A DNA stretch of 64,000 nt from Spirochaetia bacterium (GTDB lineage: Bacteria; Spirochaetota; Spirochaetia; SZUA-6; Bin103). The translations under genes were made by a program, and so were the position numbers. Under the pieces are notes generated by a model. That model saw only the letters and a list, made by a program, of their open reading frames with translations. It was not told where the DNA came from and made no database searches. Where the stretch lies: positions 2,624,001 to 2,688,000 of the forward strand of contig OZ241863.1 of assembly GCA_965203055.1 (NCBI GenBank), in the 5' to 3' direction. This document shows, piece by piece, positions 1 through 64,000 of this stretch. Within the stretch, counting starts at the first letter, position 1; the number at the start of each line of letters is the position of its first letter.

Positions 1-128
1 GTCCTGTATGGCGGCGCGCCGGCCATCGCGCCGCTGCTGGCGCGGCGCCGGCCGCTCACCCTGGTACGCGAGAGCCGCCGCCGCGCGCTGCGCGCCGCGC
101 TGCTGCGCGCCCCGACACGGCCCGCTTG

Positions 129-3100
129 CTAGGGCGCCGGCGCCTGCTCCGAACCTGAAAACTCCTCGGCGGCGCGGCGCGCCCAGCTCGAATCGGGAAA
201 GCGTTCGTCGAGACGGCGCGCGAACAGGGCCGCGGCGGCATGGTCGCCGGCGTCGCGCTGCGCCAGCGCGCCCCGGAACCAGGCTTCGGCCGCCACCTCC
301 GGCTGCTCCGCGAAGCGCACCGCGGCGGCGCCGTACTCCTCCGCGGCGGCCGCCGCGGAGCCGGTGCGGGCCAGCACCCGGGCCACGCCCAAGGCGCCCT
401 GACCGGCGACCGCGACCGGTTCCGCGAGGGCCAGCCCGCGGTAGAGACGTTCGGCCTCGGACCAGCGCTCACCTGCCTCGTAGACTCGGCCCAACAACAG
501 CAGCGCCGCCGAGCGCACCGCCTCGCTGCCCGCCGCCGCGAGCTGCTCCTGCAGCACCCGCTCGGCGGCGGCGTGGTCGCGGTCCAGCAGCGCCTCGGCA
601 TAGGCCAGCCGGACCGGTGCCGCCAGCTCCGGGGGCACTGCCGCCTCCGCCGAGGTCGCGCGCCGGTAGTACTGCCGCACCAGGTCCGGTTCCGCGGCCG
701 CCAGCCCGGCCTGCAGCAGCGCCGCCACCTGCGCGCCGCGCGCGCCCGCGGGATGGTGCAGCAGATAGCTCCACGCCGCTTCCACGCCGGCCGGCCCATC
801 CTCCAGCTCCGCCAGCACCCCCACCACGGAGTAGCGCGCCAGTTCCGCCATCCCCGGCGCCCAATCCTGCGGCTGGCCGCCGGCCTGCGCGGCGCTGGCC
901 CGGTAGGCCGCGGCGGCCTCCCGCAGCCGCCCCAGCTCGCGCAGGGTATCCGCCCGCCGCAGGCGCCCCAGGGCGGTGAGCCGATGGTCGGGAAACGCCG
1001 CCTCCAGACGCTGCAGCCAGCCGGCGGCGGCGTCCAGGTCGCCGGCCGCAAGGTGCAGGCGCGCCAGCTCGTAATGAATCGCCGGCCGCAGCGCGTCATC
1101 TGCCGGCACCGCCTCCAGCGCGGCCTGCAGCTCCGCTTCAGCCGCGGCCAGGTCCCGCAGCAGCGCCGAGGCCAGTCCCGCGCGGTACCAGTGCAAGCCC
1201 GGTTCCGCCGCGGCCGCCGCCGGCTCCGCCGCCAGTTCGCGGAACAGGGCGCGCGCCGGCTCCCAGTCGCCGGCGCGAAACAGCGCCAGCGCCTGCCAGC
1301 TACGCGCCGCCGCGGCCGCGCCGACATCCTCCGCCGCCGCCGGCGCCGCCGGCTCCGGGTCCGGCCGCCGGGGGCCGGCGTAGGCCGCGGCGGCCAGGCC
1401 GAAGTACTCCGCGGCCTCCCGCGGCCGTCCCAGGCGATAGAGCGCCGCCGCCTGCGCCAGTCGCCCGGCCGCCAGCCACCGCCCAGCGGCGCCGGCCGCG
1501 ACCTGCTCCAGCACCTCCAGCGCGGCAGCGTAGGCTCCGGTGTTGAAGTAGGTCACGGCCAGCGCGTATCCGGCCCGTTGGCGCAACTCGCCGCCGCCGG
1601 CCGCGGCCAGCGCCTCGCTGAAGAAGGGCGCGGCGCGGGCATACTCGCCGCGCCGCGCGTACACGGCGCCGATGCGGTACTGGCTCTCGGCGCGCGCCGC
1701 CGGCGGGAGCTCGGCTGCGCTCCGCGCCAGGTGCCCGAGCGCGGCAACGTCGTCACCCAGCCACAGCAGCGCGATGCCGCGCCGCAGCTCCTCGGGCGCG
1801 GTCAACCGGCGCCGGGCGGCAATTCGATCCAGCGTTTCGAGCAGTCCCTGATGGTCGCCCGCGCGTTCCTGCACCTCCAGCAGCAAACCCTCCGCGGCCG
1901 GCCGGCGTTCGCTGTCCGGAAAACGCTCCAGGAACTGCTCCAGCGCCGCCGCGGCCGCGGCCAACCGGCCCGCGCCGGCCAGCAGCCGCAGCCGCTCGTA
2001 GAGCGCGACTTCGCTGATGGCGGGGTCAGGGCCGGCGGCGGCCTCTTCGAAGTTGACGATCGCCTGCCGCGGTACGCCGTTTTCGACCAGGGCCAGCGCC
2101 AGGTTGAACGCCAGCACCTGCCGCCGGCGGGGCGCGACCGCGACCGCCAGGCCGGCCTCGTAGGCGGTAACCGCCGCCCTCCAGTCGCCGGCGGCCGCAT
2201 GCACGTCGCCGCTCAGCAGCGCCACCGCGGCCGGGTCGCGGCCCGGCTCCGGCGCGCCGCCGCCCGCCCCGCCCGCCGCGCCGGCCTCCGATTCCAGCTT
2301 CGCTTCCAGCTCCGCCGCCAGGCGGCGCGCGCCGGCCACGTCGCCGGCGTCCAGCAGCAGACCGGCCAGCCGATAGCTGGCGGTACGCCGGTGGGCGGCG
2401 TCGGGGAACAGCTCCAGGTAGCGCCGGTAGGAGGCAGTCGCGGAGGTGGTCTCGGCGGCGAAGTGCTGCGCCTCGGCAACGAAGAACAGCGCTTCCTGCG
2501 CCTGCGGCGCTTGCGGGTGATCGGCGAGGATGCGCCGGAAGCGCTGCGCCGCGGCCGGGTAGCTGCCTTGCGCCAGCAACAGCGCGCCGGAGCGCTCCAG
2601 CCAGCGGGCAGTGGCCGCGGGCTCCGCGGCCGGGCCGGCCGCGGCAAGCAGCTCCTCGTAGCGGTCAAGCGCCTCCGGCGCGCGCCCGAGTCGCTCCAGG
2701 GCCTCCGCTTCCGCTTCGCGCGCCAGCAGCGCGTAGGGCGGCGGTTCGGCTTGCGGCTGACTCAGGTGGCGCTGCAGCGCGGTAAGCGCGCCGCCCGCAT
2801 CTCCCGCGGCCAGGCGCGCCGCGCCAACCCAGTACCAGAGCTGGTCGCCGTAGGGCGAGTCGGGGAACTGCCGTTGGTGGGCGGCGAACCGCTGCGCAGC
2901 GCTGCCGGCAGCCGCAGGGTCGGCCACGTCCGCGGCAAGGGCGCCGTAGAATAGGCTCAGCGCCTCCAGAAACGATGCCGGAACCGCCTCCCGCGCCCCC
3001 GGCGCGGTGTTCAGCAGCGTCCGAAAATTGCGGGCCGCAACCTCGTACAGGCCGGCTTCGAAGGCCTCGATGCCATCGTCGAAGAGCTCCGCCGGCGGCT

Positions 3101-3209
3101 GTTGCGCCGCGGCGAGCGCGGCTGACAGCCACGCCAGGACGACCGCCGCCCGGCGCCCGACCGCGGCGGCCGGGCGCCGGGCGCGGCAACCGCTACTCCT
3201 GACCGGCAC
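129..3209 (-). CDS. Large secreted tetratricopeptide-repeat protein (BamD/CpoB-type TPR units)
   Basis: 1026-aa ORF. N-terminal signal-like segment (VVLAWLSAALAAA), repeated TPR units ending in FPDS/HPQA motifs (YRRYLELFPDA, FLERFPDS, LDERFPDS). Start overlaps the clpC stop. Confidence 0.85.
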   Translation of the reverse strand: MPVRSSGCRARRPAAAVGRRAAVVLAWLSAALAAAQQPPAELFDDGIEAFEAGLYEVAARNFRTLLNTAPGAREAVPASFLEALSLFYGALAADVADPAAAGSAAQRFAAHQRQFPDSPYGDQLWYWVGAARLAAGDAGGALTALQRHLSQPQAEPPPYALLAREAEAEALERLGRAPEALDRYEELLAAAGPAAEPAATARWLERSGALLLAQGSYPAAAQRFRRILADHPQAPQAQEALFFVAEAQHFAAETTSATASYRRYLELFPDAAHRRTASYRLAGLLLDAGDVAGARRLAAELEAKLESEAGAAGGAGGGAPEPGRDPAAVALLSGDVHAAAGDWRAAVTAYEAGLAVAVAPRRRQVLAFNLALALVENGVPRQAIVNFEEAAAGPDPAISEVALYERLRLLAGAGRLAAAAAALEQFLERFPDSERRPAAEGLLLEVQERAGDHQGLLETLDRIAARRRLTAPEELRRGIALLWLGDDVAALGHLARSAAELPPAARAESQYRIGAVYARRGEYARAAPFFSEALAAAGGGELRQRAGYALAVTYFNTGAYAAALEVLEQVAAGAAGRWLAAGRLAQAAALYRLGRPREAAEYFGLAAAAYAGPRRPDPEPAAPAAAEDVGAAAAARSWQALALFRAGDWEPARALFRELAAEPAAAAAEPGLHWYRAGLASALLRDLAAAEAELQAALEAVPADDALRPAIHYELARLHLAAGDLDAAAGWLQRLEAAFPDHRLTALGRLRRADTLRELGRLREAAAAYRASAAQAGGQPQDWAPGMAELARYSVVGVLAELEDGPAGVEAAWSYLLHHPAGARGAQVAALLQAGLAAAEPDLVRQYYRRATSAEAAVPPELAAPVRLAYAEALLDRDHAAAERVLQEQLAAAGSEAVRSAALLLLGRVYEAGERWSEAERLYRGLALAEPVAVAGQGALGVARVLARTGSAAAAAEEYGAAAVRFAEQPEVAAEAWFRGALAQRDAGDHAAAALFARRLDERFPDSSWARRAAEEFSGSEQAPAP

Positions 3210-5718
3210 CTACCAGTTCAGGGGTCCGGCTGCGGGATGTGGCCTTGGCGGCAGTCGTGCGCCGGCGCCGGAACAACAACTTGCCGTCCCTGACATACGC
3301 AATCGCGGTGCTCCCCGGCAGGAAACGCCCCTTGAGGATGTCCAGCGACAACGGATCTTCGATATCCTTTTGCAGCACCCGGCGCAGCGGTCGCGCGCCA
3401 TACTTCGGGTCGTAGCCCTTCTCCATCAAGTACTCGCGCGCGTCCTTGCGCACCTCGAGATTGATCTGCTGATCGTCGAGACGGGCGCGCACTTCCTGCA
3501 ACTCCAGTTCCAGGATCTGCTCCAACTGCGCCTTGCTCAAGGCGTGGAACACGACCGACTCGTCGATGCGATTCAGGAACTCGGGGCTGAACAGGCGCTT
3601 CATCTCGGCCAGCACGTGCGACTTGATCTCGGAGAACTGCTTGCCCCCGGGCGTCACCTGGAATCCCAGCGCCGAGTCCGTGCTGATCTCGCGGGCGCCG
3701 GCGTTCGAGGTCATGATCAGCACCGTGTTGCGGAATGACACCGTATGGCCAAGCTGGTCCTGAAGCTGCCCCTCCTCCAGCACCTGCAACAACAGGTTGA
3801 ACACGTCAGGGTGCGCCTTTTCGATTTCGTCCAGCAGGATCACGCTGTAGGGCCGCCGGCGGATGCGCTCGGTGAGCATGCCGCCCTCCTCGTAGCCGAC
3901 GTAGCCCGGCGGCGCGCCCACCAGCCGCGAAACATTGTGCTTCTCCATGAAGTCCGACATGTCGATGCGGACCAGGGCCTCTTCATTGCCGAACAGAAAT
4001 TCGGCCAAGGTCTTGGCTACCAGCGTCTTGCCGACCCCGGTCGGGCCCAGGAACACGAACGAGCCGAGCGGCCGGCGCGGCGATGAGAGACCGGTGCGGG
4101 AACGCCGGATGGCCGCGGCAATCACCGCAATCGCCTCATCCTGTCCCACCACCCGCTGGTGCAGTTCATCCTCGATGTTGAGCAGCCGTTCCGATTCGGT
4201 CTGCACGATCCGCGCCAACGGGATGCCGGTGATCTCCGAAATCACGTGCTGGATATCTTCCACGTCCACCAGCCGCTGCTCCGATTGCATGTTCTTTTGC
4301 CACTTCTTCTTGCGGGCGTCGAGATCGGTCTTGAGTTGGCGCACCTGGTCGCGCACCTTGGCCGCCTTCTCATAATTCTGGCTGTTCACCAAGTTGCTCT
4401 TCTCGATGGTGAGGCGTTCGATCTTCGAATCCAGATCGGTCAGCTCCTTGGGCCGGGCGCTGTTGTCGATCCGCTTGCGGGCTCCGGCCTCATCCAGCAG
4501 ATCGATTGCCTTGTCCGGCAGGTGCCGGTCGCTGATGTAGCGCTGCGACAGTTGCGCGGCCGATTCCAGCGCATCGTAGGTGTATACCACCTGATGGTGC
4601 GCGGCGTAGCGCTCCTTGATGCCCTTGAGAATCTCGATGGTGTCTTCGACCTCCGGTTCCTCCACGAAAACGGCCTGAAAACGCCGCTCCAGCGCGGCGT
4701 CGCGCTCGATGTACTTGCGGAACTCGTTGAGCGTGGTGGCGCCGATGCACTGCAACTCGCCGCGCGACAGCGCCGGCTTGAGCATGTTGGAAGCATCGAT
4801 GGCGCCTTCCGCGCCGCCCGCCCCGATGATGGTGTGCAGCTCGTCGATGAACAGCACCACGTTGCCGCTGCCGGTGATTTCCTTCATCACCCGCTTGAGG
4901 CGCTCCTCGAACTCGCCGCGGTACTTGGTTCCGGCCACTATGGAGGCAAGGTCCAGGGTCAGCACGCGGCGCCCGTGGAGCACGTCGGGGGCGGTGCCGT
5001 TCACCACCTTCTGCGCCAACCCCTCGACGATCGCGGTCTTCCCGACCCCGGGTTCGCCGATCAGCACCGGGTTGTTCTTGGTGCGGCGCGCCAGAATCTG
5101 AATCACCCGTTGAATCTCCCGGGTGCGGCCAATGACCGGATCCAGCTTGCCCTCCCGCGCCAGGCTGGTGAGATCGCGGCTGAACTCGTCCAGCGTCGGC
5201 GTCGGCTTGCGCGCGGAACCCTGGCTGCGCCGGCGCGATCCGCTGCCGCTGCCGCCGCTGCGCTGCTGCTGCGCTTCGCCGACTCCGTTGATGCGGATCA
5301 CGGCTTCGCGCAGCATGTTGGGCGTGACGTTGAACTTCTGCAGATAGCGCAGCACCACCCCTTCGCGCTCGCGCGCCGCGGCCAGCAGGAAGTGTTCGGT
5401 GCCAATCAGCTCGTGGCCCATGCTGGACGCCTCGTCGGCGGAGGTCTCCAGCATCTTGCGGGTGCGCTTGGAAGCCGGCACGTCGCCGAGAATCAGACCG
5501 CCGGTTCCCTTCGGCACCGAGCGCTCGATCTCCAACTGCATCTCGGCGACGTTGATCTTGGCGCGCTGCAGCGCCTTTACCGCAACCCCTTCGCCATCCT
5601 TGAGCAACGCCAGGATCACGTGTTCCGGCAACGACTGCTCCGAATGAAACCGTTTGGCCTCTTCCTGAGCGAGGATGGTGAGGACCTTGTGAGCCCGTTG
5701 CGTCAAACCCTTAAACAT
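3193..5718 (-). CDS. clpC: ATP-dependent Clp protease ATP-binding subunit ClpC
   Basis: Clp N-domain repeats, two Walker A motifs ([16 protein letters not shown]), pore loops KYRGEF and GYVGYEEGG, short M domain (YEKAAKVRD), ClpP-docking LGF. Start placed at ATG 5718 (MFKGLTQRA). Confidence 0.95.
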
Positions 5719-5914
5719 GGTCCGGTTCCCGTTGCGTGAGTACTGTTCCGAGGCGCGGCGCGCAGGCATGGCATTGCCGTGCTCGAACTTGTCGGTGTGC
5801 TACCACTGGTAAACGGCTCCTTCGTGGATCGTGGCTCGATGCGCAGTGACGAACGACGGCCGCCGGCGGCTGCCGCGGCCCGTGCGCTGTTGGCGTGAGG
5901 AGCGCCATAGCGCC

Positions 5915-5943
5915 GTTATAGTGCATGCCGCGCTGCCAATCAA
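5915..5943 (-). promoter_or_regulatory. Putative sigma70-type promoter for clpC
   Basis: TTGATT-17 nt-TATAAC on the minus strand, just downstream of the lolE terminator. Confidence 0.5.
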
Positions 5944-5953
5944 GAGGCCGAGC

Positions 5954-5982
5954 AAAAACCAGGCCGGCCGGCGGCGGCCCGG
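5954..5982 (-). terminator. Putative intrinsic terminator after lolE
   Basis: CCGGGCCG/CGGCCTGG stem (one G-U pair) followed by TTTTT on the minus strand. Confidence 0.55.
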
Positions 5983-6010
5983 CGCCCGCCTTCGCCCGCC
6001 TTCGCCCGCC

Positions 6011-7438
6011 TTACCGCGCCCGCTCCGGCCCCGCCGCCTGCGAGCGGCGCAGTACCTCCAGCGGCAGGCGGCGCGCCGCCCGCGCCGCCGGTATCGCGGC
6101 CGCCAGCGCCGCCAGGGCAATGCTGCCACCGGCCACCACGCACAGCGGCGCCAGTTCCACCTCGATGGGGATCTGTTCCAGGTAGAAGCTGCGGTCGACC
6201 AGCGTCACCGCCTGCGGGGCCGCCGGGGCGGAGGTCAGCAGCATGACCGCGGCCTGCTGCGCCGCGCTGGCAATCGCCTCCAGACCCGCCACCACCTCGT
6301 TGATGTTGAGCGCCGCGGCCAGCCCGCCGGCGATGCCGGTCGCGGCGCCGAGGACGCCGGCCAGCAGGCCGCTGCCGGTGAGCGACCAGAACACCACCTC
6401 CGGCGGCAATCCCTGACTCTTCAGGAACGCCATCTCCTGCCGCCGCGCGAGCGCTACGGTCACCGTGGCCGAGGCCACGTTGACGCCGGCCACCGCGACG
6501 ATGAGCGCCATGATCAGCAACAGCAGCGCGCGGCTGGTGGCGAACGACTCGTAGTTGGCGCGTTCCAGTTGATACCAAGTGTAGATCGGATGACCGGGAC
6601 CCGCCGCCGCGGCGACGGCCGCCAGCACCGGACCCAGGTCGGCGAACGGGTCGCTGACCTTGAGGCCGACGAAGGCGCGGCCGCTGCCCGGCGGCAGCAG
6701 CCGATCGCCGGTGGCGTGCGATACGAATACCCAGAGCTTGTCCAGTTCCTGGTAACCGGTGGCGACGATGGCGCGCACTTCGAGCGGCGTGAGCTTCGGC
6801 ACCAGCAGCGCGGCACCGATTCCGGTGCCGCGCCCGGTGCCGCTTCCAGTGCCGCGCCCGGCGCCGCGGTCGAGGGCGGTCACCAGCAGCAGCCGATCCG
6901 CTACCTGCGCGCCAAGCTGCCGCGCCACCTCGCGCGACAGCGCCACCCCCCGGCCCTGCAGGTCGAATTCCCCCGCCTCGACCGTGAGGTAGCGGCGCAG
7001 CCCGGCGTCGCGGCGGTACAGGTCGGCGTCCAGCGCGCGCACCGTCACCACCTGCCGGCGCGCGCCGGCCGCGGCCAGCGCCACGCCCCGGCGCTCGCGC
7101 GCGGCGATCGTCCCGCGGCCAAGGCTCCGCTCCAGCCGCGCCGCGAGGTCGTCCAGCAGCCGCCCGCGCGCCGCGCCGGCGGCCGTTCCGGCGGGCAGCC
7201 CCACCTGCAGATGATAGCTGCCTACCTCCAGGTAGCGGCGCGTGATGCCGGCAATGAGGCCGTCCGACACCTCCAGCACCACGATCAGCGGCACCAGACT
7301 CAGGCCGATGCCGAGCGCGGCGCCGCCGAGGTAGGCGCCGGCGCCGGCCGCCCCGCGGCGGCGCACCAGGCAGCGCCACGCCAGGCGCGGCGCCAGCCGC
7401 CAGCTCGCCCGCGCCGGAGCGCTGAACGGCCCGCTCAT
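6011..7438 (-). CDS. lolE: Lipoprotein-releasing ABC transporter permease (LolE/LolC family)
   Basis: MacB/FtsX-type topology, GIGLSLVPLIVVLEVSDGLI, ATGYQELDK, FYLEQIP; follows lolD. Confidence 0.85.
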   Translation of the reverse strand: MSGPFSAPARASWRLAPRLAWRCLVRRRGAAGAGAYLGGAALGIGLSLVPLIVVLEVSDGLIAGITRRYLEVGSYHLQVGLPAGTAAGAARGRLLDDLAARLERSLGRGTIAARERRGVALAAAGARRQVVTVRALDADLYRRDAGLRRYLTVEAGEFDLQGRGVALSREVARQLGAQVADRLLLVTALDRGAGRGTGSGTGRGTGIGAALLVPKLTPLEVRAIVATGYQELDKLWVFVSHATGDRLLPPGSGRAFVGLKVSDPFADLGPVLAAVAAAAGPGHPIYTWYQLERANYESFATSRALLLLIMALIVAVAGVNVASATVTVALARRQEMAFLKSQGLPPEVVFWSLTGSGLLAGVLGAATGIAGGLAAALNINEVVAGLEAIASAAQQAAVMLLTSAPAAPQAVTLVDRSFYLEQIPIEVELAPLCVVAGGSIALAALAAAIPAARAARRLPLEVLRRSQAAGPERAR

Positions 7439-8112
7439 GGCGCCGGCTGCAGCACGCCGCCGGCCAGCCGGTAGCCGGCGCCGGCGCGCGCTGCGAGGCG
7501 CGGATCGTGGGTCACCAGCACCAGCGTGGTACCTTCCTGCCGCACCAGATCGAACAACAGGTCGGCGACCATCTGCGAGTTGCGTTCATCCAGATTGCCG
7601 GTCGGCTCGTCGGCCAGCACCAGCACCGGTTCGGCGGCCAGCGCCCGCGCCACCGCTACCCGCTGGCGCTCCCCCCCCGAGAGCTCGGCCGGAAAGTAGT
7701 CGGCGCGGTCGCGCAGCCCGACAGCGCCCAGCAGGTCGCGCGCGCGGCGCTGCGCAATGGCGCGCCTCTGGCCGCGAATCAGGGCCGGAAGCAGGACGTT
7801 CTCCAGCGCGCTGAAGTCGCGCAGCAGGTGGTGGAACTGAAAGATCAGCCCCAGCGAACGCCGGTAGCGGGCCAGCTCGGCCTCGTTCAGAGCGCCCAGA
7901 TCGAGGCTGCCGACCCGCACACTGCCCGGTCCGAAGCGATCCAGGCCGGCGACGATGTTCAGCAGCGTGCTCTTGCCCGAGCCACTCTCGCCGGTAATGG
8001 CCGCGGTGGCGCCCGGCGCGATAGCGAGGTCCAGGCCGCGCAGTACGGTCAGCCGCCCGGCCGGGCCCGCGTAGTGCTTCCACAGCCCCGCGGCGCGGAC
8101 CGTTACCGCCAT
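7435..8112 (-). CDS. lolD: Lipoprotein-releasing ABC transporter ATPase LolD
   Basis: GESGSGKST, IFQFHHLL, LSGGERQRVAVARAL, LADEPTGNLD, VTHD. Start placed at ATG 8112. Confidence 0.92.
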   Translation of the reverse strand: MAVTVRAAGLWKHYAGPAGRLTVLRGLDLAIAPGATAAITGESGSGKSTLLNIVAGLDRFGPGSVRVGSLDLGALNEAELARYRRSLGLIFQFHHLLRDFSALENVLLPALIRGQRRAIAQRRARDLLGAVGLRDRADYFPAELSGGERQRVAVARALAAEPVLVLADEPTGNLDERNSQMVADLLFDLVRQEGTTLVLVTHDPRLAARAGAGYRLAGGVLQPAP

Positions 8113-8164
8113 CGCGCTCGTCGCGCGGCGCGGTGCGCGCTGCCCCGGGCGCCCGCCCGCCGGA

Positions 8165-9535
8165 TCACTCGGCGCGCAACGCCGCGGCCGCGGCCACGCG
8201 GCCGGCGCGGGCGGCCGCCGCCAACCCCGCCAGCGCCGGGGCGGCAACCGTGAACGCCGCCACCAGCAGAACCTCCGCCAGGGGGAGCCGACTCGGCACC
8301 TCGACGAGATAGAAGGTGGAGGGCGAGAAGATCCGCACCGAGGAGGCGGCGCCGGCCGCGCCCGGCAGCCACGCGGCCAGCGCCAGGGCGGCGTTGGCGG
8401 CCGCTTCGAGCGCCGCGAACAAGCCGCCGACGTTGTACGCCAACAGCAACCCCAGCGCGACGCCGGCCGCGGCGCCCAGCAGCCCCAGCAGCCCCCCCTC
8501 CCAGATCAACACGCCGCGCACCACCCACGGCGCCGCGCCGAGGGCGCGCAGCAGCCCCAGCTCCGCGCTGCGCTCCACCACCCGGCGGCGCAATCCCTGG
8601 AGGATGTTGTACGCCACCACGACGAATACCAACCCCAGGATCGCCGCCAGGAGCAGCTTTTCGAGGCGCAGGGCCGCGAACAGGGCGCGGTTGAAGGTCC
8701 GCCACGACTCTACCTCCGCGGCCGGGTCCACCTCCGCCAGCGCGCCCCGCAGCGCGGCCAGCGCCGCCAGGTCGCGAAACCGGTTGTCCAACTTCACGCC
8801 GTAGAGCAGCGGCGCGCCCGCGGCCGAATCGGGGCTCGCCGCCAGCGCGCTCGAAGGGCCGACGAAGCCCCACCCCAGGTCATACTCGTACAGGCCGCTG
8901 CGGAAGATGCCGCGCACCGTGAGCCGCTGCCCGCGCGGCCGCAGCGCTGCTCCGGCGCTGACGCCGGCCGCGCCGTCGAGGGTAACCACCGTCACCTGGT
9001 CCCCGGGAAGCACTCTGAGATGGAGGGCCAGCTCGGCGCCCAGGACGATGCTGGCGGGCGTGTCGACGGCGAACTCCCCGGCGGTGACCTCCACGTGGCG
9101 GGCGAAGCCGGGGTCCAGGCGCCGCACCTCCGGCGGCACTACCCGCACCAGCAGGCCGCGCGACGGCGGCGCCGCGGCCCCGCCGCGCGGCACCCCGGTA
9201 ACGAGGGCCGGCAGCTCGGCGAAGGGAACGACCGCGCTGACCTCCGACACGGAAGAGAGCGCCGCGGCGAAGCGCTGCGCCTCGCCGGCGCTGCGCCCCG
9301 CCGCGGCCGGCGAGGTGACGCGCAGGTGATAGGAACCTATTTCGAGGATGTCTTCGATGAAGCCAAGCTGAAAGCCGTTCATCACCGCCAGCACTACCAG
9401 CAGGGTGGCGCAGCCCAAGGCCAGTCCGCCGGCGGCCAGCAGCGGCGCGGCCTGCAGTCCGCCGCGGCCCAGCCCGAGCTGGCGCGCGCCGACCAGCGCC
9501 GCCAGGCGCAGGTGGCGCGGCAGCAGCCGCGTCAT
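8165..9535 (-). CDS. lolC: Lipoprotein-releasing ABC transporter permease (LolC/LolE family)
   Basis: LLVVLAVMNGFQ, GIFRSGLYEYD, FAALRLEK motifs typical of LolC/E. Confidence 0.88.
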   Translation of the reverse strand: MTRLLPRHLRLAALVGARQLGLGRGGLQAAPLLAAGGLALGCATLLVVLAVMNGFQLGFIEDILEIGSYHLRVTSPAAAGRSAGEAQRFAAALSSVSEVSAVVPFAELPALVTGVPRGGAAAPPSRGLLVRVVPPEVRRLDPGFARHVEVTAGEFAVDTPASIVLGAELALHLRVLPGDQVTVVTLDGAAGVSAGAALRPRGQRLTVRGIFRSGLYEYDLGWGFVGPSSALAASPDSAAGAPLLYGVKLDNRFRDLAALAALRGALAEVDPAAEVESWRTFNRALFAALRLEKLLLAAILGLVFVVVAYNILQGLRRRVVERSAELGLLRALGAAPWVVRGVLIWEGGLLGLLGAAAGVALGLLLAYNVGGLFAALEAAANAALALAAWLPGAAGAASSVRIFSPSTFYLVEVPSRLPLAEVLLVAAFTVAAPALAGLAAAARAGRVAAAAALRAE

Positions 9536-10734
9536 GACGCGCCCGGCGCCGGGGCCGGCGGCGGCGGCGCCAAGTCGCGGGTACGGATCACCTCCCCGGC
9601 GCGCAGCACCTCCTCGCGCTCCCGCGTCCGGTTGCGCCAGAACACCCGCAGCACCGTGCCGTCCGCGCCGTACACCTCCTCCACCCGCTCGCCGGGCGCC
9701 GGGAACGTGGTCACCCGCAGCAGGCGGCCGCGGCGGCGGTATTCCTCGCGCACCCGCAGGCCGGCGCCGTCATAGGCGTAGCGGTAGGTCTCCAGGCCCC
9801 GCTCGCCGGCCACCTCCAGGGAGGCAAGCGTACCATCGGGGTGGTACCGATAACGCTGCTCTTCCAGCAGTGCGCCGCCGGCGCCGGCGGCCGGCGCAGC
9901 GTATACCCGTACCAGGGTGGGGCGCCCGCGCGCGTCGTGAATGGTTTCGGAGCGGGTCTCCGCGCGGCCGTCGAAGCTGGTCTCCGCGCCCGGCCCGCCG
10001 GGCGCGGGGCGGCGCGCCGCCAGCAACCGCTCGCCCGCCCATTCCTCGCGCGCATACTCGGCGCCGCCGGCGGCGCGCACGATCAACTCGGCGTCACCGG
10101 CGCCGTGGCGCTCCTCGATCAACGCGCCGGCGCGGAACACGAGGCCCAGCACCGCGGGCGGGCCGGCGGCGCCGCCGCCGGCCGCCGGATTGCGGGTGAA
10201 GCGGCGCAGGCGGCCGGCCGCGGTCAGCTCGTAGCTGTCGGTCGCCAGCAGCGCGCCGCCGGCGTCGTAACGCTCCACGCGGCGCAGGTCGGAGCCGCGG
10301 TACACCAGCACGTCGCGCTGCCGCAACTCGCCGCCGGGGCTGAAGTGACGCTCCTCCCGCAGCAGTCCGGCGGCGTCGTAGCGGCGTTCGGCGACTACCC
10401 TCCCCTCCTCCAACTCCTGTTCCAGCTCCGGTTCATCGCCCGCGGCCGCAGTGCGGCGCCACTCGCGGACCGCCGCGCCGCCGTTCAGCAGCCGCCGCCG
10501 CGCTACCAGTCCGGCGGCCTGGGCCTCCGCCGCGGAGTCCACCGCCAGCACGAACCCGGAGGCGGCGCCGGGCGCGCCGGCCAGCGCGGCCAGCGGGGTA
10601 CCGAAACGATCGGCGCGCCAATACTCGACCGCGGCGAGCGGCGCGCCCGCCAGCAGCCAGGCCGCCGTTACGGCGGCCGCGCAGCGCGCCCGGCCGGGCA
10701 CCGCCGCCGGCCGGCGCCGCGGCGCCGGCGTCAC
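9532..10734 (-). CDS. Secreted hypothetical protein with YD/RHS-like beta-hairpin repeats
   Basis: Signal-like N-terminus; repeats RRYDAAG, ERYDAGG, YAYDGAG, HDARG; 4-nt overlaps with both neighbours. Confidence 0.7.
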   Translation of the reverse strand: MTPAPRRRPAAVPGRARCAAAVTAAWLLAGAPLAAVEYWRADRFGTPLAALAGAPGAASGFVLAVDSAAEAQAAGLVARRRLLNGGAAVREWRRTAAAGDEPELEQELEEGRVVAERRYDAAGLLREERHFSPGGELRQRDVLVYRGSDLRRVERYDAGGALLATDSYELTAAGRLRRFTRNPAAGGGAAGPPAVLGLVFRAGALIEERHGAGDAELIVRAAGGAEYAREEWAGERLLAARRPAPGGPGAETSFDGRAETRSETIHDARGRPTLVRVYAAPAAGAGGALLEEQRYRYHPDGTLASLEVAGERGLETYRYAYDGAGLRVREEYRRRGRLLRVTTFPAPGERVEEVYGADGTVLRVFWRNRTREREEVLRAGEVIRTRDLAPPPPAPAPGAS

Positions 10735-11612
10735 TCGCGTCCGACCACGGCCGCCGCGAAGCGCTCGGCGTCGAACGGCTCCAGGTCGTCCATACCCTCG
10801 CCGGTGCCCAACAATGAGAACGGCAGCCCGAGCTGGCGGCTCACCGCAAACGCCGTGCCGCCGCGCGCCGAGGAATCGAACTTGGTCAGCAACAGCGAGT
10901 CCACGCGCAGGGCGTCGTGAAACAGGCGCGCCTGCTCGATTGCGTTCTGGCCGGTAGTGGAGTCCACCGCCAGCAGATGATGGACCACACCGGCGCCGGC
11001 CGCGCGCTCGGCGGCGACCCGCGCCAGCTTGCGCAGCTCGGCGACCAGATCGGCGCGGTTGTGCATCCGCCCGGCCGTGTCCACCAGGAGCAACTCGATA
11101 CCGCGCGCGCGGGCGCTGGTGATGGCATCGTAGGCTACCGCGGCGGCGTCGGCGCCGCGGTGCTGGCGGATCACGGGCAACCCCAGACGTTCGCCGTGGC
11201 GCTGGAGCTGCTCGATGGCGGCGGCGCGGAAGGTGTCGGCGGCGGCGAACATCACCGCGTAGGAACGCTGGAAGCGGTGCGCCAGCTTGGCCAGCGCCGT
11301 GGTCTTGCCGACGCCGTTGACGCCGAGCATCAGCACTACGGTGAGCTGCCGGCGGCGCGGCATCACTATGCTGGTGGCAAGCGTGCGCTCGAGCACCTCC
11401 TGCAGGGCAAGCTGCAGCCGCTCCCAGTCGCGCGGGCGCTGCGCGCGTACTTCGTCCACCAGCTCGGCCGCCAGGCGGGGCCCGAAGTCACCCTCCAACA
11501 GGGTGTCTTCCAACGCCTCGAAGTCCGCTTCCTGCCAGGCCGAGGCGCGCCCGAACCACGCCCGCAGGCGCCCGCCGAACGTGCGCCCGCGCCCGCCGCG
11601 GCCGAGCATCAC
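10731..11612 (-). CDS. ftsY: SRP receptor FtsY (NG domain only)
   Basis: GVNGVGKTT, DTFRAAA, DTAGR, TGQNA, TKFDSSARGG, GTGEGMDDL. Confidence 0.95.
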   Translation of the reverse strand: MMLGRGGRGRTFGGRLRAWFGRASAWQEADFEALEDTLLEGDFGPRLAAELVDEVRAQRPRDWERLQLALQEVLERTLATSIVMPRRRQLTVVLMLGVNGVGKTTALAKLAHRFQRSYAVMFAAADTFRAAAIEQLQRHGERLGLPVIRQHRGADAAAVAYDAITSARARGIELLLVDTAGRMHNRADLVAELRKLARVAAERAAGAGVVHHLLAVDSTTGQNAIEQARLFHDALRVDSLLLTKFDSSARGGTAFAVSRQLGLPFSLLGTGEGMDDLEPFDAERFAAAVVGRE

Positions 11613-13018
11613 CGCGCCCCCTCGGCGGCGGCGCCCAGATAATCGCCCAGCGCCACTCCCGCGCGCACCAGCAGCGCCCCGGTCAGCGCCAGACTGGCAA
11701 AGCCGCCGCCGATCAACAAGCCGTGCTCGGCGCCGGCGGCGGGGCGCGCGCTGCCCGGTTGCCCCGCTTCGCCGGCGGCGGTGAACAAGATCAACGGCCC
11801 GGCCAGCGACACCACCGCGGCGCCGAACCGGTCATAGAAGCGATCCCGCTGCTCCCGCTGCCGCTGCGCCAGGTCATACTCGTCGAGCGCCAGGTCGAAC
11901 CGCAACGGCGCGCCGGCGGCGGCCGGCCGCAGCACGAACGCGGCATCGCGATAACCCGCCAGCCGCAGGAGGCCGCGGGCCGGGCGCGCGGCTGCCGTCA
12001 CCTGCAACGGGGTTGTCCCCAGATAGCGCGAGTCGAGGTAGAGCGCGGCCCCCGGCGGATCGGAGACGATGGTCACCGGCTGCGGCGGCAGCGGCTCCAG
12101 TACCGGCGCCAGCCTCGCCGCGCTGCCGGCCAGCGTGACGGTCCGCTCCAGCGGCTCATGGCGCGGCGCGGTAACGCGGATCGTATACTCCCCCAGCGGC
12201 AGGTAGGGCACTTCGGTCGCGCCGCGCCCGGCGAGCGCGCCGTCCACGTACACCGCGCTCTGCGCGGGAGTCGGATGCACGGTAAGCGCGCCCCACGGCT
12301 CGCCGGTCAGGAGCGGCGCGAGCTGCCGCTCCAACTCCTCCAGCGTGGCTTCGACCGCCTCCCGGCGCACCACGCCGCGGTAGGTGAGCACCGGCCGGCC
12401 GAGATTGTCGTCCAGCGCCTCCAGGCGCAGGAACAACACCCCTTCCACCGCCTCCAGCACCCCGGTGACCAACAGGTCGAGGTCCGCCTCCCGCGCCGCC
12501 TGCAGCGGCGCGAAGCGGGGCGCCGGCAACCGCGGATCGTCGCTGCCCGCGGGCGTCATGGCGAGCGGCTTGTAGGCGGCGATCTCCAGTTCCTCCGGAG
12601 CCAGCTCCCGCAGCTCTCGCAGCCGCTCGCGGGCCGCGGCAAGCTGTTCGTCGAGAGACGCGGTGTCGGCCCGCGCCAAGGCCTGCCGGTCCCGTTGCCG
12701 CTGCAGCTCGACCACGCTCCGGCGCTGCTCGCCGACCGCCTCCGCCAGCACGCGGCGGGCGCGGCCAAGCTGTTCGTCGGGCGCCAGCCGATGGCGCCGA
12801 ATCGGGGTCAGACGCTCCTGCAGCAGGCGCGGGATGGCGCGCCCGAGGTAGCTGTCCTCCGCCGCCAGATGCACTGCGCGCAGGGCGGTGAAGCCCACCC
12901 GCCAGTCGGCGCGCGGGTCGGCGGGCAGGTCGGCGGGCTGCGCCTCGGCCGCCGCGCCGCGCGCCAGCGCCAGCAGCGCCGCGGCGGCGAGCGCGGCCGG
13001 CCGCGCGCGGGACTGCAC
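11609..13018 (-). CDS. PEGA-domain protein with C-terminal transmembrane hairpin
   Basis: Signal peptide; two PEGA-like repeats (VHPTPAQSAVYVDG; VSDPPGAALYLDSRYLGTTPL); two hydrophobic C-terminal helices. Confidence 0.75.
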   Translation of the reverse strand: MQSRARPAALAAAALLALARGAAAEAQPADLPADPRADWRVGFTALRAVHLAAEDSYLGRAIPRLLQERLTPIRRHRLAPDEQLGRARRVLAEAVGEQRRSVVELQRQRDRQALARADTASLDEQLAAARERLRELRELAPEELEIAAYKPLAMTPAGSDDPRLPAPRFAPLQAAREADLDLLVTGVLEAVEGVLFLRLEALDDNLGRPVLTYRGVVRREAVEATLEELERQLAPLLTGEPWGALTVHPTPAQSAVYVDGALAGRGATEVPYLPLGEYTIRVTAPRHEPLERTVTLAGSAARLAPVLEPLPPQPVTIVSDPPGAALYLDSRYLGTTPLQVTAAARPARGLLRLAGYRDAAFVLRPAAAGAPLRFDLALDEYDLAQRQREQRDRFYDRFGAAVVSLAGPLILFTAAGEAGQPGSARPAAGAEHGLLIGGGFASLALTGALLVRAGVALGDYLGAAAEGAR

Positions 13019-13022
13019 TTGG

Positions 13023-14154
13023 CTAGCGGCCCGCGCCGGCGGCCGGCGCGGGCCGCCCGGCCGCCGCGGCGTGCTTCAGGTACGCGGTAATGAACCGGTC
13101 GATCGCGCCGTCCATCACCGCCTGCACGTTGCCGCTTTCGAACTTGCTGCGATGGTCCTTGACCAGGGTGTAGGGCTGAAACACGTAGGAGCGGATCTGG
13201 TTGCCCCACGAGATGTCGCGCTTGTCCCCCTCCAGATCGCGGCGTTCGCGGCGTTGCTGCTCCTCGAAGTGGTCGTACAGACGCGAACGCAACACTTTCA
13301 TGGCGGTGGCGCGATTCTTGTGCTGACTGCGCTCGTTCTGGCATTGCACCACGATCCCGGTTGGCAGATGGGTCATGCGCACCGCGCTGTCGGTCTTGTT
13401 GACGTGCTGGCCGCCGGCGCCGCTGGAGCGGTAGGTATCCACCCGCACGTCCTCCGGCCCGATGTCGACGTCGATGGAGTCGTCGATCACCGGCGATGCC
13501 GCCACCGAGGCGAACGAGGTATGGCGCCGCTTGCTGGCGTCGAACGGGGAAATTCGCACCAGCCGGTGAATCCCGCTCTCGGCGCGGAGCAGGCCGAAGG
13601 CGTAGTCGCCGGTCACCTCCGCGGTTACCGACTTGATCCCGCCCTCTACCTCCATGAGATCGATGATTTCGACCTTGAACTCACGCCGCTCGGCCCAGCG
13701 GGTATACATGCGCAGCAGCATCGCCACCCAGTCGCATGCCTCGGTCCCGCCGGCTCCCGCGTGGACCGTCAGGAAGCAGGCGGCCGCGTCGTGCGGCCCC
13801 GCCATCCACTCCAGTTGTTGCAGATCTGCGTAGGTTCGCCGCAAGGCGGCCGCGGTGGCGGAGATCTCCGGCTCCAGGTCCACTGCCTCCTCGGCGACCG
13901 CCAGCTCGTACAACTCGGCCAGGTCGGCGGCCTCGGCGCGCAGCTTCTGCCACGGCTCGTAGCGGCGCTTCAGCCCCTTGAGCCGCGTCAGCACCCGCTC
14001 GGCGCGTTCCCGATCCTGCCACAGGTCCGGCTGCTCCGTCTGCCGCTCCAGTTCGCGCAGGCGTTGTTCCACTCGGTCCCGTTCAAAGGTACCCCCAGGA
14101 CTCGTCGATTGCTGCCCGGAGGTCGGTTATCCGGTGCTCGATTTCTGCCAACAT
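13023..14154 (-). CDS. prfB: Peptide chain release factor 2, programmed +1 frameshift
   Basis: SPF (RISPFD) and GGQ motifs. A 23-codon first ORF (MLAEIEHR...WGYL) ends at GGGGG-TAC-CTT-TGA-A; the +1 frame continues ERDRVEQRL. SD GGAGG precedes ATG 14154. Confidence 0.95.
14082..14096 (-). other. prfB +1 ribosomal frameshift site
   Basis: Internal SD-like GGGGG, 3-nt spacer TAC, CTT-TGA slippery/stop site. Confidence 0.93.
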
Positions 14155-14198
14155 CACGTTTGCCTCCGGCGGTAGCATGACGATCGGAGGGCGGGCCA

Positions 14199-15743
14199 TC
14201 AAGGGCCGCGCCGGCGCCCCAGCAAGCTGCCCGCCGCCAGCAGGGTGAGGAGGAGCCACGCCGCCGCCGCCCCCGGCGCGGGCGCCGCCGGCGCGCCGCG
14301 CCGCGCCGCGACCGGCCGGCCCTGCGCCACGAACAGGGCCGGCAGGCCGGCGCGCGGCGCCGCGGCCAATACGGCCTGCAGCCAGCGGTCCGAGAAGCGC
14401 GCCACCTCGACCGCGGCGTGCCGCACGCGCCCGTCCCGCCCGCGCCGGTACTGATCCACCAGCACCCGCTCGCCAGGCGCCGGCAGCGCGAACGGGCGCC
14501 CGAACTGCAAGGTCTCCTGGTACGCCGCATGGGCCGCGTAGTGACTGAACGCCGGCAGGGCGCCCGCCCCGCCGGCGTCGAGCGCCGGCAGCTCCGCGAG
14601 ACTGAAGCCGGCGCCGGCCGCGGCGGGTACCGGACGGGGAATCAGCTCGCCGCGGCCGCCCGCCAGCACCATGGCGAGGCCGATCAGGCCGACCACGCTG
14701 CCGGCCCCGAACCCGCCGCAGCGGCGCCCGGCGCGCCGCCGCGGGGACCACCGGCCCGAATCCCGCCGGCGAAGCGCCGGGGGGCGAAGCGCGCGGCGCC
14801 GGCGGGCGCCGGCGGCGGCCAGCCAGCGCACCGCAAGACCGGCGCAGATCAACGCCGCGGACCACACGCTGCCGGCGAGCAGATAGACGGCCATGCTGCG
14901 CAGGTCGCGCGCCGGCAGCAGGGCGAACGACCCGCCGTCTCCGGCCGGCCGGTCCGGCGTTACCAGGCCCAGGATCACGACGCCGAGCAGCACCGCCAGC
15001 GCCGCCAGCGCAGGGCGCCAGCGACCGCGCCACGGCTGCCGCGCCGCGCCGGTCACGGGACCCGCCAACCAGGCGCAGACCAGGTACGCCGGCAGCGCGG
15101 CGAACGCGGCCGGCAATGCGCCGTGAACTACGATCGGCGCCCAGGGGAGCGCCAGCAGCAGCCGCCACCAGCGGGGCGAGCAAGGGTCCCGGCGACCGAT
15201 CTGAAGCGCGGCGCCGGCCGCGAACAGCAGTACCGCCAGCCCTACCCGCGGCCACGGGAGATCGGCGATGCGCCAGCCGAAGCCGCCGCCGCGCAACACC
15301 CACCCGAGGCGCGCGGCAAAGTAGCCCGGCGGCAGCGAGCTGGCGACGTAGACGATCCGCGCGGCGCCCGCGCCCGTCTCGGCAGCGAACCAGTCCGCCG
15401 CGCCGCGCAGGTAAGGATCATAGCGCGGGTCGAGTTGGTCCAGACGCGCCGCGAGCTCGGCGATTGCGACCCATTGGTAGCCGCCGAAGGTCGTCACCCG
15501 TTCACTGGCGGTCTCCGCTGACACCACCGCGCCGAAGCCGGCCGCGCGCAGGAGCTGCGCCGCCTGGGCCGCGGCGTGACCGGCCGCCGCGGCGCCGCCG
15601 GCGCCGGGGTCTTCCCGGATGAGCAAGGTGTAGTAGCCGCGCCACACCTGCCGCGCCTCGGCGAACACGGCCAGCGACCGCTGTATCAGCAGCCCGGCGA
15701 GCAGCACTCCCGCGGCCAACCCGAGCGTGGCGATGTAGCGCAC
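14199..15743 (-). CDS. Hypothetical multi-pass membrane protein
   Basis: 514-aa ORF with N-terminal TM, soluble domain (WRGYYTL, DPRYDPYL) and several hydrophobic helices; co-oriented with prfB. Confidence 0.7.
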   Translation of the reverse strand: MRYIATLGLAAGVLLAGLLIQRSLAVFAEARQVWRGYYTLLIREDPGAGGAAAAGHAAAQAAQLLRAAGFGAVVSAETASERVTTFGGYQWVAIAELAARLDQLDPRYDPYLRGAADWFAAETGAGAARIVYVASSLPPGYFAARLGWVLRGGGFGWRIADLPWPRVGLAVLLFAAGAALQIGRRDPCSPRWWRLLLALPWAPIVVHGALPAAFAALPAYLVCAWLAGPVTGAARQPWRGRWRPALAALAVLLGVVILGLVTPDRPAGDGGSFALLPARDLRSMAVYLLAGSVWSAALICAGLAVRWLAAAGARRRRALRPPALRRRDSGRWSPRRRAGRRCGGFGAGSVVGLIGLAMVLAGGRGELIPRPVPAAAGAGFSLAELPALDAGGAGALPAFSHYAAHAAYQETLQFGRPFALPAPGERVLVDQYRRGRDGRVRHAAVEVARFSDRWLQAVLAAAPRAGLPALFVAQGRPVAARRGAPAAPAPGAAAAWLLLTLLAAGSLLGRRRGP

Positions 15744-15788
15744 CTCGTCCCCCCTGCAAGGCGCCGCCTGCGCTGCGGCGCGGTCTCG

Positions 15789-15818
15789 TTGACAGTAAAA
15801 TCAAGCGGGCGCTACCGT
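15789..15818 (+). promoter_or_regulatory. Putative sigma70 promoter of the RluA-family gene
   Basis: TTGACA-18 nt-TACCGT, 6 nt before GTG 15825. Confidence 0.6.
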
Positions 15819-15824
15819 TGCCCG

Positions 15825-16850
15825 GTGAGCAGCCGGCCGCAATCGTACCCTGAGTCGTTTCGCGTGCGCGCCGATGACGTCGACCGGCGGGTCGATCGGG
15901 TAGTGCGCCGGCTGCTGCCGCGGGTCCCGCTGTCCCGGCTCTACCAAGCGTTGCGGGAGGGGGAGATTCGCGTCAACGGCGCGCGCGTGGCGCCGGCCAC
16001 CCGGACCCGGGCCGCCGACCTGATCCGGGTGCCCGCGGCCCTCGCGCGGGAGGGCGCCGCGCGGCCGCGGCGCCCCGCCGGGCATCCGCCCGCCGGGCAC
16101 CCTCCCGCCCGCCCGCTCCCGGCGCCGCCCATCCTGTACCGCGCCGCCGGCGTAATGGCAGTTGCCAAACCGGCCGGCTTGGCGGTACATGGCGAGGGGG
16201 ATTCGGTCATGACCCGGCTGCAGCACGAATGGACGCCGCATCACGCCGCGCTGAGCTTTGCGCCCGCGCCGGCGCATCGGCTCGACCGCCTCACCAGCGG
16301 CGCGCTGGTGATCGCCGAGACTCTGCCGGCGGCGCGGCACTGGTCGCTGGCGTTGCGCCGCGGACAGATTCTCAAGCTGTACCTGGCGGTCGTGGCCGGC
16401 AACCTGCCGCCGGACCGCGGCGGCGAAATCTGGACCGACACCCTGAGCTACGACCGGCGCCGGCGCCGGGCGCGGGCGGACGCGGGCGGCCAGGCCGCCC
16501 GCGCCCGCGTATGGGTGTTGACTCAGGCCGCGGGCGGCGTCCCCGCCACCCTGCTGCTGGTGCAACTGCTCACCGGCCGGCGCCACCAGATCCGCGCCCA
16601 GGCGGCGCGGCGCGGCCATCCCCTGCTCGGCGACTCGCGCTACGGCGCCGGCGGCCGGACCGGCGCCCCGCTGCTGCATGCCGCCGCCCTCCGCAACGAC
16701 GTCGACGGGGTACCGATCCTCGCGCCGCTGCCGCCGGCCGCGCGCCGCGCGCTCGACCGGCGCTTCGGAAGCGGCGCCGCCCGGCGCGCCGCAGCGGCGG
16801 TCGCGCGGCGCCTGCGCGACACCGCGCCGGCGGCGCGCGGGCAGGACTGA
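15825..16850 (+). CDS. RluA/RluC-family pseudouridine synthase
   Basis: S4-like N-terminus (RRVDRVVRR...IRVNG), KPAGLAVHG, catalytic HRLDRLTSG, TGRRHQIR, HPLLGDSRYG. Confidence 0.9.
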   Translation: MSSRPQSYPESFRVRADDVDRRVDRVVRRLLPRVPLSRLYQALREGEIRVNGARVAPATRTRAADLIRVPAALAREGAARPRRPAGHPPAGHPPARPLPAPPILYRAAGVMAVAKPAGLAVHGEGDSVMTRLQHEWTPHHAALSFAPAPAHRLDRLTSGALVIAETLPAARHWSLALRRGQILKLYLAVVAGNLPPDRGGEIWTDTLSYDRRRRRARADAGGQAARARVWVLTQAAGGVPATLLLVQLLTGRRHQIRAQAARRGHPLLGDSRYGAGGRTGAPLLHAAALRNDVDGVPILAPLPPAARRALDRRFGSGAARRAAAAVARRLRDTAPAARGQD

Positions 16851-16851
16851 C

Positions 16852-17880
16852 GTGGCCGACCTGCGGCGCATGGTACGCGGCGTCCTGTGGGCGCTGCGCG
16901 GAGTTCAGGTAATGGCACTGGTCGGCAAGAGCGGCACCGGCAAGAGCTTCCGCGCGCAATTGATCGCCCGGAAGTACAACATCGAGGCGATCGTCGACGA
17001 CGGCCTGCTGATCCAGGGGCAGAAGATCCTGGCCGGGCGCTCCGCCAAGCGGGAGCAAGGCGGGATCGAGGCGGTGAAGACCGCAGTGTTCCACGACCCG
17101 GCGCACGCGCGTGAAGTGCGGCGGGTGCTGGAGCGCACCAGGGCGCAACGCATCTTGATCATCGCCACCTCCGAAAAGATGGTGTCCCGCATCACCGAAC
17201 GACTTGGCCTGCCGCGGGTCCAGCGAGTGATCACCATCGAAGAGGTCGCTACCGAACATGAGATCGACGCGGCGCTGCGCTCGCGCCAGACCCAGGGCCG
17301 CCACATCATTCCGGTACCGCCCATCGAGGTAAAGCGAGACTACGCCAACATCGTCATCGACTCCATCACCATCTTCCTGCGCAACAACTTCCTGCGCCGG
17401 CGCGGGCGCCTGTTCGAGAAGACGGTGGTCAGTCCCGAATTCGAACGGCGCGGCCCGGTAACCGTGTCGGAGGTGGCATTGACCCAGATGGTGCTGCATT
17501 GCGTGCACGAATTCGCCCCCGAGTTTCAGATCAAGCGGCTGGTGGTGATCGGCGACTTGCGGCAGCCGGGCCTGGAAGTCGTACTGCGGGTGCCGTTCGA
17601 CTCGCCGGTCGCCGGCCGCCTGCACCAACTCCGGGACTACATCATCTCCAGCGTGGAGCGGTTCTCGGGACTGCTGCTCAACCAGGTGGCCATCACGGTG
17701 GACCAGGTCGGCCCGCCCACCCCGGCAGCGGACTCGCCGCCGCCGGGGAGCGCGGCCGCCGGCGAGCGACCGCCGCCGCGCCGCGGCCTGCGCCGGCAGC
17801 GGCCGGCGCGCCGCGCCCACTCCGCCCGCCGGCCGCCCAACGCCGGCCACGCCAACCCCGCGGCGCCCAAGCGGCGCTAG
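16852..17880 (+). CDS. P-loop NTPase domain fused to Asp23/Gls24-like C-terminal domain
   Basis: Walker A GKSGTGKS, IVDDGLLI, AGRSAK; C-terminal GPVTVSEVAL...VERFSGLLLNQVAITVD resembles Asp23. Start 1 nt after the rluA stop. Confidence 0.7.
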   Translation: MADLRRMVRGVLWALRGVQVMALVGKSGTGKSFRAQLIARKYNIEAIVDDGLLIQGQKILAGRSAKREQGGIEAVKTAVFHDPAHAREVRRVLERTRAQRILIIATSEKMVSRITERLGLPRVQRVITIEEVATEHEIDAALRSRQTQGRHIIPVPPIEVKRDYANIVIDSITIFLRNNFLRRRGRLFEKTVVSPEFERRGPVTVSEVALTQMVLHCVHEFAPEFQIKRLVVIGDLRQPGLEVVLRVPFDSPVAGRLHQLRDYIISSVERFSGLLLNQVAITVDQVGPPTPAADSPPPGSAAAGERPPPRRGLRRQRPARRAHSARRPPNAGHANPAAPKRR

Positions 17881-17904
17881 CGCCGGCTGGCCGCGCCGGT
17901 CCGG

Positions 17905-18945
17905 TCACGGCGCAACGGCTGCCGCGGCCAACCGGTCGGCTACGCGCAGCGCGTCGATCTGCGGCAGCACCAGCGGTTGCATGGCCCGCCGCAAGCGTTG
18001 CGCCAGCTCCTTCTGCGGCCGCTCCTCCACTTGCCACGAGCCGTCCGCGGCGGCGACTTCGGCCAGCAGGGCGGCGAACATCAGCGCGCGCAACTCGCGC
18101 CCGCCCAGGCGCGGCGCCGCAGCCACCCGCCGGTCCAGCTCCAGCAGCCGCCGCCCCAGCTCCGCGCTGCGCAAGCGCGGCCCGGCGTGCGCCGCGAGCT
18201 GCGGCAGCAGCGCCGCGAACAGCCCAAGGCGGTGCGCGTAGTCCAGAATCGGCGCCGCCCGGCCACTGCTCAGGATCTTCGCCAGTTCCTCGGTCAACCG
18301 CTCCGCCGAACACTCGGCGAGCCGGCCGGCGTGCCGGCTGATGAGGACCCGATAGCGCCGCTCCATGGTAAAGCCGGCCAGGCGGGCATACTTCACGGCC
18401 CGTATCATGCGCACCGGATCTTCGGTGAACGATCCCTCCGGGGCGCCGATGGTGTGCAGCGTACGGCGCTCGACGTCCCGGAATCCGCCCACGTAGTCGA
18501 TCAGCCGCTCGCTGCGCGGCGCGTAGTAGAGTGCGTTGAAGGTGAAGTCGCGCCGGAAGGCGTCCTGATCCATGGTGCCGTAGCGGTTGGCGGTAGTGCG
18601 GTCCGGGCCGCGGAACGTTGCCACCTCGAACACGCGCACCCCGGAGGGAACGTGCGCCAGCTTGAAGCGGCGGCCGATGACGCGGGCGCCGCGGAACAGC
18701 CCGGTGACTTGCCGCGGCCGCGCGCTGGTCGCGATGTCGAAGTCCTTGGGCGTCCGCCCGGTCAGCAGATCGCGCACCGCGCCGCCGACGACGTAGGCCT
18801 CGTGACCGGCCCGCGCAAGACGCTGGCAGATGCCGATCGCCGCCGCGTCGATGCACGCGCTGCGAATGCCGTGTTCGGCGGGGAGGTAGACGTTGGCGGT
18901 GACGCGGTTGGCGCCGTCCGCAGTTCTGCGATACCGCTTGAGCAC
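17905..18945 (-). CDS. pcnB: Poly(A) polymerase I (PcnB)
   Basis: VGGAVRDLL, KDFDIAT, PAP signature VIGRRFKLAHV, EVATFR, RRDFTFNAL, EDPVRMIRA. Confidence 0.88.
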   Translation of the reverse strand: MLKRYRRTADGANRVTANVYLPAEHGIRSACIDAAAIGICQRLARAGHEAYVVGGAVRDLLTGRTPKDFDIATSARPRQVTGLFRGARVIGRRFKLAHVPSGVRVFEVATFRGPDRTTANRYGTMDQDAFRRDFTFNALYYAPRSERLIDYVGGFRDVERRTLHTIGAPEGSFTEDPVRMIRAVKYARLAGFTMERRYRVLISRHAGRLAECSAERLTEELAKILSSGRAAPILDYAHRLGLFAALLPQLAAHAGPRLRSAELGRRLLELDRRVAAAPRLGGRELRALMFAALLAEVAAADGSWQVEERPQKELAQRLRRAMQPLVLPQIDALRVADRLAAAAVAP

Positions 18946-19059
18946 TGGTGCGTTGAGTGGGGCGCGTCGCCGGCCACCGCATCGTAGGCCGGGAGCGCCC
19001 GGCTTGGCAACCGGCCGCGCGCGCCGGCGCGCCTTCGGCTGCCGCCGGCGGCGGCGCCG

Positions 19060-20202
19060 TCAGCCGAGGTCGAACACCACCTCGTCGCTGCGCAACCGGA
19101 GGCGGATGCGCTTGACTCCCTCCTCGGAATAGGCGGCGAAGGCGGCGTCTTCCAGATGGCGCGCGAACACCGACTCCAGGCCGCGGGCGCCGCTCTCCTT
19201 GCGCAACGCCTGGCGCACCATGAGCTGCAGCGCCGCGTCGTCCACCTCCAGTTGGATCTCTTCGAAGCGGAACTCGTTGCGGTACTGGCGCAGGATGTTG
19301 CGCTTGAGGATGTCGGAGAGCTGCTCCGCGGACAGTGACTGGAACGGCACGATGCGCTTGAAGCGGCCGATCAGCTCCGGCAGGAAGCCGAAGCGATGGA
19401 AGTGGCGCACCGCGGCGACGTCATCTTCGGTGTAGGAAACGGCGATCCGCTCCGGGTCGCGGCCGCCGGCCAGCCGCCCGAAGCCAATGTCTTCCTCACG
19501 CCCGGCCTCCGTCAGCCCTTTGAAGCCGGAGAAGGCGCCGCAGCCGATGAACGCAATGTCGGAGGTGGACAGCGTGGTCCGCGCCCCGTACTCGGAGTGG
19601 GAGAGATCGTTGGGCACCGATATGTCCGCCGCCTCCAGCATCTTCAGAAGCTCACGCTGGACCCCGAGGCCGGAGACGTCCTTGGTGCTTCCGGCGCCGG
19701 CGAACAGCGCGTTGTTATGGCCGGAGGCAACCTTGTCGAACTCGTCCAGACATACGACGCCCACGCTGCCGGCGGCCTGATTCAGGTCCGCCGCGTACAG
19801 CAACCGCGTCAGGATCGAGGTCACCTCCTGGCCGACGTAACCGGTCTCCGAGTAGCCGGTCAGATCGACGATGATCGTCGGCAGGCGCAGGACGTGTTGG
19901 AACAGCAGCTCCACCAGATGAGTCTTGCCGCAACCGGTGGGCCCGACCAGCAGCAGGTTGGTCTTGTCCGGCAGCAGGTCGCGGCTGATCCCCTCCAGGT
20001 GAATCTTGCGCAGCCGCGAAACGTGGCGATAGGCCATCAGCGACACCGCGGTAACGGCGCGCTCCTGCCCGACGTACCCCGCCTCGCGGATGGTGGCCGC
20101 TATCTCGCGCGGCGTAAGGAAGGGAATGCTGCGCACATACAGCACGATTTCCTGATCGTTGCGCTCCGGGCGCAGGCTGCGGATCTGGCGCGGTAGTGGC
20201 AT
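19060..20202 (-). CDS. ClpX-like AAA+ ATPase lacking the N-terminal zinc-binding domain
   Basis: GPTGCGKT, GYVG, LDEFDK, KDVSGLGVQRELLK, IGF loop, PELIGRF, GARGL. Only the C-terminal ~380 codons of the 989-aa track ORF are credible. Confidence 0.85.
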   Translation of the reverse strand: MPLPRQIRSLRPERNDQEIVLYVRSIPFLTPREIAATIREAGYVGQERAVTAVSLMAYRHVSRLRKIHLEGISRDLLPDKTNLLLVGPTGCGKTHLVELLFQHVLRLPTIIVDLTGYSETGYVGQEVTSILTRLLYAADLNQAAGSVGVVCLDEFDKVASGHNNALFAGAGSTKDVSGLGVQRELLKMLEAADISVPNDLSHSEYGARTTLSTSDIAFIGCGAFSGFKGLTEAGREEDIGFGRLAGGRDPERIAVSYTEDDVAAVRHFHRFGFLPELIGRFKRIVPFQSLSAEQLSDILKRNILRQYRNEFRFEEIQLEVDDAALQLMVRQALRKESGARGLESVFARHLEDAAFAAYSEEGVKRIRLRLRSDEVVFDLG

Positions 20203-20250
20203 GACGTGGTGAATTGGGGACAGCATATCACCAAGCCCGTAGAATAAGGA

Positions 20251-22821
20251 ATGCAGCCCGCCCCCGAGTCCCCCGAGTACCCCTCCCCCGAGCGCATTGC
20301 GGAGCTCGCGGCATCGCTGCCGGTCTCCCGCCACCGCCGTCAGATCCTGGACCAGCTTGCCGCCAGCCCGGTCGTCGTCGTCGAGAGCCCGACCGGGTCG
20401 GGCAAGACTACCCAACTGCCGCGCATTCTCTACGATGCCGGCTACACGGCGAACGGCCAAGTCGGCGTGACCCAGCCGCGCCGGATCGCGGCCGTCTCGG
20501 TGACCGACTTCGTACGCGCGCAACTCGCCGCCGACGGCCGCGACCGCGCCGCCGCCGCCTACAAGATGCGCTTCGAGGACACCACCGGCGAGCGCACCCG
20601 GATCAAGATCATGACCGACGGGGTCCTGCTGCAGGAACTCAAGCATGACCGCCTGCTGAGCGACTACGCCGTACTGATGGTGGATGAGGCGCACGAGCGC
20701 TCCCTCACCATCGACTTCGTCCTGGGGCTGCTGAAGGGAGTGCTTGCCCGGCGCTCCGACTTCAAGGTGATCGTCTCCTCCGCCACCATCAACGCGGAGG
20801 TGTTCGCCGAGTACTTCGACGGCTGCCCGATCATCCGCATCGACACGCCGGTGCATCCGGTGCGGATCGTCTACCGCCCGTTCCAGCCCAGCGGCGATCA
20901 GGATCAGCTCCTGACCGGCATCGAGAAGATCGTGCTGGAGGTTCACCGCGCGCGGAAGCCGGGCGGCGTGCTGATCTTCCTCTCCGGAGAGCGCGACATC
21001 CGCGCCGCCATGGCCGCCCTCGCAGCGCGCCCGGAGAGCCGCCGCTGGCAATTGCTGCCCCTCTACGCCCGCCTCTCGCGGGCCGAGCAGGCGCGCGTGT
21101 TCGACGACTTCCCGGGCCGGCGCAAGATCGTGCTGGCCACCAACATTGCCGAGACCAGCGTCACCATCCCCGACGTCGGCACCGTAATCGACTCCGGCCT
21201 GGCCAAGATCAACTCCTACAACACCCGCACCTTCACCTCGGCCCTCACCGAGCAGCCCATTTCCCACGCCTCCTGCAACCAGCGCCGCGGGCGCGCCGGA
21301 CGGACCGGACCGGGCGCCTGCTACCGGCTCTACTCCGAGCAGTCGTACCAGCAGCGCCCGCTGTTCGAGCTGGAGGAGATCCATCGCACCGACCTGTCGG
21401 AGGTGGTGCTGCGGATGGCCGAACTGGAGCTCACCGAGTTCGAGGAGTTCGACTTTCTCTCCTCCCCCGGCCGCGAGCGGGTCGCCAGCGCGGTGGAGCT
21501 GCTGCGCATGCTGGATGCGTTGGACGAGGAGCGCCGGCTCACCGCGGTGGGCCGCCTGATGGTGCAGTTCCCGATCCTGCCGCGCCACGCGCGCATCATC
21601 GTCGAAGCGATCCGGCGCTACCCGGAGGTAGTGGAGGAAACCCTCATCGGGACCGCATTCCTGTCGGTGCCAAGCCCCTTCGTGCTGCCCGAGGGGCATG
21701 AAATGGAGGCGCGCCACGCCCACCACGGGTGGCGCCATCCGCGCGGCGACCTGGCGGCCTACCTGACCCTGTACGCCGCCTTTCGCGACAGCGGCGACCG
21801 CGACGGCTTCTGCAGCCGCCACTACCTGGAGCCGCGCACCATGTACGAGATCCTCAACATCAAGGAGCAACTGGAGGAGATCGTCAGCGGGCTCGGCGTG
21901 CCGATCGGCCGCGGCGGCCCGCTGAGTCACTACCTGTGCGCGGTCGCGCGCGGCCTGATTCAGTTCATCTGCGTGGCCGCGGGCCGCGGGCGCTACCGCA
22001 GCCCGACCGCGGGCAACATCTTCATCCACCCCGGATCGGCCATGTACGGCGAACCGGCGCGCTACCTGGTGGCCGGCGAGATCGTGCGCACCTCACGCAC
22101 CTACGCGCGGTCGGTGTCGCCCCTGAGCCGGCAGGAGCTGCAGGCGGTGTCCCCGGACCTGCTGGCGGAGCTGATTGCCGTTTCCCGCGCCGGCCCGGGG
22201 CGCGGCCGCGACCGCGCCGACGGCCGCCGCCGGCGGGAGGCCGGGGAGAGCGGCCGGCGCCCCGACCGCGCCGCAGGCGACGCGCAGGTCCACCTCCTGG
22301 GCCAGATCTTCGCCGTCGGCGAGCACGGCAGGCGGCGCCTGATCACGTTGCCGTGGGAGCAGGCCGCGCCGCTCGCCCGCCGGGCCGGCCGCCGCGCCCT
22401 GGCCGGTCAACGCGCGTTGCGCGGCCGGATCGTGCTGCAGGGAGCGGAAATCATGGCCGGCGCGCGCCTCGGCGCCCTGTTCGAGGTGCTGGAGAAGATC
22501 GACCCCGCGCACCGGGTCGACGGCGACTGGCCGCGCGACACCTTGCGCCTGCCGCAGGATGCGGGCCGGCTCCTGGAACGGCTGGACTACGTGCTGGCGC
22601 TGAGTCCGCGCCGGGCGGGCGGCAGCAAGCTGAGCTTCATCGCGCTGCAGACCGACTCGAGCAACGCCTTCTGGCTTTCCGCCCGGCGCAACCTGCAGCA
22701 TGCCGTGGCCGACAGCCTGGCGGCGCTGGAGGCGCTGGCCGACGCCCCGGAACAGGCGCTGGACGCGGCGCAACAGGCCCGTCTCAGCGCGGTCTACCGG
22801 CGCGTTTCCAACCTGTTGTGA
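20251..22821 (+). CDS. hrpA: DEAH-box RNA helicase HrpA
   Basis: PTGSGKTT, TQPRRIAA, DEAHER, SAT, TNIAETSVTI, QRRGRAGR, IHPGS. Confidence 0.93.
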   Translation: MQPAPESPEYPSPERIAELAASLPVSRHRRQILDQLAASPVVVVESPTGSGKTTQLPRILYDAGYTANGQVGVTQPRRIAAVSVTDFVRAQLAADGRDRAAAAYKMRFEDTTGERTRIKIMTDGVLLQELKHDRLLSDYAVLMVDEAHERSLTIDFVLGLLKGVLARRSDFKVIVSSATINAEVFAEYFDGCPIIRIDTPVHPVRIVYRPFQPSGDQDQLLTGIEKIVLEVHRARKPGGVLIFLSGERDIRAAMAALAARPESRRWQLLPLYARLSRAEQARVFDDFPGRRKIVLATNIAETSVTIPDVGTVIDSGLAKINSYNTRTFTSALTEQPISHASCNQRRGRAGRTGPGACYRLYSEQSYQQRPLFELEEIHRTDLSEVVLRMAELELTEFEEFDFLSSPGRERVASAVELLRMLDALDEERRLTAVGRLMVQFPILPRHARIIVEAIRRYPEVVEETLIGTAFLSVPSPFVLPEGHEMEARHAHHGWRHPRGDLAAYLTLYAAFRDSGDRDGFCSRHYLEPRTMYEILNIKEQLEEIVSGLGVPIGRGGPLSHYLCAVARGLIQFICVAAGRGRYRSPTAGNIFIHPGSAMYGEPARYLVAGEIVRTSRTYARSVSPLSRQELQAVSPDLLAELIAVSRAGPGRGRDRADGRRRREAGESGRRPDRAAGDAQVHLLGQIFAVGEHGRRRLITLPWEQAAPLARRAGRRALAGQRALRGRIVLQGAEIMAGARLGALFEVLEKIDPAHRVDGDWPRDTLRLPQDAGRLLERLDYVLALSPRRAGGSKLSFIALQTDSSNAFWLSARRNLQHAVADSLAALEALADAPEQALDAAQQARLSAVYRRVSNLL

Positions 22822-22845
22822 CGGCCGCCCGGCGCGCCGCGCGCG

Positions 22846-23895
22846 CTACCGGTCGGCGAGGGCGGCGCGCACCTCGGCCGCAGCCACCGCCCGCAATTCG
22901 GTCTGCTCCGGGCCGTGCTGGAGCACGAAGCGAAGTTCGTTGCCGCGGCGCTTCTTGTCCGCCCGCATCGCCGCCAACAGCGCCTCCGGCGAAGCCTCGG
23001 GAGCGGTCAGGCGATAGCCGTAGGCGCGCAGCAGGCGCTCCACCCGGTCGGCGTAGGCGGGGTCGGTAACGCCGAGGCGGCGGCCGAGGCGCAACGCCCG
23101 CCCCAGTCCCCACGCCACCGCGGCGCCGTGCGTCCAGGCGAAGCCGGAAGCCGACTCCAGCGCATGGCCGAAGGTGTGGCCCAGATTGAGGAACGCCCGG
23201 GAGGTGCCGTCCGGCGCCGGCTCGGCGCCGCGCTCCTCACGCAGATCGTGGGCCACGAAACGCGCCTTCACCGCCAGACAGCGGCGCACGAACTCCTGCA
23301 CCAGCGCCGGCTCCCGCGCCAGCACCGCCTCCCGCTGCCGCTCCAGGAGGGCCAGCAGCCCGGCGTCGCCCAACATGGCGGTCTTGATCACCTCGGCGAG
23401 TCCATCCAGGTAGTCGGCGGCGGGCAGTTGCGCCACCACCCGCGGCACCACGACCAGGGTGTGCGCCGGATAGAAGGTGCCGACCAGGTTCTTGCCCCGG
23501 CGCAGGTTGATGCCGGTCTTGCCGCCCAGGGCGGAGTCCACCATGGCGGTCACCGTCGTCGGGACCAGCGTCAGACGAACGCCGCGCAGGTAGATGGACG
23601 CGGCGAACGCCGCGGCGTCGCACACCGCGCCGCCGCCGACGGCCAGCACTTCGCCGCCGCGATCCATGCTCCGCTCCAGCGCCGCCAGCAGCACGCGCTC
23701 GACCGCGCTCCAGGTCTTGGCGGCGTCGCGGTCCTCCAGCAGCACGGGAGCCGGCACGCCGCGGCCGAACAGGCGCGCGGTGTTGCCGTCGAACACCACT
23801 ACCCGGTTGCCGGCGGAGCGCATCCGCGCCGGCATCTCATCGCAAAACAACACCTCGGTCGTCGGCGGAGAGAGGGAGAAGCGGTAGCTGGGCAT
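22846..23895 (-). CDS. aroB: 3-dehydroquinate synthase
   Basis: GGGAVCD, VPTT, DSALGGKTGIN, KNLVGTFY, LNLGHTFGHALE, HGAAV, DKK. Start placed at ATG 23895. Confidence 0.93.
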   Translation of the reverse strand: MPSYRFSLSPPTTEVLFCDEMPARMRSAGNRVVVFDGNTARLFGRGVPAPVLLEDRDAAKTWSAVERVLLAALERSMDRGGEVLAVGGGAVCDAAAFAASIYLRGVRLTLVPTTVTAMVDSALGGKTGINLRRGKNLVGTFYPAHTLVVVPRVVAQLPAADYLDGLAEVIKTAMLGDAGLLALLERQREAVLAREPALVQEFVRRCLAVKARFVAHDLREERGAEPAPDGTSRAFLNLGHTFGHALESASGFAWTHGAAVAWGLGRALRLGRRLGVTDPAYADRVERLLRAYGYRLTAPEASPEALLAAMRADKKRRGNELRFVLQHGPEQTELRAVAAAEVRAALADR

Positions 23896-23912
23896 CGCGC
23901 TTGCCGGACCGG

Positions 23913-24812
23913 CTACACGCGCGGCGCCCGCGACGGGTCGGCGGGCAGCCCGTCCTTGAACACCAGAAAGTAGAGGTTGGGCTCCTGATCGTGGGGATTG
24001 AGGCCCAGGCGGCCCAACTCGGTCCCGATCTCGACCCGGTCGCCGACGTCGACGAAGGTCTCGGCGTTGCCCAGGTAGCCATAGATGTAGCCCAGCGGGT
24101 TCTCGATCAGCACCACCTGGCCGAAACCGCGGCTCGGGCTCGCCCAGCGCACCGTGCCGGACGATACCGAGCGCACCGACGCGCCCTCCGTGCCGCTGAT
24201 CTTCAGGCCGGAGAGCTTGCCGGTCAACGGCGTGCGCGCACCGGGAATCGGCCACAGCCGGTTGGTGCCGCTGCCGCGGGCCGGCGCGGCAACTCTTGGG
24301 TTTGGCGCCGCCGCGCGCGGCGCGGCGGCAACGGCGGCCTGGGTCCCGAGGGCGGGCGCATCGGGAACGTCCGGGATGAGCAGCATCTGTCCGGCGTGCA
24401 CCTGGGTGGGGTCGAGAATCTCGTTGGCGGCCAGGATCACGGCCGGCTCCACGCCGTGGGCGCGGCCGACCGAGTAGATCGTGTCGCCCTTGCGCATGAC
24501 GTACGCGCGCGGAATGGTGAGCTCCTGGCCGGTACTGAGGCGCGTCGGATCGGCGATGCCGTTGACCTGCTGCAGCAGCTTGACCGTCACGCCATGCAGC
24601 TTGGCGATTCGGTAGAGCGTCTCACCGGCGGCCACGCTATGCACGCGCGCAGGCGACTCCGCGCCCGCCGCGGCTGCGCCCGCGGCCATGGCGAGGATCG
24701 CAAGCAGCGGCGCCAAGTGCCGGCGCGCGGTCAACTTGCGCCGCGCTGCGGGGGTGCTGGTAGATGTCGGCCTGCCGGCGGGGGGGCGGCTGCCGGCCGC
24801 GGTCAGCCCCAT
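23913..24812 (-). CDS. Double-LysM, M23-fold (NlpD-like) protein
   Basis: Signal peptide, two LysM repeats (HSVAAGETLYRIA; YVMRKGDTIYSV), C-terminal M23-like domain with degenerate metal ligands (PNLYF instead of PHLHF). Confidence 0.85.
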   Translation of the reverse strand: MGLTAAGSRPPAGRPTSTSTPAARRKLTARRHLAPLLAILAMAAGAAAAGAESPARVHSVAAGETLYRIAKLHGVTVKLLQQVNGIADPTRLSTGQELTIPRAYVMRKGDTIYSVGRAHGVEPAVILAANEILDPTQVHAGQMLLIPDVPDAPALGTQAAVAAAPRAAAPNPRVAAPARGSGTNRLWPIPGARTPLTGKLSGLKISGTEGASVRSVSSGTVRWASPSRGFGQVVLIENPLGYIYGYLGNAETFVDVGDRVEIGTELGRLGLNPHDQEPNLYFLVFKDGLPADPSRAPRV

Positions 24813-24991
24813 AGCCCTAGTTTCGGATTCACGGCGCAAAACTGTAGACACGGCCGAGGAACACGGCCGCAGGGGCACGGGGCTCGCCCACCCCGGCCCG
24901 GGCGCGCGGCAGGCCCGCACGCCACACGGCCCACCGAACGAGGCCCCGGGCCGCGCGCGGATGATTGAACCACACCGGATGAAACAGGGTA

Positions 24992-25064
24992 TCGGGCTGG
25001 GGAGACTTGAACTCCCGACCTCTCGGTCCCGAACCGAGCGCGCTAGCCACTGCGCCACAGCCCG
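24992..25064 (-). tRNA. tRNA-Pro (CGG)
   Basis: Cloverleaf CGGGCTG...CAGCCCG-A; anticodon arm CTCGG-TTCGGGA-CCGAG; T-loop GTTCAAGTC; no encoded CCA. Confidence 0.95.
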
Positions 25065-25074
25065 AGGAACTGGA

Positions 25075-25148
25075 CGGGAGCGACGGGACTTGAACCCGCG
25101 GCCTCCGGCTTGACAGGCCGGCGCGATAACCACCTTCGCCACGCCCCC
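25075..25148 (-). tRNA. tRNA-Asp (GTC)
   Basis: GGGGGCG...CGCTCCC-G; anticodon arm CCGGC-CTGTCAA-GCCGG; T-loop GTTCAAGTC; followed by TCCA rather than CCA. Confidence 0.95.
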
Positions 25149-25164
25149 AGTTAGCAGCTTGCTC

Positions 25165-25193
25165 AATATAGGCCCCCGCCGCCGGACTGTCAA
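25165..25193 (-). promoter_or_regulatory. sigma70 promoter of the tRNA-Asp/tRNA-Pro pair
   Basis: TTGACA-17 nt-TATATT, 16 nt upstream of tRNA-Asp. Confidence 0.8.
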
Positions 25194-25292
25194 CGCCCCG
25201 GCCGACGACCTTGCTCGACCTTGCCGAGGCGCCGAAATACTCCCCTTGCCGCGGCGCTTGCGGTACGCTATCATCGGCCGCGCATCCCATTC

Positions 25293-26843
25293 ATGGCCAA
25301 GACCCGCAATCGCCCCAAGTCGGCGCGCCCGCATGCCGCCATAGCGGCGCAGCGTTCCAGGCATCCGCTGCTCTATGTCGGCAGCGTGATCGTCCTCGTC
25401 GTCATCACCGTCACCTTCATCGGCACGCCCGCCATCGGGCGCTTCGCCGGAGTCGGCTCGACGGCCGTATTCGGAACCTATGACGGTATCGATATCGAGT
25501 ATCGCCGAGGCAACTACTTCGATCGGCAGATTCTGAGCATCTCCCAGCAACGGCGCGCGGCCGGCGCTGCCCAGGACAGCGACGCCGAGGCGCGCGCGGT
25601 GGTGCGCGAGGCATTTCAGCGCGCGGCGTTTCGCACGGCGGTGCTCGCCGAGACCACGCGCGCCAATCTCGCGGTTTCCGACGAGCTGATCGACGGCGAG
25701 CTGATTCGCTCCGGCCCCTACCTGATCGGCGGCGTGTTCAGCGAAGAGCAATTCAACGCCACGCCGGCGTCGCAGCGGGAGATCAACCGCCGCCTGATCG
25801 AAGAGCAGCTCCTGGAGCGGCAGTATTTTGCCGATCTGGGGGGGCTCAACACCAGCTCGCACGCGGCCTCCTTCTTTCGCCGGATGGCGGCCACCGAGCG
25901 CCGCTTCGCGGTGGCGTCGTTCAGCTTCGGCGATCTGCCGGAGGAGGAGCTGCGCGCGTTCGGAACCGACAACGCCGCCCAATTCCGGCGCATCAAGCTC
26001 AGCCGCATCCTCCTGCGCAGCGGCGGCGGCGAGGCCGAGGACGTGCTCGGCCGATTGCGCGATCAGTCCGCCACCTTCGAGGAGCTGGCGCGGCTCTATT
26101 CGGTGGACGACATCGCCACCGGCGGTGACGTCGGGTGGAAGTACTTCTACGATCTGGAGCGCGACTTCGAAACGGCGGAGCCGGTGGAGGCGGTGTTCGC
26201 GCTGGCCGCGGGGGAGCACAGCGAGGCGCTGGCCAGCCGCTTCGGAGAAGTGATCTACCGCGCCGACACCGCGGCGGTGGCGCCCGACTTCGCCGATGCC
26301 GAGACACTGGCGGCGGTGCAGGACTATCTCAGCCGCTACCAGCGCGGCGTGATCGACGACTACTACGCCGCGCAGGCCGCGCAGTTCCGGCAGCGGGCCC
26401 AGGACGACGGTTTCGCCGCCGCCGCCGCCGCCCTGGAGGTGGAGGTGGTCGAGAGTGACTTCTTCCCGGTCAACTTCCGCAACCTGATTCCCGTGAGCGG
26501 CGTGCGCGCCGGCGACAGCGGCGTATTGCGCGCCGCACCCTACTACGAGGAGTTCTTCAAGCGCGCCTTCAGCCTGGAGCCAGGCCAGGTGTCGGACCCG
26601 ATCGTGCTGGACGCCCAGATCCTGGTACTGGAATTGCTGGAGGAACGGAGCGCCGACGAGGCGGCGCTGGACCGGGTGGAGAGTTATCACGCCTACTTCG
26701 CGGCCTCGGCCCTGGATCAGGACCTGCGCGCGCAGGTGTACGATTCGAACCGCTTGGTGGACGACTTCGAAGAGGGTTACCGCGGCTTTCTGCGCGCTCT
26801 GGCCACACCGGTCCAGGGCCCGCCCACGCAGGCCGCGTTCTAG
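25293..26843 (+). CDS. SurA/PpiD-like periplasmic chaperone, parvulin-type PPIase
   Basis: N-terminal TM anchor, SurA-N-like region, parvulin motif TFEELARLYSVD...GGDVGW. Confidence 0.8.
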   Translation: MAKTRNRPKSARPHAAIAAQRSRHPLLYVGSVIVLVVITVTFIGTPAIGRFAGVGSTAVFGTYDGIDIEYRRGNYFDRQILSISQQRRAAGAAQDSDAEARAVVREAFQRAAFRTAVLAETTRANLAVSDELIDGELIRSGPYLIGGVFSEEQFNATPASQREINRRLIEEQLLERQYFADLGGLNTSSHAASFFRRMAATERRFAVASFSFGDLPEEELRAFGTDNAAQFRRIKLSRILLRSGGGEAEDVLGRLRDQSATFEELARLYSVDDIATGGDVGWKYFYDLERDFETAEPVEAVFALAAGEHSEALASRFGEVIYRADTAAVAPDFADAETLAAVQDYLSRYQRGVIDDYYAAQAAQFRQRAQDDGFAAAAAALEVEVVESDFFPVNFRNLIPVSGVRAGDSGVLRAAPYYEEFFKRAFSLEPGQVSDPIVLDAQILVLELLEERSADEAALDRVESYHAYFAASALDQDLRAQVYDSNRLVDDFEEGYRGFLRALATPVQGPPTQAAF

Positions 26844-26871
26844 CGGGCCCTATAGCTTAGCTTAACTAGTT

Positions 26872-28722
26872 TCAGTCCGCGGCCGGCTTGAGCACCGCCA
26901 GGAACGCGGACTTGGGCAACTGCACGTCGCCGATCTGCTTCATCCGCTTCTTGCCCTCCTTCTGGCGCTCCAGCAGCTTGCGCTTGCGCGTGATGTCACC
27001 GCCGTAGCACTTGGCGGTAACGTCCTTGCGCACCGCGGACACGGTCTCGCGCGCAATGATCTGGCTGCCGACCGCCCCCTGGATCGGCACCTTGAACTGA
27101 TGGCGGGGAATCTCGTCTTTCAGGCGCCGGCACATCTCATGCGCGCGCTGGCGCGCGCTGTCGGTGAACACCAGTTGCGCCAGGGCATCCACGGCGCGGC
27201 CGTTGAGCAGAATGTCGAGCCGCACCAGACGGGAGGCGCGGTACCCGGTCAACTCGTAGTCGAATGACGCGTACCCGCGGCTGGCCGACTTGAGGGTGTC
27301 GTAGAACTCGTACACCACGTCGGCCAGCGGCATGTCGTATACCAGCTCCACGCGCCGCTCGTCCAGGTAATTCATGGCGTGCTGCACGCCGCGCTTGTCG
27401 AGGCACAGTCTGATCACGGCGCCGACATAGTCGGTCGGGGTGATGATGCTGGCGCGAATGAACGGCTCCTCGGCGTACTCCACCTGCGCGGGATCGGGGT
27501 AATCGAGCGGATTGTCGATCAGCAGCTCGCGGCCGTCCGTCGCCACCACGCGGTAGCGCACGGTCGGCACGGTGACGATTACCGCCAAGTCGAACTCCCG
27601 CTCCAACCGTTCCTGCACGATCTCCAGATGGAGCATGCCGAGGAAGCCGCAGCGAAAGCCGAACCCGAGCGCCGCCGAACTGTCCTTCTCGTAGCTGAGC
27701 GCGGCATCGTTGAGGGCCAGCCGGTCCAGCGCCGCGGTCAACTGGTCGTAATCGTCGGCATCCACCGGATAGACCGACGCGAACACCACCGGCTTGACCT
27801 CGCGAAACCCGGCCAGCGGCGCGCTGCACGGCGCGTCATCGGCGGTCACCGTGTCACCCACCCGGGCGTCCGCGATCCGCTTCACCCCGGCCACCACGTA
27901 GCCGACGTCGCCGGCAACCAGATGCGGCGTGCGCCGGGTAGTGCCGACGCCAAAGGTCCCGGTCTCCTCGACCGTATGGACGCCGCCCGTCGACCAGAAA
28001 CGCAGCGCCATGCCGGGCTCGATGCAGCCGTCGAACAGCCGGACGTGGATCACTACCCCCCGGTAGGGATCGTAGGCGGAGTCGAAGATCAGGGCGCGCA
28101 GGGGATCGTCCGCGCCGCCGCCGGGCGGCGGCACCTGCGTGACGATTGCCTCCAGCAGCTCGTCCATGCCGGTGCCGTGCTTGGCCGACACGCGGATGGC
28201 GCGGTCCGCATCCAGCCCGAGGTCGCGTTCGATCTGCTCCGCCAGCCAGTCGTAGTCCACCCCCGGCAGGTCGGTCTTGTTGATCACCGGAATGATCTCC
28301 AACTCCTGCTCCAGCGCCAGATAGAAGTTGGACAGCGTCTGCGCTTCGACCCCCTGCGTGGCATCGATCAACAGCAACGCGCCCTCGCACGAACTGATGG
28401 CCCGCGACACCTCGTAGGTGAAGTCGACGTGGCCGGGGGTGTCCACCAGGTTGAGGCGGTATTCGGTGCCGTTCACCCGGCAGGGAAGCGATACCGCCTG
28501 CGACTTGATGGTGATGCCGCGCTCCCGTTCGATCGGCATGGAGTCGAGCATCTGATCGTGGAAGTCACGTTCCGACACCATGCGGGCGCGCTGGATGAAG
28601 CGGTCGGCCAAGGTGGACTTGCCGTGGTCGATATGGGCGATGATGCAGAAATTGCGGGTGGTCCGGCGCGCCCTCCCGGCCTGATCCGCGCCGCCGGTCC
28701 CGCCGGTACCGCTAGAGAAAAT
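26872..28722 (-). CDS. lepA: Translation elongation factor 4 (LepA); start codon uncertain, candidate ATT at 28722
   Basis: RNFCIIAHIDHGKSTLADR lies in frame upstream of the track's TTG 28611; also RERGITIK, DTPGH, NKTD, GFRCGFLGMLH, KCYGGDITRKRKLL. Confidence 0.93.
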   Translation of the reverse strand: MFSSGTGGTGGADQAGRARRTTRNFCIIAHIDHGKSTLADRFIQRARMVSERDFHDQMLDSMPIERERGITIKSQAVSLPCRVNGTEYRLNLVDTPGHVDFTYEVSRAISSCEGALLLIDATQGVEAQTLSNFYLALEQELEIIPVINKTDLPGVDYDWLAEQIERDLGLDADRAIRVSAKHGTGMDELLEAIVTQVPPPGGGADDPLRALIFDSAYDPYRGVVIHVRLFDGCIEPGMALRFWSTGGVHTVEETGTFGVGTTRRTPHLVAGDVGYVVAGVKRIADARVGDTVTADDAPCSAPLAGFREVKPVVFASVYPVDADDYDQLTAALDRLALNDAALSYEKDSSAALGFGFRCGFLGMLHLEIVQERLEREFDLAVIVTVPTVRYRVVATDGRELLIDNPLDYPDPAQVEYAEEPFIRASIITPTDYVGAVIRLCLDKRGVQHAMNYLDERRVELVYDMPLADVVYEFYDTLKSASRGYASFDYELTGYRASRLVRLDILLNGRAVDALAQLVFTDSARQRAHEMCRRLKDEIPRHQFKVPIQGAVGSQIIARETVSAVRKDVTAKCYGGDITRKRKLLERQKEGKKRMKQIGDVQLPKSAFLAVLKPAAD

Positions 28723-30550
28723 GGTTCTGCTCCAGTGGCGCCAGCAACAGCACGGACGCCTCCAGGTAGCCGGCGCGCCGTTGCTTGCTCAGTACCCGCA
28801 GGTAGGCCAGGCGCGCTGCCTCGTCGACGCCGAACTCCTCGATCCGCACCGGGTCGTCGACGGAGATGCGCGACTCGTCGGCAATCGAACCCGGCACCAC
28901 CCGAGTTACGCGGTGCTCCTCCCGCAGCAGCGTGCGGCCGATCCGTTCCACTCCGAGGCCGAACAGGGGCAGCAACACGTTGTCGCGCAGGTCGCGCTGC
29001 AACGCAACCTCGACCGGAGAGAACGGGCGCGGTTCCAGACGTACCAGCAGACTCCGCCGGCGCCCGTCACGCTGCGCCACGACCTCTACCAGGGTCGGCG
29101 CGTCGTAGCTCAACAGATGCCGCTGCACGCCGACCAGTCCCTCCACCGCGTGGCGCGCCACGCGTACCAGCCGGTCGCCGGCGGCAAGCCCGGCTCGGGC
29201 CGCCGGCGAGCCGGGCAGCACGTAGGTTACCACCACCGCGCCGCCGGCGCGGTGCGCGCTGACGCCGATCCACAGATGTTGCACGGCGCCGCCCCGGTAC
29301 AGCTTCGGCAGCACCCGCTGAATCCAGTGGGAGGAAACGCCGAAGTTGATCCCCTCGAACTGTTCCCATCCCGCAACGGTAATGCCGATCAACTCCCCGC
29401 GCTCGTCGAGCAGCGGCCCGCCGCTGTTGCCGGGGTTCAGCGGGGCGTCCACCTGCAGGGCCTCGCCCATCTGCAGAAAGCGCCGGCCGGTAGCAGAGAT
29501 GATACCGGAGGTGACGGTCTTGGACAGCGAGAGATCGCCGGGAGTGCCGATTGCCACCACCTTGTCGCCCGGAGCCAACGGGCCGGCGCCGGTCGAGCCG
29601 AACACGTGCCCCGGCTCCACCTCGGTCTTCAGCAGCGCCAGGTCGAAGATGCGGTCGTAGCCGACCACCTTGGCCGGCACCCGCTCATCGCCGCGCTCGG
29701 AGAGGCGGATGAACAGCCGCGAATAGCCCTCGTAGGTCGGGTCCACTTCGCTCCGAATGACGTGGTAATTGGTCAGCAAGTGGCCCCGGCGATCAATGAA
29801 GAACCCGCTGCCGATCACCCGATCGGGAATGCCCACGCCGCGGCGCAACTCGACGCCCCGGTCCACCCAAACGGTAACCGTCCCGCCGAGCAGGTCGGTG
29901 AACGGCGGCGGCGGCGGCGACTCCGGCAGCGCCGGCGCCAGCCCGCGCGCCGCGGCCGCCGCCGCCAGCGTCGTGAGGGCGCGCGCGTTGCCGGTACGCT
30001 CGGCCAGCCCGCCAAGCGCCTGCAGGTCCGCCGCCGTATAGGGCTCCCCCTCGGCTACGGCGCGCAGCCCCAGCAGCAGCGCGCTCACCTCCTGTCCGGC
30101 GGCGGCCAGGCGCTGCGCCGCGCGGCGGTACAGCTCGGGCAGCGACCTGCCGCCGGCGCTCCGAGCGGCGTTCGGCACGGCCGGCGCGGCGGCCGCCAGT
30201 GACCGCACCAGCGCGGCCGCGTCCAGAAAGCGCTGCTCTTGCCAGGCCAGCTCCAAGTCGTGGTTCATCGAGCGCAGCGCGGCGCGGCGCAGCCCGGCCA
30301 GGTCGGCGGCGGCCACCGGCGCCGAGGCGTCGGTTTCCAGGGCCCGGATACGCTGCATGGCGCGCAACGAGTTGCCGCCGGCGATCTGGCGCTCGATTTC
30401 CTCCGCGACGTAGGCGGTGGCCGGCGGCTCCGCCGTGCCGTCCCCGCCGCCGGCGGTGGCGCAACCGGCCAGCGCCAGCAGCGGCGCCAGCGCCCACGCG
30501 CCCGCCGCGCGGCGCGCCGGCGACCGCCGCCGGGCGCGCGGCGGTCCCAT
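28712..30550 (-). CDS. HtrA/S1C serine protease lipoprotein with PDZ domain(s)
   Basis: Lipobox LALAGC; GSGFFI, TNYHVI, DLALLK, NPGNSGGPL triad motifs; PDZ (PGSPAARAGL). Confidence 0.88.
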   Translation of the reverse strand: MGPPRARRRSPARRAAGAWALAPLLALAGCATAGGGDGTAEPPATAYVAEEIERQIAGGNSLRAMQRIRALETDASAPVAAADLAGLRRAALRSMNHDLELAWQEQRFLDAAALVRSLAAAAPAVPNAARSAGGRSLPELYRRAAQRLAAAGQEVSALLLGLRAVAEGEPYTAADLQALGGLAERTGNARALTTLAAAAAARGLAPALPESPPPPPFTDLLGGTVTVWVDRGVELRRGVGIPDRVIGSGFFIDRRGHLLTNYHVIRSEVDPTYEGYSRLFIRLSERGDERVPAKVVGYDRIFDLALLKTEVEPGHVFGSTGAGPLAPGDKVVAIGTPGDLSLSKTVTSGIISATGRRFLQMGEALQVDAPLNPGNSGGPLLDERGELIGITVAGWEQFEGINFGVSSHWIQRVLPKLYRGGAVQHLWIGVSAHRAGGAVVVTYVLPGSPAARAGLAAGDRLVRVARHAVEGLVGVQRHLLSYDAPTLVEVVAQRDGRRRSLLVRLEPRPFSPVEVALQRDLRDNVLLPLFGLGVERIGRTLLREEHRVTRVVPGSIADESRISVDDPVRIEEFGVDEAARLAYLRVLSKQRRAGYLEASVLLLAPLEQNHFL

Positions 30551-30587
30551 CACCGGCAGCGAACCGCGCGGCGGCCACTGCGGGCCG

Positions 30588-32525
30588 CTAGCTCGCCTTC
30601 TGGGAGGAATCTCCGGCGGTGGATGAGCGCGGTGGGAAGCCGAGCAGATCACGAATTTCGACATCGTCCAGGGTCTCTTTCTCGACCAGCGTCGTCGCCA
30701 GCAACACGAGCTGATCCTGATGCTCCCTCAGTACGTCGATGGCTCGCGTCAGGCGCGAGCTCACGATCTCGTTGACCTCGGCATCGATCACCCGGGCGGT
30801 CTCCTCGGAGTAGTCCTTGTGGCGGGCGATCTCCTTGCCCAGGAAGATCGGTTCTTCCTTCTGGCCGTAGGCGATGGGACCCAGGACCTCGCTCATGCCC
30901 CACTCGCAGACCATCTTGCGCGCCAGGTCGGTAGCCTGCTCGATGTCGTTCTGCGCGCCGGTGGTGGTCTCGGCGTAGATGATCGTCTCCGCCGCGTAGC
31001 CGCCCATGGTGATCGCTATGCGGTCCATCAGCCAGGCCTTGCCGCGCGAGTAGTAATCTTTTTCCGGCAGTGAAAACGCAATCCCGAGGGCGCGTCCATG
31101 AGGGACCACGGTCACCTTGTGGAACGGGTCGGCGTTTTCCAGATAGTAGTGCAGCAGGGCGTGCCCGGACTCGTGGTAGGCAATCATTTCCCGCTCCTTC
31201 GGCTCCACTATCTTGGAACGCCGCGCCACCCCCATCATGATCTTGTCACGGGCTTCCTCGAAGTCGATCATCTCGACCCGTTCCTTGCTCTTGCGGGCCG
31301 CCAACAGCGCCGCTTCGTTGACGATGTTGGCCAGATCCGCTCCCGAAGTCCCGCCGGTGGCGCGCGCCACGCGGTTCAAGTCGACTCCGGCCGCGATGGG
31401 AATCTTCTTGATGTGGATGCCGAGAATCTCCTCACGGCCGCGCACGTCCGGCATATCCACCACCACCTGGCGGTCGAACCGGCCGGGGCGCAGCAACGCC
31501 GGGTCCAGTACGTCGGGACGGTTCGTCGCGGCAATGATGATCACGCCTTCCTTGGTGTCGAAGCCATCCATCTCGACGAGCATCTGATTCAGGGTCTGCT
31601 CGCGTTCGTCGTGCCCCCCGCCGTAGCCCGCGCCGCGCGTGCGGCCGACGGCGTCGAGCTCGTCGATGAACAGGATGCAGGGGGCGTTCTTGCGTCCCTG
31701 TTCGAACAGATCACGCACCCGACTGGCGCCCACGCCGACGAACATCTCGACGAAATCGGAGCCCGACATGTGGAAGAACGGTACGTTGGCCTCGCCGGCG
31801 ATCGCCTTGGCCAGCAGAGTCTTGCCGGTGCCCGGCATACCCACCAGCAGCACGCCCTTGGGAATCCGCGCCCCCATCTTGGCGAACTTGCCCGGGTTCT
31901 TGAGAAACTCCACCACTTCCTGCAACTCGTACTTGGCTTCGTCCTGGCCGGCGACATCCGTAAAATTGATTTTCTTACTGGTGTCCACGTAACGCTTGGC
32001 GCGGCTCTTGCCAAACGAAAAAGCGCGATTACCGCTGCCCTGAACCTGCCGGAACATGAACCAGATGAAGAAGAAGCCGAGCACCCACGGCAGAAAGTCG
32101 ATGAATACGCGCAGCGGAGATACGTTGCGCGGGCCGCCCGTTATTCGTACCGCCTTCTCCTGCAGCTTGCGCAACAACTCGGGATCGGAATAGGGAATGG
32201 TAGTCTTGAAGTACTCTCCCGCCTGGCCTTTGAGCTGCCCCTGAATCTCGTAGCCGTCGATTATCTTGACGGCCTCCACCATGTCCTGGTTGAGGTAATT
32301 CAGAAACACGGAATAGGCTATTTCCTGCGTCAATGATCCTTGATTGTAGACGAAGAAGAAGATGAAGAAGACGATCAGTACCAGCAGCGTGATGAGGGCG
32401 ACACGATTGTTGAAGTTGAATTTCGGGAACCCCGAGTCGGGGCCCTTCTTCTGCGAGTTGTTGTTGTCGCCGCTACTCACGCTCACTCCTCGGAACTCGT
32501 CGGCTGGCAGCCCGCCACCGGACAT
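30588..32525 (-). CDS. ftsH: ATP-dependent zinc metalloprotease FtsH
   Basis: Two TMs, [42 protein letters not shown]. Confidence 0.97.
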
Positions 32526-32657
32526 ACCGCGGGCCGCCGCGCGGCTGGCCCGCCTGCCTTAAGATAGCGTGTCCGGCGCGGCAGGACAACCGACCGGCCT
32601 GACCGTCTGACCGCGGCGCCCGCACCGGGTCCGGCGGCGGCCCGGAGCGCGGCGCCG

Positions 32658-33707
32658 TCACGCGGCGAGGCGGGTCACCAGAACCTGCCGGCGGTCGCAC
32701 GCAATGCGCAGCCCGTGACCGGTAAGCTGCAGATCGCGAAGCGGTCCCCCCTCCCGCAACAAGGGCTGCAGGAAGCGGCGCGGCAGGCGCGGCCGCTCGC
32801 TGCGGGAGCTGCGCCCGGGACTGAGGACCGCGTCGCATACTCGAAACAGCGCCGCCTCCCGTACCGGCGCTGCCGCAGCCCAGAACGCCGCCGCGGCAAC
32901 GCTGTAGCGCACTCTCCGCCGCGCGTCGCGGCCGTAGCGCCACGGGATCTCGCGCCGCGCGTCCTGTTCGACGCGCTGCCACAGCGCCGCGCTGCCGGCC
33001 GCCAGCCGCGGCAGGTTGCCGGCCATTCCCGGCACCGCGGCCTCCAACGCCGGCACCAGAGCGCGCACCCGGTTGCGCAGCATCTGCGGGTCGCCGTTGC
33101 TCGGGTCCTCCAGCACCGGCAGCCCGGCGGCGGCGGCGTAGCGGCGCAACGCCGCGCGGCGCACCCCGAGCAGCGGGCGCAGCACCAGTCCGCCCTGCCG
33201 CGGGATGCCGCCGCCGCGCAGACTACCCTGCAACGCGCGCATCAGAATCGTTTCCAGGTCGTCGTCGCGGTGGTGGCCGACTGCCACCGCGCAGGCTCCG
33301 CAGTCCGCCGCCACCTCCATCAGAAAGGCGTAGCGCCGCTCGCGGGCGAGCTCTTCCAGACTGCGCCCGGTCGCGCCCCGTTGCCGGCGGAGCTGACCGG
33401 CCGGCAAGCCGCCCTCGCGCAGCGTCAGGCCGAGGCCGCGCGCCTGCCGCCGGACCGCGGCCCGTTCCGCGGCGCAGGACGCGGCGTCGCGCAACCCGTG
33501 ATCGTAGTGCGCCGCAACCACGCGCAGGGTCAGTTCCGGCGCCAGCCGCGTCAGGACCAGCGCCAGCGCCAGCGAGTCGGCGCCGCCGGACACGGCAACG
33601 ACTACGGTGGCCGGGCGCGGCAGCGCGGCCTGCCGCAGCGCCTCCCGCGCCGCGCGTAGCGGGTCGCACGCGGCGCCGCCGCGGCGCCGCTCAGACCGGC
33701 GCGCCAC
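32658..33707 (-). CDS. tilS: tRNA(Ile)-lysidine synthetase
   Basis: AVSGGADS, DHGLR, ARERRY, HHRDD, RPLL, DPSN, RNRVR. Confidence 0.92.
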   Translation of the reverse strand: MARRSERRRGGAACDPLRAAREALRQAALPRPATVVVAVSGGADSLALALVLTRLAPELTLRVVAAHYDHGLRDAASCAAERAAVRRQARGLGLTLREGGLPAGQLRRQRGATGRSLEELARERRYAFLMEVAADCGACAVAVGHHRDDDLETILMRALQGSLRGGGIPRQGGLVLRPLLGVRRAALRRYAAAAGLPVLEDPSNGDPQMLRNRVRALVPALEAAVPGMAGNLPRLAAGSAALWQRVEQDARREIPWRYGRDARRRVRYSVAAAAFWAAAAPVREAALFRVCDAVLSPGRSSRSERPRLPRRFLQPLLREGGPLRDLQLTGHGLRIACDRRQVLVTRLAA

Positions 33708-34272
33708 GCCGGTTGATCAGGTTCATGGCGCGCCCGTAGTCGCCGTCGAGGAGCACTTCCAGATGGCTGCACACCCGGTCGACGGCCTGGGCCATGGCCC
33801 GCGCGGCGCCGGCCGGGGGCCGGCTCAGAACGTGGTCGATGACCGCCACTCCCGGCAGCGGCCGGCCGACGCCGACGTAGATGCGCTTCACCTGCTCGGT
33901 ATCCAACGCCCGCAGGACCGAGGCCAGGCCCCGGTTTCCCGCCGACGACCCGGCGAGGCGCAGGCGGCTGCTGCCCGGGTCGAGATCCATGGTGTCACAC
34001 ACCACTACGAGATCGTCGACACCGGCGCCGCACTCGGCGAGCACCGGTCGGACCACCTCGCCGGAAGCGTTCATGTAGGTATGGGGCTGCACCAGGGTGA
34101 GGCGCCGGCCGGCTACCAGCGCCTGCGCCGCGGCGTAGTTGCGGCGCCGGCGGCGCTTGAGCTGCGCCCCGACGCGCCGCGCCATGCACTCCACTACCTG
34201 GAATCCGGCATTGTGACGCGTGTGAGCATAACGCCGGCCGGGGTTTCCCAGACCGACGATCACCAGCCGCAC
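33691..34272 (-). CDS. pth: Peptidyl-tRNA hydrolase
   Basis: VGLGNPG, TRHNAGF, PHTYMNASG. Confidence 0.93.
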   Translation of the reverse strand: MRLVIVGLGNPGRRYAHTRHNAGFQVVECMARRVGAQLKRRRRRNYAAAQALVAGRRLTLVQPHTYMNASGEVVRPVLAECGAGVDDLVVVCDTMDLDPGSSRLRLAGSSAGNRGLASVLRALDTEQVKRIYVGVGRPLPGVAVIDHVLSRPPAGAARAMAQAVDRVCSHLEVLLDGDYGRAMNLINRRGAPV

Positions 34273-34323
34273 GGCGCTCGAAGGTGACGTCCGCGCTGAC
34301 CGCGGGCGGCGCGGACCCGCGCG

Positions 34324-34941
34324 CTACGCCTCGTCGGGGCCCTCCGCATCGCCCGCCGCCAACTCCTCGTCGTCCGGCTCCTCGTCCGCGGCTTCGACCT
34401 TATGGGCGATCAACGCAACTACCTGCTCCGGCGGCGTGACGAACCGTACCCCCTCCGGCGGAGCAAGGTCCCCCACGTGCAGCGACTGCCCCACGGCCAG
34501 GTTCTCGATATCGACGTCGATCCGCTCCGGCAAGTCCTGCGGCAGGCTCTCGACCTCGATCTCATGCACCAGGAGCTCCTGCAAGCCGCCCTCCCGAACG
34601 CCGATCGGGTTGCCCACGTAGTGCAGCAACACGCGGGCGCGCAGCAACTTTCCGCGCTCGATCTCGAAGAAGTCGAGGTGTTCCAGGCGGCCGACGATGT
34701 TGTTGGCCTGAAAGTCCTTTACCAGCACGTCGTAGGTGGCGCCGCCGGCCGCCAGATGAATGATCGTGCTCTCCGAGATCTGCTGGAACTTGCGCGAGAA
34801 CTCGCGCGCGTCGATGCTCAGCAGAAGTGGTTCGCGGTGGCCGTACATGACCGCGGGAATACGGCCCGCGCGCCGCAGCCGGCGCGCCGCCCCGGTCTTG
34901 GTCTCGGTTCTCAATTCAGCGGTTAAATTTCTATCTGCCAT
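34324..34941 (-). CDS. rplY: 50S ribosomal protein bL25 (Ctc type)
   Basis: ARRLRRAGRIPAVMYG, HLDF, GVREGG; SD CAGGAG before ATG 34941. Confidence 0.95.
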   Translation of the reverse strand: MADRNLTAELRTETKTGAARRLRRAGRIPAVMYGHREPLLLSIDAREFSRKFQQISESTIIHLAAGGATYDVLVKDFQANNIVGRLEHLDFFEIERGKLLRARVLLHYVGNPIGVREGGLQELLVHEIEVESLPQDLPERIDVDIENLAVGQSLHVGDLAPPEGVRFVTPPEQVVALIAHKVEAADEEPDDEELAAGDAEGPDEA

Positions 34942-34960
34942 GTAGTTATGCTCCTGTTGA

Positions 34961-35032
34961 CTGGGACGGCAGGATTCGAACCTGCGAGTGCCGGTACCAA
35001 AAACCGGTGGCTTGCCACTTGCCGACGTCCCA
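34961..35032 (-). tRNA. tRNA-Gln (TTG)
   Basis: TGGGACG...CGTCCCA-G; anticodon arm CCGGT-TTTTGGT-ACCGG; T-loop GTTCGAATC; no encoded CCA. Confidence 0.95.
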
Positions 35033-35178
35033 CGGGAGTGCGGTTGCGCCACAGCGGGCGCGCAGGGTGACCGAAGTATAGCGCCGGCGGCAGCCCGCGT
35101 CCAGCGGCACGCCGGCCGGCCCGCCGCCGGCGCGGCCGCCGGCGCGGCGCCTGGCCGGGGCAGGCGGCGGCCGGGCCG

Positions 35179-35209
35179 TTGACACGACGGGGCAAGTGGA
35201 ATCTATATT
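35179..35209 (+). promoter_or_regulatory. Putative promoter of the acidic-protein gene
   Basis: TTGACA-19 nt-TATATT (spacer longer than consensus). Confidence 0.5.
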
Positions 35210-35282
35210 GCACCGGTGCCATTGCACCGATGCCACCCGGAGGGATGGTGGCGGACGCCCAGGACTTGGCAGAGAGGAAGGT

Positions 35283-35651
35283 TTGACTCGATTATTGGCT
35301 GCGATGCCGTATCTCGATTCCGGTAACCCGCTCCCCGTCGCCGGGGACCTTGCCATTACCGACGAGGAGTCGGAAAGCTACGGCAGCGACTTCGACGAGT
35401 TCAAGGACGACGACGACGACCTGGAAGACGACTTCGACGACGATGACGAGCTTGACGACGAATTGGAAGAAGACGACTTCGACGACGATGACGACGATGA
35501 CGATTACGACCCGGCGTTCGATGACGGCGCGGACGACGATGACACACCGTTCGAGGATGACGACGATGACGACGACCTCGACGAGGAGACCAACGGATTC
35601 AGCGACGGCAGCGACGCCGACGCGTCCGACTACGACGAGTTCGATTCCTGA
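35283..35651 (+). CDS. Small extremely acidic (poly-Asp/Glu) protein
   Basis: GAGG SD 5 nt before TTG 35283 (alternative ATG 35304). About 62 D/E in the 115 residues from ATG 35304. Synonymous GAC/GAT variation; fills the intergenic gap. Confidence 0.75.
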   Translation: MTRLLAAMPYLDSGNPLPVAGDLAITDEESESYGSDFDEFKDDDDDLEDDFDDDDELDDELEEDDFDDDDDDDDYDPAFDDGADDDDTPFEDDDDDDDLDEETNGFSDGSDADASDYDEFDS

Positions 35652-35703
35652 CGGCCGGCGCAGGGCGCCGGCCTGAAGCGACTCGTCCTCCCGGCGCAGC
35701 CGG

Positions 35704-36057
35704 TCAGCGCACTACCCGGCCGCGGTACCAGAGCTTTTCCAATTCGTAGAAGGCGCGGGTGTCGCGTTCCATCAGGTGCACGACGATCGGCCCCAGGTCG
35801 ATCAGCAGCCACGGGTCGTCGCGTACCTTCCTGGGCCCGGTAAGGGGTGCGAGCCGCTGGCTCTTGAGATACTCCATCAGGTAGCCGTACACGCCCAGCA
35901 GGTGGGTGGAGCTGCGCACGGTAGCGATCACGAAGTAATCGGCGACGTCGCTGACGGCGCTGATGTCCAGTACCACGGTATCTTCGCAGCGATGCTCGCG
36001 CAGCAGTCCTCGTAGCGCGCGCGCCTGCGCTTCGCCTGCGGAACCGATCTCGGGCAC
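35704..36057 (-). CDS. rsfS: Ribosome silencing factor RsfS
   Basis: DYFVIAT, WLLIDLGPIVVHLM, RAFYELEKLW. Confidence 0.93.
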   Translation of the reverse strand: MPEIGSAGEAQARALRGLLREHRCEDTVVLDISAVSDVADYFVIATVRSSTHLLGVYGYLMEYLKSQRLAPLTGPRKVRDDPWLLIDLGPIVVHLMERDTRAFYELEKLWYRGRVVR

Positions 36058-36064
36058 CCTCGGT

Positions 36065-37258
36065 TCAGTCGGTACAACGGCGGCCGTTGAAATCACCTCC
36101 CAGCACAATGGTCACGTCGACCTCGGGATCGACTGCGGTGCCCGGTTCGGCTCCCGCTCCATGGCATTGCATCAGCTCCGCAACCCGCGCCGCAAGCTCC
36201 GGTCGGCCGCGCCGATCGAGCACCCGGGTAGCAGCGTACTCGTGATGATCGGCGTTCCCGATCCGCACCACGCGGTAGCCAAAGCTGCGCAGCAGAGGAG
36301 CGGCCGCGCCCGCCAGCCCGGATACGCTGGTGCCGTTCAGAATCTCCACCGCCACCGCGGCGGCCGACTCGCCCTGTTCGCTGGCCAATGCCTCTACGAT
36401 TTGAGACACCGCCTCGCGCAGCAGGTCATCGTCGTAATGGGGAAACACCAGCGTGCGGCCGTCGACCGTGCGCGGCTGGCCGATGGTGTACTGGAAGATC
36501 AGCCGCTCGCTGTCCACTTCGGCCAGCGTGGCGAGGAGCGTAGCGAACCCGGCCGCGGACAGATTGGTTCCGAGGCTCCGGTGCAGATAGCGCTGCACGC
36601 TGCGATGCCGAACCAGCTCGGCTTGCCGGTCCAGCTCGCGGAACAGGCCCTGATGCAGGCGGTGCAGCCGGCCCGCCCACTCGAGGTGCGACTCCTCCGC
36701 GGCGGAGTAACTCAGGTAGGCGGCGGCCTTGTCGCCGTCGAGGCGCACCGTGCCGGCGGGCAGTCCCGACCCGCCGCCCGGCGGCGGTTCCAGCGGGTCG
36801 GGAATGACTACCTCGGCGCCTCCTATCAGATCCACCAAGTCGATCAGGCGCCCGCCGGTGAGATCCAGGTGAAACCGCGGCTGGACGCCGAGCAACTCCG
36901 CCACCTTGTCGTAGAGCGGATCAGGGGAACCCTCCTCATAGAGGCTCTCCAGCGCGTCCATGCGGCTGGCGATCAATGCCCCGACGTTCCCCGGCATGAA
37001 CAACAGCGCCGCGCGCCGGGTTTCCGGGTCGATCAGCAGCACCTCGAACGCAACCTGGTGGCGCGGGTCGGACACCACCGTGAGCCCGACCAGAAGGTCA
37101 TATTCCCGCAGCCATACGGCCACCTCGTCAGTGCGGAGTTGGGTGACGGCGAACCCCACCGTGGCGCCGATCAGGACCACGATCGCGGCCAACAGCAGAT
37201 AGCTGCGGTCGCGGCGGCCATTGCCGCGGCGACCGCCGCGGCCCGGTCGGCTAACCAT
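36065..37258 (-). CDS. LCP-family protein with LytR C-terminal domain
   Basis: N-terminal TM, LIDLVDLIGGAEV, LDGDKA, C-terminal VEILNGTSVSGLA...IGNAD...VTIVLGGDF. Confidence 0.85.
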   Translation of the reverse strand: MVSRPGRGGRRGNGRRDRSYLLLAAIVVLIGATVGFAVTQLRTDEVAVWLREYDLLVGLTVVSDPRHQVAFEVLLIDPETRRAALLFMPGNVGALIASRMDALESLYEEGSPDPLYDKVAELLGVQPRFHLDLTGGRLIDLVDLIGGAEVVIPDPLEPPPGGGSGLPAGTVRLDGDKAAAYLSYSAAEESHLEWAGRLHRLHQGLFRELDRQAELVRHRSVQRYLHRSLGTNLSAAGFATLLATLAEVDSERLIFQYTIGQPRTVDGRTLVFPHYDDDLLREAVSQIVEALASEQGESAAAVAVEILNGTSVSGLAGAAAPLLRSFGYRVVRIGNADHHEYAATRVLDRRGRPELAARVAELMQCHGAGAEPGTAVDPEVDVTIVLGGDFNGRRCTD

Positions 37259-37853
37259 CGGCGCACCGGCCATACAGTCGGTGTTCCCGGATATAGGCGG
37301 CGACGGCATCCGGCACCAGGGCGCGAATCACCTGCCCGGCTCGTACCCGCCGGCGCAGTTCCGACGAGGAGACCGGCAACGGATGATTCGTCAACCGGCG
37401 GTGCGGGAACGCGAGCGGAACCGGTTGCGCGCTGCGCCGCGCTACCAGCAGCTCGACCATGCCGAACAGCGTGGCGGCCTCGCGCCAGGTAGTCAGCTCA
37501 GCGCCAAGATCATCCCCCACTACCAGCCCCGGCCGGGTACCCAACGTGCCGTCGCGCTGCAGTTGGCGTACCGTATCGACGGTGTACGAGACCCCGCCGC
37601 GGCGCAATTCCACCTCGGACACGGCCAGCCCCGGCCGCCGGGCGAGGGCCAGACGCAGCATGGCCAACCGGTGGGAGGCCGCCGCCAGCCGCGCCTCCGG
37701 CTTGTGGGAGGGCAGGTTCGCGGGTACCAGCAGCACCTGATCGTAGCAGCCGGTAGCGAGCACCACCTCGGCGACGTGCAGGTGACCGAAGTGTATCGGA
37801 TCGAACGAGCCGCCGAGCAGGGCGACTCGAGGGCGCGGCGTCCGACCGCTCAC
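37251..37853 (-). CDS. nadD: Nicotinate-nucleotide adenylyltransferase
   Basis: GGSFDPIHFGH, SYTVDT, VSSSELR, YIREHRLY. Confidence 0.93.
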   Translation of the reverse strand: MSGRTPRPRVALLGGSFDPIHFGHLHVAEVVLATGCYDQVLLVPANLPSHKPEARLAAASHRLAMLRLALARRPGLAVSEVELRRGGVSYTVDTVRQLQRDGTLGTRPGLVVGDDLGAELTTWREAATLFGMVELLVARRSAQPVPLAFPHRRLTNHPLPVSSSELRRRVRAGQVIRALVPDAVAAYIREHRLYGRCADG

Positions 37854-38965
37854 GCCGCGCGCGCCAGACGGCTCAACGCCGCGCGCAATTCGGACAAGCC
37901 CGCGCCGGTATGAGCGGACACGGTGACTACCGGGTCCTCCGCGTACCGCCGCCGCAGCCCGATGCTCAACGAACCATCGACATCCAGGTCCTGCTTGGTG
38001 CCCACCACCAGGCGCGGCCGGGCCGCCAGCGCCGGGTCATAGGCGCGCAGCTCCCGTTCCAGCGCCGCGGCGGAATCTCCCGCGGTCAGGTCGATCACGA
38101 AGGCCAGCAGGCGGGCGCGGGCAATGTGGTCGAGGAACTGCAACCCGAGACCGGCGCCGGTAGAGGCTCCCTCCAGAATGCCGGGAATGTCGGCCAGCAC
38201 GATGTCCCGCCGCTCATGCCAGCCGGCGGCCGGGCGCGGGCGCGGCCGCATCGGGGGCGCCGCCGGCGCGGCGGGGGCCTGCGGCCCGTCGTGCGGCGGC
38301 CGGGCCGCGCCGCTGCCCTCGGCGGCGGCCAGCCGCATCATGCCCAACTGCGGAGTGGTAGTGGTAAACGGGTAGGCCGCGATGCGCGGCCGGGCGTTGG
38401 TAAGGGCCGCCAGGAGCGTCGACTTGCCGGCGTTGGGGAAGCCGACGAAACCGACGTCGGCGATGCTCCGCAGTTCGAGCAGCAGCGCCAGCTCGCGGCC
38501 CGGCCGGCCGGGGGTAGCGAAGCGCGGCGCGCGGCGCACCGCGGTGGCGAAGCGCGCGTTGCCGGCTCCGCCCGCGCCGCCGGCAAGGCACAGCCACTCG
38601 GTGTCAGGTTCGGTGAGGTCGCGCAGCACCTGGCCGCCGGCGGCGTCGCGCACCACCGTGCCGGGGGGCACCGGGATGCGTACCGCTTTGCCGGCGGCTC
38701 CGTGGCGGCGCCGGCGGCCTCCGGGCGCGCCGTTCTCGGCGCGAAAGTGGTGCCGCCCGGCAAGGTGGGCCAGCGTGTGGACGTTGCGCCGCACGACGAA
38801 CAGGACGTCGCCGCCGCGCCCGCCGTCACCGCCGTCCGGGCCGCCGCGCGGAACGTACTTCTCCCGCCGGAAGGAAACGGCGCCGTTCCCTCCGCTGCCG
38901 GAGCTTACGGTAAGCGCCGTCCGGTCGACGAACCGGGAGCCGGCCCCCGCGGCGAAGCGCGCCAC
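37850..38965 (-). CDS. obgE: GTPase ObgE
   Basis: FRREKYVPRGGPDGGDGGRGG, GFPNAGKST, YPFTT, DIPG, TKQD, SA. Confidence 0.95.
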   Translation of the reverse strand: MARFAAGAGSRFVDRTALTVSSGSGGNGAVSFRREKYVPRGGPDGGDGGRGGDVLFVVRRNVHTLAHLAGRHHFRAENGAPGGRRRRHGAAGKAVRIPVPPGTVVRDAAGGQVLRDLTEPDTEWLCLAGGAGGAGNARFATAVRRAPRFATPGRPGRELALLLELRSIADVGFVGFPNAGKSTLLAALTNARPRIAAYPFTTTTPQLGMMRLAAAEGSGAARPPHDGPQAPAAPAAPPMRPRPRPAAGWHERRDIVLADIPGILEGASTGAGLGLQFLDHIARARLLAFVIDLTAGDSAAALERELRAYDPALAARPRLVVGTKQDLDVDGSLSIGLRRRYAEDPVVTVSAHTGAGLSELRAALSRLARAA

Positions 38966-38974
38966 ACCCCCGGA

Positions 38975-39229
38975 TCAGCCGTGCGGCTCGATGGCGACCA
39001 GCTTCCGCCCGAGCCGGCTCTTGAACACCACGGTGCCGGAGACCTGGGCGTACAAGGTGTGGTCGCGGCCCAGACCGACGTTGTCACCGGCATGGACGCG
39101 GGTGCCGCGCTGGCGCACCAGGATCGTTCCCGCCGTCACCGCCTGGCCTCCGAACCGCTTCACCCCGAGCCGCCTGCCGCGCGAGTCGCGCCCGTTGCGC
39201 GAACTTCCTCCGCCCTTCTTGTGTGCCAT
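38975..39229 (-). CDS. rpmA: 50S ribosomal protein bL27 (short form)
   Basis: [16 protein letters not shown]...[16 protein letters not shown]. Confidence 0.97.
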
Positions 39230-39241
39230 CTTACGCTCTCC

Positions 39242-39568
39242 TCAATCGCGCCCGCCGCCGGCCATGCGCCGCACCGCAACGTGCCGCGGATACTCCGCCG
39301 CCACCCGGGACACGCCCTGCTCCACCATGGCCGTAATGCCGCGCAGCCACTCCCGACGCTGCGCCGGCACCGCGGCGACGCGCAACTGCAACACCCCCGG
39401 GCGCGGCGCCGCGCCGCGGCACTCCAGCGCCGGCTCCGCGGCCAGCAACGCCGCGGCGGTACGGGTCAAGGCGGTGATCGCCGCGCAGGCGAGGCTCGGT
39501 GCGTGGCCGCGCACCTCCAGCCGCCGCAGACAACCGGCGCCGTCGGTGCGCAGCATGACGCTCAGCAC
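39242..39568 (-). CDS. Prp/YsxB-family ribosomal-processing cysteine protease homologue
   Basis: Located between rplU and rpmA; VRGHA...CAAIT; C-terminal AEYPRHV. Confidence 0.8.
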   Translation of the reverse strand: MLSVMLRTDGAGCLRRLEVRGHAPSLACAAITALTRTAAALLAAEPALECRGAAPRPGVLQLRVAAVPAQRREWLRGITAMVEQGVSRVAAEYPRHVAVRRMAGGGRD

Positions 39569-39590
39569 CGGCCGCTCGCCGCCCCGGAAT

Positions 39591-39920
39591 CTAGGAACCG
39601 ACTTCGATCTTGTCGATGCGCAGCCGCGTGAGCGCCTGCCGGTGCCCCTGTTTGCGCCGGTAATTCTTGCGCCGGCGATATTTGTAGATCACCAGCTTGG
39701 GTCCGCGCGGATGGTCCTCGAGCGTCGCCGTGACCTTCGCGCCGGCCACGTACGGCCGCCCGATCCTGGTTACCTGGTCGCCGCCTTCGGCGTCGTGCGC
39801 CACCAGCAGCACCTGGTTCAACTCTACCGTGTCACCGGCGCCGGCCATGCGCTCCACGGTAACGCGCGTACCTTCACGCACCCGATACTGTCTGCCCTGA
39901 ATTTCTACCAACGCGTACAT
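39591..39920 (-). CDS. rplU: 50S ribosomal protein bL21
   Basis: MYALVEIQGRQY, IGRPYV, KQGHRQ. Confidence 0.97.
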   Translation of the reverse strand: MYALVEIQGRQYRVREGTRVTVERMAGAGDTVELNQVLLVAHDAEGGDQVTRIGRPYVAGAKVTATLEDHPRGPKLVIYKYRRRKNYRRKQGHRQALTRLRIDKIEVGS

Positions 39921-39949
39921 CGCTGCAACCGAACTCCGAATCCCGGCCT

Positions 39950-39979
39950 AAGCTACCACGGCATGACGCGCGGCGTCAA
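39950..39979 (-). promoter_or_regulatory. Putative promoter of the rplU operon
   Basis: TTGACG-18 nt-TAGCTT with extended TG. Confidence 0.55.
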
Positions 39980-40000
39980 ACAGCCAGACAGACTTACGGA

Positions 40001-40870
40001 CTACTGCGCCGCATGGTCGGCCCACAATTCTTCGATGCGGGCCGCCGGCAAGGGGCCGCGGTGAGCAATCAGGCGGTAGCGCAGCCGCAACGCCGCTCCC
40101 GCCGCCAACTCGATGGCGCCGGCAATGGTCGGCGCGGGGTTGATGCCGCGCTGGCCGTCGACCCGCCAGCACGCCGGGTGGCCGGGGTTGGCGGGATGAT
40201 CGCACACCGCGATGCCGGCGCTGACCGGTTCGCCGCCGGTGCGGCTGCCGCCATGCTCCAGCGGCATCCGCAGGTCGATCCAGGTGGCCGGCTGCTGCTC
40301 GGCCTCGGCGTCGCGCCGGCCCGCGGAAGTGACCACCGCGGCGCCCAGGTGAGCGCGGAACGGCATGCGCACGTACAGACCGCCGTACGGATACGGCGCG
40401 AAGGTCACCGCGGGAATCGCCCGCAGGGTCCAGTCCAGATCCAGGAGCAGGAGGCCGCCGGCGGCCGCCAGCGACCACTCCTGGCGCTCGGCCAGCACCT
40501 GGCCGCCGTCGGCCTGCCGCCACAGCGCCTCGAGGATCCAGCGCGGCGGCCCGGCACCGGCCACTACCCGCGGCGCGCCCGGGTCGATCCGGCCCAGAGT
40601 CTGGCCGGGCCGCTGCCCCGGCCAGTGCCAGAAGTCGCTGCCGTTGATCCCCACGAAGCGGGTCTGAATGCCGTGTTGGTGCGGGTGGTGCCAGGGGCTG
40701 TCCTCGGTCAGACAGACGCCGTCGAGGCGCAGCGGATGGATGTAGCACCCCGCTCCGGGGCGCAGGTTATGCTGCAGGATCACGCCGCCCCGGTCGGCGT
40801 CGTCTACGAACAGGCAGTCGTTCCCGGTACGTACCTGCCAGCGGGAAGAATCGTTCATCGCGCCGGTCAT
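40001..40870 (-). CDS. DUF6807 (PmoA-annotated) family hypothetical protein
   Basis: YIHPL, DSPWHHPHQHGI, DFW, YGGLYVRM, DHPANP...W motifs. Confidence 0.75.
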   Translation of the reverse strand: MTGAMNDSSRWQVRTGNDCLFVDDADRGGVILQHNLRPGAGCYIHPLRLDGVCLTEDSPWHHPHQHGIQTRFVGINGSDFWHWPGQRPGQTLGRIDPGAPRVVAGAGPPRWILEALWRQADGGQVLAERQEWSLAAAGGLLLLDLDWTLRAIPAVTFAPYPYGGLYVRMPFRAHLGAAVVTSAGRRDAEAEQQPATWIDLRMPLEHGGSRTGGEPVSAGIAVCDHPANPGHPACWRVDGQRGINPAPTIAGAIELAAGAALRLRYRLIAHRGPLPAARIEELWADHAAQ

Positions 40871-40976
40871 GGTAGCAGTTTACGAGCGGAGCGTCCGGCG
40901 CCGCCGACTGCGGTTGAATGCCGCAATGCTGGCTGATAGGATCGCCCCTGCCGCTCGTGAAGCGAAGGAAGGAAGG

Positions 40977-41966
40977 TTGCGCGCATACATAATCCGCCGT
41001 CTGCTGCTGATGGTCCCGACCGCGTTTCTGATCAGCGTCATCGTCTTTCTGCTCATGCGTCTGGTCCCCGGCGACACCATCGACGTGATGATCGCGCAGT
41101 TGTCGGAGTCGGCCACGGAGATCGAAATCGACCGGGAGGAGCTGGAACGCAGGTTCGGCCTCGACGCGCCGCTGATCGTCCAGTATGGACGGTTCCTCGG
41201 CATCGCCCCGCAGGTGGACGGCCGCATCAGCGGGGTGCTGCAGGGCGACCTCGGCGCCTCCTGGCGGGAGCGCATGGCGGTGACCGAGCTGCTGTTCAAG
41301 AAGATGCCGGTGACCCTGGAGCTGGGGCTGATGGGCCTGCTGATCGCGCAGCTCATCGCCATTCCGATCGGCGTCTATTCCGCCCTGCGGCAGGATACGT
41401 GGGGAGACTACGTCGGGCGCAGCTTCGCCATCCTGTCGATCTCGGTCCCCGGCTTCTGGCTGGCGACGCTGGTAATCGTCTATCCGTCGATCTGGTGGGG
41501 CTACATGCCCTCCATCTGGCTCATCAAGTTCGCCGACGACCCGCTGGGCAACCTCAAGATGTTCATCGTGCCGGCCATCGTGCTGGCGCTGGCCATGGCC
41601 GGCGGCACCATGCGAATGACCCGCACCATGACCCTGGAGGTGATCCGCAACGACTACATCAGAACGGCGTGGGCGAAGGGGTTGGCCGAAGCCCTGGTGG
41701 TGAGCCGGCATGCTCTCAAGAACGCCTTCATCCCGGTCATCACGATCGTCGGCCTGCAGATCCCGATCCTGATCGGCGGCACGGTGATCATCGAGCAGAT
41801 CTTCATGCTGCCCGGCATGGGGCGCCTCATCGTGGAGTCGCTGCTGGTGCGCGATTACCCGGTGGTGAGCGGCATCATGCTGTTCTTCAGCTTCGGCCTG
41901 ATGCTGATCAACCTGCTGGTGGACCTCACCTACGGCTTCCTGGACCCGAGGATCCGCTCGGCATGA
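40977..41966 (+). CDS. Peptide/nickel-type ABC permease (DppB/OppB family)
   Basis: YIIRRLL, LVPGD, GLDAPLIVQY, DYIRTAWAKGL, RHALKNA, RDYPVV; TTG start after AAGGAAGG. Confidence 0.92.
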   Translation: MRAYIIRRLLLMVPTAFLISVIVFLLMRLVPGDTIDVMIAQLSESATEIEIDREELERRFGLDAPLIVQYGRFLGIAPQVDGRISGVLQGDLGASWRERMAVTELLFKKMPVTLELGLMGLLIAQLIAIPIGVYSALRQDTWGDYVGRSFAILSISVPGFWLATLVIVYPSIWWGYMPSIWLIKFADDPLGNLKMFIVPAIVLALAMAGGTMRMTRTMTLEVIRNDYIRTAWAKGLAEALVVSRHALKNAFIPVITIVGLQIPILIGGTVIIEQIFMLPGMGRLIVESLLVRDYPVVSGIMLFFSFGLMLINLLVDLTYGFLDPRIRSA

Positions 41967-42937
41967 GCGGGCGCGGGCTGCCGGAGACCGTACGCCGGTC
42001 GGCCGTAGTCACCTTCTTCCGCCGCATCGTCAAGGAGAAACCGCTCGGCGCGGTGGGGGCCGCCATCACCGCTATCCTGCTGCTCGTGGGGCTGTTCGCC
42101 GACGTGCTCGCACCCTACGGGATGAACGAGACCAACATGGAGCGACCGCTCGCCGCCCCCTCCGACAGCAACTGGCTGGGCACCGACGACCTGGGCCGGG
42201 ACGTGCTCACCCGGGTCATCTACGGCGCGCGGGTGTCGGTGATCGTAGGCTTGGCCGGCGCCACCCTGGCCACGCTGATCTCGCTGCTGATCGGCCTCAT
42301 CTCCGGTTACCTGGGCGGCACCTTCGATCTGCTGCTGCAGCGGCTGGTCGATGCCTGGATGTCGCTGCCCGGCCTGATCGTGCTCATGGTGCTCATCTCG
42401 TTCATCGGCGGCGGGATGACGGCCATCATCGTGGTGCTCGGCGTCGAGGGGGGGATCACCGGCTCGCGCATCATCCGCGGCGCCGTGATCAGTACCAAGG
42501 AAGATGCCTACGTGACCGCGGCGTCGGCGATCGGCGGGCGTACCAGCCGGGTGCTGCTGCGCCACATTCTGCCCAACGTTCTGGCGCCGGCGGTAATCCT
42601 GCTCACGCTACGCATTCCGGCGATCATCCTCGCCGAGGCGAGCTTGAGCTTTCTCGGCTTCGGCATCCAGCCGCCGTTTCCCAGTTGGGGCGCCATGCTC
42701 AGCGGGCGCAGCCGCGAGTTCATGTTCGTGGCGCCGTGGACGGTGCTGTGGCCGGGTCTGGCCCTCGCCACCGTGGTGTACGGGACCAACATGTTCGGCG
42801 ACGCGGCGCGCGACATTCTCGACCCCAAGCTGCGCGGCGGCGTGGGCCGCTACGGCGTCAAGGCCGTCCGCAGGATTCTCCGGCCGGCGCAGGCGCCGGC
42901 GCGGCGCGGTTTGACAGGGGCGCGCCGGGACGGGTAG
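41963..42937 (+). CDS. Peptide/nickel-type ABC permease (DppC/OppC family)
   Basis: WLGTDDLGRDVLTRVIYGARVS, RHILPN, EASLSFLGFG, PSWG, GDAARDILDP; ATGA overlap. Confidence 0.92.
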   Translation: MSGRGLPETVRRSAVVTFFRRIVKEKPLGAVGAAITAILLLVGLFADVLAPYGMNETNMERPLAAPSDSNWLGTDDLGRDVLTRVIYGARVSVIVGLAGATLATLISLLIGLISGYLGGTFDLLLQRLVDAWMSLPGLIVLMVLISFIGGGMTAIIVVLGVEGGITGSRIIRGAVISTKEDAYVTAASAIGGRTSRVLLRHILPNVLAPAVILLTLRIPAIILAEASLSFLGFGIQPPFPSWGAMLSGRSREFMFVAPWTVLWPGLALATVVYGTNMFGDAARDILDPKLRGGVGRYGVKAVRRILRPAQAPARRGLTGARRDG

Positions 42938-42984
42938 CCTGCGGGCTGGCGGTGAAGTGCCGCCGCATCTCACAGGAGGTATGT

Positions 42985-44700
42985 GTGAACAAGATCTATG
43001 GAATCGCCGCGGCGCTGATCGCCGGGGCGGCGATGATGCTCTCCGCGGCCGGCGAGCAGGACAGCGAGCTGGCGGCGGAGGGGGCCGACGGCCCGCAATA
43101 CGGGGGCACCCTGACTGCGGTCAGCGCCGCCTTCGTAATCGGCCCGGAGAGCCCCGACCCGGCGGACGGCCAGGGCCACTCCACGCTGTTTCTGGCCTTG
43201 ATCCAGGAGCGGCCGCGCATCGGCGACCACGCGCGGTTCGGCCCCAAGGGCAGCAACGACTACCCCTTCACCCTGGTCGGCCCGATGCCTGACAAGTACG
43301 TGCGCGGGCTGCTGCTGGAGAGCTGGGACGTCACCCCCGAGCAGTTTACCTGGCGCCTGCGCGAAGGGATCACGTGGGCCGCGGACAACGTCGACTACAT
43401 GGACAACCGCGAGCTGGTCGCCGAGGACGTGGTCGCCGATCTGAAGTACTACCGCGAGGCTCCCGCCGGGGCGCGCTTCAAGGGAGTGTCCGGCGACATC
43501 TACGCCGCCGACCGGTACACCGTGGTGATCGAGTTCACCGATCTCGACGTCAGCATGATGGACGTGCTCACGCTCGGTTCGACCACCGCCATTTCGCCCC
43601 CGGAAATGGAGGCCGCGGGCATGGACAAGTGGGAGAACCAGGTCGGCACCGGGCCGTTCATGTTCGGTGACTACGAGATCGACTCCCACGTCACCTACGA
43701 GCGCAACCCCAACTACTGGGACCAGACCACCATCGACGGGCAGCAGTATCAGCTTCCGTTCGTGGACCGGGTGATCGTCCCGATCATCGCCGACGAGGCG
43801 TCGATGGTCGCCGCGCTGCGCACCGGCCGCGCCGACATGGCCAGCTCGGTGTTCGCAGTGCACTGGCAGACGCTGGACGAGACGGCGCCCGAGCTGAACT
43901 CGCACCGGTTCCCGATCTCGTTCGGTTCGACGGCCTACCTGAAGACCACCGAACCGCCGTTCGACAACCGCGACGTGCGCCGCGCCATGATGGTGGGCAC
44001 CGACCTGACCGGCTTCCAGAAGCTGCGCCAGGCCGGCGACCTGGAGTTGCCGACCCACTGGTTCCCGGTCGACCCGATCATGCCCTCCTACACGCCGATG
44101 GAGGAGCTGCCGGAAGAGACGCGCATGCTGTACGACTACGACCCGGAGAAGGCGAAGCAGATGCTCGCCGACGCCGGCTACCCGAACGGCTTCACCATCG
44201 ACTACACCACCCTGGGCTGGCCGGAGTTCATGACCGACGGCGCGCTGCTCAAGGATCAGTGGGAGAAGATCGGCGTCACGGTCGATCTGCAGGGCCACGA
44301 GGCCGCGGTATGGAGCGCGCATGCGCGGGAGCGGACCTACACCGGCTCCATCCGCCAGGGACACTGCGGAGGCTGCCCGCTGACCGTGCTGCCGCGCTTC
44401 ACCACCGGGCACACGCGCAACTACGCCGACTGGTCCGACCCCCACTATGACGGGCTGGTGGACCGGCTGGTGCGGGAGCTCGACCCGGACCGGCGCAACG
44501 AGCTGGTCAAGGAAGCCTCCATCTACCTGCTGAACGAGGCGATCGCCATTCCGCAGGCGGTCAAGGTGCAGGGGCGCTTCTGGTGGCCTTGGATCAACAA
44601 CTACTACGGCGATACCTACATCGCGAGCACCAACACCTGGCTGGAAGCGTCGGGGTGGGTGTGGATCGACCAGAACCTGAAGAAGGAGATGGGCTACTAA
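42985..44700 (+). CDS. ABC solute-binding protein, family 5
   Basis: SD CAGGAGG; PQYGGTL, VGTGPF, RNPNYW, PFDNRDVRRAM, YDPEKAKQMLADAGYPNGF. Confidence 0.92.
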   Translation: MNKIYGIAAALIAGAAMMLSAAGEQDSELAAEGADGPQYGGTLTAVSAAFVIGPESPDPADGQGHSTLFLALIQERPRIGDHARFGPKGSNDYPFTLVGPMPDKYVRGLLLESWDVTPEQFTWRLREGITWAADNVDYMDNRELVAEDVVADLKYYREAPAGARFKGVSGDIYAADRYTVVIEFTDLDVSMMDVLTLGSTTAISPPEMEAAGMDKWENQVGTGPFMFGDYEIDSHVTYERNPNYWDQTTIDGQQYQLPFVDRVIVPIIADEASMVAALRTGRADMASSVFAVHWQTLDETAPELNSHRFPISFGSTAYLKTTEPPFDNRDVRRAMMVGTDLTGFQKLRQAGDLELPTHWFPVDPIMPSYTPMEELPEETRMLYDYDPEKAKQMLADAGYPNGFTIDYTTLGWPEFMTDGALLKDQWEKIGVTVDLQGHEAAVWSAHARERTYTGSIRQGHCGGCPLTVLPRFTTGHTRNYADWSDPHYDGLVDRLVRELDPDRRNELVKEASIYLLNEAIAIPQAVKVQGRFWWPWINNYYGDTYIASTNTWLEASGWVWIDQNLKKEMGY

Positions 44701-44717
44701 CCCCAAGCAGTATCATG

Positions 44718-44750
44718 CGGCCACGGGGGCAGCTCCCCCGTGGCCGTTTT
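44718..44750 (+). terminator. Intrinsic terminator
   Basis: Perfect 12-bp stem CGGCCACGGGGG/CCCCCGTGGCCG, 5-nt loop, TTTT. Confidence 0.85.
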
Positions 44751-44786
44751 CTCGGCGCGGTTCACGTCGGTCAAGGAGGTTGAACG

Positions 44787-46133
44787 ATGACAGTCATGGA
44801 AAATTGGAAGTTGCGCGCCGCGGCGGCGCTGGTCGTTGCTGCGGGCGCCCTGCTGGCGGCCCTGCCGGCGGCGGCGGGCGCCGCGGATGAGGCGGCCGCC
44901 GAAGAGCTGCGCATCCCGATGTTGTTCCGGGAGGGCGGCAACGACGCCAACACGGTGATGTACCGCGACTTCATCGACCGGTTCAATGAGCAGTACGACG
45001 GCCGCTACGAGCTGGACATCGAATGGGTTCCCGGCATGGCGGTCGAGATTCGGCAGAAGTTGAAGGCGCTGAACTCGGCCCGCAACCTGCCCGCGGTGGT
45101 CACCAATCTCGGTCCGGAGGCGGCCTTCGCCGAGGCCCTGATGCGCGATGGCCGGCTGATGGACTTGCGGCCCTACTACGACGCCGATTCCGAGTGGCAA
45201 AAGGTGACGTTCCCGGAGAGCGTGGAGTTCAACACCGACGCCGAGGGCAGGATGTTCACCTCCCCCGCCACCGGCGCGCCCTACATCGGCATCTACTACA
45301 ACAAGGAGATGTTCGCCGAGGCCGGCATCGATCACTTTCCGACCACCTGGGATGATTTCTTCGCGGCGTGCGACACGCTCAAGGCGGCCGGCTTCACGCC
45401 GCTGTCGATGCACACCACGGAGACCGGCTGGATCACCAACCTGCTACTCACCACCTACCTGGGCCGCACGCAGGAAGGCCGCGACTTCATGAATATCCGC
45501 TATCCGACCGACGAGTTCACCTCGCAGGCATTCGTCGACGCCGTACGCATGGTCGAACGCCTCTACGAGTACACCACGGCGGACGCGATCGGCGGCACCT
45601 ACGCCCTGGCGGCGAACCACTTCTCGGCCTCCGACACGGCGATGATCGCCAACGGACCGTGGATGATCGCCAGCTTCAGCGACACGCAGTACTCACCCGA
45701 GGGCTTCGAGAACAAGGTGGGCTACGCCCGCTTCCCCAATGACATGATGATCTCCAACCTCGGCCGCGAGTATGGCCGCGGCGTATCGCTAGACCATGAG
45801 CCTGAGGTGCGCGAAGGCGCGGTCGAATGGATCAAGTTCCTTGCCACCCGCGACAACATCGCCAAGCAGGCGGTCTCGCTCGGCCATCTGAGCCATCTCG
45901 TGCCGCTGACCGACGCCGAGAAACAGGATCTCAGCCCTGTCAATCTGGAGTACTTCAACGCGGTCGAGGGAGTCGAGCTGAGCATTCCCTGGTTCCAGGC
46001 GCAGTGGGACCCGATCAACCAGAACGAAACGATCGTCAATCAGCTCCCCGCTCTGCTCTACGGAGAGATTACCGCGCAGGAGTACGCCGCCATGCTCGCC
46101 GCATCGGCCAAGGAGTACCATAAATCGTTGTAG
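44787..46133 (+). CDS. Carbohydrate ABC solute-binding protein, family 1
   Basis: SD AAGGAGG; IYYNKEMFAEAGI, PTTWDDF, AMIANGPW. Confidence 0.9.
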   Translation: MTVMENWKLRAAAALVVAAGALLAALPAAAGAADEAAAEELRIPMLFREGGNDANTVMYRDFIDRFNEQYDGRYELDIEWVPGMAVEIRQKLKALNSARNLPAVVTNLGPEAAFAEALMRDGRLMDLRPYYDADSEWQKVTFPESVEFNTDAEGRMFTSPATGAPYIGIYYNKEMFAEAGIDHFPTTWDDFFAACDTLKAAGFTPLSMHTTETGWITNLLLTTYLGRTQEGRDFMNIRYPTDEFTSQAFVDAVRMVERLYEYTTADAIGGTYALAANHFSASDTAMIANGPWMIASFSDTQYSPEGFENKVGYARFPNDMMISNLGREYGRGVSLDHEPEVREGAVEWIKFLATRDNIAKQAVSLGHLSHLVPLTDAEKQDLSPVNLEYFNAVEGVELSIPWFQAQWDPINQNETIVNQLPALLYGEITAQEYAAMLAASAKEYHKSL

Positions 46134-46174
46134 CCGTCCGTTCCGCGGTCTGAGCCGCGGCCTCCCAAGCGTCA

Positions 46175-47050
46175 ATGCTCAAACCGGGACGCCTGTGGAT
46201 CGTCCTGTTCCTGCTGCCGGCCCTGGTGATGTTCCTGCTGGTCTACCTGGGGCCACTGGTCACCGCGGTAACGACCAGCTTCACCAAGTGGAACGGGGTG
46301 CAGGAGCCGCGCTTCATCGGCCTCGACAACTACCTCCGACTCATCGCCAGCGACCGGTTCCGGGCGGCGTTCGGCAACAGCGTCAAGTGGGTGCTGGCCG
46401 CGGCGTTGATTCACGTTCCGTTCGGCGTGCTGGTGGCGCTGGTGCTGTTCAAGCGGCCGCGCGGCTGGCGCTTCACCCGCGCCGTGTTCATGATCCCCAA
46501 CGTACTGGGCTGGACCGCGCTCTCCATCCTGTTCATCTTCATCTACCTGCCGGACGCCGGCATCCTCAACGGGCTGATCCAACTGCTGGGGTTCCGCGGC
46601 TTCAACCGCAACTGGCTGTACGATCCGGGCAGCGCCTTCGGCGCGGTGACCCTGATCTGGCTGTTCTTCGCCGCGGTGATCACCCTGATCACGATGTCGG
46701 AACTGATGGCGATTCCCGACTCGCTGGCCGACTCAGCGCGCATCGACGGCGCGAGCCCCCTGCAGATCGACCTCTACGTCAACCTGCCGATCATCTGGCC
46801 GATCGTCGGCACCGGCATCGTCATTGCGGTGAGCGCGGTGCTGAAGGCGTTCGAGATCATCTTCCTCACCACCGGAGGCGGACCGGGCAACCGCACCTTG
46901 AACATCTCGGTGATCATGGTGAACCGCCTGCTCAACAGCCAGGAATACGGCTACGCCAACGCGCTGGCGGTGGTGCTTCTGATCATGGGCATGGCCGCTA
47001 TCCTGCTGGTTCAGTGGCTGTTCCGGCTCGGCCGGAGCTACCGTGAGTAG
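46175..47050 (+). CDS. Carbohydrate ABC permease (MalF/UgpA type)
   Basis: FLLPAL, FIGLDNY, EAA-loop DSARIDGAS, YGYANA. Confidence 0.92.
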   Translation: MLKPGRLWIVLFLLPALVMFLLVYLGPLVTAVTTSFTKWNGVQEPRFIGLDNYLRLIASDRFRAAFGNSVKWVLAAALIHVPFGVLVALVLFKRPRGWRFTRAVFMIPNVLGWTALSILFIFIYLPDAGILNGLIQLLGFRGFNRNWLYDPGSAFGAVTLIWLFFAAVITLITMSELMAIPDSLADSARIDGASPLQIDLYVNLPIIWPIVGTGIVIAVSAVLKAFEIIFLTTGGGPGNRTLNISVIMVNRLLNSQEYGYANALAVVLLIMGMAAILLVQWLFRLGRSYRE

Positions 47051-47885
47051 CCGGGAACGTATCGCCGCCGGCGCCGCGGCGGCGTTCCGCTACGCGGTGA
47101 TCGGCTTCGTGATCGCCATCTCGGTGCTGCCGCTGGTGTGGGTAGTGATCTCGTCGCTGCAAACCAACAGCGAGATTCTCTCCTCGGCGCTCAACCTGCC
47201 GGCGAACCCGTCGCTCAAGGGCTACGCGACCGCGTTCCGCTTTGCGCGGCTCGACCTCAAGTTCGTCACCTCGCTGATCGTGGCCGCCGCCACCACCGTG
47301 ATCTCGCTGCTGATCTACTCGCTGGCGGCCTACGCCCTGGCGCGGTTCCGCTTCCGCCTGCGCAGCGCGGTGTTCACGCTGCTGATCTCGTCGATCCTGA
47401 TTCCGGTCAACACGATGGTGCAGCCGGTATACGAGCTGGTGCTGCGCCTCGGGCTCTACGACACCAAGGGCGCGCTGATTCTGGTGTATACCGGATTCTC
47501 CATGCCGCTGTGCCTGTTCGTGCTGCGCAGCTACCTGATGCACCTGCCCTACGAGATGGAGGAGTCCGCCTACCTGGAAGGGGCCGGCGTGCCGCGCACC
47601 TTCTGGCGGATCATGCTGCCGCTGGCGCAACCGGCGCTGGTCAGCTCGGCGGTGCTTACCTTCCTCGGATCGTGGAACGAGCTGCTGTACGCGTTGCTGC
47701 TCACCTCCTCCGAACACAACCGCACGCTGCCGCTGGCGATGCGCTACTTCATGCAGCAGTTCACCTTCGACTTCTCGGCGATGTTCGCCGCGCTGGTGAT
47801 CTACGTGGTGCCGTCGATCATCCTCTACGTCGTGCTGCAGGAGCAGATCATGTCCGGCATCGCCGCCGGCGCCATCAACGAGTAA
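47043..47885 (+). CDS. Carbohydrate ABC permease (MalG/UgpE type)
   Basis: AAYALARF, EESAYLEGA, IMLPLAQP, SWNE. Confidence 0.92.
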   Translation: MSSRERIAAGAAAAFRYAVIGFVIAISVLPLVWVVISSLQTNSEILSSALNLPANPSLKGYATAFRFARLDLKFVTSLIVAAATTVISLLIYSLAAYALARFRFRLRSAVFTLLISSILIPVNTMVQPVYELVLRLGLYDTKGALILVYTGFSMPLCLFVLRSYLMHLPYEMEESAYLEGAGVPRTFWRIMLPLAQPALVSSAVLTFLGSWNELLYALLLTSSEHNRTLPLAMRYFMQQFTFDFSAMFAALVIYVVPSIILYVVLQEQIMSGIAAGAINE

Positions 47886-47897
47886 CCCGCGCCCCGG

Positions 47898-49058
47898 CTA
47901 CGGCGCGTAGACCGCCTCGCCGGTCTTGTGGGCGTTGATGAAGTCCCAGTCCAGGGGTACGCCGAGACCCGGCTGCTGCGGCACCTCCACGCAGCCGTTG
48001 GCGTCCACCGAGTCGACCTCGTCCATCCATTGGCGGTCGGGGTAGATCGGCGCCTTGGTCTCGCGCACCTTGTGAATGCCGACGCCCAGCTCAAAGTAGT
48101 TGGTGTTGCGGATGGCGGCCATGCAGTGGCGGTGCGCCAGGCCGCCGCCGTGCAACTCGACGTCGAGCCCGCTGGCCTCGGCGAGCGCCGCGATCTTCAT
48201 CACCCCGGTGATGCCGCCGTCCGCCTGGGCGCTGGCGCGCACGTAGTCGGCGGCGCCGGCGTGGATGGTGTCCATCTTCGCCTCCAGCCCGCGCACGTGC
48301 TCGCCCATCAACAGCGGCGTCTTGATCAGTTGGCGCAGCTTGGCATGCGCGAAGCGCGACAGCCCGCCGCCGCGGAAGGCGTCCTCATACCACATGTAGC
48401 GCGCCTCGTCGCAGGCGCGGCCCACGCGCAGCACGTCGTCGAAGGTGCCGAAGCCGCCCGCCGGATCGAGCATCAGGTCGAAGCGGTCGCCGACCGCCGC
48501 GCGCAGCGCCAGCACCGCGGCCACCTCGCGGTGGATCGAGCGGTTCACCCAGCCGTGGATCTTGAATGCCGGGTAGCCGTAGCGCTCCTTGCACAGCAGC
48601 GCGAACTCGGCGTAGTCCTGCGGCGTGGACAGCCCGCCGTTCTCGTCGCCGTGGTAGCTGCTGGCGTAGCACGGCAGCTTCTTGCGCCAGCCGCCGAGGA
48701 GCTGATAGACCGGCACGCCGCAGCGCTGGCCGGCGATGTCCCATAGCGCGATGTCCACCGCCCCCGGCGGCGTGCCGTCCGGCGAACGCCGCGAGCGCTT
48801 CAGGTCGTGCCAGATGATCTCGCGCTGCAGCGGGTCGCGGCCGAGCAGGTAGCGCGCGCTCCTGGCGTCCACCCCGCCGGGCACCTCGCCGCGTATGCCG
48901 GCATCCGTTTCGATGGTCAGAATGCTGCCGCCGGTGCGCAGCCGCGCGCCGGGCGTGTACAGCGTGTCCCAGCCGTAGCGCGGGTCCAGACTCAAGTCGG
49001 CCAGCTCATATTCGTAGTGCGTCACCACGATCCGGGTAATGGTCATTGTCGATGCCAC
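47898..49058 (-). CDS. Mandelate racemase/muconate-lactonizing (enolase superfamily) enzyme
   Basis: AVDIALWDIAG, PVYQLLGG, FKIH, LMLD, WYED, MGE, GGITG, VELH, PGLGV. Confidence 0.9.
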   Translation of the reverse strand: MASTMTITRIVVTHYEYELADLSLDPRYGWDTLYTPGARLRTGGSILTIETDAGIRGEVPGGVDARSARYLLGRDPLQREIIWHDLKRSRRSPDGTPPGAVDIALWDIAGQRCGVPVYQLLGGWRKKLPCYASSYHGDENGGLSTPQDYAEFALLCKERYGYPAFKIHGWVNRSIHREVAAVLALRAAVGDRFDLMLDPAGGFGTFDDVLRVGRACDEARYMWYEDAFRGGGLSRFAHAKLRQLIKTPLLMGEHVRGLEAKMDTIHAGAADYVRASAQADGGITGVMKIAALAEASGLDVELHGGGLAHRHCMAAIRNTNYFELGVGIHKVRETKAPIYPDRQWMDEVDSVDANGCVEVPQQPGLGVPLDWDFINAHKTGEAVYAP

Positions 49059-49089
49059 GCGTGCTCCAGTGCGCCGATCATACCGCGAT

Positions 49090-50535
49090 CTACGCGCGTT
49101 CGCCGACGTAGCGACCGGCGCCCTCCGGACGCGGCAGGCCGGCGTGGCGCGCTTGCAGCCGCGCCAGCCGGCCCGCTACCGGCGGCTCCGGGGGGCAACT
49201 GCGGCGGGTCTTCAGGTCCACGTGCAGCAGCAGATGCTCCCCGGTAGCGGCGAGCGCGCCGGCGCCGTTCTCGAGGCGGTGAAACAGATGCAGCTTCCGG
49301 CCCGCGCCGGCCAGGAGCTGAGTGGTCACCCGAATCGATTCGCCGCCGCGCACCTCCTCGAGGTGGCGGAGATGGGTCTCCACCGTGAAGTAGCTGTTGC
49401 CGCCGGCGACGTAGTCGGCGCCGGCGCCGAGCAGTTCCATGGTCCGGTCGCTGGCCTGCGCGAACAGTTCCAGGTAGTGGGCCTCATTCACGTGGCCGTT
49501 GTAGTCGGTCCAGCTCTGCGGGATCTGGCGCGCCGCGGTGACCGGAAGATCGCCGGCGCCGTTCTCCGCCGTCGGCAGGCTGCGCTCATGGGAGGCGATC
49601 GTGCGGCCGGCGCCGTGGTCGTTCTTGCGCAAGGCGCGCATGATGGCCACCAGATTGTCGTCCCGCAGGCGCTCCAACTCCCGTACCCCGCGCCCCCCGG
49701 CCTGGCGGTCGGACTGCTCCGCAATCCGCGCCGCCAACTCCCCGGTCAACTCCGGCACCTCGGTCAGCCGCGACCAGTTCCACTGCAGCGCCGGCCCGAA
49801 TTGCGCGATGAAGTGGGCCATTCCGGCATCGCCGCCGGCAATCCGGTAGGTCTCGAACAGGCCCATCTGCGCCCACCGCAAGCCGAAGCCGAAGCGTATC
49901 GCATCATCGATCTCGCCGGTGGAGGCTACCTGATCGCGAATCAGCCACAGCGCTTCCCGCCACACCGCCTCCAGCAGTCGGTCGGCGACGTGGGCGGCGA
50001 TCTCCTTGCGGATGAGCAGCGGCTGCATGCCGATGCCGCGCAGCAGGGCGACGGCCTGGTCGCGGGTCCGCGCGCAGGTCGCCGCCGAGGCGACCACCTC
50101 GACCAGCGGCAGGAGATATACCGGATTGAACGGATGACACACCAGAATCTGGCCCGGCCGCCGGGCGCCGCGCTGCAGCTCGGACGGGGTGAATCCGGAG
50201 GTGGAGGAAGCCACGATCGCCTGCGCCGGGGCGCGGCGCTGAATCTCGCCCAGGACCTGACGCTTGACCGGCAGCCGTTCGGGCACGCTCTCCTGGATCC
50301 AGGTCGCTTCCGCCACCGCCTCGGCGATGGTGGCGCGGAACGCCAGCGAACCCTCGTTCGGGAGCGCCCGGTCGTACAGCGCGGGCAGGCTGCGGCGGGC
50401 GTTGTCCAGCGCCCGTTGCAAGCGGCCTTCGGCCCCGGCGGCGGGATCGAACACCGCCACGTCCCAGCCGTTGAGCAGAAAGCGCGCCGCCCAGCCGCCG
50501 CCGATCACCCCGCCGCCGATGATGGCGGCGGTCAC
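49090..50535 (-). CDS. lcdH: L-carnitine 3-dehydrogenase fused to C-terminal thioesterase
   Basis: GGGVIGGGWAARFLLNG, QESVPE, HPFNPVYLLPLVE, GFGLRWAQMG; hotdog thioesterase WTDYNGHVNE. Confidence 0.9.
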   Translation of the reverse strand: MTAAIIGGGVIGGGWAARFLLNGWDVAVFDPAAGAEGRLQRALDNARRSLPALYDRALPNEGSLAFRATIAEAVAEATWIQESVPERLPVKRQVLGEIQRRAPAQAIVASSTSGFTPSELQRGARRPGQILVCHPFNPVYLLPLVEVVASAATCARTRDQAVALLRGIGMQPLLIRKEIAAHVADRLLEAVWREALWLIRDQVASTGEIDDAIRFGFGLRWAQMGLFETYRIAGGDAGMAHFIAQFGPALQWNWSRLTEVPELTGELAARIAEQSDRQAGGRGVRELERLRDDNLVAIMRALRKNDHGAGRTIASHERSLPTAENGAGDLPVTAARQIPQSWTDYNGHVNEAHYLELFAQASDRTMELLGAGADYVAGGNSYFTVETHLRHLEEVRGGESIRVTTQLLAGAGRKLHLFHRLENGAGALAATGEHLLLHVDLKTRRSCPPEPPVAGRLARLQARHAGLPRPEGAGRYVGERA

Positions 50536-51440
50536 TGCGGGGCTCGTTTGGTCAGCTTCAGCCGCCGGCGCACCCGGTCCGGGCCGATCACCGCGGCGCC
50601 GAGGCGCTCGATGATGGTTACGGCGCGCTCGACGAGCTGGGCGTTGGTGGCCAGCACGCCCCGGGAGAGATACAGGTTGTCTTCCAGTCCGACGCGGACG
50701 TTGCCGCCGGCGAGCACGGCCGCGGCGACGTAGGGCATCTGGTTGCGGCCCAACGCGAAGGCGGAGAACACCCAGTCGCGCGGCACGTTGTTGACCATTG
50801 CCAGCAACGTGTTCAGGTCATCCGGCGCGCCCCAGGGGATGCCCATGCAGAGCTGCAGCAGCGGCGGGGGTTCCACGATTCCCTCGTCCACCAGCCGCCG
50901 GGCGAACCACAGGTGGCCGCTGTCGAAGGCCTCGATTTCCGGCTTCACCCCAAGGTCCTTCATCATCTTCCCCATCGCCCGCAGCATGCCGGGGGTATTG
51001 GTCATCACGTAGTCCGCCTCGGCGAAGTTCATCGTGCCGCAGTCGAGGGTGCAGAGCTCGGGCCGGCATTCCACGATCGGCGCCAGGCGCTCGCCGGCGC
51101 CCGCCATGTCGGTGCCGGGATGCGGCGGCAGCGGCCGTTCGGGCGGGCCGAAGATCATGTCGCCGCCCATGCCGGTGGTCAGGTTCAACACCACGTCGAC
51201 GTCCGCGGCGCGAATCCGCTCGGTCACTTCGCGGTAATACTCGGTCTTGCGGCTCGGCTTGCCGGTCTCGGGATCGCGCACGTGACAGTGCACGATCGCG
51301 GCGCCCGCCCTGGCCGCGGCGATCGCGCTGGCGGCAATTTGCCGCGGACTGCGGGGCACGTGCGGACTGCGCTCCTGGGTGGCGCCGGCGCCGGTTACCG
51401 CGGCGGTAACGAACACCTCCCGCGAGCAGGCAAGGGGCAC
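50532..51440 (-). CDS. Beta-keto acid cleavage enzyme (DUF849/BKACE), probable 3-dehydrocarnitine cleavage enzyme
   Basis: TAAVTG, HCHVRDP, TLDCGTMNF, KPEIEAFD, VRVGLEDN; adjacent to lcdH. Confidence 0.9.
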   Translation of the reverse strand: MPLACSREVFVTAAVTGAGATQERSPHVPRSPRQIAASAIAAARAGAAIVHCHVRDPETGKPSRKTEYYREVTERIRAADVDVVLNLTTGMGGDMIFGPPERPLPPHPGTDMAGAGERLAPIVECRPELCTLDCGTMNFAEADYVMTNTPGMLRAMGKMMKDLGVKPEIEAFDSGHLWFARRLVDEGIVEPPPLLQLCMGIPWGAPDDLNTLLAMVNNVPRDWVFSAFALGRNQMPYVAAAVLAGGNVRVGLEDNLYLSRGVLATNAQLVERAVTIIERLGAAVIGPDRVRRRLKLTKRAPQ

Positions 51441-51442
51441 GA

Positions 51443-52648
51443 CTAGCTCCCGGCGCCCTGCTCGACCAGCCGCCGCCGCTGCGCCCGCGCCAACATGCGC
51501 AGGCTGGACTCCAGCTCCTCGCGCTCGCTGTAGCAGCCGCGCAGCCAGCGGCGGCCCGAGGTCGGGTCGAAGGCGGTGCGCCCGTGCAGTACGCGGCGGT
51601 TGTCGAAGCAGGCCAGGTCACCGGGGCGCAGCCGCAGGCGGAGCTGGTTGCCGGGGTCGTTCGCCAGGCGCTGAAACCGCTTGAAGGCGGCGTAGAACGC
51701 CTTGATGGTGGCGGTGTCGCCGCTCATCGGGTTGCGCAGCCACCACGTGTAGCGCACCGCGGCAAGCTCGCCGCGGGCATCCAGCTCCAATACCGGGGCG
51801 CGGAAGCGGTGGTCGGAATCACGGTTGCGGGTACCGAACGGCACCGCCACCGTCGCCAGCAGGGTGAAGTCGTCGGGAGACTCGGCCCTGAGCTGCTCGG
51901 CCACCGCGTAGCCGTCGACGAAGATGCTGTCGCCGCCGGCGCAGGAGTTGTGCAGGCAGAACAGAAACTGCAGTCCGGGCACGTACTCGCGGGTGCTGAG
52001 GTCGTTGTGCGCCGCCAGGGCGACGCTGGTAAAGGCGTTGCTGTTGGCGTCCGGGCGGCTCTCCACCTCCCAGACGTCGCCGTAGTTCGAGTTGCGCAGG
52101 CAGCCGACGCGGCGCGGAATCTCCGGCACGATGGCCGGGTCCCGGGGCAGATCCTCGACCAAGCCCAGCCCGTCGACGTGAATGGCGGTCAACCAGGCGC
52201 CGAGAGCCGCTTCGTCGCCGGCGCGGATGGCGGCGCCGGACACCCGCGTGAGCGGCAGGCGCTGCGCCCGGCCCGGCTCCCACAGGCGGCGCGCCGGCAG
52301 CTCCTCCGCGGGCGCCTCGGGGCGGTGCGCCCACAGCCAGCCGGGATGATAGCGGCTCACCAACCCCTCCGGGTGCCAGGTAACGGCGAGGAGGCCGTCG
52401 GGCTGCACCTCCGCGGCCGCGGCGCGCAGCTCATCCGGCAGGTCGACGAGCATGATCAGCTGCTCGCGCGTCACCGGATGAATGGTGCCGAAGTCAGGGC
52501 TGAACTCCCGTAACCACACACTCGGCAGCAAGCTGCCGCTGCCGTCGCTCCAGCGCACCGCCACGTCGCCGTCTACGATGCGCGCCCCGCTGAGCGCCTG
52601 AGCCGCGGGATAGGCATCGTAGTCCGGCACCAACAACGCATCGGTCAT
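51443..52648 (-). CDS. Gamma-butyrobetaine dioxygenase-like Fe(II)/2-oxoglutarate enzyme (TauD/TfdA family)
   Basis: GBBH-type N-terminal domain (VRWSDG...WLRE), HND facial motif, PGLQFLFC, VDG, DNRRVLHGR, RWLRGCY; SD GGAGG. Confidence 0.85.
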   Translation of the reverse strand: MTDALLVPDYDAYPAAQALSGARIVDGDVAVRWSDGSGSLLPSVWLREFSPDFGTIHPVTREQLIMLVDLPDELRAAAAEVQPDGLLAVTWHPEGLVSRYHPGWLWAHRPEAPAEELPARRLWEPGRAQRLPLTRVSGAAIRAGDEAALGAWLTAIHVDGLGLVEDLPRDPAIVPEIPRRVGCLRNSNYGDVWEVESRPDANSNAFTSVALAAHNDLSTREYVPGLQFLFCLHNSCAGGDSIFVDGYAVAEQLRAESPDDFTLLATVAVPFGTRNRDSDHRFRAPVLELDARGELAAVRYTWWLRNPMSGDTATIKAFYAAFKRFQRLANDPGNQLRLRLRPGDLACFDNRRVLHGRTAFDPTSGRRWLRGCYSEREELESSLRMLARAQRRRLVEQGAGS

Positions 52649-52654
52649 GGCACC

Positions 52655-52732
52655 CTCCGATCAGCACGGCGCGGTAACCGGATGGAGACTTCGCCGACCA
52701 GCTCGACGAGCTCCGATCAGCACGGCGCCGTA
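52655..52732. repeat. 22-bp direct repeat (21/22 identical)
   Basis: CTCCGATCAGCACGGCGC(G/C)GTA at 52655-52676 and 52711-52732. Confidence 0.9.
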
Positions 52733-52802
52733 CCAGCCGTCTATACCGTAATAATTACCAATCAGGTTTCGAGGCTGGCAAGGGCTTTGCCAAAAAAACC
52801 AG

Positions 52803-54344
52803 TCAGACGGCGCGCATCCGCCAACCGCGTACGCGGTGCGCCAGCGCGGCGCCGCCGCGGCTGAACAGCTTCACCTGCAGCGCGTCCGGGCGGGTCGGGT
52901 AGATACGTTGCGCGAGGAAGCGCTCGAACTGCCGCGCCCCCGCGCCTGCGCCCGCAAACACCTCCACCACCGAGTGGTCGACGAACACCCGCAACGTCAC
53001 CGGCGCGGCCGGGTCGAACTGCAACGGCGCGCGCTGCACCGGCCGCGCGAGCTTCGCGTCCCAGCGGGCAAAGGCAAGGTCGCGGCGCCGGCTCGCCCTG
53101 CCGAACTCGATCTCGACCGCGCGCTCGGCGGCGTTGAGCGCCACCGCGGTTTCCTCGGCGCCGTCCGGGGAACAGCGCACCTTGAGGCCGCAGACGCCGG
53201 CGCTGCCGGCCGTGATCCGCAACTCGAGCTCCAGCGCGGCGCCGCTGATCTCCGGGAGCTCCACCTCCACTTCGGCCCCGGCGCCCGCGGTAAGCGCAAC
53301 GTTGGCGCGCTCGCTCGGCCGATGCCGCAGCGCCCGCAACTCGGCGACCGGCGCGAAACGTACCGACTGGCCTCCGGGGGCGAGGGTCAGCTCCACCGGC
53401 AGGCTCATGCAGCCGCTCCACCCCGCCGCCACCAGCTCCTCCGCCGGGCGCCGCTCGTTGAGGTTGGCGAACATGATGCGGCGGCCCTGACCGTCGAGCA
53501 GCGCGCGCGGCGCGTGCAGGTTGCCGCCCGGCCAGTTGATGCGGTCGAAGCTGTGCGGCTGGAACTGCCGGTCGCGGTAGCTGCCGAGGTAATAGCGGCT
53601 GCCGCCGGGCGCGTGGTGGCAGAAGTGCAGCAGCATCCAGGTGGCCGCCTCCTCGGGGCCGATGCGGAAGAACTCCGGGCAGGCGCAGTCATCGCCGGCC
53701 GCGGTCCACCTGCGCTGCGACCGGTAGAACTGGTGCACGTACTCCCAGGCCGCGGTGTCGGCGGAGCGCGCGGCCGGCGCCAGCGGGTTCCGGCTGCGGA
53801 ACAGGTGCTGGGCGTCGCCGCCGCGGCGCACGTCGCGGGTACCGGTAAGCAGGTAGCACCACTCGCCCTCCTGCCAGGCGGTGACGTCGTTGTTGCTCGG
53901 GTAGAGCGAGTTGCCTTGCACCGGATGGCGCAGCACCGCGCTTGCCGGGTCGAACCGCCACCGCTCCAGGTCGCCCTCCGGGTTGCTGGCGAAGCAACTG
54001 GCGCCGCCGCCGTCAGGGTGCGGAAAGACGATCATCGGCGTGCCGTTCCAGGAGAACAGGTTGCCGGTCTGACCGCGCGCCACGGCATCGGGGTGGCGCG
54101 CCCAATGCGCCAGGTCGGCGCTGGAGACGTGCGCCCACGCCTTGTAGTTGTAGCCGTCGGAACGTTTCGACGGTCCGGCGGCGGCCCAGGAGTCGTGCAG
54201 GTAGAACAGGTGGTAGCGGCCGGCGTGGAACACCGCGGCGCACGGATCCCACAACAGCCCCTCATCCGGCAGGTGGTGATAGCTTGGGCGGTGGCGGTCC
54301 AGGATCAGTCGATCTCCAGGACTTCGGGGGACAGTTGATACCAC
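52803..54344 (-). CDS. Glycoside hydrolase family 32-like protein
   Basis: HRPSYH, WDP, YHLFY, WAHVSSADLAHW, CPEFF, GWSGCMSLP, LRVFVDHSVVEVF, RIYP. Start uncertain (GTG 54344 or CTG 54308). Confidence 0.85.
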   Translation of the reverse strand: MVSTVPRSPGDRLILDRHRPSYHHLPDEGLLWDPCAAVFHAGRYHLFYLHDSWAAAGPSKRSDGYNYKAWAHVSSADLAHWARHPDAVARGQTGNLFSWNGTPMIVFPHPDGGGASCFASNPEGDLERWRFDPASAVLRHPVQGNSLYPSNNDVTAWQEGEWCYLLTGTRDVRRGGDAQHLFRSRNPLAPAARSADTAAWEYVHQFYRSQRRWTAAGDDCACPEFFRIGPEEAATWMLLHFCHHAPGGSRYYLGSYRDRQFQPHSFDRINWPGGNLHAPRALLDGQGRRIMFANLNERRPAEELVAAGWSGCMSLPVELTLAPGGQSVRFAPVAELRALRHRPSERANVALTAGAGAEVEVELPEISGAALELELRITAGSAGVCGLKVRCSPDGAEETAVALNAAERAVEIEFGRASRRRDLAFARWDAKLARPVQRAPLQFDPAAPVTLRVFVDHSVVEVFAGAGAGARQFERFLAQRIYPTRPDALQVKLFSRGGAALAHRVRGWRMRAV

Positions 54345-55036
54345 GCCACGGCGCCCGACTCCACGTCGCGGCGAATGCGCTCGTCGAACCGCAGGCCGGC
54401 CACCATGGCAAACGCGCGCCGGCCGGTAAACCGGGTCAGGAACCGCGCGTTGCGCTGGGCGCGCGTGGTGTCGCGGCCGTTGGCCGTGTAGGAGACCTCG
54501 ACCGCCAAGTAGCACTCCTCTCCCGCCGCGTCGGTCGCGCACAGCATGATGTCCGCCAGCCGAAAGCTGCGCATCTCGTGCCTGGAGATGCCGTCGGTGT
54601 CGGACGATCGTACCAGATCCCGAATCTCCTCCCGGTCGAGGGTGCGGACGAACTCGAGGCCCTGCTCCTCAGCCATCAGATCGGCTTCGCGCAGGGCCGC
54701 GGTCCTGGCATGGGCGGCTTTGAGAGGAGCAATGTCAATGCGGATCTGTTGCATTTGCCGCTCCAGCGCTTCGACCCGGCGCTCCAACGCCTCAAGCCGG
54801 CGCTCAATCAGTTCAAGCCGGCGCTCCACCAGTTCAAGCTGGCGCTCCAGCGTATCGAGCCGGCCCTCGACGGCAGCGAAGCGGCGCTCGGCGGCAGCCG
54901 CAAACTCCGCCAGCTTCTGCGGCATCTCCAGCAACTCGCGCGTGAGCAGCCGCCCCCGCAACGCTTCCAGCCACTGCGGGTGCCGATCCAGAACCTGGAC
55001 CAAATCCTCTACCGTTGCTATCTGCGCCGGCTGCAT
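54305..55036 (-). CDS. Heptad coiled-coil protein with C-terminal PD-(D/E)XK-like domain
   Basis: N-terminal HPQWLEALR..LLTRELL, LExxERR heptads, ADIML...YLAVEVSY...RAQRNA. Confidence 0.75.
   Translation of the reverse strand: MQPAQIATVEDLVQVLDRHPQWLEALRGRLLTRELLEMPQKLAEFAAAAERRFAAVEGRLDTLERQLELVERRLELIERRLEALERRVEALERQMQQIRIDIAPLKAAHARTAALREADLMAEEQGLEFVRTLDREEIRDLVRSSDTDGISRHEMRSFRLADIMLCATDAAGEECYLAVEVSYTANGRDTTRAQRNARFLTRFTGRRAFAMVAGLRFDERIRRDVESGAVAWYQLSPEVLEID
54760..54864. repeat. Five degenerate 21-bp tandem repeats encoding heptads
   Basis: Units start at 54760, 54781, 54802, 54823 and 54844, e.g. GCTCCAACGCCTCAAGCCGGC / GCTCAATCAGTTCAAGCCGGC. Confidence 0.85.
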
Positions 55037-55055
55037 CCGCCTCGCCTCACTGCCC

Positions 55056-55085
55056 AACCTATCCCCCGGCCGCCCCGACCGTCAA
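55056..55085 (-). promoter_or_regulatory. Putative promoter of the heptad-repeat gene
   Basis: TTGACG-18 nt-TAGGTT. Confidence 0.5.
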
Positions 55086-55111
55086 CACGCCGCGGCGCGG
55101 CGGGTCTGTGG

Positions 55112-56317
55112 TTACTTGACCGCCATGTCGCCGATCGATTGTTCCAGCTCGGCGGCGTATCGGGGGCGGATGCGGGGCTTGGCCGGTACCTCTTCTTCGC
55201 GCAGCACCGGCGGGTGCGCGGTAGGCGGCAGCGGCGTGTCGAACTGATAGCTCGGGTCATGCTGCTGGCGCCGCCGGATGTCCAGCATCTCGCGCCAGGC
55301 GCCCCACAACGTGCGCGGCTGCGGCATGTCATCTTTGATGACCCGGTGCAGCCGGGCCAGATTGTAGCACGGCACCCCGGCGTACATGTGGTGCTCGGTG
55401 TGCCAGTTCATGCCCCAATACAGGAACTCGGAGATCGGATCGAGGGTATTGCTGCGCACGCACATACGGAAATCGGGAACGTTGTCGCGCAGCCCGCAGT
55501 GCATGGGGCCGCCGACCAGCCAGCGCAACCAAGTGCCGATGCCCAGGTGCGCGAGCAGCAGCAACGCCACGATCGGCGCCCCGAGCAGAATGGGTACGGC
55601 GCCCGCGGCCGCCAGGTAGAGCAGGCCCAGGCGCGCCCACCACACCGCCTTGCGGCGGGCGCCCGGCGCATCGCGGTAGAGCGCCTCCATCCAGCCGCCA
55701 TCGTCGTCGCCGCCGCGCCCGGTCGCCGGCGGATACCGGTCCAGCGCCGTGGTCCCGTACTGGCGCAATATCGTCCAGATCCCCGACGACTGGTAGCCGC
55801 CGGTGACGTTCACCGTGAACAACTGCAGGAGGTAGAAGAAGCGCCACGTCGGATCCTGCGGCAGCACCACCTCACGGTCGCCGGCGGGGTGCAGCGTGTA
55901 GCGGTGATGGTAGCTGTGGCTCAGCTTGAAGTCGTAGACGTTGGCGAAGCCGAGCAGGCAGTAGACGCGCATGAACAACCCGTTGAGCCACTTGGTGCGG
56001 AACACGGTGCCGTGGCCGAGTTCGTGAATCGCCGCGCCCTTGAAGAACGAACCGACGGTGCCGTGGGCGACCAGCGCCGCGCCGAACGGTGCCCACAGTT
56101 GCTCGACGAACAGGAGGCAGGCGGCTGTTCCGGTCGCGCCCCACAGCAGCAGATGCCCCACCGACTGCGCCGCGCCGCGCCAATCACTGCGCCGCATCAG
56201 CTCGCGCAACAGCGCGGGATCGATCGGACAACGGTACCACTTGACCCGCAGGGTCCGGCGGACCTCGGCCAGCGGCCGGTACGCGGCCGCCGCGCCGCCG
56301 GTATCGTTCGCCCTCAC
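55112..56317 (-). CDS. Membrane di-iron fatty-acid-desaturase-family oxygenase (MocD-like)
   Basis: His boxes HELGH, HSYHH, HTEHH; TM segments; GTGA overlap with the upstream gene. Confidence 0.85.
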   Translation of the reverse strand: MRANDTGGAAAAYRPLAEVRRTLRVKWYRCPIDPALLRELMRRSDWRGAAQSVGHLLLWGATGTAACLLFVEQLWAPFGAALVAHGTVGSFFKGAAIHELGHGTVFRTKWLNGLFMRVYCLLGFANVYDFKLSHSYHHRYTLHPAGDREVVLPQDPTWRFFYLLQLFTVNVTGGYQSSGIWTILRQYGTTALDRYPPATGRGGDDDGGWMEALYRDAPGARRKAVWWARLGLLYLAAAGAVPILLGAPIVALLLLAHLGIGTWLRWLVGGPMHCGLRDNVPDFRMCVRSNTLDPISEFLYWGMNWHTEHHMYAGVPCYNLARLHRVIKDDMPQPRTLWGAWREMLDIRRRQQHDPSYQFDTPLPPTAHPPVLREEEVPAKPRIRPRYAAELEQSIGDMAVK

Positions 56318-57201
56318 GGTTCCGACGCTGCGCCTTGGAGCGCGCCGGCGCGGCGGAGCACTTCCCGGGTGCTGGCGTACACGACGCCGAGCGCCTGCTC
56401 CAGGGGCATCGCCTGCAGCCGGGTGGCGGCGGGCTCGAACGGCTCCACCCACACCGGACCCGCGTAGCCCAACTCGTGCAGGGCGCGAATCGCCGCCACG
56501 CTGTCGATGACCCCGGTAGCCAGCGGCAGCTCCCGTTCCAGGTCCTCCTGCTGCTCGCGGGAACGGCCCTTCCAGCCGTCGTTGAGATGCACGCCGACCA
56601 CGCGGTCGCCGCGGCCCAGCAGCTTGATCTGGTCGAGGGTAGCCCCGGACGTATACCAGTGGTAGGTATCGAACTGCACGCCCACCTGCGGCGAGATGGC
56701 ATCGGCCAGCGCCAGGAGGTCCGGCAACGTCCAGATGAACGGGTAGCGAAACGAGTCGCGCAGCGGCTTCGGTCCCAGGAACTCCAGGCCCGCCTGCAGG
56801 CCGTGCGCGCGGGCCGCCTCGAACACCTGGCCGAAGCGGTCCACGCACCAGGCGAAGTTGGCGTCCCGCGCGCGTTCGTTGCTGCCCGGCCAGACGTGGT
56901 TGTAGTAGCGCGGCACGCCGGCCTCCTGCGCCAGATCCATCTGCCGCCGCAGTCGCTCCAGGTCGGCCGCAAACTCCGCGCCGGAGCATTCGCGCAGCAT
57001 GTCGAGGTCCATCGGCATGATCGACCACTGCAGGCCGTGGTCGCTGACCAGGGCGGCGGCCGCCTGCGCCTGCCGGACGCTGCCTATTTCCCGGAGGGGG
57101 AAGGTCACTGCGTCGAAGCCGCACCGCTGAGCCGGCGGCAGGACCGCGGCCAGCGGCACCCGGCCCAGTCCCGACTGGTTGGGGTCGAGGTTGATCTGCA
57201 T
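56314..57201 (-). CDS. Sugar phosphate isomerase/epimerase (xylose-isomerase-like TIM barrel)
   Basis: GLEFLG, FDTYHW, VHLND, GYAGPVWVEPF. Confidence 0.88.
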   Translation of the reverse strand: MQINLDPNQSGLGRVPLAAVLPPAQRCGFDAVTFPLREIGSVRQAQAAAALVSDHGLQWSIMPMDLDMLRECSGAEFAADLERLRRQMDLAQEAGVPRYYNHVWPGSNERARDANFAWCVDRFGQVFEAARAHGLQAGLEFLGPKPLRDSFRYPFIWTLPDLLALADAISPQVGVQFDTYHWYTSGATLDQIKLLGRGDRVVGVHLNDGWKGRSREQQEDLERELPLATGVIDSVAAIRALHELGYAGPVWVEPFEPAATRLQAMPLEQALGVVYASTREVLRRAGALQGAASEP

Positions 57202-57217
57202 GCGCGCCTCCGGGCGT

Positions 57218-58057
57218 TCAGCCGCCGCCTTGGCCAAGGTGGCCTTGGAGGAACCGCACGCTGGCCGCGACCTGACGCTCCTCCAGGCCGTGGAGCAGGA
57301 TCGAGCCGCGGTAGCCGGACCGCCGCAGCTCGCCCAGGTAGTGTCCGAAGTCGAGCCGGCCGGTGCCGGCCGCGGCGTGGCCGGCGTCGCCGTCCTGCTC
57401 AATGTCCTTGGCGTGCGCCAGGGCGATGTCGCCGCCGAGCAGATCGATGGCCTCGGTAAGCAGCTCCTGCTGTCTGCTCAGCTCGCCGCGGTGGTAGATG
57501 TTGGCGCCGTCGAACACCACCTTCAGGCGCGGCGACCGCAGTTCGTCCAGGAGCTGCCGCGCCTTCGCGGCGGTGTGGACGACGTTGTTGACTTCCGGCT
57601 CGAACACCAGGGTGACGCCGCTCTCCTCGGCGGCCTCCAGGCAGGCGGCCATCGAGCGCAGCAAGTCGGACCAGGCGCCGGCGTCGTCGTTGGCGTCGTT
57701 CCACCGCCACATGCTGCGCGCATCGCGGCTCCCGGTACAGAGCGCCACCTTGTCGGCGCCGTGCGCCGGGGCGGCGCGAATCAGCCTGCGCAGCCGCTCC
57801 AGCGCGGCGCGGCGCCGCTCCGGTTCCGGGTCGACCAGGTTGGTGTAACCGGCCACCGAGTCCACCGTGATTCCCCGCTCCGCGGCCGCCGTGCGGATGT
57901 GTTCCACCAGCCCTTCATCCAGCATGGCCGGCACCTCCTGCATGCCAATGGCGGTGTAGTTCCACTCCGTGTTCTTCAGGCCGTGAGCCCGGATCGCGTC
58001 GAACACCGCTTCGACGGTCGGGCGCACGAACGTGTACGCGAAGATGCCGAGCCGCAT
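57218..58057 (-). CDS. Sugar phosphate isomerase/epimerase (xylose-isomerase-like TIM barrel)
   Basis: FEPE, FDGAN, AHAKD, AGTGRLDF, GYRG. Confidence 0.88.
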   Translation of the reverse strand: MRLGIFAYTFVRPTVEAVFDAIRAHGLKNTEWNYTAIGMQEVPAMLDEGLVEHIRTAAAERGITVDSVAGYTNLVDPEPERRRAALERLRRLIRAAPAHGADKVALCTGSRDARSMWRWNDANDDAGAWSDLLRSMAACLEAAEESGVTLVFEPEVNNVVHTAAKARQLLDELRSPRLKVVFDGANIYHRGELSRQQELLTEAIDLLGGDIALAHAKDIEQDGDAGHAAAGTGRLDFGHYLGELRRSGYRGSILLHGLEERQVAASVRFLQGHLGQGGG

Positions 58058-58062
58058 GTTCC

Positions 58063-59118
58063 TCACAAGGCTCCGGGGTCGATCGGCAGCCAGCGCCGTT
58101 CCGCCGCCGCCTGCGAGATCACTTCCATCACGTAGCTGCGGTAGGCGGCCTCCCGGACGGTTACCAGGTGGCTCCGCTCGCCGCCGCCGACGGCGTCGAT
58201 GAACTGCTCCAGCGGCTGCGGCAGGCGCGCCGGCAGGTCGGTCCACGGTTCCCGGCCGGTGGCTCCGTCGACGGCGGCGGACAGCAGAAACAGCTCGTTG
58301 TCCCAATCGTGGTGCCGCGCGCCGGGAGCGTTGCGCATCACCGCGTGCCCCTGGGTGCCGCTGATCAGCAATGACGCGGGCTCCGCCAGGTCCACCCAGC
58401 TCGCCGCAATGGTGGCGATGGCGCCGTTGTCGAAGCGCAGGATCGCCTCGCCGCATTCCTCACCCTGCGGATAGCGCCGCAGCGGGCGCGAGAAGGCGGC
58501 GGTCACCGCCTCCAGACGGGCCGTGCCGCCCATGAGGAACAGCAGGAGGTCCAGCTTGTGAGTGCCCAGATCGCCGAACCCGCCGAACCCGGCCTGCCGC
58601 GGGTCGGCCATCCACTGCCAATCGGAGTGGAATATGTCATCGATCGCCGCGGCGGTGCCGAACACCAGCCGCAGCCGACTGAGTTCACCGAACGCCGCCT
58701 CGGAGATCAGACGCTTGAGCAACCGGTGCGCCGGGATGGTGCGGTTGAAGTATCCGGTGTGGAAGATCACGCCGGCGGCTTCCAGCGCCTGCATCATCCG
58801 CCTGGCGTCAGCCAGTCCGATGCCCAGCGGCTTCTCGACGAAGCAGTGCTTGTTCGCGCGGGCGATCTGCCGCACCAGCGATTCGTGGCGGTTGGTCTGC
58901 GACAGCACGACCACCGCGTCCAGGTCCGGTATGCCGAGGACTTCCGCGGGGTCGGCTGCCGCGCGGCACTGCAACTTGCGGGCGTATTTCCCGGCGATGG
59001 CCGGATCGGGATCCCACACCGCGGCCACCGCGACGTCGGCGCGGGCCGCCAACACCTCGACGAACCCGGGCGTGTGAATGTGGCTCGCACCGAGCAGCGC
59101 CAACTTCCTGGTCTTCAT
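58063..59118 (-). CDS. Gfo/Idh/MocA-family oxidoreductase
   Basis: Rossmann-like start, HCFVEKPLG, GGFGDLGTH. Confidence 0.9.
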   Translation of the reverse strand: MKTRKLALLGASHIHTPGFVEVLAARADVAVAAVWDPDPAIAGKYARKLQCRAAADPAEVLGIPDLDAVVVLSQTNRHESLVRQIARANKHCFVEKPLGIGLADARRMMQALEAAGVIFHTGYFNRTIPAHRLLKRLISEAAFGELSRLRLVFGTAAAIDDIFHSDWQWMADPRQAGFGGFGDLGTHKLDLLLFLMGGTARLEAVTAAFSRPLRRYPQGEECGEAILRFDNGAIATIAASWVDLAEPASLLISGTQGHAVMRNAPGARHHDWDNELFLLSAAVDGATGREPWTDLPARLPQPLEQFIDAVGGGERSHLVTVREAAYRSYVMEVISQAAAERRWLPIDPGAL

Positions 59119-59222
59119 GCGGTTTCAGCCATTCTTGGTTGCCATGCGGCCAGTATAGCGGGATTGTCCGCGCCGCGGTACCCGCCGGCCCCGCGGGCCC
59201 GCGGCGGGGCGCGGCCGGTAGA

Positions 59223-59251
59223 TTGACCAATGGCCGCGGTCGTGGAATCAT
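59223..59251 (+). promoter_or_regulatory. Putative promoter of the family-5 SBP gene
   Basis: TTGACC-17 nt-AATCAT; SD AAGGAG downstream. Confidence 0.4.
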
Positions 59252-59292
59252 CGAGCTGTCCCATGCCATACGCAACGAAAGGAGCGAAATCG

Positions 59293-61284
59293 ATGAAATG
59301 CAAAGCCTTGCCGGGCCTGATCTCGGCGCTGGCGCTGGCGCTGCCGGCGGCCGCGTTCGCGGGCGGCGATTCGGAGCCGGCCGCGGCGGACGAGAGCGGC
59401 GCCGCGGTGATGGAAGCGAGCGGCCAATACCGCGAGTCGCCGCTGCTGGCGCAACTGGTGGCGAACGGCGAACTGCCGCCGGTGGAAGAGCGGCTGCCGG
59501 TGCGCCCGCTGGTGCTGGAGCCGCTGGCCGCGGCCGGCGAGACCATCGGCCGCTACGGCGGAACGTTGACGGTAACCGGGCTCAACCCGAACGGCGACTC
59601 GTTCGGCGCGGAATGGGGCGACGGCGGCGGGTTCCGCAGCGAAGGCCTGGCCTTCTTCGACATCGCCAGCCGCAGCTTCACCCCCGACATCGCCGAATCG
59701 TGGGAGGTGTCGGACGACTTCACCACCATGACCGTGCACCTGCGCGAGGGCGTGCGCTGGTCGGACGGCGAGTTGCTCACCACCGAGGACGTGGAGTTCT
59801 GGTGGAACGACGTGATGCTCAATGAGTCGCTGACCGCCAAGATCCCCAACTACTTCGCGCCCGACGGCAACGTCATGCAGGTCAACGTCATCGACGACTA
59901 CACGTTCAGCTTTGAGTACGCCGCGCCCTATCTGGCGATCGCCGACCAGATGGACCGCCTGACGCCGTGGAGTCCCAAGCACTACATGCAGCGCTGGCAC
60001 GCCGCCTACAACGAGGATGCCGCCAAGGAGGCGGACGCGGAAGGGTTCGCCGAGTGGTTCGAGGCGTTCCTGGCGCGGCAGGACGACAACTGGGGCACGG
60101 TCTACGCCGAGGAGCGCCCGATGTTCGGTCCGTTCGCCCCGGCCAGGCCGGACTCGGTGGGCAACCGCCTGTCGCCGCGCAACCCCTACTACTGGAAGGT
60201 GGACCCCGCCGGCCAGCAACTCCCCTACGTCGATTATTACGAGGTGATTCTGCTCGGCAGCCGTGAGATCCTGGAGGCGAAGGCGATCTCCGGCGAGTTC
60301 AACATGGGCGGCGCCTGGGCCGATCTGGCCAGCTTTCCGCTGCTGGTGGAGAACGCCGACAAGGCCGGCTATACGGTGCGCATGTACCCCGGCCTGCTGT
60401 GGGGCGGCAGCGTGAGCTGGGCCTACAACTACACCAGCAAGGACCCGGTACTGCGCGACATCTTCAACGACCTGCGCTTCCGCCGCGCCCTGTCGCACGC
60501 CATCAACCGCGAGGAGTTCGCCGAGGTGTTCAACCTGGGACTGACCGAGCCGCGCCAGGCGGCGCCGCCGGCCGACTGGAGCTTCTACGACGAATCGTTC
60601 GGGCGCAAGTATCTGGAGTACGACCTGGAGCTGGCCAACCAGCTCCTCGATGAGATGGGGCTGGAGTGGGACGCCAACCGCCGCCACCGGCTGCGCCCCG
60701 ACGGCAAGCCGCTGATCCTCAACACCGAGATCGGCCAGGAGGGGCACCGCCCCGGCGAGTGGGAATTCATCGTCCGCTACTGGTCCAAGGTGGGCGTCGA
60801 GGTGAAGTTCAAGCAGGTGGACCAGGCGCTCTACGCCCAGCACCTGCTGGCCAACGACCTCGACATCGGCACCTGGGGCGCCGGCGGGCCGCCGGAGTCG
60901 GTCAGCCACGCCATCTTTCCGATCCGCCTGGTGCCGCCGTGGCACTGGCGCACCTGCTGCGCGCTTGGCGGCATGGCGTGGCACGACTGGTGGGAGAGCC
61001 GCGGCGAGCTGGGCGAGGAGCCGCCGGCGCAGATCAAGGAGCTATTCGCCATCCTCGACCAATGGCGGGCCGCGGCGATGGGCACCGAGGAGTACCTCGA
61101 GCTCGGCAAGCAGATGGTGCGCATCAACGACGAGAACATCTGGTACAACGTGGTCACCGGTTCGCCGCCGAGCATCAGCCACGCGGTGGTGGTGAGCGCC
61201 ATCGACGAGAGCGTCATGAACGTGCGCGACCCCGACACCGACTCCGGCTGGTGGATCATCGAGATGCTGTGGATTGACCAGTAA
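59293..61284 (+). CDS. ABC solute-binding protein, family 5 (LPPVEERLP subtype)
   Basis: ESPLLA, GELPPVEERLP, IGRYGG, RNPYYWKVD, RFRRALSHAINR. Confidence 0.92.
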   Translation: MKCKALPGLISALALALPAAAFAGGDSEPAAADESGAAVMEASGQYRESPLLAQLVANGELPPVEERLPVRPLVLEPLAAAGETIGRYGGTLTVTGLNPNGDSFGAEWGDGGGFRSEGLAFFDIASRSFTPDIAESWEVSDDFTTMTVHLREGVRWSDGELLTTEDVEFWWNDVMLNESLTAKIPNYFAPDGNVMQVNVIDDYTFSFEYAAPYLAIADQMDRLTPWSPKHYMQRWHAAYNEDAAKEADAEGFAEWFEAFLARQDDNWGTVYAEERPMFGPFAPARPDSVGNRLSPRNPYYWKVDPAGQQLPYVDYYEVILLGSREILEAKAISGEFNMGGAWADLASFPLLVENADKAGYTVRMYPGLLWGGSVSWAYNYTSKDPVLRDIFNDLRFRRALSHAINREEFAEVFNLGLTEPRQAAPPADWSFYDESFGRKYLEYDLELANQLLDEMGLEWDANRRHRLRPDGKPLILNTEIGQEGHRPGEWEFIVRYWSKVGVEVKFKQVDQALYAQHLLANDLDIGTWGAGGPPESVSHAIFPIRLVPPWHWRTCCALGGMAWHDWWESRGELGEEPPAQIKELFAILDQWRAAAMGTEEYLELGKQMVRINDENIWYNVVTGSPPSISHAVVVSAIDESVMNVRDPDTDSGWWIIEMLWIDQ

Positions 61285-61310
61285 TCCGCGGCCGGCCGCG
61301 GAACCGGCGC

Positions 61311-62357
61311 TCAGGAGAACTGCGACCAGTCCCAGATCAGGAACAGCTCGTCGTACTCCCGGCGCCGGAGGGCGGCGTATACCGCCGCCGCGTCCTGCGG
61401 AGCGGCGCGGCGGATCAGGCCGTCCACCGGAATCTTGCCGGCGGCCAGCCATGCGAGGGCCTTTTCGTAGCCGGAGAACACCGTCTGCGGGGCGAGGTTG
61501 TAGTCCCGGTTGTGGCCGCCGTGCGCGAACTCCCGCCGCCGCGGCGGGAGTTCGTACTCCCAGCCGCTACGCAACGTCAGGATCTTGTAGAACACCGCCT
61601 TGAGCAGTTGGTGCGCCGCGATGTCGGTGCGGCGCACCCACGGCGTTCCCACCAGCACCAGCTCGGCGCCCATGCGCACCACCTCGCAGGCAGCGGCGAC
61701 CGCGGCTTCGTGGCCCGAACATTCCACCACCAGCGCCGCCTTGCCGGCGACCGCCGGGTCGCTGACCGGCAGCGCCGGGTAGACCCGGGCGATGCCGGAC
61801 GCCGCGGCCTGCCGCCGGCGCCGCTCCAGCGGGTCGACCGCCACCACTTCGTAGTTCGAGATGCGGAACAGGTGCGCGGCCAGGTACCCTACCGGCCCCA
61901 GTCCGGTGATCACCACCAGATCGCCCGGCCGCGCCGCGGTGGTCATCAACGTGGTCATCGACACGCCCATCAGGCGCGCCAGCAGCGCGGTCGCGGCGTC
62001 CAGGCCGCGCGGCAGCGGGAGGGTCAGGCGAGGCGCGAACCGCTGCGTGCTGCGGTTGCTGCCCTGACAGAACAGCAGGTCGCCGGGCGCGATACCTTCG
62101 ACCTCGGAGCCGGTCCGATCCACCCGCAACACCGCGGCATGCCCCGGGCGCACGGGGAAGGCGCCCGCTCCGGCGCCGGCCAGCGCGGCCAGGGCCGATC
62201 CCGGGCTGTCGATCGACGCCAGCGTGCGCCCGTGGACCTCGCCGCGGCCGAGCGGCGGGTCGGCGTAGCTGCGCAACTCGACCTGGTCCCGGCGCGGAAA
62301 CACGATTTCCCTCGGTGGTACGCGCTCCCGGCCGGCGGCTGGCAGGGATGTCGGCAT
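61311..62357 (-). CDS. Medium-chain (MDR) dehydrogenase, apparently Zn-ligand-free subgroup
   Basis: SPGS, FPVRPGH, GLGPVG, VECSG. Only the last ~348 codons of the 832-aa track ORF are credible. Confidence 0.8.
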   Translation of the reverse strand: MPTSLPAAGRERVPPREIVFPRRDQVELRSYADPPLGRGEVHGRTLASIDSPGSALAALAGAGAGAFPVRPGHAAVLRVDRTGSEVEGIAPGDLLFCQGSNRSTQRFAPRLTLPLPRGLDAATALLARLMGVSMTTLMTTAARPGDLVVITGLGPVGYLAAHLFRISNYEVVAVDPLERRRRQAAASGIARVYPALPVSDPAVAGKAALVVECSGHEAAVAAACEVVRMGAELVLVGTPWVRRTDIAAHQLLKAVFYKILTLRSGWEYELPPRRREFAHGGHNRDYNLAPQTVFSGYEKALAWLAAGKIPVDGLIRRAAPQDAAAVYAALRRREYDELFLIWDWSQFS

Positions 62358-62439
62358 GACGCCAGCGTAGCGTAGCACACGGCCGCCGGTTCTGCCGCTC
62401 CCGGCTGACGGGGCGGACCGGGCTGACTGGCGGCGTTCC

Positions 62440-62467
62440 TTGACAGGCGGTAGCAGGGTGGTAGGGT
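62440..62467 (+). promoter_or_regulatory. Putative promoter of the last SBP gene
   Basis: TTGACA-16 nt-TAGGGT with extended TG. Confidence 0.55.
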
Positions 62468-62525
62468 GACTCAAACAGCGCGAGTTTCGCGCGGTCCATC
62501 CCGATGGACCAAGGAGGTAATGAGC

Positions 62526-64000
62526 ATGAATCACTCCCTGGCAAGAGCGGCGTTCGTCGCGCTGCTCGTCATCCCGTTGGCCGCGGTTGGATTGTGGGCC
62601 GCGGGCGAAGCGGAGAGCGGTTCCGCGGCGGATATCGACACCGCGCCGGTGTACGGCGGCAACCTGAACATGGCGCAACGGCACGGCGCCTCGCCGCTCG
62701 ACCCGACCGACCTGCAGCGCGACACCGTCGCCTTCGCTGCGTTCTACGACCTCGCGTGGGTGGTAGATTACCTGAAGGGACCGCGCGGCACCGGTGAGGA
62801 GTCGTATCCCAACCACTGGTTCATCGACATCAAGAAGCAGACCAGTCAGCTCATCGAGTCGTGGGAGTTTCCGGACATCGAGAGCGCCGTGTTCCGGGTG
62901 CGCAAGGGCGTTCGCTTCTGGCGCGCCGAGGACGTGGCGCGCCCCAACCCGGCGCTGGCCGACTACTACGGCACCGAGCTCACCGCGCAGACCATGGTCG
63001 ACCGCTGGAACGTGGACGCCGCGGTCGAAGGCGCCGCCGCGGCGGACCGGGACTGGCAGTGGAGCGTGCGCGCGGATGATCCCTGGGTCATCGACGTCAA
63101 GTTCCCGGCGCCCGACGCCACCAACTGGTTCGTGGTTACGGTGAGCCGCATCTCGTGGTCGCATCCGGCAATGCACACCGCCGAGGGCGTCAATCCCAAC
63201 GACTGGCAGGACGCGCTGGGCACCGGTCCGTGGATCCCGACCGACCACGTGCCCGGCGTGACCACCAAGTTGAAGAAGAACCCCAACTACTGGGACGTGG
63301 ACCCGTTCATCCCGGAGAACGCGGTGCCCTACCTGGATACCAAGGTGATGACCCCGACCGCCGACGACCCGGCCATCACCATCGCCGCGCTGCGCAGCGG
63401 CCAGCTCGACGTGTTCGGGTTCCACGGCCTGCAGCCGGAGGACGTGGCGGCGCTGGAGCGGACCACCCCCGAGCTCGGGCACGTCCCGCAAGGGTCGCTG
63501 CTGCGCGGCTACAACGTGAACCTCAACATTCCCGGCAGCCCGTGGGCGGACCGGCGCGTGCGCTACGCCGCCATGCTGGCGGTCAATCAACAGGAGATGG
63601 TCGACTCGTTCTACTACGGGCTCGCCTATCCCGGCGGCTACCCGGCGCAGTCGCTGCACGGCGACAACTTCATCGGCTACGAGAAGTTGAAGGCCATGGG
63701 GCGCGGCGACCTCGCGGAGCTGTACGAGTACCACCCGGACAAGGCGCGGGCGCTGCTGGCCGAGGCCGGCTATCCGGACGGCTTCGACACCACCATCCTG
63801 GCGATGCACTCGGTGGCCGAGGACGTCGAGCTGTTCGCCGGCTACCTCCGGGAAGTGGGCATCAACGCCGAGCTGGACCTGATGGAGTCGGCCGCCTACT
63901 ACTCCGCCTCGCTGGGCCCGAACCCCGACCCGCGCTTCACCGGGCTGACCTTCATCGATGCCGGGGCGCCGCAGATCGGCCTGATGGGCACGATGAACTT
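62526..64000 (+). CDS. ABC solute-binding protein, family 5 (3' end outside the window; absent from the ORF track)
   Basis: SD AAGGAGG; my translation gives MNHSLARAAFVALLVIPLAAVGLWAAGEAES...PVYGG, LGTGPW, KKNPNYW, YHPDKARALLAEAGYPDGF. Confidence 0.9.
   Translation, partial: MNHSLARAAFVALLVIPLAAVGLWAAGEAESGSAADIDTAPVYGGNLNMAQRHGASPLDPTDLQRDTVAFAAFYDLAWVVDYLKGPRGTGEESYPNHWFIDIKKQTSQLIESWEFPDIESAVFRVRKGVRFWRAEDVARPNPALADYYGTELTAQTMVDRWNVDAAVEGAAAADRDWQWSVRADDPWVIDVKFPAPDATNWFVVTVSRISWSHPAMHTAEGVNPNDWQDALGTGPWIPTDHVPGVTTKLKKNPNYWDVDPFIPENAVPYLDTKVMTPTADDPAITIAALRSGQLDVFGFHGLQPEDVAALERTTPELGHVPQGSLLRGYNVNLNIPGSPWADRRVRYAAMLAVNQQEMVDSFYYGLAYPGGYPAQSLHGDNFIGYEKLKAMGRGDLAELYEYHPDKARALLAEAGYPDGFDTTILAMHSVAEDVELFAGYLREVGINAELDLMESAAYYSASLGPNPDPRFTGLTFIDAGAPQIGLMGTMN

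Follow-up and report, generated by a model that had tools for sequence, protein, structure and literature searches.

A lepA gene without a canonical start codon and a candidate AUU start overlapping htrA in a sponge-associated spirochaete

The lepA gene and its missing start

From which codon is lepA, the gene of the near-universal ribosome factor EF4, translated when its reading frame offers no canonical start ahead of the conserved N-terminus? The locus lies in the genome of a sponge-associated spirochaete, on the minus strand of the window, by which we mean the whole 64,000-nucleotide stretch of contig OZ241863.1 that was analysed (Table 1). The lepA frame is open from 28788, below an in-frame TGA within htrA (28791-28789), to the stop at 26874-26872, and between 28788 and 28614 it holds not one ATG, GTG, TTG or CTG, the first being the TTG at 28611. 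The preliminary description had reported this absence, and all of its coordinates were borne out on re-reading. Codons one change away from ATG in the same interval are AGG 28761, ATT 28722 and AGG 28674, with further ones inside the conserved motif (ATC 28644, 28641 and 28632, AAG 28620), and ahead of the RNF motif the open frame has no ATT, ATC, ATA, CTG or ACG other than ATT 28722.

Table 1. Features of the htrA-lepA region, in window positions.
Feature	Position	Strand	Remarks
ftsH	30588..32525	-	next upstream gene, same run; TIGR01241 811 bits (cut-off 600)
htrA-like trypsin/PDZ protease gene	28712..30550	-	directly upstream of lepA; lipoprotein-type signal
Predicted hairpin, 44 nt	28702..28745	-	spans SD, most of ATT and the htrA stop; -22.1 kcal/mol
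GGAG Shine-Dalgarno (SD)	28730..28733	-	7 nt before ATT; from htrA Leu-Glu codons
ATT, proposed start codon	28720..28722	-	made of htrA His and Phe codons; putative initiation
Inherited 18-codon N-terminal extension (G-T-G-G...A-R-R-T-T)	28657..28710	-	apparent htrA-lepA spacer
GGGAGG, strong SD-like	28672..28677	-	-10.8 kcal/mol; abuts GCG 28671
lepA (EF4)	26872..28722	-	616 codons if ATT 28722 is the start; conserved core from R of RNF, 28656
TTG, first canonical codon	28609..28611	-	Leu directly after G1 motif; product from TTG lacks the P-loop

The gene is single-copy in the genome, and its product scores 934.2 bits against TIGR01393 (cut-off 533.9) and carries the five LepA Pfam domains PF00009, PF03144, PF14492, PF00679 and PF06421 (G domain, II, III, V and LepA_C). 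The PF00009 match begins at position 3 of 188 in the product from ATT versus position 21 in that from TTG, and gene callers place the start later still, giving a protein of 569 aa (P0121) from which the P-loop is dropped and which would therefore be scored as broken. Selection on lepA was read from several sides: on this species' branch there are 34 synonymous versus 7 non-synonymous changes, none of the 281 highly conserved LepA columns is broken, the 7 positions at which the protein differs from all four sister proteins lie outside the highly conserved columns (49% of random changes would hit one), and the strain differences within lepA are synonymous in three of three cases (23% expected by chance). 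The 16 codons upstream of TTG 28611 keep their amino acids while carrying 2-6 synonymous differences from congeners. lepA has lost its normal start codon and is otherwise intact and still under purifying selection; the stops, frameshifts and relaxed selection that mark a pseudogene are not seen across its 1.8 kb, so that any loss of the gene would have to be very recent.

The junction in strains, congeners and sister lineages

A base error, which the preliminary description had offered as an alternative, is refuted by the junction itself, as in each of four runs from four studies (among them X1, possibly the source sample) one contig crosses it gap-free and with no differing letter from 28568 to 28845, and the strains of this species all lack a canonical lepA start. 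The particular error proposed, a GTG misread as GCG after GGGAGG, fails likewise, and we rejected a recent loss of GTG at GCG 28671, because the sister proteins, which read Gly-Gly-Ala at the GGGAGG/GCG site, also have Ala there. Compared with congeners, lepA is the sole true case of an absent start among 242 orthologue pairs with G010 and 122 with G003 (400 kb each; 9 + 2 pairs flagged). Start selection relaxed genome-wide was rejected, as the other flagged pairs read as conserved untranslated DNA or overlapping frames, and it is countered also by the ordinary, TTG-started IF3; infC has a TTG start with a strong SD in all nine genomes of this genus.

A canonical lepA start is present in nine of nine congeners, and an ATT start is used by none (0/9). 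The conservation of ATT and SD that the preliminary description had proposed to check at the htrA-lepA junction of related genomes is thus absent from the genus, pointing to a species-level event and not to an old regulatory device. It had also taken a canonical codon in reads or close relatives as evidence against its claim; relatives do begin lepA with one, but the contigs of this species from four studies show none. Eight of the nine congeners have a canonical codon at the position of GCG 28671. Most start lepA right behind the upstream stop, five of the nine without an SD, which fits coupling, and the frame relation of htrA and lepA varies among them. Two congeners (G003 and G004) share the TTG at the position of 28611, each with an ATG of its own, and also the GGAG, their lepA starts lying further downstream.

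The proteins of the nearest relatives, 98.3-98.5% identical, begin at a called canonical start with M-R/K-T-S-G-E-T and continue into the G-T-G-G...R-R-T-T extension. One sister protein (P0128) matches the extension of this species ungapped at 14 of 18 residues and has 7 additional residues and a called start upstream of it. As these relatives translate the same extension, the apparent spacer is an inherited coding extension, of which, judging by the proteins, the first seven codons were lost in this species only. All 29 called members of the cluster whose N-terminus is intact have canonical or called starts, and the end branch of this species measures 0.014 versus 0.005-0.010 in its sisters. 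Two metagenome scans and exact protein look-ups found no DNA of the sister lineages. A 15-mer of the spacer recurs at ten other places, inside copies of an ISKra4-like transposase gene (match below cut-off); the match does not extend, and the spacer was rejected as a mobile-element scar.

Candidate initiation at AUU 28722 and its rivals

We propose a model in which lepA is a working gene whose canonical start disappeared in this species and whose translation probably begins at AUU 28722, coupled to the termination of htrA. Judging from the proteins of the nearest relatives, their start would share 4 nt with the htrA stop, a common arrangement, because the Arg/Lys toggle at the second residue needs an A-initial codon, and in this species a short junction deletion would have taken out that start while keeping the htrA end. 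Ribosomes terminating HtrA may slip back 11 nt and restart at the AUU, held by the GGAG, and a hairpin over the SD and AUU may limit fresh initiation, so that EF4 output would be low and tied to htrA translation. The predicted LepA N-terminus is M-F-S-S-G-T-G-G-T-G-G.

The choice of ATT 28722 as best candidate, with GGAG 7 nt upstream and overlapping the htrA end, had been made in the preliminary description and stands. The codon overlaps htrA by 11 nt (htrA TAG, 28714-28712), an overlap found with canonical starts in 14-16 other cases in this genome, and the GGAG pairs with the 16S tail of this genome at -5.6 kcal/mol, which equals the median of 1032 putative downstream starts. An ATT with a comparable SD and an open frame occurs in 44 of 5350 gene-end frames (0.8%), and any near-cognate codon with an SD in 546 of the 5350. 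The CAT spelling before T is rare at His-Phe pairs inside genes (44/637) versus not rare at gene ends (16/63). The predicted hairpin has a z of -3.4 to -3.9, matched by 1 of 500 gene ends; its energy is not unusual in absolute terms, being equalled by 300 of 2675 gene ends and by 14-20% of 5000 synonymous recodings. There is less reason to think that selection favoured each of three synonymous changes because they built the hairpin, since the Leu codon change may come from the deletion and the energy is common. A simple scan found no promoter- or terminator-like site between htrA and lepA, and 24000-33000 holds no Rfam family besides two tRNAs. Several points speak against an AUU start: it would be confined to a single species, with ATT in no congener; the GGAG follows simply from conserved Leu-Glu codons; no codon that the stronger SD at 28677-28672 could serve lies before it; initiation would be depressed by the hairpin; the end branch is longer than in the sisters; and some near-cognate codon with an SD stands at those 546 gene-end frames.

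It is possible, if rather unlikely, that lepA is translated from one or more other non-canonical codons, namely AGG 28674, GCG 28671 or CGG 28665/ACC 28662 behind GGGAGG. That site is the strongest SD of the region, of a strength reached at 0.9% of 1500 random positions after stops, it lies at textbook distance from CGG 28665, GCG 28671 stands where eight of nine congeners have a canonical codon, and the product would have the usual length. However, CGG, ACC and GCG are two changes from AUG and are among the 57 weak codons of 10.1101/063800, GGGAGG leaves zero spacing to the GCG and has no near-cognate codon at working distance (where CGG 28665 and ACC 28662 stand), and the Gly-Gly-Ala of the sisters puts this SD one base from ordinary coding sequence. 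We consider it improbable that the start was lost very recently and that lepA is untranslated, a young pseudogene in a symbiont. The hairpin hiding the sole candidate site, the somewhat long end branch and branch-wide ratios that would not register a loss confined to the final few percent of its length would suit this reading, as would the lack of an obvious growth defect in E. coli without lepA, given in the available part of PMC4245954. Set against these are the unbroken frame and conserved columns, the synonymous strain differences, a start loss fixed in four studies, an ATT with SD that would be a 0.8% coincidence, and the presence of lepA in 190 of 191 genomes in the accessible text of PMC1780047.

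A start at TTG 28611 or ATG 28581, yielding LepA without a P-loop, is very unlikely: gene callers choose these two, the earliest canonical codons, but they have no SD (-1.7), the codons upstream are conserved as protein, and a GTPase without G1 is unable to bind GTP. Least credible of all is an HtrA-LepA fusion made by read-through or a +1 frameshift where htrA ends; the +1 slip had been entertained in the preliminary description. lepA does lie in the +1 frame, TTT-C would let tRNA-Phe re-pair, and the rare codons TTT and CAT precede the stop, but the TTT is followed by a common Leu codon and not by a stop, and the frame relation of the two genes differs among congeners. Furthermore, HtrA bears LLALAGC, which we take to be a lipoprotein-type signal motif; the signal is retained in relatives, and the slip is unlikely because it would take the fusion out of the cytoplasm. 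A programmed +1 frameshift of the prfB type has a slippery codon directly before the stop, an SD 3 nt upstream, a conserved site and a useful fusion; here CTC, which re-pairs badly, stands before the TAG, and the GGAG ends 12 nt before it. The C-terminal end of HtrA is the same in a 96% identical sister protein (P0150).

Known AUU starts and possible self-regulation

Proven bacterial AUU starts are, to our knowledge, few, and the cellular role of EF4 is still debated. An AUU start for lepA is not wholly new, as one was predicted in silico for Borrelia burgdorferi in the part of PMC1780047 available. The lepA of a Borrelia-type family (f12) matches the sequence printed in the supplement of that paper. 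In 30 of 30 genomes it has an ATT with a strong SD (-7.3 to -12.7), placed 29-63 nt behind the stop of the preceding gene, and 17 of these genomes offer no canonical codon in frame. Our case resembles it in gene and class, in the lack of a canonical start before the G1 motif and in an SD-led ATT, but the ATT of Borrelia stands at the usual start position and is family-wide, whereas ours, led by a modest SD and found in one species, is set 17 codons farther upstream, within the gene before lepA. ATG, GTG or TTG occurs at most 14 codons before the RNF motif in 117 of the 119 spirochaete lepA loci examined, and all 116 loci outside the Borrelia-type family and this species have canonical starts. 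The candidate AUU start of this species would be a second, recent origin, independent of that family.

The AUU starts of E. coli infC and pcnB (10.1101/063800, PMC3592434 and the accessible text of PMC1780047) lower output, as the AUU here would, and infC resembles lepA in encoding a translation factor and in following closely on another gene; those starts, however, are experimentally proven, and infC feedback runs through IF3 itself, while the AUU here is predicted. As in these genes, an in-frame AUU at SD spacing precedes the conserved N-terminus where no usable canonical codon exists; the AUU is shared by strains of this species and is conserved not in congeners but in the distant Borrelia-type family. 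AUU works at 1-2% of AUG in E. coli (10.1101/063800) and functions in re-initiation (PMC3592434). The termination-reinitiation pairs described in the available portion of PMC6728339 are similar in having the start within the last codons of the upstream gene, the SD inside that gene and a predicted structure over the start region, but the pairs tested there have canonical starts and mostly 4-nt overlaps, against a non-canonical start and 11 nt here. Nothing on the lepA start appears in the available parts of PMC1386717 and PMC4245954.

By analogy with infC, one may speculate, with considerable doubt, that lepA regulates itself through start-codon fidelity and that this was arrived at at least two times in spirochaetes. 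When EF4 is short, immature 30S subunits would enter translation and be readier to accept near-cognate starts, giving more EF4 from the AUU. The idea is attractive because E. coli lacking lepA is more accepting of near-cognate starts, as shown for CUG and AUA (PMC6868393). The sponge symbiont would then be a young second case just after the switch, with lepA linked as well to the translation of HtrA, an envelope-stress protease. An AUU start at this locus would be a recent, datable switch from a canonical codon, with 98% identical sisters as controls, and would show how AUU starts arise, with a near-cognate codon within the preceding gene making good a deletion at the junction. Together with the Borrelia-type AUU, it would open to direct test the question whether EF4 uses the start codon of its own gene as a sensor of 30S quality.

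The notion of a special tendency of lepA towards AUU starts draws on two lineages and on the list in PMC1780047. Among non-spirochaete lepA genes, taken from 80 of 120 reported stretches, two of the 80 loci (L238 and L252) have no canonical start in frame and one lying one base out of it, and these look like indels. A second AUU case, Bacillus licheniformis lepA, restorable only with AUU, is given in the accessible text of PMC1780047; at that place the close relative L225 is longer by one base, and it has a GTG 15 codons upstream, like other Bacillus loci, so that the case is probably a one-base deletion in that record.

Loss of the canonical lepA start

The species-level loss of the canonical start codon from an intact EF4 gene is real in this genome, a single contig of 68.8% GC with one lepA copy, present in metagenome runs that are largely of sponge and marine origin. 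Downstream of ftsH and an htrA-like protease gene, the lepA frame has no ATG, GTG, TTG or CTG from an in-frame TGA inside htrA to the G1 motif, the first canonical codon being the Leu after G1, and the junction coordinates of the preliminary description all proved correct on re-reading. Its alternative of a base error fell away: in 4 runs, each from a different study and taken from a list of 21, one contig crossed the junction every time (4/4) with no gap and no differing letter over 28568-28845, three of the runs being independent since X1 may be the source sample. Start loss as a general property of the genome was rejected, as an orthologue-pair screen against two congeners (400 kb each; 242 and 122 pairs, 9 and 2 flagged) left lepA as the sole true case on inspection. 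Furthermore, infC has a TTG start with a strong SD in 9/9 genomes of the genus and an ordinary protein; across these loci (L048-L056) the SD is conserved 9/9 and an out-of-frame ATT overlaps the TTG.

The preliminary description had proposed comparing related genomes for a conserved ATT and SD at the junction; instead, 9/9 congeners with a lepA match (a tenth, 81% complete, has none and stands outside this count) have ATG, GTG or TTG 6 or 10 codons ahead of the Asn of RNF, the motif with which the conserved core opens. In a large protein collection the nearest entries are the sister LepA proteins P0128, P0123, P0131 and P0130 (98.3-98.5% identical), which begin M-R/K-T-S-G-E-T and continue into a Gly/Thr-rich stretch as encoded by the apparent htrA-lepA spacer, whose residues agree with P0128 at 14 of 18, gap-free; two more lineages carry a 25-residue extension starting M-R-T/A-S. 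As these residues are shared and the end of the sister HtrA (P0150, 96%) is exactly as in this HtrA, the spacer is inherited coding sequence whose first seven codons are missing in this species, with sister starts taken from gene callers and sister history from proteins rather than DNA. Residue 2 of the sisters toggles between Arg and Lys, so that its codon must begin with A, as a 4-nt overlap forces, and a lepA start placed on the htrA stop is probable for the sisters; among Arg codons AGR has a share of 2.8% in this genome, where the 4-nt start/stop overlap is the commonest (263 of 1032 assigned pairs). A short deletion would then have removed the overlapping start.

Coordinates of features at and around the junction and elsewhere in the genus
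Feature	Position	Strand	Remark
lepA/EF4 open frame	28788-26872	minus	TIGR01393, 934 bits
GGAG SD	28733-28730	minus
Candidate ATT start	28722	minus
htrA stop (TAG)	28714-28712	minus
Apparent spacer	28710-28657
Stronger SD	28677-28672
LepA as gene-called (P0121)	26872-28581
Region with tRNA-Asp and tRNA-Pro, which lie between SurA-like and LysM/M23 peptidase genes	24992-25148 and 23913-24800
ORF from ORF finders	23913-26690
infC	G000:C1:1078882-1079379
Congener locus L004	G010:C1:4779569-4784356
ISKra4-like copies	G000:C1:274993, 313266, 397962, 624991, 861098, 1220202, 2807353, 3353367, 3966163, 4374081

Proposed coupled re-initiation and its rivals

We propose coupled AUU re-initiation as the most likely way in which lepA is now started, and consider it fairly probable. 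Ribosomes would finish htrA, step 11 nt back and re-initiate at the AUU; the EF4 so made would count 616 residues, a flexible leader included, and its level would be low and governed by how much htrA is translated. The anatomy of the locus, the selection on lepA and the loss compared with the sisters are shown directly, while the codon used, the coupling, any hairpin role and the level are what we infer. The ATT stands as the best near-cognate start, as first described, being the sole in-frame ATT/ATC/ATA/CTG/ACG codon upstream of RNF and 7 nt from a GGAG whose pairing energy with the 16S tail of this genome is -5.6 kcal/mol, a value at the median of putative downstream starts. Such an arrangement, with the frame open for 25 codons, is found in 44 of 5350 gene-end frames (546 for any of the five codons), and 11-nt overlaps with canonical starts occur in 14-16 cases. 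The SD derives from conserved Leu-Glu codons of htrA, and the codon choice making the ATT is only mildly unusual: although CAT-TTY makes up just 44 of 637 His-Phe pairs, CAT before T reaches 16/63 within genes' last ten codons. A predicted 44-nt hairpin spans SD, ATT and stop (z -3.39, 2/200 shuffles; as low at 1/500 gene ends), but 300/2675 gene ends reach the same stability, as do 14-20% of 5000 synonymous recodings. Such structures are linked to coupling in E. coli (PMC6728339); hairpins on SD and start strongly reduce fresh initiation, a weaker hairpin gives way to ribosomes that re-initiate, and a second cistron with an AUU start is translated (PMC3592434). AUU initiation is given as 1-2% of AUG, with 57 other codons lower (10.1101/063800).

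Initiation at another weak codon is unlikely; the stronger SD faces CGG or ACC, each two changes from AUG. That lepA is a young pseudogene we hold quite unlikely, as selection indicates a still working gene. Its branch carries 34 synonymous and 7 non-synonymous changes (36:4, 33:4 and 64.5:19.5 on three congener branches), and of the 281 columns that 95% or more of 142 homologues conserve, none is broken. The 7 residues differing from all four sisters avoid these columns, whereas 49% of random changes would hit one or make a stop; 6 of the 7 residues also occur in homologues. Strain differences within lepA are 3/3 synonymous (23% expected per change), and as all these strains lack the start, this small count speaks for selection after the loss. 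Against a working gene, its end branch (0.014) is longer than those of the sisters (0.005-0.010), and function may conceivably have been lost very recently. A product without the P-loop, begun after G1, is very improbable, and an HtrA-LepA fusion more improbable still. Public gene callers give this LepA 569 aa, P-loop omitted, on 20 contigs.

lepA starts elsewhere and the published record

Across 119 spirochaete loci (this one, 36 of 38 and 82 of 141 from two listings), 117 have a canonical codon at most 14 codons before RNF, the exceptions being this genome and L102. As L101, counted among the 117, belongs with L102 to the Borrelia-type family f12 (L101, L102, L187-L214), 116/116 are canonical outside f12 and this genome. 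In f12 (30 of 31 loci read) an ATT lies 6 codons ahead of the motif Asn in 30/30, preceded by an SD whose energy ranges from -7.3 to -12.7 kcal/mol; conservation sets in abruptly at the ATT, and 17/30 have no canonical codon in frame. Since 5/11 all-Ile columns use a single codon, the case rests on SD and conservation boundary rather than on ATT invariance. Starts annotated at neighbouring TTG/GTG codons would be in error at 13 f12 loci. In other phyla 78/80 loci have canonical starts and 2 resemble one-base indels; in L238 and L252, from unrelated MAGs, the start is out of frame by one base, probably through an indel in the assembly.

Our genome falls in the same class as the family whose lepA start agrees with the sequence that PMC1780047 prints for Borrelia burgdorferi, an in-silico AUU precedent in the same gene. 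According to that paper, B. burgdorferi and B. licheniformis can make full-length LepA only from AUU; they are the sole non-canonical cases in that paper's list from 1314 translational GTPases. The B. licheniformis case (supplement 1, panel G) is probably a one-base deletion in that record, which lacks one base that the closely related L225 has. The AUU start was thus predicted before, in silico and in the same class; what is reported here is a recent origin with close controls. Searches of the open-access literature turned up no paper that tests whether lepA starts at AUU, whether such a start is conserved across a family, or whether lepA regulates itself.

E. coli without lepA shows more initiation at CUG and AUA, not AGG, rescued by complementation, an effect that PMC6868393 calls minimal beside rbfA and ksgA, with AUU outside the codons tested there. 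By analogy lepA might regulate itself through start-codon fidelity at its AUU, a feedback that we consider unlikely; it becomes testable through the young origin seen here, for which close relatives serve as controls, and through the 30/30 Borrelia-type ATT.

Neighbourhood of lepA

lepA is inverted in place in 5/10 genomes of the genus (L005, L006, L007, L009, L010 versus L001-L004, L008), where it sits between htrA and a convergent SurA/PrsA-like gene; four of the five have a TTG start just behind the SurA-like stop, and in G009 a contig end cuts the upstream flank. At L004 htrA is missing from the locus and lepA directly follows ftsH. The ORF-finder frame crosses both tRNAs and is not a gene over most of its length. 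An ISKra4-like transposase gene, scoring below the family cut-off, has at least 10 copies in the genome, one rearranged (L335).
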